A stretch of 39,585 nt of DNA. It comes from a virus. Shown in pieces: positions 1-39,585 of the stretch. The DNA lies in IMG/VR virus record IMGVR_UViG_3300008255_000055, positions 1 to 39,585 of that record; one strand, written 5' to 3'. A model generated the notes under the pieces. It searched no databases, had not been told where the DNA came from, and was given only the letters and a program-made list of their open reading frames with translations. The position numbers and the translations under genes were made by a program. Every line of letters begins with the position of its first letter. The first letter of the stretch is position 1.

Positions 1-329
1 AAAAATCTTTGATTGAAGAAGTAATTGAAGATACACCTGATCTTGATGGAGAAGTAATTGAAGATACACCTGATCTTGATGGAGAAGTAATTGAAGATAC
101 ACCTGATCTTGATGGAGAAGTAATTGAAGATACACCTGATCTTGATGGAGAAGTTATTAAAAATGGCTTAGTACCAGGACAAGATGAAAAGAAATCAGAT
201 GTTAAAGAAGCAGTTGTTGTAAATGCACGTGGAATTGTTATGAGAACATACACAGCAGAAGAACATGGTAAGAACTTTAAAGAGTTAGCAAAAGAGTTTG
301 CAACAAAGAAAGGTTTGCTCGTTAAATAA
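1..329 (+). CDS. 3' part of acidic tandem-repeat protein; the gene wraps the contig junction (5' part is 39364..39585); full product about 143 aa
   Basis: The frame of ORF 9..329 is continuous with the ATG at 39364 once the 119-bp terminal overlap is collapsed. It has four EVIEDTPDLDG repeats and a TAA stop at 327-329. Confidence 0.7.
   Translation, partial: KSLIEEVIEDTPDLDGEVIEDTPDLDGEVIEDTPDLDGEVIEDTPDLDGEVIKNGLVPGQDEKKSDVKEAVVVNARGIVMRTYTAEEHGKNFKELAKEFATKKGLLVK
21..152 (+). repeat. perfect tandem repeat, 4 x 33 bp (gtaattgaagatacacctgatcttgatggagaa), coding
   Basis: Direct reading shows units at 21-53, 54-86, 87-119 and 120-152 with no mismatches. Confidence 0.95.
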
Positions 330-342
330 TCAAATAGTTAGA

Positions 343-404
343 AACCCTTGTAACACAGACTACGTTGTAGTATGTGCTTTGTATCTAATTTACTTACAAG
401 GGTT
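343..404 (+). other. long-range inverted repeat (AACCCTTGTAA / TTACAAGGGTT) enclosing a small inner hairpin
   Basis: 343-353 is the exact reverse complement of 394-404. The inner pair ACTAC/GTAGT lies in the loop. Confidence 0.6.
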
Positions 405-415
405 GATTAGGTATA

Positions 416-442
416 AAGTGGATACTACAATATCCACTTTTT
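416..442 (+). terminator. rho-independent terminator after the acidic repeat gene
   Basis: 9-bp stem AAGTGGATA/TATCCACTT, 6-nt loop, then a T-run. It ends 4 nt before the ATG at 446. Confidence 0.7.
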
Positions 443-445
443 ATT

Positions 446-1114
446 ATGGCCTACAAGCCAACTAATCAAGCCTTAGGGCTTAAAAATATTATGGATGAAG
501 AAACCATTGTGCCTACACCTGAAGAATTAGCTGCAGAAGAAGCTGCAATAGCTGATCCTAAACAGGAAGAAATTCGTGCTAGTGTTATTGAAAAATATGG
601 CCTAGACGAAGATGAACAAGCTGATCTTATTGATAAGCTAACAGAAGATATTATTGCCCAGAAGAAATCTTTTGGTAAAGTAGTTCATCAAAAGCGTACC
701 TGGAGAGAAAAAGCAAAAGGTTCTAAACCTGATGCTGATAAGAAAAATGATAATAAGAATCTTAGTGCTGATGAAATTCGCCAGCAAGCCAAAAATGACT
801 TGATTGAAGAATTTGCTAAGCGAGATCTTGAAGGGCTAGATGTATCAGATAAACTTAAAGATGAAATTAAAAAGATCGCTAAGTTTGAAAATATTTCTAT
901 CACTCAAGCTTCTAAGAATCCATATATCGTTTATCTTAAGTCTCAAGAAGATGCTGATAAAAAGCTGGAGAACGCTACATTTAGTCGTAAGAATAATGGT
1001 GCAAAAGTTGTAATTGATACAACTAAACCACTTAATCCAGCAGACTTTGATTTGAGTACTGATGAAGGAAGAAAATCATGGGATGCTGCGAAGAAGGCTC
1101 GTAAAAACAGCTAA
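446..1114 (+). CDS. putative scaffolding protein
   Basis: 222 aa, highly charged and helical-looking, directly upstream of the coat gene. Confidence 0.5.
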   Translation: MAYKPTNQALGLKNIMDEETIVPTPEELAAEEAAIADPKQEEIRASVIEKYGLDEDEQADLIDKLTEDIIAQKKSFGKVVHQKRTWREKAKGSKPDADKKNDNKNLSADEIRQQAKNDLIEEFAKRDLEGLDVSDKLKDEIKKIAKFENISITQASKNPYIVYLKSQEDADKKLENATFSRKNNGAKVVIDTTKPLNPADFDLSTDEGRKSWDAAKKARKNS

Positions 1115-1170
1115 TTAATACGATATAATTGTTGCAATTATAAACGTTTAATTTAATAAATAATTTTATT

Positions 1171-2364
1171 ATGGATGATGCAAAATTAGAATTTTGGGGA
1201 GACATGCAAAAGACTTTGTTCGTTGAGAACACAGCAGTTGCTATGCTTTCCGACAGCCAACTAGAAGGCTTAATCTCGGAAGATGGTAGAAAGGCACACA
1301 GACCTATTATCTCACTTCCACATTCTGGTACTTATACACCCTACTCTGATATTACTTTCAATCGTAAGACTGCAAGTAAGCAAACATTGGAAGTTGATAC
1401 TTTCAGTTATGCTGCTGATGAGATAGACATAACAGATTCACGTCAGACAAAGTATCCTTTGACTGAAAATTCTGCTATGGAGCAAATGAAGGTTCACAAC
1501 AATAACATTGAACAAGCTGTAATGAGTAAAATCACAGGAGCTTTCAATCTTATTGATGACAATGGAAACGCTTTATTGATAGATACTACAAACGTTCTTG
1601 ATGTATTTGAACAAGCAGATACAAAACTAGGATCAGTTGATGCTCCTTTTGAGAATCGTATTGCAGTTTTCGGCCCACATACTATTGCTACAATGCGTAA
1701 GGCAAAGCAGCAAAGAGAAAGTGTGCTTGGAGATTCAGTATTAGCAAATGGAGTTGTAGGCCCATGGAGTGGATATACTGTTATTCAAAGTAATAACCTT
1801 CCTTGGAGTGCAACTTTGACACTTTCTGTAAACCCAACAACTACAGATAAGTTCTACATTGCTGGTGTTGGTTTCCAATTCATAGCTGATCTTGCTAACA
1901 CAGCAAGTGGTTTCATTGGAGTATTAATCGGTAATGATGCTGCTGCTTCACGTGTAAACTTGAAGAAAGCTGTTGATGCTGATGCTGCTTCAAAGGGAAC
2001 ACTATGGAAGGAAAATACATCTTCAACTGCTGCACACAATCGCTTTACTCTTACAGAAAAGAGAAAGATCACATGTACAACTGCTGAAGCTATGGCCTTT
2101 ACAGGTTTCGGAGACATTGTAGTTTCAGAAGCATTTACTAGTGCAAGTAATGTCTGGTCTGCACAAGAACAGCTTGCTTTCATGGGTAACAAAGGTGCAA
2201 TTGATCTAGTTCTTCAAATCATGGAAATTGATGTAAAGAAATTAGGTAAAGAGAAAGGTTTCGCAGATCTAGTTAAATCATTGGTCGGACATGGTTCATA
2301 CATGTTTGATGATGGTGCTAGAGTTTCTGTGAAGGTTCGTACAGATGCTAGTGCTTGGAAATAG
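1171..2364 (+). CDS. major capsid (coat) protein, P22-coat-like / HK97-fold candidate
   Basis: 397 aa, positioned after the scaffold, followed by a strong RNA structure. Loosely resembles P22-type coat proteins. Ends in TAG. Confidence 0.6.
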   Translation: MDDAKLEFWGDMQKTLFVENTAVAMLSDSQLEGLISEDGRKAHRPIISLPHSGTYTPYSDITFNRKTASKQTLEVDTFSYAADEIDITDSRQTKYPLTENSAMEQMKVHNNNIEQAVMSKITGAFNLIDDNGNALLIDTTNVLDVFEQADTKLGSVDAPFENRIAVFGPHTIATMRKAKQQRESVLGDSVLANGVVGPWSGYTVIQSNNLPWSATLTLSVNPTTTDKFYIAGVGFQFIADLANTASGFIGVLIGNDAAASRVNLKKAVDADAASKGTLWKENTSSTAAHNRFTLTEKRKITCTTAEAMAFTGFGDIVVSEAFTSASNVWSAQEQLAFMGNKGAIDLVLQIMEIDVKKLGKEKGFADLVKSLVGHGSYMFDDGARVSVKVRTDASAWK

Positions 2365-2374
2365 TCCAGGTACG

Positions 2375-2432
2375 CCCACCCTTTATGGGTTGGGTAGAGT
2401 GCAACATGGTCGGTTGTTGCTCTCCACCCAGC
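2375..2432 (+). promoter_or_regulatory. GC-rich structured element with mutually exclusive pairings, downstream of the coat gene
   Basis: CCCACCC (2375-81) and the 3' arm 2422-2432 (contains CCACCCA, 2425-2431) both complement GGGTTGGG (2387-94). A nested hairpin GCAACA/TGTTGC lies at 2401-2420. No T-run follows. Confidence 0.55.
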
Positions 2433-2464
2433 TCATAATCGGTAAGTAATTATTAAAATAATTC

Positions 2465-2478
2465 TCTCCTTATGGAGA
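2465..2478 (+). promoter_or_regulatory. small hairpin TCTCC-ttat-GGAGA occluding the only clear SD-like motif (for gene 2488)
   Basis: 5-bp stem; the GGAGA lies 10 nt upstream of the ATG at 2488. Confidence 0.4.
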
Positions 2479-2487
2479 CAAAAACTT

Positions 2488-2841
2488 ATGAAAATATTCA
2501 ATCGTGGAGTAAAAATAAATGTTAAGAATGAATCAGCTTTAAAAGTTAATAGCACAGAAGTTATAGACAAAGATGGAAAACTTTTAACAGCAGGTATTAA
2601 AGATGCAAACGTAACGCTTGCAAAACTTTCTGCAGGTATAACACCATCTCATGTTATTAAATTCTTCAAGCTTGGTTCTACAATCACTACAACAGCTCTA
2701 GCAGGTCTAGCAGTTGGTGATTTGATTGTAAGTATATTAGCAGATGGTACAGCAGCAGTAGCTACTTGTGCAGTCGCAAATACACTTCCAGCAGATCCAG
2801 CAGACACAACTTACCTAATCGTATTTAGAGCAGCAGCTTAA
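2488..2841 (+). CDS. hypothetical virion protein (Ala/Thr-rich, 117 aa)
   Basis: ORF within the structural block; no recognisable motif. Confidence 0.5.
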   Translation: MKIFNRGVKINVKNESALKVNSTEVIDKDGKLLTAGIKDANVTLAKLSAGITPSHVIKFFKLGSTITTTALAGLAVGDLIVSILADGTAAVATCAVANTLPADPADTTYLIVFRAAA

Positions 2842-2861
2842 TAATTTAATCTGGTTTATCA

Positions 2862-2894
2862 CTCATCTTGCATTATAAATTAATGCAGGATGAG
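2862..2894 (+). terminator. 11-bp hairpin (CTCATCTTGCA / TGCAGGATGAG), terminator-like but without a T-run
   Basis: Inverted repeat with one G-U pair, located in the intergenic region. Confidence 0.4.
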
Positions 2895-2911
2895 CTATAA
2901 ACATAAATATT

Positions 2912-3247
2912 ATGTATAAATCATTAAAAACATTTTCAGGTAAGAGTGCTGCAAACACAGCTCAATCAGTCTCAACTGAATTGGGTAAGAAATACTTAGT
3001 TCATAGAGTTATTGCTTCTTATTCAGCAGCTCCAACTCAAGCAGGTGTAACAGCAGCTTTAGATTCAAAACTAGGTACTGATTATGATGCAGTTATCTAC
3101 ACAGGATCTGCAAACGCTAGATATAATTTTCTCCCATTAGATTCAAAGCCATTCTTGGTTATGGAAGGAGATGTATTTACAGTAACAGCTCCAGCAGGTG
3201 GTGGTGTTATCACTTCTGCTATTAGCATTATTGCTGAAGAACTTTAA
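2912..3247 (+). CDS. hypothetical virion protein (111 aa)
   Basis: ORF within the structural block. Confidence 0.5.
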   Translation: MYKSLKTFSGKSAANTAQSVSTELGKKYLVHRVIASYSAAPTQAGVTAALDSKLGTDYDAVIYTGSANARYNFLPLDSKPFLVMEGDVFTVTAPAGGGVITSAISIIAEEL

Positions 3248-3248
3248 T

Positions 3249-3443
3249 ATGAACTGGATAAATAAGCTCAAACAAATATTGGTTGGCTTTTTATCCACAC
3301 ATGATGGGAAGTATCTTATTACTGATAAGGGATTAAAACTTGTTGCTTTTGACAAATCATATATTGATGAAATCAAGAGCATTACAAGTTTTGGTAATTC
3401 ATCAAAAAGTAACACTAATTATTCAAATAAAACAAAATCATAA
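3249..3443 (+). CDS. hypothetical protein (64 aa)
   Basis: The ATG at 3249 follows the upstream TAA by 1 nt. The ORF-track start at 3198 overlaps the previous gene and is less likely. Confidence 0.45.
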   Translation: MNWINKLKQILVGFLSTHDGKYLITDKGLKLVAFDKSYIDEIKSITSFGNSSKSNTNYSNKTKS

Positions 3444-3445
3444 CT

Positions 3446-5566
3446 ATGGATAAAATTCAAATCAAAGACTTAGATAGTGAGACACCAGTAGCGGAAGATT
3501 ATTTGGTCTTTCAGAAAGCAACTGGTGATCATGAAGTATATAAATCTCCAAAGTCTGAAATTGAAGGCCATGATGCTTATGTCTATATTGCTTATGCTTC
3601 AGATGATACAGGTACAGGCTTTACTCTTACTTTTGATGAAGCTTTAAATTATGTTGCGATCTTATCTACAGAAACAGAAATACCATCACCAGTCGTTGGT
3701 GATTTTGCTGGTTTATGGAAAAACTATAAAGGAGAAAAAGGAGATACAGGTTTAACAGGTGCTTATATTTATAGAACACTTGGAATCCCAGATAATTCAG
3801 TTGGATTAGATGGTGATTGGGCCTTTGATACTTCTTCAAACTCTTATGTATATTACAAAACAGCAGGTGCATGGGAACTAGTAAATTCAAACAAAGGTGC
3901 TAAGGGCGATACAGGAGTTGGGATAGTAAGTGTTGTTAAAACTGCAACAGTAGGCCTTGTAGACACGTATACTATAACTTATGATGATGCTTCAACATCT
4001 ACTTTTGATGTAACCAATGGAGCTAAAGGTGATCAAGGAGATACTGGTATTTCATTCATTTGGATGGGAGCATATTCTGCTATTACTGCTTATTTACCAA
4101 ATACAGTTGTTTCATATAATGGATCTTCTTATATTTGCATATTGGCAACTACAGGGAACTTACCTACAAATGTAACTTATTGGGAACTTATGGCTGAGAA
4201 AGGTGCAGATGGAGAAGGAAGTGGAGATACAATGTCACCTGCTACAAATACAGATAGTTATATTCCTCAGTGGGATGGTGCAAATTCAAAAACTCTAAAA
4301 AATGGTCTAGCTGTTCCTGAAGGTGGACTCGCAGGATTAACTGCGCTAGGTGGAAAAGAGGACAGTTCAAATAAATCTACAAACGTAGTTACAGATGGTG
4401 CTTCAGATACTAAATATCCTAGTGTAAAAGCGATTAAAGATTATGCTGATGGATTAGTTTCAGGTTTGCTTGATTACAGAGGTGCTTATGATGCATCAGT
4501 AAATACATTTCCTGCAAGTGGAGGTTCAGGATCAGCAGGGGCAGTAATGAAAGGCGACATGTGGATTATTTCAGTTGCAGGAACTTTAGGAGGTGCTGCA
4601 GTCCAAATTGGGGATTCAGTAATTGCAAACGTAGATACTCCAGGACAAACAGCAGGAAACTGGAATATTTTAAATAGTAATATATCTTACGTTCCTGAAG
4701 ATGTTGCAAATAAAGAAAATACAACAATGGATACTTCAACAACAAAGTATCCAACTAACAGATTAGCTAAAGAATATTCTGATACTAAATTAGCTAAAGC
4801 AGGTGGTGATATGACAGGAGCAGTAAATGAAGCTAAGGGAACAGATATTGCATCTTCTGGTTCTATTGATATTGGGGCAGGAACAGGAAACATGATTGAT
4901 ATTACTGGAACTACTACAATTACAGCACTTGGTACAGTTCAAGCAGGGACAAGACGTATTTTAAGATTTACAGGAGCATTGACACTTACTCATCATGCCA
5001 CTTCATTAATTTTACCAACAGGAGCAAACATAACTACAGTAGCAGGTGATACAGCGACAATGATTTCTCTAGGTTCTGGTAATTGGGTTTGTACTTCATA
5101 TCAAAGGAAAAGTGGTGCTGCTCTATTATCTTCTGGTGGTTCAACTGTTGGTGTTGTATCAGGAGATATTACGACAGCTAGTAATGTTATTGGTAATGCA
5201 ACAGGGTATAGTTTTAGCGTTGCTGCTAATAAAACATATAAATTTAATTTTCATTTATTTTATTCATCTGCATCTAGTGGTCAAAAATGGGCAATAAATG
5301 GGCCAACTGGTGCTACTATAAAATCTATCGTTAAAGGGCCAGCTACAACTACAGCAAGTACATATAGACAAGAGCAAATAAATGCATTGGAAACTTTAAC
5401 AACAAATCCTATACCTGGTAGTCATTCAGTTGGGGAAATTATTATAGAAGGAGTAATAATAACATCTTCAACAGCAGGAACTCTACAAATTAGATGGGCA
5501 TCTGCTGTTGATACACAAACAAATACAATACAGGCAAATTCATATTTTGAATACGTTGAATTATAA
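3446..5566 (+). CDS. tail fibre / tailspike protein with short collagen-like G-X-Y tracts
   Basis: 706 aa with GEKGDTGLTG, GAKGDTGVG and GAKGDQGDTG tracts. The C-terminal half is Gly/Thr/Ser-rich. Confidence 0.7.
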   Translation: MDKIQIKDLDSETPVAEDYLVFQKATGDHEVYKSPKSEIEGHDAYVYIAYASDDTGTGFTLTFDEALNYVAILSTETEIPSPVVGDFAGLWKNYKGEKGDTGLTGAYIYRTLGIPDNSVGLDGDWAFDTSSNSYVYYKTAGAWELVNSNKGAKGDTGVGIVSVVKTATVGLVDTYTITYDDASTSTFDVTNGAKGDQGDTGISFIWMGAYSAITAYLPNTVVSYNGSSYICILATTGNLPTNVTYWELMAEKGADGEGSGDTMSPATNTDSYIPQWDGANSKTLKNGLAVPEGGLAGLTALGGKEDSSNKSTNVVTDGASDTKYPSVKAIKDYADGLVSGLLDYRGAYDASVNTFPASGGSGSAGAVMKGDMWIISVAGTLGGAAVQIGDSVIANVDTPGQTAGNWNILNSNISYVPEDVANKENTTMDTSTTKYPTNRLAKEYSDTKLAKAGGDMTGAVNEAKGTDIASSGSIDIGAGTGNMIDITGTTTITALGTVQAGTRRILRFTGALTLTHHATSLILPTGANITTVAGDTATMISLGSGNWVCTSYQRKSGAALLSSGGSTVGVVSGDITTASNVIGNATGYSFSVAANKTYKFNFHLFYSSASSGQKWAINGPTGATIKSIVKGPATTTASTYRQEQINALETLTTNPIPGSHSVGEIIIEGVIITSSTAGTLQIRWASAVDTQTNTIQANSYFEYVEL

Positions 5567-5572
5567 AATAGC

Positions 5573-6460
5573 ATGGATAAACTAATACAATTAGAAAATA
5601 GAATAAAAGAATTAGAGAAATGGAAAGCTGAAAAAGAAAAACAGCAAATTTCTTTTCCTTTAGATAATCAAAGTATTGATATATTAAAAAAATATTTTAT
5701 GCGTATTGTTAGTAGTTATATTTGGTATGGGGGAGTTGGTTCAATAAATCCCCCAACAAATCCAAGTGGTGCTTCTTGGAGTGAAAGAAAAGATGCACAA
5801 TATGGTTCTTGGCAACTTGAACATTGTGATACATCTTGGGCATCTAAAGGTTCAACAGGAGATTTAATAAGTACATTTGCTTCATCGTCTGCAGTAAAAA
5901 CTGTTTCAGGTTTTGTATTTAATAAAGTCGGATATACAATAGGCTGGTCAAGTTCATTTAGTGCTGTAGATTATCCACTTCCAACAAAATTCCCTGTAAT
6001 CGGACAATCATTAGATTTGAATTTTAGATATAATGCTAATATTTCAAAATGGGAAACATATAATGTTTTAGATATGTCCAAACAAATTGCTGTATCATTT
6101 GATGTATCACAAGCAACTGGATATAAGTATTATTTCTATCATGGATTAGGCAAGATCCCAAAGAAAGCAAGAATTAAAACTACTTATGCAGGTAGTGCAA
6201 GTCAATCTTCTGAAAGTTATGGTGTTATGGATAATCTAACAAGTAACCAATGTGCTTATTTAGCCTTAGTAGAAGGAACATCTACTGCAACTAGTGATGT
6301 AGCAGGTAATAATTCAACATATTCAGTAATGGCAATATTAGGTTCATTAAGTAACTATTCAGGGGGTGTTGTAACATTTGATGAAAACTATATGATACTA
6401 ACACTTACAAAAACAGGAACACTTACAGGAACAGCATATTTATTAGTAGATATGGAATAA
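5573..6460 (+). CDS. putative second tail fibre / receptor-binding protein
   Basis: 295 aa with an N-terminal coiled coil (LENRIKELEKWKAEKEK), adjacent to the tail fibre gene. Confidence 0.4.
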   Translation: MDKLIQLENRIKELEKWKAEKEKQQISFPLDNQSIDILKKYFMRIVSSYIWYGGVGSINPPTNPSGASWSERKDAQYGSWQLEHCDTSWASKGSTGDLISTFASSSAVKTVSGFVFNKVGYTIGWSSSFSAVDYPLPTKFPVIGQSLDLNFRYNANISKWETYNVLDMSKQIAVSFDVSQATGYKYYFYHGLGKIPKKARIKTTYAGSASQSSESYGVMDNLTSNQCAYLALVEGTSTATSDVAGNNSTYSVMAILGSLSNYSGGVVTFDENYMILTLTKTGTLTGTAYLLVDME

Positions 6461-6485
6461 TTATTAATTAATCATTATAAATAGT

Positions 6486-6749
6486 ATGGATTTATCAACA
6501 TTAAAAGAATTAGGTATAGCAGGAATAGCAATCGGTGGATTCGCTTATTTCAGCCTATTACTGCTTAAACAATTAGCAGATAATCGCAAAGACTATACAT
6601 CTTTTGTGATGGATAATAACCATACTAATACAGAATTGGTTCGTGAATGTACTGCAATGACTACAGAAGCCAAGAACGCTATTGAAAACTTTAATAAAAA
6701 CCTTGAAAATCATAATAGGGTTTTGGAAAGGATATTAGAAAAATTATAA
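6486..6749 (+). CDS. small membrane-anchored coiled-coil protein
   Basis: 87 aa with an N-terminal hydrophobic segment (GIAGIAIGGFAYFSLLLL). Confidence 0.45.
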   Translation: MDLSTLKELGIAGIAIGGFAYFSLLLLKQLADNRKDYTSFVMDNNHTNTELVRECTAMTTEAKNAIENFNKNLENHNRVLERILEKL

Positions 6750-6765
6750 TTAATTAAAAAATACT

Positions 6766-7494
6766 ATGGAATTTAACGATACAACAAATGAACAAGGTTT
6801 ATATCAGGATGCTCTTTATCTAACAGGAGCTAATACTGCTACCTTTGATATTAAAGATTTTGCTAGGGGTGCAAACTTCGCACAAAATAGAGTAACATCT
6901 AAGATTTTTCAATGTGATAATCGTTGGAAACATAGTGATGCTAATAATCCTGATCGTGATATAGCTACAGGAGATCTAGTTGCTAATCAAGATAATTATT
7001 CTATTGAAGTAACTCATTTAAAGATAAAAAGAGTTAGAATGAAGAATAGTAAAGGTGATTGGGTTACACTTACACCAGTTGATAGACGTGATGTTCCTGA
7101 TGGTTTATTAAACTCTTATGGAGATCCAAAATATTATGATAAAGATGGAATGTCTATATTACCATTCCCAATACCTGATTATTCAACATCAGGCAATTCT
7201 GGTATAGAGATAGAATTTCAACGTGGGCCAGTTTACTTTACTGCTGCAGATACAGATAAAATGCCAGGATTTGCTTCTCCTTATCATAGATTAATATCAT
7301 TATATCCTTCACAAGATTGGCTACTCTCTAACGCTACAAGACAAAATCCACTTACCCACAAGATTAATCTAGTAAATAGTTTAATAAAAGAATTAGAAGC
7401 TGATCTCATGGATCATTATGCAAATAGAGATGTTGATGATGCTCCAACTTTAAAAACTAAACGAGTGGTCAGAAATTATGGCCTAAATTTATAA
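6766..7494 (+). CDS. putative adaptor / tail tubular protein A-like
   Basis: 242 aa, immediately before the nozzle-sized protein. This is a synteny argument only. Confidence 0.3.
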   Translation: MEFNDTTNEQGLYQDALYLTGANTATFDIKDFARGANFAQNRVTSKIFQCDNRWKHSDANNPDRDIATGDLVANQDNYSIEVTHLKIKRVRMKNSKGDWVTLTPVDRRDVPDGLLNSYGDPKYYDKDGMSILPFPIPDYSTSGNSGIEIEFQRGPVYFTAADTDKMPGFASPYHRLISLYPSQDWLLSNATRQNPLTHKINLVNSLIKELEADLMDHYANRDVDDAPTLKTKRVVRNYGLNL

Positions 7495-7495
7495 T

Positions 7496-10400
7496 ATGAA
7501 TACACCACTTTTCCCAGCAGGAATAACAGGATTATCAGATACAAAATGGTCTGGTTCTCAAGGTAATGCACACAAATTGGTAGGAGTGGATTTTCGTAGT
7601 ACTCCTGGAATTATTAAAGCTCATCAGGCCCTTAAAAAAATATCATCTACATTTGCAGGTGAAGTTGAAACAAATATTGTTGATGAACTTTGTAAGGTGT
7701 CTATTGATTTATCAGATGGTACAAAATTATGGTTTTCTTCTGAATCAGGTAAGATATGGCAGCAAACAGGGGATACTTTTGCCTTAGTTCATACCATAGA
7801 TCCAACAGTAGATTATAATGAACCAAATTCTTTGGTAAATGGAGTAGTAAATGATGATGATATTGATTATGCTGCTACACTATCCATTGCTGAAAATAGT
7901 GCTGTTTATGGAACATCTGAATTATTAAGTACCAATGTATTAGATGCATCTAATGGTACTGAAAATAGTCTGATAGATATGGGTAATTATAACGTAATTG
8001 CCTATTCAGGAGTTGATCAAGATGGTTTTATAAAAACAACTACATATTCTTCAACAGGATCAATGACTGTTGAACATACTTTAGAGCATGATGTATCTAA
8101 TGGTAGGTATAATTCTGCATGTAAAATAGATGATACTCATTTCATTCTTGCTTATCAAGGTGGTGGTTCTTTAACTGGATTTATAAAAACATTTTCAGTA
8201 AGTGCTTTCTATCAATCTACACAAGTAGCTAGTTTAGAACATGATGCAGCATCAGCACAACCAACATATAATTCATTAATTAAAATTGATGCAACTCACT
8301 ATGCTCTTGCTTATTCAGGTGGAGCTTCAGGCCATGGATATATTAAGATCTTTACAATAGATGGATCATATAACATAACACAGACAAGTACTCTTACACA
8401 TGATTCTTCAGGTGCTACTTATGGCCATAAACTTGTATTAGTTGATGCAACTCATTTAATACTATCTTATGCAAATAGTTCTGCGGCACAGATTATAAAA
8501 ACATTTGCAATAGATGGCTCATGGAATGTTACACAAATTGATTCAGAAACTCATGTAACTGCTGGGGGTGTTTATAGTTCTCTTATTCAACTAGATGCAA
8601 CTCATTATGTTTGGAGTGGAAAAGATTCTACAAGGGGATATATGAAAGTGTTTGCATTGGATGGCTCATATAATATAACACAAGTTACATCAAAAGATTT
8701 GTTTACAACAAATGAATATGCTTCATTATTAAAAAATGACGAAAATCATATTATCTTAGCTTCAGGAACATCTACTACTGGATATATGAAAGTGTACTCT
8801 ATTAATTCAAGTTACGAAATTAAAGAACTTTCAACAATAGATTTTAATTCTCTTGCTTCAAAAGATACATCAATACTAAAGGATGGAAGATATATTACTT
8901 TAGTTTATTCAGATTCAAATAATAAAAATTATTCTGCTAGACTTACTATTAGTGAAACATACTCAAATGGAATAATTTTAAATCCTGCAGGAGATAATAA
9001 AATACAATTAATTGCTAGTAGTGTAATATCTCAAACATCAATGATAAGCCAATATCTTGAAGATGAAATAGATATACCTGAAAATTATTCAAATTTAGAA
9101 GTTGTAGTTATAACAGCAAAAGGTGCTAGTAGTATCCCACCAGTTGGAGCTACATTTGCAGGTGTTGCTATGACAGAAATAAGTAATAAACAAAGTGCTT
9201 TGGGTTTTGATGCTCAATTAGCTTTCTATGGTTATAAAAATCCAGCAACTGGTAAGAGTACAATTAAGGTAGATTTTTCACAAAAAACTACTTATGTATC
9301 TATGATTGTGTTGGTATTTGCCAATGTAGATCAGACAACACCAGTAGAAACAACTAATGATTATGGGTGGAAAGATTATCTAACATTACCTGGAGATACT
9401 GATGGTCAATTAAGATTGGGTGCTTTCTTAACTAAAGTAAATAGCCATTCTCAAGGTGGATTCCAGGATGAATTAGCATCAGATAATATAGCAGAATCTA
9501 GTGATAGATATACAATATCAGTTGCATCAAGATTCTTTAATATTGGAACAGCAAAAATACTTAGTGCTGCTGAATTTTCTTATACACAACAAGAAGAACT
9601 TGCTACTGATACAACACAATATAAACCAAGAATAAATTTTAAGAAAATATATTATGCAAATGAATATGTTTTATTTGCTGTACCTGTAGATAAAATTTCA
9701 GATTGGGCTAATAATATTGAAACAGTTGGAGTATTTTACAATGGTGATGATACTTACCATCCAATGGTTAAGCAGAACCTAGAATTATTTATAGGTGATA
9801 AAATAGTTATTGCTAAAGTAGATACATCTGGTAACTTTATCCAAGAAACTTCATTTAATGTAGCTGAACCTGAAAGAATACAGGTACTCTCAACATTTGA
9901 TACAGATATTCTTATTGGTACAAAAGATGTAAATAAAGCTAGAGTATTAAGATGGGATACATTCTCTGATTCATGGCTTGCAGATGATGAAGTATTTGAA
10001 AATGGAATAAATGCTTTTATTAAAGATGATAACTTTACCTATGTTTCTGCAGGTGATTATGGAAGATTATATTTCTATAATGGTGAAAAACTAAATATAC
10101 AAAAGAGAATACCTGGTATTTGGGATTCAACTCATAAAGCTATTATAAATGAAAATGCTACTGGTTTTTATATGGGTAATCCAGTCTTTGGTTTATCTAA
10201 TGTAACTGGAAACCCAACAGAACAAGGTATATATGGTTATGGAAACTATGATACAAAATATATTAAAGCTCTATCATTGGATTATCCGCTACCTACTGAT
10301 GAATTATCAGGAGTATCTATCGGATCAATACTTGTAAATGGTATTGATATGTATGTTTCTTATAAAACTGCTACAGATGTAGGAGTTGCAAAAATAGATC

Positions 10401-10711
10401 ATTCAACAAAATATGCTAATGCATACATAGAAACTATGATGCTAACTTCTCTAAAAAAAAGAAATAATGAAAGTATCGTGGAAAGAATTTCTGCTGATTA
10501 TATATCTTTACCAACAGATACAAGTATCACAATCGGAACTAAAACTAAATATGATACAAATTATGTACCACAAACAGTTATAACTGATCCTGTAAAAATG
10601 ACAGTTCAAACAAAATCAAGTACTCCTAAAATCGTAAATTTACAAATTAAATTTGGTTTAGTTTCAGATGGTAATAACTCACCTGAAATTGAAAATCTAG
10701 GAATTGTATGA
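7496..10711 (+). CDS. large tail (nozzle / tail tubular B-like) protein with about 7 beta-propeller-like repeats
   Basis: 1071 aa. Residues about 157-486 contain about 48-aa repeats (D-A-T-H..L.Y...G.IK.F.IDGSYNITQ). The ATGA overlap couples it to the next gene. Confidence 0.5.
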   Translation: MNTPLFPAGITGLSDTKWSGSQGNAHKLVGVDFRSTPGIIKAHQALKKISSTFAGEVETNIVDELCKVSIDLSDGTKLWFSSESGKIWQQTGDTFALVHTIDPTVDYNEPNSLVNGVVNDDDIDYAATLSIAENSAVYGTSELLSTNVLDASNGTENSLIDMGNYNVIAYSGVDQDGFIKTTTYSSTGSMTVEHTLEHDVSNGRYNSACKIDDTHFILAYQGGGSLTGFIKTFSVSAFYQSTQVASLEHDAASAQPTYNSLIKIDATHYALAYSGGASGHGYIKIFTIDGSYNITQTSTLTHDSSGATYGHKLVLVDATHLILSYANSSAAQIIKTFAIDGSWNVTQIDSETHVTAGGVYSSLIQLDATHYVWSGKDSTRGYMKVFALDGSYNITQVTSKDLFTTNEYASLLKNDENHIILASGTSTTGYMKVYSINSSYEIKELSTIDFNSLASKDTSILKDGRYITLVYSDSNNKNYSARLTISETYSNGIILNPAGDNKIQLIASSVISQTSMISQYLEDEIDIPENYSNLEVVVITAKGASSIPPVGATFAGVAMTEISNKQSALGFDAQLAFYGYKNPATGKSTIKVDFSQKTTYVSMIVLVFANVDQTTPVETTNDYGWKDYLTLPGDTDGQLRLGAFLTKVNSHSQGGFQDELASDNIAESSDRYTISVASRFFNIGTAKILSAAEFSYTQQEELATDTTQYKPRINFKKIYYANEYVLFAVPVDKISDWANNIETVGVFYNGDDTYHPMVKQNLELFIGDKIVIAKVDTSGNFIQETSFNVAEPERIQVLSTFDTDILIGTKDVNKARVLRWDTFSDSWLADDEVFENGINAFIKDDNFTYVSAGDYGRLYFYNGEKLNIQKRIPGIWDSTHKAIINENATGFYMGNPVFGLSNVTGNPTEQGIYGYGNYDTKYIKALSLDYPLPTDELSGVSIGSILVNGIDMYVSYKTATDVGVAKIDHSTKYANAYIETMMLTSLKKRNNESIVERISADYISLPTDTSITIGTKTKYDTNYVPQTVITDPVKMTVQTKSSTPKIVNLQIKFGLVSDGNNSPEIENLGIV

Positions 10712-11340
10712 TCATAGAAACTACAGAAAAAGATAATAACTTAGAACATAGAAGAAGGGGTGGAGCTTTTGATAGCTTGGCCAGGATTCTTCGTAGTATC
10801 AACAAAGCAGTTTTTGGTACAGGTACTGTGATTGAAGATCGCCCTGGAGTATTAAGTCCTAGTCAAGTTTCTGATCCAGCTACTTTTGTTAAATCAAAAA
10901 GTGTCTTTGAAATATATCAACAGAAAGAATCACAAAAGGATGAATATAACCTTATTTATATAGGCAGAAAAGGAACTGGTCAAAAAAGAAATACAAATTA
11001 TATTGAACTTGCTGCTAATTCAAAGTCAGATGAAACTAGTATTGGTAATGGATATGTTGGATTGACACTTGCAAGAGATGGAGAATCTTATAAAAAAGCT
11101 AAAATAGCTATGTATGAAGCTGGAAATTACCCAGATGAATTAAGTGGCAATGGTGCAAGAGCTGAAATAACAGGTGAAGGTGCAGGTGGTGGAGTACAAC
11201 TTACATATTTTAATGATGATGGTACATTTCTTGCTTTAGTTTTAGATGTAGATGGAGTACAAATTTATGGTTTACCAACATCTAATCCAGGTGGATCAAA
11301 TAAACTGTGGAATAGTGCTGGAACACTAAAAATTACGTAG
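10708..11340 (+). CDS. virion / tail-associated protein
   Basis: 210 aa. The C-terminal LPTSNPGGSNKLWNSAGTLKI motif is, from memory, common at the ends of phage tail or structural proteins. Confidence 0.4.
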   Translation: MIIETTEKDNNLEHRRRGGAFDSLARILRSINKAVFGTGTVIEDRPGVLSPSQVSDPATFVKSKSVFEIYQQKESQKDEYNLIYIGRKGTGQKRNTNYIELAANSKSDETSIGNGYVGLTLARDGESYKKAKIAMYEAGNYPDELSGNGARAEITGEGAGGGVQLTYFNDDGTFLALVLDVDGVQIYGLPTSNPGGSNKLWNSAGTLKIT

Positions 11341-11360
11341 TAAATTATTAATAAATATTG

Positions 11361-11366
11361 TATAAT
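11361..11366 (+). promoter_or_regulatory. -10-like TATAAT box 7 nt upstream of the ATG at 11374 (leaderless-type arrangement)
   Basis: tgTATAATtatatatATGG closely resembles the boxes at 39350 and 21909. Confidence 0.35.
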
Positions 11367-11373
11367 TATATAT

Positions 11374-12852
11374 ATGGCTATCTATAACAAAAACACAACA
11401 ACAGCAGAATATGGTAACAACAATTCAGCAGTTGGAGAATTACAAACTTATCTAAACTCTAAGGGTGCAAATTTAGCAGTTGATAATAAATATGGGCCTT
11501 TAACTCAAGCAGCAGTTGCAAAATATGGAACAAATTCTAATATTCCAAATCCTTCTCCTATAACATCTCCAGTAAAAGCAACTGATGTAAAACCTGCACC
11601 AAGTATAAATCTTCCTGAACCACAAGCTGGTAATATATATGATACATATACAACATCACTTGCTGGAAATGTTGATAATATAAGAACTAATCTTGAATCA
11701 ACATATAAAACACAATTAGCAGATGTTCAAGCAAAGAAAGATGCATTACAGAAGAAACAAGATGAAATGTTGAAAAATATTAATCCTGAAAATAGAGCAA
11801 CTTACGATCAAGAACAAAAAATAATGGTGAATGAATTAAATGCTGCAGAAGCTGCAAGTGGTACTATCGCTAGTGATTTTGCAAAACGTAGAGCTTTAAC
11901 TTCTGAATTAGATAATCTTTTGAATCAAGGAACTAATCTTATCAAACAGCAAAAAGGAATGGCAGTTGGCCAAGGAGTTATAAACAAAAGAGTGGCAAAC
12001 ACAATGACAGATATATCTGCTCGTACTGGAGTTATTGAAGCAGTATTTTCTGCATTAGATGGAAACATTTCACAAGCATATAATATAATTGGAAAAGCAA
12101 AAGAAACTGTTTCAGCTCAATGGAAAGATAATTTAGATTATTATGGTACTCTTTTGGATTTGAATAATAATAAGATTTTAAATCTAAATAAAGATGAAAA
12201 AGAAATTGCTGAAAAACAAGTTGCTTTGATTGAAGGTGATATGAAGAAGATAGATGCTACTGAAGAATATCTAAAGAAGATAATGATAGATCCTGAATCG
12301 GCCCAATTCGTTGCAGATGCTGGTATTAAACTTACTGATAGTGTAGAAGAAATAAATACAAAACTTGCTACTCAATCTAAAGTTGAAGAAATAAAAGATG
12401 CTAAGAATAAAATGGCCGAAGATGGTTATATATATGTACCATTTCCTGGTAAAAACACAGCAGGATTAGTGGCTATGTCAGCAGGTGATCAGACACTTTA
12501 TTTCAAAGAACCATTATCTAAGACTAAAACAACTGCATCTAAAACAGTAACAGCAACTCAAACTAAAAATATATTTGCAGACTTCTTGAAAACAGGTATA
12601 GCTCCAAGTGGAGAATCATTTGGTAATCCAATGGGAGCTGATGGATATGTAGATCCAGGAGTTTATATTGCTGCATTTACTGAATGGCCAGGAACAACAA
12701 AAGACTTTCTATTACAATTTCCAATTAAACAATACGTAAACCCAGAATCATATTCTAAACTTCCTGCTGCATTACAAGAAACTCTAAAATCTAAATCAGA
12801 TTCAGCTTCAGGTATGTCGGATGAAGCATTTTTAGAATTGTTAAATAAATAA
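11374..12852 (+). CDS. internal/ejected virion protein with an N-terminal peptidoglycan-binding (PG_binding_1-like) domain and a long coiled coil
   Basis: AVGELQTYLNSKGANLAVDNKYGPLTQAAVAKYG matches the PG_binding_1 pattern. The rest is helical, with no visible catalytic motif. Confidence 0.55.
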   Translation: MAIYNKNTTTAEYGNNNSAVGELQTYLNSKGANLAVDNKYGPLTQAAVAKYGTNSNIPNPSPITSPVKATDVKPAPSINLPEPQAGNIYDTYTTSLAGNVDNIRTNLESTYKTQLADVQAKKDALQKKQDEMLKNINPENRATYDQEQKIMVNELNAAEAASGTIASDFAKRRALTSELDNLLNQGTNLIKQQKGMAVGQGVINKRVANTMTDISARTGVIEAVFSALDGNISQAYNIIGKAKETVSAQWKDNLDYYGTLLDLNNNKILNLNKDEKEIAEKQVALIEGDMKKIDATEEYLKKIMIDPESAQFVADAGIKLTDSVEEINTKLATQSKVEEIKDAKNKMAEDGYIYVPFPGKNTAGLVAMSAGDQTLYFKEPLSKTKTTASKTVTATQTKNIFADFLKTGIAPSGESFGNPMGADGYVDPGVYIAAFTEWPGTTKDFLLQFPIKQYVNPESYSKLPAALQETLKSKSDSASGMSDEAFLELLNK

Positions 12853-12861
12853 TAAAATATT

Positions 12862-15621
12862 ATGGCTAATTTTTGGGGTAAATTATTTGGAAAAAAAGAA
12901 TCTCCAGTATTTAAAGTTAGAGTTGGAGAAGGAATGACTGATGAGCAAACTAAAAAGGCTTATGAAGTTATTGCAACACCTGATACAGCTATGCAAGAAG
13001 CGAAGGCTAAAAGTTTCTGGGGTAAAACAAAAGCATTATATACACCTGTAGAAACAGATGTACGTTTTCCATTTCAAGTAGAACCAACTAGAGTAGAAGC
13101 AGCACCGATAACTAAGGCTGCAGCTAGAATGACTTATGATCTTATTGAAGCTATTCCACGTTTTGTGGCCACAGTAGGTGGAGAAATTAAAGCAGGATTT
13201 CAGCCAACAGAAGTAAAAGCAAATATAGATCTAAGACGTTTTGGTTTTGATAAACCTGAATATGTAACTGCATCTAAAGAATTTACTGATGCTATAAATA
13301 ATGGAGAAAATCCATGGGTAGCTGGATTAAGAACTGTATCTAATAAAACGTTAGATGTAGCTTTTGGTGCATCTATGCTAACTGATCTAGCTAAAATGAG
13401 TACTGCTGTATTATTACGTGGTGGTGCTGAAGCTAGAGTTGAAGCACAAAGCGTAGTTGATGCTATGAAGGCAAATCAAAAAGCTACATTTGAAAGATTA
13501 AAAAATGCTCCATTAGAACAACGTGAAAAAGCTTTAGCTGAAATATCAAACGCTAAAAGTAAAGCTGAAAAAGTTTTAAATGAATTAGGTAAACCAACTG
13601 CTGCTGATAGATTAAAAATAAAAGCATCTCGTTATACAGAAGTATTAGGTAGAGAAACAGCAATCAAAAAAGGGTTCTGGGGTGATTTTGCTAAACCTGA
13701 TTTTAGTTTAAAAACTCCAGGTACTACAAAAGCTCCTATTCTTGAAGTTAAACAACTTCCTGGTACACGTGAAACACCAGGCCAAGCTCCAGCTATGGGC
13801 CTATCAATGAAGAAAGTAGAACAAGTTGGTAAAGAAGAAGCTAGACTAGCAGTTTCAAAAGAACTTGCTGCATATAAAGATACTCCACTTACTGTAAATG
13901 GTAAGCCTTACATAATTGATACTGATAGTGAATTTAGATTAATGCAGTTGAAAGACAAAGATGCAAGTGGAAAAACATTAACTGATAAAGAAGTTAAAGA
14001 AGCAGTTGAAGCTTTTACAAAACTCGGTATTGATCCATTCAAAGTATATCCAACAGAACTTCCTAAACCTGAAATACCCAAATATGAATCGTTAGATGAT
14101 TTTATAAATGAGAAACCTACTAAGCCTAAAAAAGTAACTGAAGAAGAAAAAAGCCTAATAACAATACATAATTTAAGCGAACAAAAATTAATGTTTGCTA
14201 ATAAGATTGGTGGTGGATTAGCTAATCCATCAATGGCAGTTATAGATCCACGTAAAACACAATTTGATAATTATGGAGATATTACATTAGTTTCTAAACC
14301 TAGTCTTATACAAGGAGAAAAAACGCATCTAGCAGATGCATATTCTCCACGCTTTCCATCAGTACATACCACAATGAAATGGGATGATTATTACAAATTA
14401 GAAAAAGATTTTAAACCCTGGATGGAAAAAGTGCAGAAATCAGGAGCTAGTGAATATAGATCTGCTATATCACATGATGATACTGAAATGGTTAGAAATA
14501 TTGAAAACTCTCCAGCAGTTGCCCTTAAATTCCTAGAAGAAAAAGGTATAGCACCTTCACCTGAAGGTTATTCTTATTACCATTCACAAATCCAGGAGAA
14601 TGGATTAAATGGTGAGTTCCAAAAGTATTTAGATAATATATATGAAAAATATAACTTACAAGAAAAAATGTTTGCTGGATATACCAATAGTGGCCAACGA
14701 AGATACAAGCCAGTAAACTTACAAGAAGCAAGTAAAATAATGGGCAAACAAAAAGAAGAAGGAATGAATTACGGTCTTGGTTCTTATCGTTCAAAAATTG
14801 CTCCAGTTAAAAGAACACTATCTGAAATAAAGAAAGAAGCAAAGAGACTTGTATCTAAAGAAGATTTTGAAATAGTTAAAGATAAATACTGGAAAGAGTT
14901 AGGAGATCTCCAGGATAAATTACAACCATACGCAAAGGTATATGATAGTAATTCATTTATAGAAAATGATAACCAAATGAATACTATTGGTGCTGTTCTT
15001 AGTGGTGAGAAAGATGCTATGAGATATTTCAATTCTAAATTCCCTGATGCTCCACAAGAAATAATTAATGAAGTTATAGCATTTAGAAATAAATTGAGAA
15101 CAATGCCAACTGAATATTTTGAAACTAAATTTAAAAGGCCAGTTTATCTTAATGAATTTAGTAAGGCTATTGTTCCTGAAGATATTTCAAAAGAAGCAAA
15201 AGATATGCTTGAATCTTATGGGCTTGAAGTACAAACATATAAGAAGGGTGAAAGGGGTAAATTAATGGTGGATTTATTACAGACTGATACAGCATTTAGA
15301 AAAACACCTATCTTTAACAAAGATGTAAAAATGAGTTCTAAAGAAGTTTATGATGCTATATTTAAAGATATAGAAAAAGCTGGTTTTACTGAAAAAGATT
15401 TGAAGGTCTTATTTACTGATGAAGTAATTAATGGTAATTCATTAGGAGCTTTTGAAAAAGAAAATAGATGGTTAGGAGATATTGTAAGACTATATGAAAA
15501 AGAAGGAAAAGTAGGAATAGTAACAGCATTACATGAATCAAAACATTTCTTATTTTCAAAACTATCACCACAACTCCAGGCTGAAGCTAGAGCATTGGCC
15601 AAAGAAAGAATGGGTGTATAG
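12862..15621 (+). CDS. N-terminal portion of a giant polyvalent-type internal virion protein; carries an HExxH zincin motif near its end; terminates at an in-frame TAG
   Basis: 919 aa. HESKH lies at nt 15532-15546, 24 codons before the TAG. Same frame as 15970..19269. Confidence 0.7.
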   Translation: MANFWGKLFGKKESPVFKVRVGEGMTDEQTKKAYEVIATPDTAMQEAKAKSFWGKTKALYTPVETDVRFPFQVEPTRVEAAPITKAAARMTYDLIEAIPRFVATVGGEIKAGFQPTEVKANIDLRRFGFDKPEYVTASKEFTDAINNGENPWVAGLRTVSNKTLDVAFGASMLTDLAKMSTAVLLRGGAEARVEAQSVVDAMKANQKATFERLKNAPLEQREKALAEISNAKSKAEKVLNELGKPTAADRLKIKASRYTEVLGRETAIKKGFWGDFAKPDFSLKTPGTTKAPILEVKQLPGTRETPGQAPAMGLSMKKVEQVGKEEARLAVSKELAAYKDTPLTVNGKPYIIDTDSEFRLMQLKDKDASGKTLTDKEVKEAVEAFTKLGIDPFKVYPTELPKPEIPKYESLDDFINEKPTKPKKVTEEEKSLITIHNLSEQKLMFANKIGGGLANPSMAVIDPRKTQFDNYGDITLVSKPSLIQGEKTHLADAYSPRFPSVHTTMKWDDYYKLEKDFKPWMEKVQKSGASEYRSAISHDDTEMVRNIENSPAVALKFLEEKGIAPSPEGYSYYHSQIQENGLNGEFQKYLDNIYEKYNLQEKMFAGYTNSGQRRYKPVNLQEASKIMGKQKEEGMNYGLGSYRSKIAPVKRTLSEIKKEAKRLVSKEDFEIVKDKYWKELGDLQDKLQPYAKVYDSNSFIENDNQMNTIGAVLSGEKDAMRYFNSKFPDAPQEIINEVIAFRNKLRTMPTEYFETKFKRPVYLNEFSKAIVPEDISKEAKDMLESYGLEVQTYKKGERGKLMVDLLQTDTAFRKTPIFNKDVKMSSKEVYDAIFKDIEKAGFTEKDLKVLFTDEVINGNSLGAFEKENRWLGDIVRLYEKEGKVGIVTALHESKHFLFSKLSPQLQAEARALAKERMGV
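15619..15621 (+). other. single in-frame TAG interrupting a 2,135-codon reading frame (12862..19269)
   Basis: Hand translation of 15622-15969 gives 116 sense codons with no stop and no ATG, GTG or TTG. Confidence 0.9.
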
Positions 15622-15969
15622 TATCGTGGAGTACTAGAGAAAGCATATAAAGAAGAAGGCTTATATCAAGGAGCTGGTAGAGAAGATGCTTTATTAGAAG
15701 AATATATAGTAGATAAATGGTCTAAGGCCCAAGCTAGTGCAGAATATGGATATAATAGATCTATTTATTCACGTATATTTGAAGCATTAGATAAGATAGT
15801 TACAAAAATAGTAAAGACGTATAATAAAATAAAAGATTATATAAAATCTATCCCAAATAAACAGGGTGGGTTTGTTCGCATAATACCTGAAACATCAAAG
15901 AATTTAGAAGGCATTAAAGATCAAATTACTTTCTTAGAACAAAGTCTATCAGAACATCCAGGAAAAATA
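15622..15969 (+). other. start-less open frame linking the two giant ORFs (YRGVLEKAYKEEGLYQGAGREDALLEEYIVDKW...)
   Basis: Composition is coding-like and matches its neighbours. It has no canonical initiation codon, which implies readthrough, bypass, a nonsense mutation or a sequencing error. Confidence 0.7.
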
Positions 15970-18900
15970 TTGATGAAGTATGTATCTAAAACCACAGGAT
16001 TACTACCAGAAATTACAGGTAAAAAAACAATGATGTCTTTAACTGGTTCAGGTAAAGAAGTTAAGACAAGTAAGTTTGGAATTGAAGGTGATCAGATTCT
16101 CCAGGAGATTGCAGGTTATGGGAAAGATCCAAATGAAATTTTAGAACAATATAAATCTATAAAAGAAAATGTTGAATCTCTTAAACAACAAGTAAGAGAA
16201 GCAAAAAGTGCAGAGACATTGCAGAAAATAAGCGAAAAACTAGCAAAACATCAAGAAAAGATGATACAATTTGCAGAAAAATATCCTAAATTAGCTACTT
16301 TAACTACAAAACTATCAGAAGAAGCTACAAAAGGAGCAATAAAAGGATATAAACTAGGTACAGAAGTTGCTTCTAGGGAGATTAAAAGGGAAGTAATGAC
16401 TAAAATTAAAGCTGCATACGATAAAAAGATTGAAGGAATTAAGGATGCTAAAGATATTTTAGCTAATCGTAGAAGTCTCATAAAGGCTGTTACAAAACAA
16501 TTTGGATTATCTGATGCCGATCTTAAAACAATTACACGTAGAGATATACGTTTAATGTCTAATTTTGAGTTTAAACAATTTCTTGATGATATTCGTGCTA
16601 AATCTGAAGAATTTATGGTACGCAGACAGGCCCAGAATGAGCTTATAGGTCAAATAAATGAGAAGGAATTAAACGTAGAACCATTACGAGAAGCTATGAA
16701 GTTGCCACCTATATCTCAAATGAGTACAGAGCAATTACGTACATTAGATGCTACTCTTGAACCATACCAAAAGGGTGATAGATTTTTATCTAAACGTAAA
16801 TTAGAAACTATAGATCGTACTGATTTAAGTGGAATAAAAACATATCGTGAAGCACGTGAGATTCTAGCTAAAAAAATTGGAGTAAAAGAAGAAGATCTAA
16901 ACAAAATCAAAATCAATGAGTTTGATCGTTTTAAGAATTTCGCAGCATTGAATGAAAAAGATCCTTTCTTTAAAATGATAACTGAAGAAACAGCAAAATT
17001 AAAACTCCAGGCCGAAGCTGAATATCTTGAAATAGAATCAAAAGCAAATAAACTAGCAAAGAAAATAAAAACTTCTTTCATCCAAAAGCTTATACCACAG
17101 CAAAAAAATATCAGAGCTTGGTTTGAAGCCAAAGATAAAAATACAGTTAGATTAACAAAAGAAGAATCAGAGCTTGCTAATTTCATGGTTCAAGAATGGA
17201 GTAAAGCAAGAGAACAACTTGTATTAAACCAAGTAATTAAAAAAGGAATAAATAATGATAATTACTTTACGCATATTCGTAGGGGTGTTTTAGAAGCGAT
17301 AAAAGAAGATGGCTTGAAACAAGCATTTAAAGAAGTCTTTGATCAATACAGAATGGATGAAGCTAATTTTAATATAATGGATACTGAAACAGGAGAAGTA
17401 CTTGCTATGGATAAATTCTTTAGATTTGCGTTAAGACGTACAGGAGAATTAAAACCAACAGAAAATATATTAGGTGCTTTCTTAAACTATATGAAGATGT
17501 TTAAAAAGAAGCAGGCCCTAGATGAAATAGTACCTTTAATAGATACTTATGCACAGCTCCTTACACCACCTGGTACAACTGAAAAAGGGTTGCTTCTTCA
17601 TGGTGATATGATTCGCTTTATGAAAGAATGGTTAAATACTCAAAAAGGCAGACGTATAACACTTTTATCTAAACAAGGTGGAAAGATTGATTGGGCTTTA
17701 AAATCTACAAAGGCATTAACTACACTACTTGATATTGGGTTGAACCTTCCAGTATCTGTTGCTACTCAAATTGGAGAACAAGCAATACAATATCAATTAC
17801 TTGGAAAAAGTAAATTCTTGAAAGCAAAAGTTCGTGCATTAACAAAACGTGGCCGAAGAATAACTACTAAGTATAGAAACGTAGTTGGTAAAAATCCCTG
17901 GTCTCAATTAGTTGAACCAATGAGATCTATTGGTGATAGATTAAATGAAGGTGTCTTTGTCTTATTCCAGGATGCAAACGTCAGACGTAATCGTAATGCC
18001 CTTCTTGGTATGATGACTAAAGAAGAATGGAAAAATGAAACTCTATCTCCTGAAAGACTAGCTCAAATACAAATAGCTACAAGTAGATATGGAGTAGTTG
18101 AAGGATTGGGATCTATTATCGGTGCTACTCCTGAATCTAAAATTGCTACACAATACAAAACATGGGCAATTCCTATTATGCAATCACAGGTAAAAAATCT
18201 TACATACATGTTGAAGTATTTAAAATCACTTGGTAAGGCAAATAAAAAAGAAGCTGCTAGAGCATTACGTGAAACTTGGAGAATGTTAGAACTTGGAGCA
18301 TTTGTTGCTATTGTTGGATCTGCTTTTGTTGATAAAGATGATGATACAATGTTGGGTAAATTAAAACAAAGAGCTTATACAGAAGCTTTAACATTATTTG
18401 GTGCTGCACCAGTATTAGCTACAGTTCCTAGAATGATCTCATTTGTTACAGATCTAGCAAACAATACTATTTCATTATTAAAGATGGAAGAATATGAAGC
18501 ATCTAAATTTGGAGAGTATGAAGTTGGTGATCTAAAAGGAGCAAAAGCATTAAAGAAAATGGTAACTCCACGTGCTATAAAACAATTCCAAACTACACCA
18601 GTAAAAACAATAGAAGATGTAAAAGCAGAAATTAAAGCTGATATTGAATCAGGTACTTTATCTATATCTGCAGCTAAAGAAAAATATGTTAGTGAATTAC
18701 AAAAACTTGATGTTGCTGAAAAGAAAGCTAGGTTTAAATTGAAACCAGATGAATATAAAAAGGATCTATCAGAAAGAATAAAAAACAAAGAGATAACAAT
18801 ATCAGAAGCAAAAGAAGAATATATTGATTATACAGAAACTAATATTGATTCATTTAAAAGCCCAGACGAAGGATCATTTATAGATAAAGTTATCTTATAT

Positions 18901-19269
18901 GCAAAGGCAATAGGAACTGATCCAGTAACTGCTTCTATCTATCTATTCCAGGGAGAAAAAATACGTAGAATTGATAATGGTGCAATCATAGTAGAACGCT
19001 TACCATTAGTTGAATCAGCATTAATTAAGAAACAACAAGGAGCTACAAAAGATATGAATCTTGATCATACAATTCCATTACAATTAGGTGGTAGTAATGC
19101 TAAGTCTAACTTAAGATTAGTTGATACTGATGAATGGGCCAGCTATACACCAGTTGAAAACTATCTAGGTAATAAACTTAGAGCAGGATTAATTGACAAA
19201 AAAGAAGCACAAAGCTTGATTAAAGATTTTAAGGATGGTAAAATTACTAAAGAAGAAATAATGAAATAA
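15970..19269 (+). CDS. C-terminal portion of the giant internal virion protein: coiled coils, hydrophobic segments, C-terminal HNH-like (His-Me finger) motif
   Basis: 1099 aa from the TTG/ATG at 15970/15973. The motif LDHTIPLQLGGSNAKSNLRLV is encoded at about 19057-19125. Hydrophobic stretches include LELGAFVAIVGSAFV. Confidence 0.65.
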   Translation: MMKYVSKTTGLLPEITGKKTMMSLTGSGKEVKTSKFGIEGDQILQEIAGYGKDPNEILEQYKSIKENVESLKQQVREAKSAETLQKISEKLAKHQEKMIQFAEKYPKLATLTTKLSEEATKGAIKGYKLGTEVASREIKREVMTKIKAAYDKKIEGIKDAKDILANRRSLIKAVTKQFGLSDADLKTITRRDIRLMSNFEFKQFLDDIRAKSEEFMVRRQAQNELIGQINEKELNVEPLREAMKLPPISQMSTEQLRTLDATLEPYQKGDRFLSKRKLETIDRTDLSGIKTYREAREILAKKIGVKEEDLNKIKINEFDRFKNFAALNEKDPFFKMITEETAKLKLQAEAEYLEIESKANKLAKKIKTSFIQKLIPQQKNIRAWFEAKDKNTVRLTKEESELANFMVQEWSKAREQLVLNQVIKKGINNDNYFTHIRRGVLEAIKEDGLKQAFKEVFDQYRMDEANFNIMDTETGEVLAMDKFFRFALRRTGELKPTENILGAFLNYMKMFKKKQALDEIVPLIDTYAQLLTPPGTTEKGLLLHGDMIRFMKEWLNTQKGRRITLLSKQGGKIDWALKSTKALTTLLDIGLNLPVSVATQIGEQAIQYQLLGKSKFLKAKVRALTKRGRRITTKYRNVVGKNPWSQLVEPMRSIGDRLNEGVFVLFQDANVRRNRNALLGMMTKEEWKNETLSPERLAQIQIATSRYGVVEGLGSIIGATPESKIATQYKTWAIPIMQSQVKNLTYMLKYLKSLGKANKKEAARALRETWRMLELGAFVAIVGSAFVDKDDDTMLGKLKQRAYTEALTLFGAAPVLATVPRMISFVTDLANNTISLLKMEEYEASKFGEYEVGDLKGAKALKKMVTPRAIKQFQTTPVKTIEDVKAEIKADIESGTLSISAAKEKYVSELQKLDVAEKKARFKLKPDEYKKDLSERIKNKEITISEAKEEYIDYTETNIDSFKSPDEGSFIDKVILYAKAIGTDPVTASIYLFQGEKIRRIDNGAIIVERLPLVESALIKKQQGATKDMNLDHTIPLQLGGSNAKSNLRLVDTDEWASYTPVENYLGNKLRAGLIDKKEAQSLIKDFKDGKITKEEIMK

Positions 19270-19291
19270 TTATTAATTAACTATTAAAAAA

Positions 19292-20272
19292 ATGGAAGAA
19301 AAAACATTTACAGGAGCATTAGAAGATACAAGGTCTGAAGAATTAAAAGCTAAAGACTGGAAAAAAGAAGTTGCATTAGGTAACTTTGTGGAATGGAAAG
19401 AAAAAAAATTTAGTGATGTTCCGAAATATCCAGTTCGTAACCAAGATGGATCAGGTAGTTGCGTAATGCAAACATGTGATCTTATGTGTGGTATTGAAAA
19501 CCTACTTGAAGAAGGAAGGTTTATTGAGTTTTCTGCTGATCTATATAATTACAGAAGCAATGAAGGTGGTGGAATGATAGGAGTAGAAGCATTGGAATTA
19601 CTTAGAAAGAAAGGTTTAACTCTTGAAGTATTATTACCATCAATGAATCTAAATGATACTGGTATTTCTAAACTGGTTCGTCAAGAATCTGATAATCAAA
19701 TAGCAAAGATTTTTACAATTAAAAACTACTATCAATCTTCTTTTGATGTTGATGCTATAGCTACAATAATGGAAAGTGGTAGAGTTGGTAAAAATGCAAA
19801 ACCATTAATGGTATGGTTTCAGTTTCCTAGAGCAGAATGGGATAGTAAACCTGATGTAACAAATTCAAATTATGATATAGTTCGTCATTCAGTTACAGCA
19901 ATAGAGTATGGGATGATGGATGGTGTTAAGGGTATTTTTATACAGGATTCATGGGGATTACATAATTCAACAGAAAATGGATTAAGATTTATATCTGATG
20001 AATATATAAAAGTTAGAATGATATTCTGTGCTTATGTAAATGATAAATTAAATGATTGGCAAGAGCATCCTGAATTTGTCTTTGAAAGAACATTAAAAGT
20101 TGGAATGAAAGGTGAAGATGTTAAAGAACTTCAAAAACTATTAGGAGTATCTGTTGATGGTATTTTTGGAAAACAGACATTATCTGCAGTTGTAAGCTTT
20201 CAAAAATTACATGGGTTATTCATAGATGGTATAGTCGGCCCATCTACATTATCAAAGTTATTAGGTAATTAA
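19292..20272 (+). CDS. endolysin: papain-like (C1-type) cysteine peptidase domain plus C-terminal PG_binding_1 domain
   Basis: Candidate catalytic residues are NQDGSGSCVMQ (Cys), RHSVTAIEYG (His) and IQDSWG (Asn/Asp position). The C-terminus GEDVKELQKLLGVSVDGIFGKQTLSAVVSFQ matches the PG-binding pattern. A holin follows. Confidence 0.65.
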   Translation: MEEKTFTGALEDTRSEELKAKDWKKEVALGNFVEWKEKKFSDVPKYPVRNQDGSGSCVMQTCDLMCGIENLLEEGRFIEFSADLYNYRSNEGGGMIGVEALELLRKKGLTLEVLLPSMNLNDTGISKLVRQESDNQIAKIFTIKNYYQSSFDVDAIATIMESGRVGKNAKPLMVWFQFPRAEWDSKPDVTNSNYDIVRHSVTAIEYGMMDGVKGIFIQDSWGLHNSTENGLRFISDEYIKVRMIFCAYVNDKLNDWQEHPEFVFERTLKVGMKGEDVKELQKLLGVSVDGIFGKQTLSAVVSFQKLHGLFIDGIVGPSTLSKLLGN

Positions 20273-20273
20273 T

Positions 20274-20513
20274 ATGGATATAGCAGTCGTTGTTGTCGTT
20301 GTAGTAGTATTAACTCAATTGTTAAAAGTTGCGTTTCTTATTCCTTCACGTTTTATACCATTAGTTGCTTTAGCTATCGGTGCTGTATTTTATGCTTTAG
20401 CATATTTTACAGGATCAGTTACACTTGATTTTAAAACCATAATGGATGTCCTTGTAGGGATATTATCTGCTATGGGATTATATAGTGGAGCAAAAGCAGT
20501 TGCTGGTAAGTAA
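20274..20513 (+). CDS. holin
   Basis: 79 aa with 2-3 hydrophobic helices, immediately downstream of the endolysin. Resembles Gram-positive phage holins. Confidence 0.65.
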   Translation: MDIAVVVVVVVVLTQLLKVAFLIPSRFIPLVALAIGAVFYALAYFTGSVTLDFKTIMDVLVGILSAMGLYSGAKAVAGK

Positions 20514-20636
20514 TTAAATTAGTTTCAAAATAAGGCCTTTAAATATATACATTTTAATTTGATATTATAAAGACAAACCTTATATGAACATTGGATACTC
20601 TCCTTATCGTCATGTACGACAGGATGGTTGATAGAT

Positions 20637-20666
20637 AAAGATCCCCATTTAGGGGGTTTTTATTTT
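20637..20666 (+). terminator. rho-independent terminator after the lysis cassette
   Basis: Stem (AAAG)ATCCCC / GGGGGT(TTTT), loop ATTTA, then a T-run. Confidence 0.6.
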
Positions 20667-20748
20667 GTATATACATTGTGTGTACATAGTAGTTGAAAAT
20701 TGAAACCACAGTTATACACTATGTAAACTATTGTTTTACTTTCATATT

Positions 20749-20757
20749 TGGTATAAT
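20749..20757 (+). promoter_or_regulatory. extended -10 promoter box TGgTATAAT
   Basis: The same TGGTATAAT box recurs at 34124 and 39347. Here it lies upstream of gene 20816. Confidence 0.5.
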
Positions 20758-20815
20758 TAATATGTGGCAGAAGTAATGCAGATATGAGTTCCTGGGAAGC
20801 ATAAGCCCAGATATT

Positions 20816-21244
20816 ATGTATAAAATACTTAAAATTGCTAGTTTAGTGCTTATATGTTCCCTGTTGGTTATACCCACAAAGCTGATAGCCGAACCTGCAA
20901 AAATAGTTCCAGTAATTATTCCGCAAACAATCCCAGAAAAGATAACTTACTATGCGAATAAATACAATGTTTCAGAAGCAATCATGATACAAATAGTTTC
21001 ATGTGAAACTGCTGGATCATTTAATCCTACAATGCGATCAGAATGTCGTTATAAATTTTCTGATCCTAAAAGAAATATTGTGAAGGGAGAGCAAGAAATG
21101 TCTTACGGACTAGCCCAGATACATCTCCCTGATCATCCTAATGTTACCTATGAACAAGCAACTAATCCTGATTTTGCTCTTAAATTTTTGGCCGAAAATT
21201 TATCTGCAGGAAAAGGAAGTATGTGGTCATGTTATAGGAAATAA
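20816..21244 (+). CDS. secreted Rpf / transglycosylase-like (lysozyme-fold) protein
   Basis: N-terminal signal-like segment, then SCETAG ... YGLAQI ... WSCY, matching the Rpf / transglycosylase-like pattern (CESG, GLxQI, W..C). Confidence 0.55.
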   Translation: MYKILKIASLVLICSLLVIPTKLIAEPAKIVPVIIPQTIPEKITYYANKYNVSEAIMIQIVSCETAGSFNPTMRSECRYKFSDPKRNIVKGEQEMSYGLAQIHLPDHPNVTYEQATNPDFALKFLAENLSAGKGSMWSCYRK

Positions 21245-21253
21245 TCCAATCGT

Positions 21254-21281
21254 AAACACATGTGGTATTGCATGTGTTTTT
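21254..21281 (+). terminator. rho-independent terminator
   Basis: Stem AAACACATG/CATGTGTTT, 8-nt loop, then a T-run. Confidence 0.7.
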
Positions 21282-21290
21282 ACGTAAGAG

Positions 21291-21296
21291 TATAAT
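21291..21296 (+). promoter_or_regulatory. -10-like TATAAT box ahead of the tRNA cluster
   Basis: gagTATAATtata shares the TATAATTATA core seen at the other boxes. Confidence 0.4.
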
Positions 21297-21377
21297 TATA
21301 ATGTACCTTAGCAATATGCAAGGAATGAGAGATTTGGTAATTTCTTACTGTAATTCCTATAAAATAATCTCTCATAT

Positions 21378-21448
21378 TGCGGTTTAGTGTAATAGCAGCA
21401 CGTGTGGCCCATAACCACAAAGAACTTGTGCAAATCAAGAAATCGCAA
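21378..21448 (+). tRNA. tRNA with CAU anticodon (Met or Ile2-type), atypical (C33, G55)
   Basis: Hand-folded cloverleaf: acceptor TGCGGTT/AATCGCA, D stem GTGT/GCAC, anticodon stem TGTGG/CCACA, loop CCCATAA. The T arm has only 4 bp with loop TGCAAAT. Confidence 0.55.
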
Positions 21449-21452
21449 CATT

Positions 21453-21523
21453 TTCCAGGTCGTCTAACGATAGGACATCAGGTTTTGATCCTGAGAATCG
21501 TGGTTTGAATCCATGCCTGGAAA
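21453..21523 (+). tRNA. tRNA-Gln (UUG)
   Basis: Acceptor TTCCAGG/CCTGGAA (U1-A72), D stem GTCT/GGAC, anticodon stem TCAGG/CCTGA, loop TTTTGAT, T arm CGTGG-TTTGAAT-CCATG. Confidence 0.75.
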
Positions 21524-21526
21524 CAT

Positions 21527-21598
21527 GGGGAATATGGTGTAGTGGTAGCACGTCTCGCTGTGAACGAGTTAGGGATAGTTCAATTCTATCTTTTCCCC
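21527..21598 (+). tRNA. tRNA-His (GUG) with genome-encoded G-1 opposite C73
   Basis: An extra 5' G precedes acceptor GGGAATA/TTTTCCC. D loop AGTGGTA, anticodon loop CTGTGAA, T arm GATAG-TTCAATT-CTATC, discriminator C. Confidence 0.85.
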
Positions 21599-21627
21599 CA
21601 AATAAACTGTTCTTTAAACAATAAGTT

Positions 21628-21825
21628 ATGTCTAAAAATCGCCATCACAGAAAGTGTAAGATTAATGGTGGATCTAACACTAAGAGAAACATCTCTATTG
21701 TAAAAAAAACTGAACACCAGCTTTTCCATGCTTTTTTTGGTACTTTAGATACCTTTGGTATCGCACAGAAGTTAAATGAAACATGGGTTGATCCTTCGTT
21801 TAAACTAATTGTAGTTAAACGCTAA
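21628..21825 (+). CDS. small His-rich protein, possibly HNH-like
   Basis: 65 aa with RHHRKCKINGGSN...N...H..FH pattern. Weak call. Confidence 0.3.
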   Translation: MSKNRHHRKCKINGGSNTKRNISIVKKTEHQLFHAFFGTLDTFGIAQKLNETWVDPSFKLIVVKR

Positions 21826-21831
21826 CAATTT

Positions 21832-21860
21832 AAAAAGAGTAGCAATACTCTTTTTATTTA
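21832..21860 (+). terminator. rho-independent terminator
   Basis: 10-bp stem AAAAAGAGTA/TACTCTTTTT, GCAA loop, then a T-run. Confidence 0.75.
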
Positions 21861-21908
21861 TTTCAATAGTTATTCACATATTTACTATACTCAAATAATA
21901 TTTTGTAG

Positions 21909-21914
21909 TATAAT
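21909..21914 (+). promoter_or_regulatory. -10-like TATAAT box 7 nt upstream of the ATG at 21922 (leaderless-type), at the head of the early/replication operon
   Basis: gTATAATatatagtATGG follows the terminator at 21832-21860. Confidence 0.4.
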
Positions 21915-21921
21915 ATATAGT

Positions 21922-22110
21922 ATGGAGTTAGATCAAAAAATATTAATAAATTTACAACGTGAAATAAATTTTTTAATCATTAAAAATGATCTTATTCGTC
22001 TCCCAAAAATATTTTTATTATTACAAGATTATCTTCGTTTAAATAATATAAGCGAAAGTGATCTTAAAAAACTAATTAAACTCTCCATTAAACATGGTGG
22101 GAAATTTTAA
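21922..22110 (+). CDS. hypothetical protein (62 aa)
   Basis: First ORF of the early block. Confidence 0.45.
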   Translation: MELDQKILINLQREINFLIIKNDLIRLPKIFLLLQDYLRLNNISESDLKKLIKLSIKHGGKF

Positions 22111-22113
22111 TAT

Positions 22114-23115
22114 ATGATAAACAAAGGTCAAATAGTTAAAAACTACATTAAAAAGTTTATAAATACTCCAAGTACAAGCATAGCAAAAAAGATATATGCT
22201 GAAAATTCAGATCTATTTAAAGATGCTGAAGAAGCTAGAACAATGATTAGATATTATCGTGGGGTACGTGGTAAGGTATCTCGTAAATCTAAATTAAATA
22301 AAGATATACATATTACTCCAGGGAAATTTGAAAACTTTTACAATCTTCCAAAATCAGATGCCACAAAACCAAAGAGATTTATATTGCCTGCAAAAAATAA
22401 TAACATTCTAGTCTTATCAGATTTACATATTCCATACCATGATGTTCAAGCTATTTCACAAGCCATCAAATATGGCCAGGAAAATAAAATAAATACCATA
22501 ATTATAAATGGTGATCTCATAGACTTCTTTATGATTTCACGTTTTACAAATGTTGAACGTAAAAGAAGTGTTGGTGATGAATTAGAAATTACTAGAGAAT
22601 TTTTAACAGTTTTAAATAATGCATTTCCAAAAGTTCCTATTTACTTCCTATTAGGAAATCATGATACAAGACTTGAAAAATATCTAGCAGTAAAAGCTCC
22701 TGAACTTTTAGATGTAGAAGAATTTCAGCTTGAAACTTTATTGCACAGTAAGGAGCATAATATGCAAGTTTTTAATACAACAACAATTTTAAAAGCTGGT
22801 AAGTTGGATATTATCCATGGAGATCTGCTGCTTCGTGGAATGTTTGCACCTGTGAACCCAGCAAGGGGTGCTTTCCTAAAAGCTAAAGCTAGTGTACTTG
22901 TTGCACATACTCATAAAGTTTCAACTCATTCAGAAGTTACAATTAATGGAAAAGTTATAACTTGTTATTCTTCAGGATGTCTTTGTGAATTGAATCCTAG
23001 TTATTCACCTTATACAAATAATTACTCTCATGGTTTTGCTCATGTTCAGGTCGGTAGCAATGGGCATTATAAAGTAAAAAATCTCCAACTAATAGCAGGA
23101 GAATTTATAAATTAA
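22114..23115 (+). CDS. calcineurin-like metallophosphoesterase
   Basis: Motifs DLHIPYHD, NGDLIDF, GNHD, HGD and AHTH occur in canonical order. Confidence 0.75.
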   Translation: MINKGQIVKNYIKKFINTPSTSIAKKIYAENSDLFKDAEEARTMIRYYRGVRGKVSRKSKLNKDIHITPGKFENFYNLPKSDATKPKRFILPAKNNNILVLSDLHIPYHDVQAISQAIKYGQENKINTIIINGDLIDFFMISRFTNVERKRSVGDELEITREFLTVLNNAFPKVPIYFLLGNHDTRLEKYLAVKAPELLDVEEFQLETLLHSKEHNMQVFNTTTILKAGKLDIIHGDLLLRGMFAPVNPARGAFLKAKASVLVAHTHKVSTHSEVTINGKVITCYSSGCLCELNPSYSPYTNNYSHGFAHVQVGSNGHYKVKNLQLIAGEFIN

Positions 23116-23117
23116 TT

Positions 23118-23291
23118 ATGATATGTCAAACTTGTAATAGCGATTGTCATGCACAATATTTTAATAGGACTACAAAGAAAGCTGAATGTGAGAATTGTAC
23201 CCCTTATTTAAATGAAGATATAGCTTCAAATAGGCCCAGGAAGGCTAAAAATAGCTCAAAATGGCCCAGGAAGGCCACTAAAACATTATAA
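23118..23291 (+). CDS. small Zn-ribbon-like protein (57 aa), not in the ORF track
   Basis: Hand translation gives MICQTCNSDCH...CENC...NRPRKAKNSSKWPRKATKTL. It fills the 23116-23308 gap and contains a 13-bp direct repeat GGCCCAGGAAGGC x2. Confidence 0.45.
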   Translation: MICQTCNSDCHAQYFNRTTKKAECENCTPYLNEDIASNRPRKAKNSSKWPRKATKTL

Positions 23292-23308
23292 ATGATAACT
23301 TATCCATT

Positions 23309-23647
23309 ATGGCAAAAAACATCAAAATTTTAACAGCAGAAGAACGCAAAAGAACTCCAGTCTTTAGTGGTGTTCTAAAATATTTTCCATTGGCAATTAT
23401 GGAAGTCTCTAGGGTTTCATTGGCTGGAAATGAACAACATCATAAAGGAGAACCATTGTGGTGGGATAAGAGCAAGTCTGTAGATGAAGAAGATGCAGGT
23501 ACTCGCCATTTAATTGAACATGGAATGGGAATTAAATTTGATACTGATGGCCAAAGACATTTGGCAAAATATGCGTGGAGAGCATTAGCAGCATTAGAAC
23601 GTGAACTTGAAAAAGAACATGAACATTCCAACAAAACAAAAATATGA
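23309..23647 (+). CDS. DUF5664-like / dATP-dGTP diphosphohydrolase N-terminal-like all-alpha NTP-PPase candidate
   Basis: The pattern ...PLAIMEVSRVSLAGNEQH...RHLIEH...HLAKYAWRALAALE resembles that family as I recall it. Confidence 0.4.
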   Translation: MAKNIKILTAEERKRTPVFSGVLKYFPLAIMEVSRVSLAGNEQHHKGEPLWWDKSKSVDEEDAGTRHLIEHGMGIKFDTDGQRHLAKYAWRALAALERELEKEHEHSNKTKI

Positions 23648-24047
23648 TATTAAATTTGATTTAGTTAGAATTTATGGAAGCAGGTGTTATTACTGTGATC
23701 GTTATTTTTATATTGGAAAACTTACTCTTGATCACATATACCCACAATCAAAAACAGATAGAAAGAAAACAAATGTTGGAACGTGTGTACTCGCATGCTA
23801 TCCATGCAATTTAAGAAAGGGCAATCGTATAATATCAATAGAAGAATTTAGAAAAGAAGTAATGGGTGATAAATATTATCAGATGGATGATAGATTTTAT
23901 GTCGCAAGTAATAAACCTTATAAAAGTAAAAAACGCAAATATAGAAAAGGAGAAGAATTTGCACACAATGTAGTGTACCCAAAGAATCCAATAGTTAAAC
24001 ACAAAATGACACTTAAAGAATTATTAAGAAAATTTAAAATTATATGA
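23601..24047 (+). CDS. HNH endonuclease
   Basis: CYYCD...LDHIYPQSK...CYPCNLRKGN. The start may be the ATG at 23619. Confidence 0.65.
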   Translation: MNLKKNMNIPTKQKYDIKFDLVRIYGSRCYYCDRYFYIGKLTLDHIYPQSKTDRKKTNVGTCVLACYPCNLRKGNRIISIEEFRKEVMGDKYYQMDDRFYVASNKPYKSKKRKYRKGEEFAHNVVYPKNPIVKHKMTLKELLRKFKII

Positions 24048-24532
24048 AACAATCTTGGATAACAAAAATACCACAAGGATCTCATGGTAGTAATATCATG
24101 CAAAAAAGATACTGGAAAGTTGTATCTGATTCTGTTCGTATTCGTGATTGGTATAAATATAAAAAATGTATTGCGTGCAATAAATATGTTTCTAGTTGGG
24201 AGTATTTACAGGGTGGTCATTATCGTTCGTGGTCAGTATGTCGTGGTTATTCTAAATGGGATAAGTTAAATATCTTTGGAGAATGTCCTATCTGTAATAC
24301 TGGATTTAATGGAAATGAAGTAGGTGCTATGTTTAAAGAAGGAATTATAAAAAGATATGGCCAAGAAAGGATAGATTATATCAATAAATTATCTAGCTAT
24401 CCAAGTGAGAAAATGGATGATATAATTATAGAACAAAGAATCAGAAAGGAGATATTAGAAATGGCTAAACTCCCTGATCAACCTGATTATTATTTTAAGG
24501 TTATCAAAGATCCAACATGGTCAATGCAATAA
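24044..24532 (+). CDS. NinG/Rap-like recombination endonuclease
   Basis: C..C ... QGGH ... R ... N..GECPICN..FNGN pattern typical of lambda NinG-family proteins. Confidence 0.5.
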   Translation: MKQSWITKIPQGSHGSNIMQKRYWKVVSDSVRIRDWYKYKKCIACNKYVSSWEYLQGGHYRSWSVCRGYSKWDKLNIFGECPICNTGFNGNEVGAMFKEGIIKRYGQERIDYINKLSSYPSEKMDDIIIEQRIRKEILEMAKLPDQPDYYFKVIKDPTWSMQ

Positions 24533-24711
24533 AACTTAAAGAAAATTATAGAAGGGCCAAGAAGGTAGAAAAAATTATACGTCTATCCTACGATAGTTTA
24601 GAATCCCATCTACCTTACACACACTTAAAGACTTCTGAAGGTACGAAATTTCACAAAGATGCAATACTGCAGTACATAGAAATTATTAATTTAGCTAAAG
24701 ACTTATGGTAA
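24517..24711 (+). CDS. hypothetical protein (64 aa)
   Basis: ORF overlap-coupled to its neighbours. Confidence 0.4.
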   Translation: MVNAIKLKENYRRAKKVEKIIRLSYDSLESHLPYTHLKTSEGTKFHKDAILQYIEIINLAKDLW

Positions 24712-24920
24712 AAATATTATTTTTAGATATAGATGGGGTATGTAATAGCAAAGATACCTTTACAAAAGAACCAAATGCTCATTTTCCCATTGATAATTAT
24801 ATGGCTTTTCTAGTTGGTAAAATACAATTAGATACTGGATGTGAAATTGTGCTATCATCATCCTGGAGACATCACAAAGAAAGTGTAGAATTTTTAGAAA
24901 AAAAGTTTGGTAAATTTTAA
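24705..24920 (+). CDS. HAD-like phosphatase N-terminal fragment (71 aa)
   Basis: ILFLDIDGVCNS and VLSSSWRH motifs are present. The ORF stops well short of a full HAD core. Confidence 0.4.
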   Translation: MVKILFLDIDGVCNSKDTFTKEPNAHFPIDNYMAFLVGKIQLDTGCEIVLSSSWRHHKESVEFLEKKFGKF

Positions 24921-24936
24921 TGTGGTAAAAAAGAAT

Positions 24937-25104
24937 ATGATCTTAAAGACATGTAGAAGAAGGGGATGCCAAAAGAAATGTATGCTACCTGCATGGGTAT
25001 ATTGTTCTGATGATTGCCATAGACTAGAAAATAATAGAAAAGTTATGGAGAAAAAAGTTATTAACAGTAAGAAACTTGCAATTAAAAAAGATAGTATTGT
25101 ATAA
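24937..25104 (+). CDS. small Cys-rich protein
   Basis: CRRRGCQKKC...CSDDCH. The start is ambiguous: TTG 24907, GTG 24922 or ATG 24937. Confidence 0.35.
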   Translation: MILKTCRRRGCQKKCMLPAWVYCSDDCHRLENNRKVMEKKVINSKKLAIKKDSIV

Positions 25105-25107
25105 TGT

Positions 25108-25191
25108 ATTTGTGATAGTCGTTTATCACAAATTATTAACCCTTATGTTCTATCGCATCACTATCTTCATAAGGGGTAGTGAGCCGATAGA
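25108..25191 (+). promoter_or_regulatory. cluster of inverted repeats capable of forming an H-type pseudoknot just upstream of the replication-organizer gene
   Basis: Hairpin 25108-17/25124-33. S1 is CCCTTATG (25140-47) / CATAAGGG (25168-75). S2 is TCTATCG (25149-55, inside the S1 loop) / CGATAGA (25185-91). Confidence 0.45.
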
Positions 25192-25199
25192 AAAAATTT

Positions 25200-26006
25200 A
25201 TGGCTAACAATAAACAAAGATATATTAATACACGTCTTTGGAATGACAGCTATGTTTCTAGGCTAGATCCAATAGAAAAATTATTGTTCATATACTCACT
25301 CACAAATGAGCATACGAATATTAGCGGTATGTATGAAGTACCACTTAAAATAATTGCTATTGAAACAGGTATTGACGTATCAATGCTTGAAAAAATGTTT
25401 GTAAGATTGCAGGATAAAATCAACTATGTTGATGGTTTTATTATTATTAAAAACTTTGTTAAACACCAGGAGACAGATAGTTTAAATGTTAAGAAAGGAA
25501 TTTTAAATTGTCTAAAAGAAATAGATCTTAATTTTGTAAAAAGAGTTATAGAACAAGGATATTATGTACTTCCATCATTTTATTTAGATACCCTATGTAT
25601 ACCCTATACACAGGGCCAGAACTATTTAGATTCTAATTCTAATTTAGATTCTATAAATACACCTATCAAAAAAGAAAAGAAAGAAGAAATTCAACTACCA
25701 AATTGGTTAAATGTAAAAGCATGGGAAGCATGGTTACAATACAAAAAAGAAAGGAAACAAAAAATGACACCATCTATTATTAAATTTCAGTTAAATGTTT
25801 TAGAGAAGAATCAACAAGATCATACTCAAATAATTAAGAACTCCATAACTAATGGATGGACTGGATTATTTGCTTTAAAGAAAGATGGGTTTGTACAAAA
25901 AACTCCACCACGATTTGTACAACCAAATACATCTAAAGAAGATAATGATCGTAGAAATGAATTATTAAAACAGTCGGAAGGATTAGTAAAAAAATTCCAA
26001 GTATAA
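25200..26006 (+). CDS. phage replisome organizer / DnaD-like replication initiation protein
   Basis: The N-terminus RYINTRLWNDSYVSRLDPIEKLLFIYSLTNEHTNISGMYEV resembles the phage replisome-organizer N-terminal domain. Confidence 0.55.
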   Translation: MANNKQRYINTRLWNDSYVSRLDPIEKLLFIYSLTNEHTNISGMYEVPLKIIAIETGIDVSMLEKMFVRLQDKINYVDGFIIIKNFVKHQETDSLNVKKGILNCLKEIDLNFVKRVIEQGYYVLPSFYLDTLCIPYTQGQNYLDSNSNLDSINTPIKKEKKEEIQLPNWLNVKAWEAWLQYKKERKQKMTPSIIKFQLNVLEKNQQDHTQIIKNSITNGWTGLFALKKDGFVQKTPPRFVQPNTSKEDNDRRNELLKQSEGLVKKFQV

Positions 26007-26010
26007 TTTT

Positions 26011-26217
26011 ATGAAAAAAGATAAAACAGAAATAGAAAATAAATTAGAATGGAGTAAAAAAGAAAATTTACCTAAACAATGGCAGTGGAATTTACATGGT
26101 TTATTTTTTCCAGTATCTTATATTTTAACACTTGTGGGAGTAATGATATTAAACCTATCTAATGTTTTAATGTTTGATACACATCATTTAGATATTAAAG
26201 TAACTCCTAAAAAATAA
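26011..26217 (+). CDS. small membrane protein
   Basis: 68 aa with one hydrophobic helix (FFPVSYILTLVGVMILNL). Confidence 0.4.
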   Translation: MKKDKTEIENKLEWSKKENLPKQWQWNLHGLFFPVSYILTLVGVMILNLSNVLMFDTHHLDIKVTPKK

Positions 26218-26218
26218 T

Positions 26219-27202
26219 ATGAAAGTCTTATCATTATTTGATGGAATAAGTTGTGGAAGAATAGCACTTGAAAAATGTGGAATTGAAATAGAAAAATATT
26301 ATGCTTGTGAAATAAAACAAGATGCACTTATAGTTTCTAAAGATAATTACCCAGATATAATTCAATTAGGAGATGTTACAAAAGTAACCAAAGACGTTGT
26401 AGGGGGGGGTATAGATTTATTAATTGGTGGATCTCCTTGCCAATCATTTTCAAATGCTGGTAAGAGAGAAGGATTTGATGGTAAGTCAGGATTATTTTGG
26501 GAATATATTAGATTGCTAAAAGAAATAAAACCAAAATATTTTTTACTTGAAAATGTAAAAATGAAAAAAGAATGGGAAAATATTATAACTGATACATTAA
26601 AAGAAATATATCCTGATGTAAAAATGTATAATATAAATTCGCAATTAGTTTCAGCACAATTAAGAAATAGATTTTACTGGACTAATATATCAGGAATAGA
26701 ACAACCAAAAGATAAACAAATAAAATTACAATCTATTTTAGAAGATGGATATACAGAAAGAGAAAAATCTAGAGCTATATTAGAATCAGAAGGAGATAAT
26801 TGTGTTAATCCACAAAAAATTATAAGGAGAGTTATTGAAAAAGGATGGGGAACTATAGTCTATGATAGTGAAAAAACTTATTTAAGAATTAAAGAAGCAA
26901 CAAAAAAAGGGTATACAGACATAGGAATAAATGAAGGATTTGATTTAAGCTATCCAACATCAAAAACTAGACGTGGTAGAGCTATGAGAGACAAAATACA
27001 CACTATTATGGAATCACCACAAGAATATTATTTATTTGATGGTGAATCAATAAGATATTTTACTCAATTAGAATTAGAAAGATGCCAAACATTACCAGAA
27101 GGATATACTAAAATATTAAATAGAAATAAAGCAGCAAGAGTAATAGGTGATGGATGGACTGTTGATGTAATTGCACATATTTTTAGTTTTTTAAAAAAAT
27201 AA
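26219..27202 (+). CDS. DNA (cytosine-5) methyltransferase, orphan
   Basis: Motif I LFDGISCG, motif IV GGSPCQSFS, motif VI ENV, motif VIII QLRNRF, C-terminal GDGWTVDV. No adjacent restriction endonuclease is recognisable. Confidence 0.85.
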   Translation: MKVLSLFDGISCGRIALEKCGIEIEKYYACEIKQDALIVSKDNYPDIIQLGDVTKVTKDVVGGGIDLLIGGSPCQSFSNAGKREGFDGKSGLFWEYIRLLKEIKPKYFLLENVKMKKEWENIITDTLKEIYPDVKMYNINSQLVSAQLRNRFYWTNISGIEQPKDKQIKLQSILEDGYTEREKSRAILESEGDNCVNPQKIIRRVIEKGWGTIVYDSEKTYLRIKEATKKGYTDIGINEGFDLSYPTSKTRRGRAMRDKIHTIMESPQEYYLFDGESIRYFTQLELERCQTLPEGYTKILNRNKAARVIGDGWTVDVIAHIFSFLKK

Positions 27203-27260
27203 ACTGTGTATAACTATTTTAACCATTATAATATAAAGCTCAAAATCTGGACTTTTATAT

Positions 27261-27288
27261 TTGACATATCCTAACAGTTTGCTATCCT
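27261..27288 (+). promoter_or_regulatory. sigma70-like promoter candidate (TTGACA-16 nt-TATCCT)
   Basis: Perfect -35 hexamer; the -10 keeps A2 and T6. Lies upstream of gene 27340. Confidence 0.35.
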
Positions 27289-27339
27289 AATAGATAGGAG
27301 AGAAAACATTAATATAATCCTTTCCTAAAATATAGATTT

Positions 27340-27861
27340 ATGAAATCAACAAAAGTGTTCTATATGGGTAAACGTCTTAGAGATATATACCCACACGCTA
27401 CAGCTTGGCAAGTGTTTAAGTATAGGGTTCACAAGTTTTTAGAAAAAGTATTTATATTAGCATTAATAGTCGGAGCAGGTTATCTATTGTTTGAAGCAGG
27501 TGGATACTTTAATCCAAAAGAAGTAACACTACCACCAACACAGGTAATTAAAGAAGTAGAAATTGAAGCTCCGATATTAGATAGAATTGCAGATTGTGAA
27601 AGTGGTAAGAGAACTCCAGCAGGAAAAGGAGTTAAAGGATCTGCAAGACATTATGGGCCAAGTGGTCAGGTATTAATGACAGGAAATAATAATAAGTCAG
27701 TTGATGTAGGTAAGTATGCAATTAATTCTGTATGGTTTGCAAAAGCAACTGAACTTGGGTTAGATCTTACTAAAGAAGAAGATAACAAAGCAATGGCCAC
27801 ATGGATTTATAAGAATCGTGGCACAGGTGATTGGTCAGCATCTGAAAGTTGTTGGAGATAA
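27340..27861 (+). CDS. membrane-anchored Rpf / transglycosylase-like protein (paralog of 20816..21244)
   Basis: TM segment ILALIVGAGYLLF, then IADCESG ... DVGKYAINSVW ... GTGDWSASESCW, matching the Rpf-like pattern. Confidence 0.55.
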   Translation: MKSTKVFYMGKRLRDIYPHATAWQVFKYRVHKFLEKVFILALIVGAGYLLFEAGGYFNPKEVTLPPTQVIKEVEIEAPILDRIADCESGKRTPAGKGVKGSARHYGPSGQVLMTGNNNKSVDVGKYAINSVWFAKATELGLDLTKEEDNKAMATWIYKNRGTGDWSASESCWR

Positions 27862-27864
27862 TTT

Positions 27865-28080
27865 ATGAAAATAACAGATAAATTACAATATTTACAAGAT
27901 AAACATTTTAGTGAATGGCTAACAACATATAGACAAGTTAAAAATGAAGAATCTGATAAACAATCTATATTTTGTATTTGTGGTAGATTGGCAACAGGGT
28001 TACATGAAAATGGTTGTAGAAAATTTAGAAATAGAATTATTAGTATAACAGTAAAAAGATTAGAACATCTTATTAAATAA
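27865..28080 (+). CDS. hypothetical protein (71 aa)
   Basis: ORF tightly packed against its neighbours; contains C.CG...H..GC. Confidence 0.4.
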   Translation: MKITDKLQYLQDKHFSEWLTTYRQVKNEESDKQSIFCICGRLATGLHENGCRKFRNRIISITVKRLEHLIK

Positions 28081-28081
28081 A

Positions 28082-28225
28082 ATGAAGTACATTGTAAATT
28101 TTATTCTTATAGTTTTGGTTATAGATTTTATTGGATTTATGAGTTGGGTGGCATCTGGTCAATTCCCCCCAGATAGTTTCTTTATTGGAGCTATCACAAA
28201 ATTTATTATTAATTTATTTATATAA
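28082..28225 (+). CDS. small hydrophobic protein (47 aa), not in the ORF track
   Basis: Hand translation gives MKYIVNFILIVLVIDFIGFMSWVASGQFPPDSFFIGAITKFIINLFI. It fills a gap. Confidence 0.35.
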   Translation: MKYIVNFILIVLVIDFIGFMSWVASGQFPPDSFFIGAITKFIINLFI

Positions 28226-28226
28226 C

Positions 28227-28424
28227 ATGAAAGGATTTAGTGAGTGCTGTGATGCTTTAATAGTCAATGGTTTCTGTGCAGACTGTGGCGAGCATGCAGA
28301 AGCACAAAAATTTGATTGTGAAATATGTGAAGATACTGGAGAAATAGGATGCATGGAAGCAGTTTATCCAGGAGAACCACACATGGCGAATGTCGGAACG
28401 CAAAAGTGTGAATGTAGATTATAA
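28227..28424 (+). CDS. small Cys-rich (DnaJ-type CxxCxGxG-like) zinc-finger protein
   Basis: The ATG at 28227 is preferred over the TTG at 28185. Contains CADCGEH, CEICEDTGEIGC and CEC. Confidence 0.45.
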   Translation: MKGFSECCDALIVNGFCADCGEHAEAQKFDCEICEDTGEIGCMEAVYPGEPHMANVGTQKCECRL

Positions 28425-28438
28425 TTAATTAAACAAAC

Positions 28439-29140
28439 ATGAGTAACTTAGAAATAATAACAAAAGAGATAAATACAGAACTTCAAAAACAAGAGATCCA
28501 AAATGTTTTACTTAGTACAACATTTAAGGGATTGAGTTTAGCAAACATGAAAACAGCTATGTTTGAAGGAATGTCTAGAGGGTTTAGTTTTAAAGATTTT
28601 TTAGAAAAGAATATATACGCAATTCCTTATGGTAATGGATACTCATTGATAAACTCAATAGACTATTCCAGGAAGATAGGAATGAGAAGTGGAGTAGTTG
28701 GAGTATCAGAACCAACTTATGAAATGGATGGTGATACTATAATCAGTTGTTCTATTATAGTTAAAAGAAAGATTGATGGTTATATTGGAGAATTTGCTGC
28801 TAAGGTATATTTCAAAGAATATACAACAGGTAGAAATCTATGGGTATCAAAACCAAGAACCATGATAGCTAAAGTTGCAGAAATGCATGCGTTACGTAAA
28901 GCTTGTCCTGAAGAATTAGCACAAGTTTATGTTGAAGAAGAAATGCAGAAAGAGACACAATCAACAGAAGTAGTTATAGATCCTACATGGGTAAAAGAAA
29001 TTGAAGCAATAACTTCACTTGTAGAATTATCAAATTATTATAAAAATAATAAAGGTAAGGGTAAGGAATTTGATAAACTAATTATTAATCGTAAGAAAGT
29101 CCTAGAGCAAGGATTAAAAAAAGATGATAAAAATTCATAA
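28439..29140 (+). CDS. recT: RecT-family single-strand annealing protein
   Basis: NLWVSKPRTMIAKVAEMHALRKACPEEL is typical of RecT, and it is paired with a YqaJ exonuclease. Confidence 0.75.
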   Translation: MSNLEIITKEINTELQKQEIQNVLLSTTFKGLSLANMKTAMFEGMSRGFSFKDFLEKNIYAIPYGNGYSLINSIDYSRKIGMRSGVVGVSEPTYEMDGDTIISCSIIVKRKIDGYIGEFAAKVYFKEYTTGRNLWVSKPRTMIAKVAEMHALRKACPEELAQVYVEEEMQKETQSTEVVIDPTWVKEIEAITSLVELSNYYKNNKGKGKEFDKLIINRKKVLEQGLKKDDKNS

Positions 29141-29753
29141 TGTAGATCAGCAATCTGAAGAATGGTTTGAATTGAAAAAGAAGTATCCACTTTCAGCCAG
29201 TCATGCAGATGCAATAGGAACTGGTGGAGTGGGCCTGGAGACAATTTGTTATAAAGCAGTAAGTGAATTATATTCAGCAAATCCAATTGTAAAAGAAAAC
29301 TTTTCAAATGATCAGACAAGTAGGGGTAATGAGTTTGAACCACTAGCTGCTGAAATATATGAAATGGAGACTGAAACAAAACTTGGATTAGTTGGATTTG
29401 TAACAAATGATGAAATATCTCAATATGGTGGAGCAAGTCCTGATAGAGAAGTTTTAGATTCAGATGGTTTAGTTGAGATAAAAGCTTTTGAAGATCATAA
29501 ACATTTAAAGATGATTAATGATTTTAAAAAGACAGGTAAGTTTGAAATAGAGAAAGGATATATTTGGCAGATGAACCAGCAAATGTTATTTACAGGAAAG
29601 AAATGGGTAGATTTTGCAGCATTTAATCCTAACTTTAAACAGTCATTATTGATCCAAAGGGTGTACCCAGATCCAGTAATGCAGGAGAAGTTAAGAATTG
29701 GTTTGAAAAAAGGCGATAATCTTATTAATGAAACAATAAATAATATAAAATAA
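29124..29753 (+). CDS. YqaJ / lambda-Exo-like 5'-3' exonuclease
   Basis: QQSEEWFELKK..., GASPD..., VEIKA motifs, overlap-coupled to recT. Confidence 0.75.
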   Translation: MIKIHNVDQQSEEWFELKKKYPLSASHADAIGTGGVGLETICYKAVSELYSANPIVKENFSNDQTSRGNEFEPLAAEIYEMETETKLGLVGFVTNDEISQYGGASPDREVLDSDGLVEIKAFEDHKHLKMINDFKKTGKFEIEKGYIWQMNQQMLFTGKKWVDFAAFNPNFKQSLLIQRVYPDPVMQEKLRIGLKKGDNLINETINNIK

Positions 29754-29757
29754 TTTT

Positions 29758-30639
29758 ATGGATGAACAAGAATTAGTAAAATTTGATAGAACTGAAGCAG
29801 AATTAAAAGCTATAGTAGCTGAAACTGCATCAATCGTTGAAGTAAACATAGACAACAAAGAAGAAATTAAGAAGGTTAAAGAAGCTAGAATCGCTATTGG
29901 TAAGGTTATAACTGCTATTGAAGAATTTGGTTTAAATAAAAGAAGTTTTTTTACTGAAATCAATAGAAAAATAATGGCAAGACAAAAGGAATTGATAGCA
30001 ATCCTAGAACCTGAAAAAGATAGATTAAAGGCTTTTGAAGAAGAAGCAAAACAAAAACAAGAAATAGCAGATCGTCTGTTAGTTCTACCAGAAAGAAAAA
30101 ATCAATTAGCAGGGATAGGAGATGGTATAGAAGTTACAGATGAGTTTATTCTATCTATGGGTTCTGAAGAATTTGCTGATTATGTAACTGTAAGAAAAAC
30201 AGATTATCTAATTGCTAGAGAAGCAAAGATAAAAGAAACTGAAGATAAAATAGCTAGAGAAAAAGAGATTGAAGAAGAAAAAAAGAAAGCTAGAGAAGAA
30301 GAAGCTGAAAAAGCTAAAAGAGATATTGAATTAGCTAAAGAAAAAGCTGAACTTGAAAAGCAAGAAGCTTTAAGGAAGGCAGAAAAAGAAAAGCAGGATA
30401 TTATTGATGAAAATAATAGAAAAGAAGCTGCTAGAGTAAAAGCTGAAGAAGATAAGAAAAGAGAAGAAGAAGAAAAGGCTAGATTGGAAATAGAAGAACA
30501 AGCAAAGCTAGAAGCAGATAAGTTATACCAAAATTGGTTAAAGGAAATTGGTTATGAAGGTGAAGGTCAGGGTATAGTTCTCAAGGACATGGGCGATCAT
30601 GTACTTGCTTATAAGTTTATTAGTAAATTTAACAAATAA
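29758..30639 (+). CDS. coiled-coil, Lys/Glu-rich protein (DUF1351-like?)
   Basis: 293 aa with a long EEKKKAREEEAEKAKR-type region. Its position between exo and ssb matches some Gram-positive phages. Confidence 0.3.
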   Translation: MDEQELVKFDRTEAELKAIVAETASIVEVNIDNKEEIKKVKEARIAIGKVITAIEEFGLNKRSFFTEINRKIMARQKELIAILEPEKDRLKAFEEEAKQKQEIADRLLVLPERKNQLAGIGDGIEVTDEFILSMGSEEFADYVTVRKTDYLIAREAKIKETEDKIAREKEIEEEKKKAREEEAEKAKRDIELAKEKAELEKQEALRKAEKEKQDIIDENNRKEAARVKAEEDKKREEEEKARLEIEEQAKLEADKLYQNWLKEIGYEGEGQGIVLKDMGDHVLAYKFISKFNK

Positions 30640-30644
30640 AATAT

Positions 30645-31097
30645 ATGTATCTAAACAAAGCAATCTTAGTAGGAAATCTAACAAGAGATCCTGAATTAAA
30701 AGCAATAACAGGTGGTAATAAGGTTTGTACTTTCAGTTTAGCAACAAATCGTGTTTATAAAGATTCAAATGGCGTACGTCAGGAGAAAACTGATTATCAT
30801 AACATTGTTGTTTGGGGTAAGACAGCAGAAAATGTTGCAACTTACATGAAGAAAGGAAGTAGTATTTTAGTAGAAGGTCGTATGGAAACTAGATCATGGG
30901 ATGATGCAAAGTCTGGTGAAAAGAAATATCGTACAGAAGTTATTGCCGATACAATTCAGTTTGGTAATACTCCAGGTAATACACAATCTAAGCCAGCTCA
31001 AGCAGCACCAGCAAAAACTTCAGAACCAAAACAAGAAAGTATTGATACACTAGAGTATCCTGAAGAAGAAATTAATGCAGAAGACATTCCATTTTGA
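30645..31097 (+). CDS. ssb: single-stranded DNA-binding protein
   Basis: OB-fold N-terminus (NKAILVGNLTRDPEL...) and an acidic C-terminal tail ending in DIPF. Confidence 0.9.
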   Translation: MYLNKAILVGNLTRDPELKAITGGNKVCTFSLATNRVYKDSNGVRQEKTDYHNIVVWGKTAENVATYMKKGSSILVEGRMETRSWDDAKSGEKKYRTEVIADTIQFGNTPGNTQSKPAQAAPAKTSEPKQESIDTLEYPEEEINAEDIPF

Positions 31098-31125
31098 TAC
31101 CTTTCTAGCATTTTAATACCATTTA

Positions 31126-31566
31126 ATGTATAATAAGGGTATGAATAAAAAATGTTATAGATGTAAAAAAATAAAATCAGTAGAGAATTTTTATAAAAAT
31201 AGTAATTTATCAGATGGATATTTTGGTAAGTGTAAACTATGCTATAGAAATGATGTAAAAGAAAATTATAGAAAAAATATAGATCACTATATTAATTATG
31301 AAAAAGAAAGATTTAAAAATCCTGAAAGAAAAGAACAAATAATAAAATATCAACAAAAACGTAGAAATACATTTAAGGGTAAAAATATAGCAAGACAAAA
31401 AGTAAATAATGCCATAAGAAGTGGAGTATTAGTTAAGCTACCATGTGAAGAATGTGGAAATATTAAAACTGAAGCCCATCATCCTGATTATCGTAGCCCA
31501 TTAAAAGTTAAATGGTTATGTCGTAAACACCATCTTGAATTACATAATAAAAAATTTTATGGATAA
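31126..31566 (+). CDS. Zn-ribbon protein with C-terminal C..C...AHHPDY...WLC..HH..H motif (HNH-like)
   Basis: CYRCKK, CKLC, CEECG...EAHHPDYRSPLKVKWLCRKHHLELH. Confidence 0.4.
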   Translation: MYNKGMNKKCYRCKKIKSVENFYKNSNLSDGYFGKCKLCYRNDVKENYRKNIDHYINYEKERFKNPERKEQIIKYQQKRRNTFKGKNIARQKVNNAIRSGVLVKLPCEECGNIKTEAHHPDYRSPLKVKWLCRKHHLELHNKKFYG

Positions 31567-31894
31567 AGAAGAAAGACAAAGGACTTTATTACAGAATCGT
31601 GCCTTACACAAAGGTTTTCAAGAGATTGCTGATATTCTAGTAGAGAATGGTGTATCACTACAAAAAGCTTTTAAAGATTTAGAAATAAGGCCAACAAAAG
31701 AAAGTATTAAAAGTATTTTTCGCCAGGTGGCAAACGCAAAGTTTGAAGTAACAAGCACAACAGAACTTACAACAAAACAAATTGATCAAGTCTGGGAAGA
31801 TGTTACAAAAGCATTATCAGAAAATACAGGTGTTTACTTTCCATTTCCAAGTTACGAACAAACCGATAGTTATATTAATTCATTTAAACAATAA
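31559..31894 (+). CDS. NinB-like recombination mediator candidate
   Basis: RTLLQNRALHKGFQEIADIL parallels lambda NinB RSLDQNRKLWACLGDVS. The ATG at 31559 is preferred over 31535. Confidence 0.4.
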   Translation: MDKEERQRTLLQNRALHKGFQEIADILVENGVSLQKAFKDLEIRPTKESIKSIFRQVANAKFEVTSTTELTTKQIDQVWEDVTKALSENTGVYFPFPSYEQTDSYINSFKQ

Positions 31895-31898
31895 TTAT

Positions 31899-32189
31899 AT
31901 GTTAACTCAAAAACAAAAAGATAATCTCCAGGAGAAAAGAACAAGGTATACCAACATGGTTAAACCAGACAGAAAGTATACCAGCGAAGAAATAGTTTTA
32001 AACTTTCTAGCTGAATTTCCTGATGTATGGTTTTATACTTGGGATCTAGCTGGTAATACAAAATGGGGTTTCCTATCCCATGCTACTCATGCAACACTAA
32101 GGAAAGCAGAACAGAAAGGATTAATTATTAAGGATTATGTAGGTAAGTATGTGGTCTATACTCACAAGAATAAGGAAACTTTATTTTAG
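31899..32189 (+). CDS. hypothetical protein (96 aa), possibly winged-helix
   Basis: The ATG at 31899 lies just after the upstream stop. The ORF-track extension from 31782 overlaps the previous gene. Confidence 0.4.
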   Translation: MLTQKQKDNLQEKRTRYTNMVKPDRKYTSEEIVLNFLAEFPDVWFYTWDLAGNTKWGFLSHATHATLRKAEQKGLIIKDYVGKYVVYTHKNKETLF

Positions 32190-32191
32190 TT

Positions 32192-32392
32192 ATGGCACAA
32201 ATACAGAATTATAATAAAACATGCCCAGATTGTAATGGTGAACCATATAAAATTGTTGGTTATAAAAGATTATTATTTTTTGGTAAGATTCCAGTTTTAA
32301 AAAAGATTTGTTTTAAATGTACATTAGGAATTATAAAACCAAAACAAATAATATTATCACCTTATAAAAAAGAACCTATAATTATTTATTAA
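32192..32392 (+). CDS. small Zn-ribbon protein
   Basis: CPDCNG ... CFKC. Confidence 0.45.
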   Translation: MAQIQNYNKTCPDCNGEPYKIVGYKRLLFFGKIPVLKKICFKCTLGIIKPKQIILSPYKKEPIIIY

Positions 32393-32394
32393 AT

Positions 32395-32526
32395 ATGAAA
32401 ACAGAAAAAGAAATAATCAAAGAGCATTATAGTAAACTCGGTAAAAGAAGTTTAAAAACAATGACGAAAGAGCAAAGGTCGGATAGAGCTAAAAAAGCTA
32501 ACAAGGCTAGATGGGCCAAAAAATAA
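32395..32526 (+). CDS. small basic protein (43 aa), not in the ORF track
   Basis: Hand translation gives MKTEKEIIKEHYSKLGKRSLKTMTKEQRSDRAKKANKARWAKK. It exactly fills the gap. Confidence 0.4.
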   Translation: MKTEKEIIKEHYSKLGKRSLKTMTKEQRSDRAKKANKARWAKK

Positions 32527-32527
32527 T

Positions 32528-32848
32528 ATGAGTTACTTTTGGGAAAAAGATAGACAAAATTTAGATCTTCCAAAAACTGCTGATCGTAGGATTAAACTTA
32601 CACCTGAAGATAAAGAACAAATAATTTACTTGTATAAATCTTCAGGACTACCTATTAGAGAGATTGCACGTCAGTATGAAAGCAAGTGTTCAAGACGTAC
32701 AATTCAGTTTGTTTTATTTCCTGAAAGACTAGCTACAGTAAATTATAAAGGCCATTGGAAAAAGTATTATGACAAAGAACGTAATACAAAGGCAGTAAGA
32801 GAATGGAGAAGATATAAAACTGAAGTATTATTACCTAGTAAAATATAA
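32528..32848 (+). CDS. HTH-containing protein
   Basis: SSGLPIREIARQYESKCSRRTIQ looks like a helix-turn-helix. Confidence 0.4.
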   Translation: MSYFWEKDRQNLDLPKTADRRIKLTPEDKEQIIYLYKSSGLPIREIARQYESKCSRRTIQFVLFPERLATVNYKGHWKKYYDKERNTKAVREWRRYKTEVLLPSKI

Positions 32849-32852
32849 TTTT

Positions 32853-33116
32853 ATGGTTAAAACAGAATCAATGGATAAAACAGAAAAAATTAAAGGTCAT
32901 AAACATTTTATAGAAATTACAGCTTATCTTTGTGGAATTTTAGATAGTTATAATGCTACTAAATTCACTACTACATTAGAGAATGTTTATAGTCAAGAAA
33001 AAGTTTTGGGTAATTATAAGATAACTATTGAAAAGTTGAGTGATCCAGTAAGTTTATTAGGTGAAGGTCTAAAGGTCGTGGAAGAAGATGGTAAACATGT
33101 AATAGTTAAAAAATAA
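32853..33116 (+). CDS. hypothetical protein (87 aa)
   Basis: ORF tightly packed against its neighbours. Confidence 0.4.
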   Translation: MVKTESMDKTEKIKGHKHFIEITAYLCGILDSYNATKFTTTLENVYSQEKVLGNYKITIEKLSDPVSLLGEGLKVVEEDGKHVIVKK

Positions 33117-33117
33117 T

Positions 33118-33288
33118 ATGGATAAAAAAGATATTTGGAAAACAAATAAATTTGCTATACAATGGAAAAATAAACTAGCAAATAAGGAAGATAGATCAGT
33201 AAGAGTAGATAGGTTTTGGGGGAATGTTATTATGTGTTGTTACATTTTATTAGTTGTCGGATGGTTTATTTGGTTGTATAATATATAA
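33118..33288 (+). CDS. small C-terminally membrane-anchored protein (56 aa), not in the ORF track
   Basis: Hand translation gives MDKKDIWKTNKFAIQWKNKLANKEDRSVRVDRFWGNVIMCCYILLVVGWFIWLYNI. Confidence 0.35.
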   Translation: MDKKDIWKTNKFAIQWKNKLANKEDRSVRVDRFWGNVIMCCYILLVVGWFIWLYNI

Positions 33289-33291
33289 TAT

Positions 33292-33444
33292 ATGAGCAAA
33301 AAAAATAATGCAGTAAATTCAAGTTCTTATGATCATCTTATATCCTTAATCGGTGATAAGGTAAAAGTAATGGATTTAGAAGTCAGGGGTAAATGGTTGG
33401 TCGCCCATTTATCAAGTGGTATTAAATTTTGGGTATTAAATTAA
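33292..33444 (+). CDS. small hypothetical protein (50 aa), not in the ORF track
   Basis: Hand translation gives MSKKNNAVNSSSYDHLISLIGDKVKVMDLEVRGKWLVAHLSSGIKFWVLN. Confidence 0.3.
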   Translation: MSKKNNAVNSSSYDHLISLIGDKVKVMDLEVRGKWLVAHLSSGIKFWVLN

Positions 33445-33679
33445 TTATGAAAAGAAATATAATTTTGTTAGCATCATTAGCGTTCTTTATTTGTAAAGCA
33501 GTAATTATTTACTAATATGGAAAAACTATTTGATTTATTGAAAGCATTTAGCTTTCTAGTTGGGGTAGGTGTTTTATTACATTATTATGCTTTTGCAATT
33601 TCCTGGGGAATAAGGAAAGGTCAAGCAAAAGTAAAAATAAATGATATTAATTTGAACATTAATAACATTAAAGAATAAA

Positions 33680-34015
33680 ATGGAACAAAAATTAAAAGAA
33701 ACTTATTGTTATAACCATAAAGGTATAAGCGTATTTGTAAAGGTAGACTATAGGAATAATCGTATAGATCTAGTAGAACCAAAATGTGATGGTGCAACAA
33801 ACTTTAAACTAAAACAATGGATGTTTGGTAACAGGGGAGTTGAATATGTTAATGGATGGTTATTGATTTTAGAAGCTATGGGAGAAGCCATGAAGGATGC
33901 TAAGAAGAAGATGGAAAAAAATCTTGCTGAAACATCTAAGTTTAAAGATAATCTTGTTAGAAATGTTATGGAGAAAATAGGTAGTGAGTTAAAAAAGGAA
34001 TTAAAAAAGAAGTAA
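33680..34015 (+). CDS. hypothetical protein (111 aa)
   Basis: Last ORF of the early block, followed by a strong terminator. Confidence 0.45.
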   Translation: MEQKLKETYCYNHKGISVFVKVDYRNNRIDLVEPKCDGATNFKLKQWMFGNRGVEYVNGWLLILEAMGEAMKDAKKKMEKNLAETSKFKDNLVRNVMEKIGSELKKELKKK

Positions 34016-34054
34016 AAGTGAACTGGAACAGGGGTTAAACCACACTTCCAGTAC

Positions 34055-34106
34055 AAAAACAGACTGTAGGTCGCTTTAAAAGCCACTTATGGTCTGTTTT
34101 TTGTTG
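34055..34106 (+). terminator. strong rho-independent terminator ending the early/replication block
   Basis: 14-bp stem AAAAACAGACTGTA / TATGGTCTGTTTTT (2 G-U pairs), followed by a T-run. Preceded by a 7-bp hairpin at 34022-34052. Confidence 0.75.
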
Positions 34107-34123
34107 TATTGCATTATTAAAAA

Positions 34124-34132
34124 TGGTATAAT
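34124..34132 (+). promoter_or_regulatory. extended -10 promoter box TGgTATAAT (late/packaging operon)
   Basis: ttgttgtattg...aaaaTGGTATAATtata is nearly identical to the box at 39326-39358. Confidence 0.55.
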
Positions 34133-34171
34133 TATATATATAACTTAATATCTTATTTTTTTACAATCAAC

Positions 34172-35902
34172 ATGAATATTTTAAAAATTATCCAGTCGGA
34201 ATTAACAAACTATGAAGGCAAATCAACAGAGATTTCTGAATCTGTTCATAGGTCTGCATATAAGCGAATTAAGCGTATTGCCTTTTTTGAAAATAAAGGT
34301 GGTGAAGATGATAAAATAGATGAACTAGGACAATACCAGTACTGGTTAGATCCAACAAAAGTACATATAGATTCAACTGTAAAAAATCTTAGAATAGATA
34401 CTAAGAACTTTTTGGCATTTTCTATTAATCCAGTTGATGATTATCCTGCAGTTTTCACGTTAAACGCTGCAATGAAAGAATACCTTTGGGATACATATCG
34501 TGATGAACAACTTAAAGATGATGTTGAGTATTATGTCGGATGGGGAAATGCTTTATGGGAAAAGATGCCTGATGGCTATCAATCTTGTGATCTATCAAAT
34601 ACGTATATAATTAACGAAACAGCTAAAACAGTCAATGATTCTCCTATTATAAGTCGTTATCAAATGACACAATCAGATCTTAAGGCTAAGGAAGGTATTT
34701 GGAATAATATTGATGCTGTTATTGCAGACTGTGGTAACAAAACATTTAGTGCTAAACGAAAAACAACTGAAGAAAATACCACAAATCCTATTTATGAAAT
34801 ATTTAAAAGAGATGGAGAAGTATCAGAAGCTGATCTATTTGAAGCTCAAGGTAAAAAAGGTGGAGATAAATATAAATTCATTCTAGCTAGAATAGTAACT
34901 GCTGGATTAAGTAAGGGTGAAAATATGGATAAAACATATATTCTATTTGCTGAACCATTTGGAGCTAAAAAGAAAATGTCAGACTTTTATAAAGAAGCTC
35001 ATCTTGGGCCATACAAAGGTACATGGCTTCGTGAAGGTATCTACGAAACATTTTTTGATTACATTATTGCTATTAAAGATATTGATAATCAAATCCAGGA
35101 AGGTTTAAATTGGGCAGGTACAGTTGTGTTTAAATCTTCTGATAACCAAACATTCCAAAACATAAGAACTGATATTGAGAATGGAAGGATTATAAAATCT
35201 AAAGATCTATCACAAGTAGATGTTAGATTACAAAACCTAGATCAATTAATTGCACGTAGAAATAATCTTATTGAAGAAATGGATAAGGTAGCTCATACGT
35301 TTGATATTATTCAGGGTGGAAATATGCCATCAGGAACTCCATTTGTTCTTGCAAATAGACTTGATGAAAATGCTGGTAAATACTTTATAGAAATAAGACA
35401 AAAAATTGCTATCGCTTATACCAAAATCTATAAAGAATGGGTATTACCTATAATTATAAAAGACATGAAAGCTAAGGATATAATTAGAATTACAGGTGAT
35501 GTTAAGATGCTAGATCAATTCAGGAAGCTTGCTGTAGATTCCTGGTATATAAATAACCTAGCAAAGATTGGCCCACATGATGCAACCATGAGAGAGCAAA
35601 TCAAAGCAGCTAAACTAGAAGAATTTATACAATTCAATCCTATGATTGAAAACATGAAGGAGATCTGGGATGGAGTATTAAACAGAATCTATATCACAAT
35701 CGTTGGAGAAAATTCAGATCTAGCAGATAACCTAGCAACAATATCTACATTGATTCAAATGGAACAAGATCCTATACGTAGAGCTAACTTACTGGATAGA
35801 GTTTATGCATTAAAGAACATCCCATTACCACCAGCTCCACAACCAATACAACAGCCAGTACAAAATAGCCCAAAGGTCGCAGAACAAGCACCAGCAGAAT
35901 AA
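34172..35902 (+). CDS. putative portal protein
   Basis: 576 aa, first gene of the late operon, with a Pro/Gln-rich tail. The call rests on size and position only. Confidence 0.45.
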   Translation: MNILKIIQSELTNYEGKSTEISESVHRSAYKRIKRIAFFENKGGEDDKIDELGQYQYWLDPTKVHIDSTVKNLRIDTKNFLAFSINPVDDYPAVFTLNAAMKEYLWDTYRDEQLKDDVEYYVGWGNALWEKMPDGYQSCDLSNTYIINETAKTVNDSPIISRYQMTQSDLKAKEGIWNNIDAVIADCGNKTFSAKRKTTEENTTNPIYEIFKRDGEVSEADLFEAQGKKGGDKYKFILARIVTAGLSKGENMDKTYILFAEPFGAKKKMSDFYKEAHLGPYKGTWLREGIYETFFDYIIAIKDIDNQIQEGLNWAGTVVFKSSDNQTFQNIRTDIENGRIIKSKDLSQVDVRLQNLDQLIARRNNLIEEMDKVAHTFDIIQGGNMPSGTPFVLANRLDENAGKYFIEIRQKIAIAYTKIYKEWVLPIIIKDMKAKDIIRITGDVKMLDQFRKLAVDSWYINNLAKIGPHDATMREQIKAAKLEEFIQFNPMIENMKEIWDGVLNRIYITIVGENSDLADNLATISTLIQMEQDPIRRANLLDRVYALKNIPLPPAPQPIQQPVQNSPKVAEQAPAE

Positions 35903-35903
35903 T

Positions 35904-36119
35904 ATGGTAATAATCAATCCTTTATTAAAGGAAAAATTAGAAAAAGAGTTATTGAAATCAGATCAAGACGACATATTACTTCCTGGAAAGCTACAGTATA
36001 AAAAGGAAATGGCAGACATGTTTGATGATATGACTAATCCTTTAAAGATAGAAGAAAGAAAGTTAAAAAAGAGACGTAGTGAGTTTAAAAAAAAGAATAT
36101 GGCGAAGGTCGGTCTCTAG
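35904..36119 (+). CDS. hypothetical protein (71 aa)
   Basis: ORF tightly packed against its neighbours; ends in TAG. Confidence 0.4.
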   Translation: MVIINPLLKEKLEKELLKSDQDDILLPGKLQYKKEMADMFDDMTNPLKIEERKLKKRRSEFKKKNMAKVGL

Positions 36120-36167
36120 TCGCTATATTCAAGAATTTATTAATAAAATTAAAAAAATATAAAAAAT

Positions 36168-36641
36168 ATGAAAATAAAACAAAGTAGAAGTGATTTTTAT
36201 GCATTATACAGAGCATTAAACGCATTAAGTAATTTAAGGGGTGTAAAGTTTGGGTTCAATATATCTAAAAACAAAGAAGCTATTAAACCAATGATTAATC
36301 AAATCAAAAAAGCTTCTGAATCTTCAGAGATATTTAATGCTTATGATAAAGAACGTGTAGAATTAAACGTTAAACATTCAGCTAAGGATGAAGCAGGTAA
36401 TCCAGTAATAGAAAACCAAAACTATAAAATAGAAAATAAGGAAGCATTTGATGCAGAGCTAAGTACACTAAAAGAAAAACATGCTCCAGCTATCAAAGAA
36501 AGAGAAGATCAAATAGCTAACATGGATAAATTCATGGCAGAAGAAATTGAGCTAGAACTTAAACCTATTGATCTATCAATCATTCCACAAGATATTACAG
36601 TCGGTCAAATGGAATCATTATCAGTCTTAATTGTTGATTAA
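36168..36641 (+). CDS. hypothetical protein (157 aa; DUF1617-like?)
   Basis: ORF with weak recollected similarity only. Confidence 0.3.
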   Translation: MKIKQSRSDFYALYRALNALSNLRGVKFGFNISKNKEAIKPMINQIKKASESSEIFNAYDKERVELNVKHSAKDEAGNPVIENQNYKIENKEAFDAELSTLKEKHAPAIKEREDQIANMDKFMAEEIELELKPIDLSIIPQDITVGQMESLSVLIVD

Positions 36642-36898
36642 TGGAACAGTTTGATCTAACAACATTATACGCAGGTAAAACAGGTGAACTCTTAAAGAGA
36701 CACCTGGAATTTACCATTTCAAAGTATGATAAGGTTTCTGATATAGAAGAAAAAGATCCAATAAAATTAGCTGTTATAGTTTTGGCAAGGCAAGATTCTA
36801 TAGCTATGATGAAGGATATATTAAAACTAACAGAACCAATTGAAAAGATTGAACCATTAAAAGATAAAACGAAACAACGATATGGTCTCCAAGATTAA
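36641..36898 (+). CDS. hypothetical protein (85 aa)
   Basis: ORF coupled by a TAATG-type overlap. Confidence 0.4.
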   Translation: MEQFDLTTLYAGKTGELLKRHLEFTISKYDKVSDIEEKDPIKLAVIVLARQDSIAMMKDILKLTEPIEKIEPLKDKTKQRYGLQD

Positions 36899-37178
36899 TA
36901 AGAAAAAAGCAAAAGAAAATGGCTTAGTATTATCTCCTATACTAGAAAAGAAGGTAGATGAGCTAGTAGAAGCTAAGAAAAAAGAGCTAAAACGCATGAA
37001 ATTAGCTGCAAAAATGAAGAAATTGTGCGATAAAGCTGATGGAATGTACGCTTTTATACTCTTTGATGCATCAACTAAGCCAATTCCAGGCGATTCAATG
37101 CAAGTATTTGATATGAAAGCTACATGGAGAAAGGTAAAAGATAACATTAAAACTCCTAGTGAGTTATTAAAAAAGTAA
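36882..37178 (+). CDS. hypothetical basic protein (98 aa)
   Basis: ORF overlapping the previous gene by 17 nt. Confidence 0.4.
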   Translation: MVSKINKKKAKENGLVLSPILEKKVDELVEAKKKELKRMKLAAKMKKLCDKADGMYAFILFDASTKPIPGDSMQVFDMKATWRKVKDNIKTPSELLKK

Positions 37179-37179
37179 T

Positions 37180-37647
37180 ATGGCAAGAACAGGAAGGCCA
37201 ACTAAATACAAGAAGTCTTATATCAAAAAAGTTGATGAGTATCTTTTACAATGCAAGGATGAAATAGAAAAAACTGCTAAGTATGAAGGATCACAAGGAT
37301 CAACAGAATATGATATAAGATTGACTGTTAAGCTTCCTACAATTGAAGGGTTTGCTATTTATTTAGGAGTTGTCGTGAGTACGCTTTATGAATGGAGAAA
37401 AGAACATGCAGACTTTTCAAAGGCTTTAGAGATGTTAAAAGATATTCAGAAGGAAAGACTTATAACACAAGGCCTTGCAGGAGTATATAATTCAACGATT
37501 GCTAGTCTTATTCTTTCATCTAATCATGGAATGACTAAAAAAACTGATGTCATGTCAGGTGGTGAGCCATTAAAAGGAAATACAATAGTCGTACGTGATT
37601 TCTCTAAGGAAGATGATGAAGAAAATGAAGAAGAAGATCAAGGCTAA
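37180..37647 (+). CDS. terminase small subunit
   Basis: MARTGRPTKY... plus HTH TIEGFAIYLGVVVSTLYEWRKEHADFSKAL, typical of TerS. Acidic C-terminal tail. Confidence 0.7.
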   Translation: MARTGRPTKYKKSYIKKVDEYLLQCKDEIEKTAKYEGSQGSTEYDIRLTVKLPTIEGFAIYLGVVVSTLYEWRKEHADFSKALEMLKDIQKERLITQGLAGVYNSTIASLILSSNHGMTKKTDVMSGGEPLKGNTIVVRDFSKEDDEENEEEDQG

Positions 37648-38005
37648 ACCAATATTTAAAACACTTGATGCAGGTATGTATCCGATTGATATTTTATTTA
37701 CTATCGGTACAACTGAAGCACAAGTTATAAAATATATTAGGAATAGATGTAAGTATGATCTTGATGATGAAGAATTAATACCAATCAATTTCAGGGGTAA
37801 GGGTGGCAAGACAATTAGATTTAAAAACAATGCCATCTTAGTTTGGGTAAAGAATCCAGGACTACCAGTTATAGGCCATGAGATATTTCATGTCGTGGAA
37901 TATGTTATGGATACTATCGGATCACCGATTAATAGTGATACTGGAGAACCTTGTGCTTATTTAACAGAGAACATTTGGAGACAAATAGTTCCTTTAATAA
38001 AATAA
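37595..38005 (+). CDS. small HExxH (zincin-like) protein between TerS and TerL
   Basis: Contains a GHEIFHVVEY motif. The start is ambiguous (several ATGs at 37595-37625 overlap TerS). Confidence 0.3.
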   Translation: MISLRKMMKKMKKKIKAKPIFKTLDAGMYPIDILFTIGTTEAQVIKYIRNRCKYDLDDEELIPINFRGKGGKTIRFKNNAILVWVKNPGLPVIGHEIFHVVEYVMDTIGSPINSDTGEPCAYLTENIWRQIVPLIK

Positions 38006-39321
38006 TGAAACAAATCGTGAACGCAAAATTTGCTCCAGCTTTTACACCTAATCCAAGAATTAGGTATATTATCTTTATGGGTGGGCGTGGAGCAGGGCGT
38101 TCAACAGCAGCATCACAGCTACTTACAGCTAAATTAGTTGATCCAACATATATGCGTGCAGCTATAATGCGTTCTGTGCATAGTGATATAAGACATTCAT
38201 GCTGGAGAGAGTTGAAAGATCGCTTTGAAGAACAGCGATTAATGAACCTATTAAATATAACCGATAATGATATGTCTGCTAAGTATGGAGAGAATAGCAT
38301 CCAGGCTCATGGATTTAGAGCATCTACATCATCACAGACAGCTAAGTTGAAGTCTTTGGCCCAATACAACGTTGTTTGGATTGAAGAAGCTGAAGAAGTT
38401 GGTGAAGATGAATTTATGACATTAGATGATTCGCTTCGTACCAAGAAGGGAGATATAATAATTATATTATCTCTTAACCCACCACCAAAGAATCATTGGA
38501 TAATTCAAAAATGGTTTGATTTAATTCCAGTAGATGGTGTTGAAGGATTTTATATACCAGTTCTTAAGAAAGATATGAATGATGTTTTATTTGTAAACAG
38601 TTCATATTTAGATAATTTATATAACCTAGATAAACATACAATCAAAAGATATTCAGAATATGAATTTACAAAGCCAGATTATTTTCATCATAAGATTCGT
38701 GGATATGTTCCTGAAACTGTTCGTGGAAGAATTTATAGTGGATGGAGATTGATTGATGAACTACCACATGAAGCAAGACTAGTAGCACGTGGCCTGGACT
38801 TCGGATGGTTTCCTGATCCATTATGTTTGGTAAATATCTACTATCACAATGGTGGATATATCTTAGATGAATTAGCTCATGGTACATTTATCAAAAACGA
38901 AAGCGTATCTACTAAAATAATTAATGATGGCCAGACAGCAGTTACATTTGCTGATTGTGCTGAACCAAAATCTATCCAGGAAATAGCAGATGATGGTGTA
39001 GATATTATGCCAGTAGAGAAAGGAAAAGATTCAGTTATTTATGGTATTAAAATTGTATCAGGATTAAGAATATCAGTTACAAAAAGAAGCAAGCATATAT
39101 GGGCATCTTATGAAAACTATGCATGGAAAGAAGATAAAGATGGTAATCCACTAGGAGTACCAAATCACTTTATGTCAGATCCTATGGATGCAGTTAGATA
39201 TGGCTTAGTTTCAATCATAGATACTGGAATAGATCCTGATAAGATGGAAAAAGAACAAATAGAAGTTTTGAAGAATAGAAACGATTATAAGAAGCAACAA
39301 AATAAGAAGGTCGGCTTATAA
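38005..39321 (+). CDS. terminase large subunit (PBSX / Terminase_3-like)
   Basis: Walker A FMGGRGAGRST, Walker B-like VVWIEEAEE, and a C-terminal nuclease region. The ATG at 38005 overlaps the upstream TAA; the ORF-track start at 37951 is less likely. Confidence 0.85.
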   Translation: MKQIVNAKFAPAFTPNPRIRYIIFMGGRGAGRSTAASQLLTAKLVDPTYMRAAIMRSVHSDIRHSCWRELKDRFEEQRLMNLLNITDNDMSAKYGENSIQAHGFRASTSSQTAKLKSLAQYNVVWIEEAEEVGEDEFMTLDDSLRTKKGDIIIILSLNPPPKNHWIIQKWFDLIPVDGVEGFYIPVLKKDMNDVLFVNSSYLDNLYNLDKHTIKRYSEYEFTKPDYFHHKIRGYVPETVRGRIYSGWRLIDELPHEARLVARGLDFGWFPDPLCLVNIYYHNGGYILDELAHGTFIKNESVSTKIINDGQTAVTFADCAEPKSIQEIADDGVDIMPVEKGKDSVIYGIKIVSGLRISVTKRSKHIWASYENYAWKEDKDGNPLGVPNHFMSDPMDAVRYGLVSIIDTGIDPDKMEKEQIEVLKNRNDYKKQQNKKVGL

Positions 39322-39346
39322 ATTTGTTGTATTGTTTTTTTTAAAA

Positions 39347-39355
39347 TGGTATAAT
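39347..39355 (+). promoter_or_regulatory. extended -10 promoter box TGgTATAAT, 8 nt upstream of the ATG at 39364 (leaderless-type)
   Basis: ttgttgtattg...aaaaTGGTATAATtatagtatATGG. Confidence 0.5.
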
Positions 39356-39363
39356 TATAGTAT

Positions 39364-39585
39364 ATGGAAAAGAAATATAAAGTTTTAAAAAAGTTTGATG
39401 GTTATAAAAAAGGAGACATCCTTGACATAACATCTTACACAGAAGAAGATCTTGTTGAGATGGTTGAAAAATCTTTGATTGAAGAAGTAATTGAAGATAC
39501 ACCTGATCTTGATGGAGAAGTAATTGAAGATACACCTGATCTTGATGGAGAAGTAATTGAAGATACACCTGATCTTGATGGAGAA
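39364..39585 (+). CDS. 5' part of the acidic tandem-repeat protein (continues at 120..329 after collapsing the overlap)
   Basis: ATG at 39364. Translation gives MEKKYKVLKKFDGYKKGDILDITSYTEEDLVEMVEKSLIEEVIEDTPDLDG..., open to the window end. Confidence 0.7.
   Translation, partial: MEKKYKVLKKFDGYKKGDILDITSYTEEDLVEMVEKSLIEEVIEDTPDLDGEVIEDTPDLDGEVIEDTPDLDGE
39467..39585 (+). repeat. 119-bp terminal overlap identical to 1..119 (circular contig closure)
   Basis: Base-by-base comparison: 20 nt of unique flank plus three 33-bp units. Confidence 0.9.

Follow-up and report, generated by a model that had tools for sequence, protein, structure and literature searches.

We found that one T-to-A difference, confined to a single assembly, creates the in-frame TAG interrupting a giant gene in the window (the whole stretch of viral DNA analyzed, 39,585 nucleotides), and that sibling assemblies of the same phage carry TTG (Leu) there. 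Our verdict is that TTG became TAG in this assembly only, within the gene for an ordinary polyvalent virion protein of a phage, either through an error in the consensus or as a one-off nonsense allele. An earlier note on this DNA had listed both "recent nonsense mutation" and "assembly error" among its explanations, and the evidence points to them. Two siblings were compared, which together with the window make three assemblies, possibly from non-independent samples. Contig k141_277237 of ENA assembly ERZ27293386 (L004) showed one mismatch in 26,408 bp, at position 15620 (A here, T there), and contig Ga0210043_1001778 of JGI assembly 3300025018 (L009) showed one in 14,935 bp, again at base 15620 (A vs T). 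The remaining compared stretches were 100% identical to the window except for the terminal tandem repeat. The protein encoded by the ENA contig (P0031) is continuous over 2135 aa, reads 'KERMGVLYRG' across the site, and differs solely in having Leu920. The earlier note had suggested checking whether the stop is conserved in homologous genomes; it is instead replaced by a sense codon, which is TTG in the two assemblies of the same genome.

The sequence-level description in that note (one frame, one TAG, 116 start-free codons, and a HESKH motif 24 codons ahead of the TAG) held in every detail. In the translation of the window, the ORFs at 12862-15621 (919 aa, ended by TAG) and 15622-19269 share a frame, and the stop at codon 920 is the only internal one in 12862-19269. 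ATG, GTG, and TTG are absent from all 116 sense codons of 15622-15969, and the first start-like codons 3' of the TAG are TTG at 15970 and ATG at 15973, the latter being the start called by JGI (product P0001, 1098 aa). The public JGI record itself has the TAG, with 919-aa and 1098-aa products called, so the stop was not added by later handling. The features of the gene are listed in Table 1.

Table 1. Features of the interrupted gene (positions in the window)
Feature	Position	Strand	Remark
Composite gene, giant polyvalent virion-type protein (predicted)	12862..19269	+	2,135 codons; uninterrupted in sibling assemblies
PBECR5 predicted nuclease domain, aa 425-652	14134..14817	+	PF18814, E = 4.5e-15, 56.6 bits vs cutoff 25
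Zincin-like HExxH domain, aa 813-1009	15298..15888	+	Spans the TAG; from alignments and AlphaFold2 model
HESKH motif (H891, E892, H895)	15532..15546	+	All three positions invariant in all relatives
In-frame TAG, codon 920	15619..15621	+	Private base A at 15620; T in siblings, giving TTG (Leu)
Start-codon-free 116-codon stretch	15622..15969	+	C-terminal half of conserved HExxH domain plus linker, not a spacer
Invariant E946-E947-Y948	15697..15705	+	Candidate third zinc ligand; in helix after HExxH helix, 26 codons 3' of TAG
JGI gene caller start of downstream 1,098-aa ORF	15973..15975	+	ATG; internal Met in continuous relatives
C-terminal HNH-like motif (DHTIPLQLGGSN...NL)	19036..19113	+	HNH_5 and HNH below cutoffs

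The 116-codon gap resembles the interior of 27 giant proteins (E up to 2e-46), and every unambiguous match among these homologues puts it deep within a protein of 1.2-3.7 thousand aa. Judged by this homology, the gap is true coding sequence and not a chance open stretch. The closest of the relatives at this site (L003; 72% identical over the 116 codons) has ATG at the stop position, and its product P0003 is continuous over 2149 aa. In twelve further relatives (L002, P0004, P0006-P0014, and L015), the residue at the position of codon 920 is M, L, I, or T, and hence every relative compared has a sense codon there. DNA-level scans, which are free of gene-calling bias, returned continuous frames only. 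P0003 retains 'HPGKILMKYVSKTTG' within its continuous ORF, so that the equivalent of Met 15973 is internal; this Met is missing in L002. The possibility, raised in the earlier note, that relatives would encode two separate genes with proper starts found no instance, as each of them has one ORF. The two ORFs of the window are halves of a single ancestral gene, as the earlier note had linked them, and the continuous orthologues bear this out. We also considered a complex codon history, because TAG differs from the ATG of L003 by two bases and in the preceding wobble base; this was dropped, given that the siblings put the ancestor at TTG, one step away. Relative L002 comes from a municipal landfill, according to the literature on its sample accessions.

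Several searches were uninformative. Neither blastn nor tblastn against the GenBank phage collection gave matches, and a word-indexed protein search with the HExxH domain alone also gave none. With a 665-aa query, the same type of search yielded nothing beyond the ORF of the window itself and one relative of the N-terminal domain; coiled-coil words had probably crowded the list of candidates. Contigs of JGI metagenomes and of IMG/VR, scanned for exact DNA patterns from around the stop, gave no match, the window itself included.

The stop falls within the zincin-like HExxH domain, which is modeled with confidence. The alignment of this domain has 16 invariant residues, nine of them 3' of the stop (Y929, E946, E947, Y948, V950, W953, F973, L976, and D977). 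AlphaFold2 modeled the domain as one compact fold (pLDDT 85.8, pTM 0.79), with helices at 74-87 (HExxH), 91-104, 107-116 (containing the stop position, 108), and 125-150 (EEY) in the model numbering. Hence a single modeled domain does span the stop, which was a point the earlier note had left to structure prediction. The domain reaches no Pfam model. The best non-spurious Foldseek matches of the model were zincins, weak at E about 0.05-0.1, and the best match in a PDB profile search was likewise weak (E = 0.14) and names no family. At the C-terminus, the HNH-like motif reported earlier stood as a weak motif-level match, common to the C-termini of P0007, P0009, and P0010, but did not reach family level: both HNH_5 (PF14279; E = 0.006, 16.9 bits vs gathering cutoff 27.5) and HNH (PF01844; E = 0.021, 15.4 bits vs cutoff 21.4) fell below their Pfam cutoffs. 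N-terminal modules are exchanged freely among the relatives, with PBECR5 here and ART-PolyVal (PF18760) in L002. Upstream of the gene are genes for a major head protein, a tail fibre, an SU10-adaptor-like product, and a peptidoglycan-binding protein; on the downstream side, one gene is lysin-like with a peptidoglycan-binding product and another is holin-like. The PBECR5 match, well above its cutoff, and the site among late/virion genes support the view, already taken in the earlier note, that the product is a polyvalent virion-type protein, which would be one more member of a known phage class.

We propose that the real phage gene would be one 2,135-codon ORF with TTG (Leu) at codon 920. It would consist of a variable N-terminal region with PBECR5, the zincin-like HExxH domain, a coiled-coil region, a conserved C-terminal module, and an HNH-like tail. 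As far as the sequence can tell, nothing about the TAG is programmed: it is unconserved, divides a predicted catalytic domain, and has no recoding signal alongside. On balance, we lean towards the TAG not being a property of the phage, that is, towards an artefact of consensus building or base calling, or else a minority variant chosen by the assembler, although we infer the choice between artefact and true allele. About 4.4% of the possible single-base changes in the window would put a stop in a called gene; it is therefore plausible that one random change was nonsense, the more so as this window was chosen for its oddness. Selection should work against a real nonsense allele in so conserved a gene, and this tips the balance further toward an artefact. 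Against this, consensus substitution errors are rare in well-covered Illumina contigs.

The main competitor, which we regard as a serious but less probable explanation, is that the phage population of one sample really was dominated by a very recent amber (nonsense) allele, which knocked out or split the gene. The products would be a 919-aa N-terminal fragment, with PBECR5 intact and the zincin domain truncated, and, provided that translation begins anew at ATG 15973, the C-terminal 1,098 aa; an allele of this kind could persist briefly via co-infection with the wild type, or if the N-terminal effector part is dispensable. The TAG does stand in the deposited JGI assembly, and one clean base change separates it from the TTG of the siblings. 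The free swapping of N-terminal modules also fits, and the leader ahead of ATG 15973 ('ggaaaaatattgATG') is rich in A/T and free of a Shine-Dalgarno sequence, much like those of other genes in this phage (e.g., 'aaataaaatattATG' at 12862), making independent initiation conceivable. However, the allele is missing from the two siblings, no other mutation accompanies it and so it has no evolutionary history, and it would destroy the most conserved domain of the protein. Moreover, because Met 15973 is internal in the continuous P0003 and absent in L002, it did not evolve as a start. An extended form, in which the A at 15620 is the real majority allele and the phage a naturally occurring amber mutant in a virion gene that looks essential, perhaps tolerated via a host amber suppressor or separate expression from ATG 15973, seems improbable to us. 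If the C-terminal 1,098 aa were expressed in that way, the effector and conserved halves of a polyvalent protein would be able to work as separate polypeptides.

Readings in which the TAG is translated, or in which it ends a true gene, fared worse. Four other good ORFs of the window end in TAG (1171-2364, 10708-11340, 31782-32189, and 35904-36119), that of the major head protein among them, and reading through each of these terminators meets another stop after 0-36 codons. The tRNAs at 21378-21599 have CAU, UUG, and GUG anticodons, and none among the window's tRNAs has a CUA (suppressor) anticodon. The earlier note was thus right that TAG is a normal stop elsewhere, that the phage's three tRNAs include no suppressor, and that TAG, occurring in frame only once, is not recoded genome-wide. 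It is very unlikely that the UAG is functionally read through, by a host amber suppressor or the near-cognate phage tRNA-Gln(UUG), to give 919-aa and 2,135-aa isoforms. The phage does encode this tRNA and the 116 codons 3' of the TAG are intact coding sequence, but the recency of the mutation or error fully accounts for that intactness. To our knowledge, programmed readthrough sites are conserved, whereas this stop is not conserved even between otherwise identical genomes and occurs in no relative. The base following the TAG is T, as at the four normal TAG terminators, and the fold of 15600-15720 gave no sign of unusual downstream RNA structure (z = -0.94; 40 of 200 shuffles fold as well). Programmed readthrough, bypass, host suppression, and the speculative tRNA-Gln link of the earlier note are not supported, the site being TTG in the siblings and sense in every relative.

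Two truly separate genes with an untranslated spacer are even less credible. Such a layout is what the JGI gene caller annotated, but the supposed spacer is the best-conserved coding part of the family and completes one folded domain, and the single ORF of every relative speaks against it; the continuous P0031, P0003, L002, and L015 refute a two-gene design. Finally, reassignment of TAG to a sense codon, as in code-15-like recoded phages, can be dismissed almost entirely. Nothing but the one in-frame TAG speaks for it; a TAG-as-sense translation meaningfully extends this one gene only, and the four TAG-ended genes and the lack of a suppressor tRNA rule out genome-wide recoding.

These results call for caution, because a lone in-frame stop in a metagenomic contig can mimic recoding even where the downstream coding sequence is intact and no start is nearby. 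Comparison with sibling assemblies settles such apparent recoding at once. The deposited two-gene annotation (919 aa and 1098 aa) is better read as one 2,135-codon gene, and a search of predicted-protein databases will miss the 116 codons left uncalled; these contain half of the best-conserved domain.

Programmed stop-codon readthrough is exemplified by the A1 coat extension of Q-beta, and recoded phages read TAG as Gln. The likeness of the present gene to these is superficial, consisting of an in-frame stop with open coding sequence behind it, whereas the stop here is unconserved, is a normal terminator elsewhere in a phage lacking a suppressor tRNA, and splits a folded domain instead of lying at a domain or protein boundary. 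Closer are the classical amber (UAG) mutants of phage structural genes, in which one base changes a sense codon (TTG here) to TAG while the gene is otherwise intact and its downstream part undecayed. Nevertheless, those differ in that the TAG here is known from one metagenomic consensus only and may exist in no real particle, and in that no suppressor host is known for this phage. The protein itself compares best with the phage polyvalent proteins described by Iyer, Burroughs, Anand, de Souza, and Aravind (J Bacteriol 2017; PMC5512222). Those proteins are packaged in the virion and delivered to the host with the DNA, as the present protein may be; its HExxH domain lacks a Pfam model and matches zincin structures weakly, and no family could be assigned to its large conserved C-terminal module. 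The resemblance nonetheless extends to a giant product encoded among late/virion genes, with PBECR5, the HExxH domain, and the HNH-like tail within 2,135 aa, and to an N-terminal effector that is swapped among relatives. The predicted nuclease is of the PBECR family, as in that class, and the central HExxH domain, with the conserved Glu on the helix that comes next, may match the zincin layout expected in polyvalent proteins, namely an HExxH helix and then a helix with a conserved Glu (PMC5512222).

Read as one frame, 12862-19269 comprises 2,135 sense codons with a single stop among them, codon 920 (residue numbers below follow this composite). As the earlier note had described, the two ORFs of the giant virion-type gene share a frame, the TAG is the only stop inside it, and the 116 codons that follow contain no ATG, GTG or TTG; the HESKH motif also lies where it had been placed (table). 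In the public protein collection, the two halves P0030 and P0001 are stored as separate JGI proteins and the 116 codons between them belong to no called protein; protein-level searches for this genome therefore miss half of the domain that is best conserved in the family.

Features of the giant gene and its surroundings (nt, window coordinates; aa, composite protein)
Feature	Position	Strand	Remarks
P0030	12862-15621	+	JGI-called protein, 919 aa
PBECR5 predicted nuclease	aa 425-652	+	56.6 bits vs cutoff 25
HESKH	15532-15546		HExxH motif
In-frame TAG	15619-15621		codon 920
Start-free stretch	15622-15969		116 codons
Downstream ORF	15970-19269		frame of P0030
Earliest start-like codons past TAG	15970; 15973		TTG; ATG
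P0001	15973-19269	+	JGI-called protein, 1098 aa
Remaining parts of giant protein			HExxH domain, coiled-coil segments, large conserved C-terminal module, weak HNH-like tail
AlphaFold2 model elements	model residues (1 = aa 813)		beta strands; helix 74-87 (HExxH); a pair of short helices, stop position 108 in the second; long helix 125-150 with invariant EEY
Three tRNAs	21378-21599		CAU (21378-21448), UUG, GUG
Terminal repeat	9-158; 39475-39585		4.5 and 3.3 copies

The cluster holding the two JGI-called products also contains a 2,135-aa ENA protein, P0031, whose sole difference from the composite is Leu at 920 (local sequence KERMGVLYRG). Contig k141_277237 (ENA ERZ27293386; 39,379 bp) is the same genome, circularly permuted, and differs from the window at 1 of 26,408 aligned bases, position 15620, where the window has A and ENA has T (TAG vs TTG). 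Contig Ga0210043_1001778 (JGI sample 3300025018) spans the site and, over 14,935 bases, likewise differs at position 15620 alone; Logan contigs from SRR6053076 are 100% identical to the window and stop short of it. These assemblies showed no further differences outside the terminal tandem repeat. The stop, whose conservation the earlier note had proposed to check, is thus replaced by TTG in two sibling assemblies. The JGI 3300025018 and Logan SRR6053076 assemblies break at the same point in the giant gene (ending at 16308, restarting at 16315), which could reflect a coverage gap or local heterogeneity. The terminal repeat (33-nt unit TTGATGGAGAAGTAATTGAAGATACACCTGATC) codes for 11-aa units of a gene crossing the contig junction, and its presence at both ends marks the contig as a circular assembly with overlap; there, the ENA assembly departs from the window in repeat register or in copy number, as well as at base 39555.

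More distant relatives are likewise continuous. A syntenic 41-kb Logan contig (L003) encodes P0003, a 2,149-aa orthologue with 72% identity over the 116 codons and ATG at the TAG position; a landfill IMG/VR contig (L002) encodes a 1,664-aa orthologue with Met there, and the residue is M, L, I or T in the related proteins P0004 and P0006-P0014. Because predicted-protein databases are blind to stop-split genes, contigs were also scanned at the DNA level with patterns derived from the HExxH domain alignment, which returned continuous frames and no split ones.

Searched with full HMMER against a set of 1.84 billion representative proteins, the 116 residues gave 27 homologues (E-values down to 2e-46); the unambiguous ones are proteins of 1,163-3,681 aa, and all carry the stretch deep in their interior. 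Aligning the HExxH region of 12 relatives gave 16 invariant columns, among them H891, E892 and H895 of the motif before the stop and nine past it (Y929, E946, E947, Y948, V950, W953, F973, L976 and D977). Structure prediction of the fused sequence, which the earlier note had suggested, places one domain across the stop: residues 813-1009, modelled by AlphaFold2 with Leu as residue 920, are predicted with confidence (pLDDT 85.8, pTM 0.79) to form a single compact unit. The 116-codon stretch is the coding sequence of a single domain that the TAG cuts in two. The HExxH domain had no match in Pfam; a PDB profile search returned just FtsH (weak, E = 0.14), and the best non-spurious Foldseek matches were zincins (anthrax lethal factor, SPRTN, entry 3e11), weak at E about 0.05-0.1. 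Metallopeptidases of polyvalent proteins have a zincin layout, with an HExxH helix followed by a Glu-bearing helix (PMC5512222); the model fits this layout, and we tentatively regard the domain as a putative zincin.

One T-to-A step would turn the TTG of the otherwise identical genomes into TAG. The stop is absent from all relatives, lies one step from TTG, breaks a conserved fold and is accompanied by neither a suppressor tRNA nor downstream RNA structure (none found, z = −0.94); the TAG is therefore a private single-base event rather than a recoding signal. Of the single-base changes possible in the window, about 4.4% introduce a stop into a called gene, so one random nonsense change is unremarkable, particularly as the window was picked for oddness. 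An assembly error and a recent nonsense mutation, both among the earlier note's options, are the readings left. We lean towards a consensus artefact, or a minority variant picked by the assembler, because loss of the best-conserved domain should be selected against, no other mutations accompany the TAG, and both sibling assemblies lack it. The TAG was already part of the public JGI record, since JGI called both products, and did not arise downstream of it. That presence counts in favor of the alternative, an amber allele that is genuine, very recent and dominant in the window's sample, a serious possibility that we put below even odds on the same points of selection, missing companion mutations and sibling sequence. 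Under such an allele, the downstream half could be produced only from ATG 15973, whose A/T-rich leader resembles those of the phage's other genes, but continuous relatives have this Met as just another residue within the protein. None of the + strand genes is preceded by a Shine-Dalgarno sequence (e.g., 12837-12861 and 19267-19291); their A/T-rich leaders ('aaataaaatatt ATG') suggest that initiation in the host lineage does not depend on such sequences.

Three further explanations are effectively excluded by the comparative and sequence evidence. Programmed readthrough or suppression, host-supplied suppression included, is very improbable with the stop absent from all relatives and no suppressor tRNA or downstream structure. 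Still less credible is a two-gene design, given that the stretch completes one conserved domain and relatives' frames are continuous, and TAG reassignment has practically no chance: TAG ends four further good ORFs, the major head protein gene among them (beyond each, the next stop follows after 0-36 codons), none of the window's three tRNAs has a CUA anticodon, and treating TAG as sense meaningfully lengthens just the giant gene, in line with the earlier claims of genuine TAG stops, three tRNA identities and no genome-wide recoding. The tRNA (CAU), overlooked by ARAGORN, has an Rfam match of 46.1 bits and immediately precedes tRNA-Gln(UUG) and tRNA-His(GUG). Judged from the sequences compared, the anomaly does not belong to the genuine genetic make-up of the phage lineage.

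The giant gene was correctly recognized as encoding a polyvalent virion-type protein, given its predicted PBECR5 nuclease, HExxH domain and late-gene neighborhood (upstream, genes for head, tail-fibre, adaptor and peptidoglycan-binding proteins; downstream, lysin-like and holin-like genes). Its proposed C-terminal HNH-like motif (19036-19113) is weak; Pfam HNH models match only below thresholds. This C-terminal module ('DHTIPLQLGGSN...NLKLV') is common to the otherwise divergent giants P0007, P0009 and P0010 and absent in L002. The L002 gene (8264-13258) carries ART-PolyVal (PF18760, E = 4e-22) in place of PBECR5, and P0002 (L001 181-1818) is a stand-alone 545-aa protein with the PBECR5 region that ends ahead of the HExxH domain. 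N-terminal effector swapping is typical of polyvalent proteins (PMC5512222), and the window's relatives likewise exchange their N-terminal effector module; the giant gene is a further member of this known class of phage polyvalent virion-type proteins.
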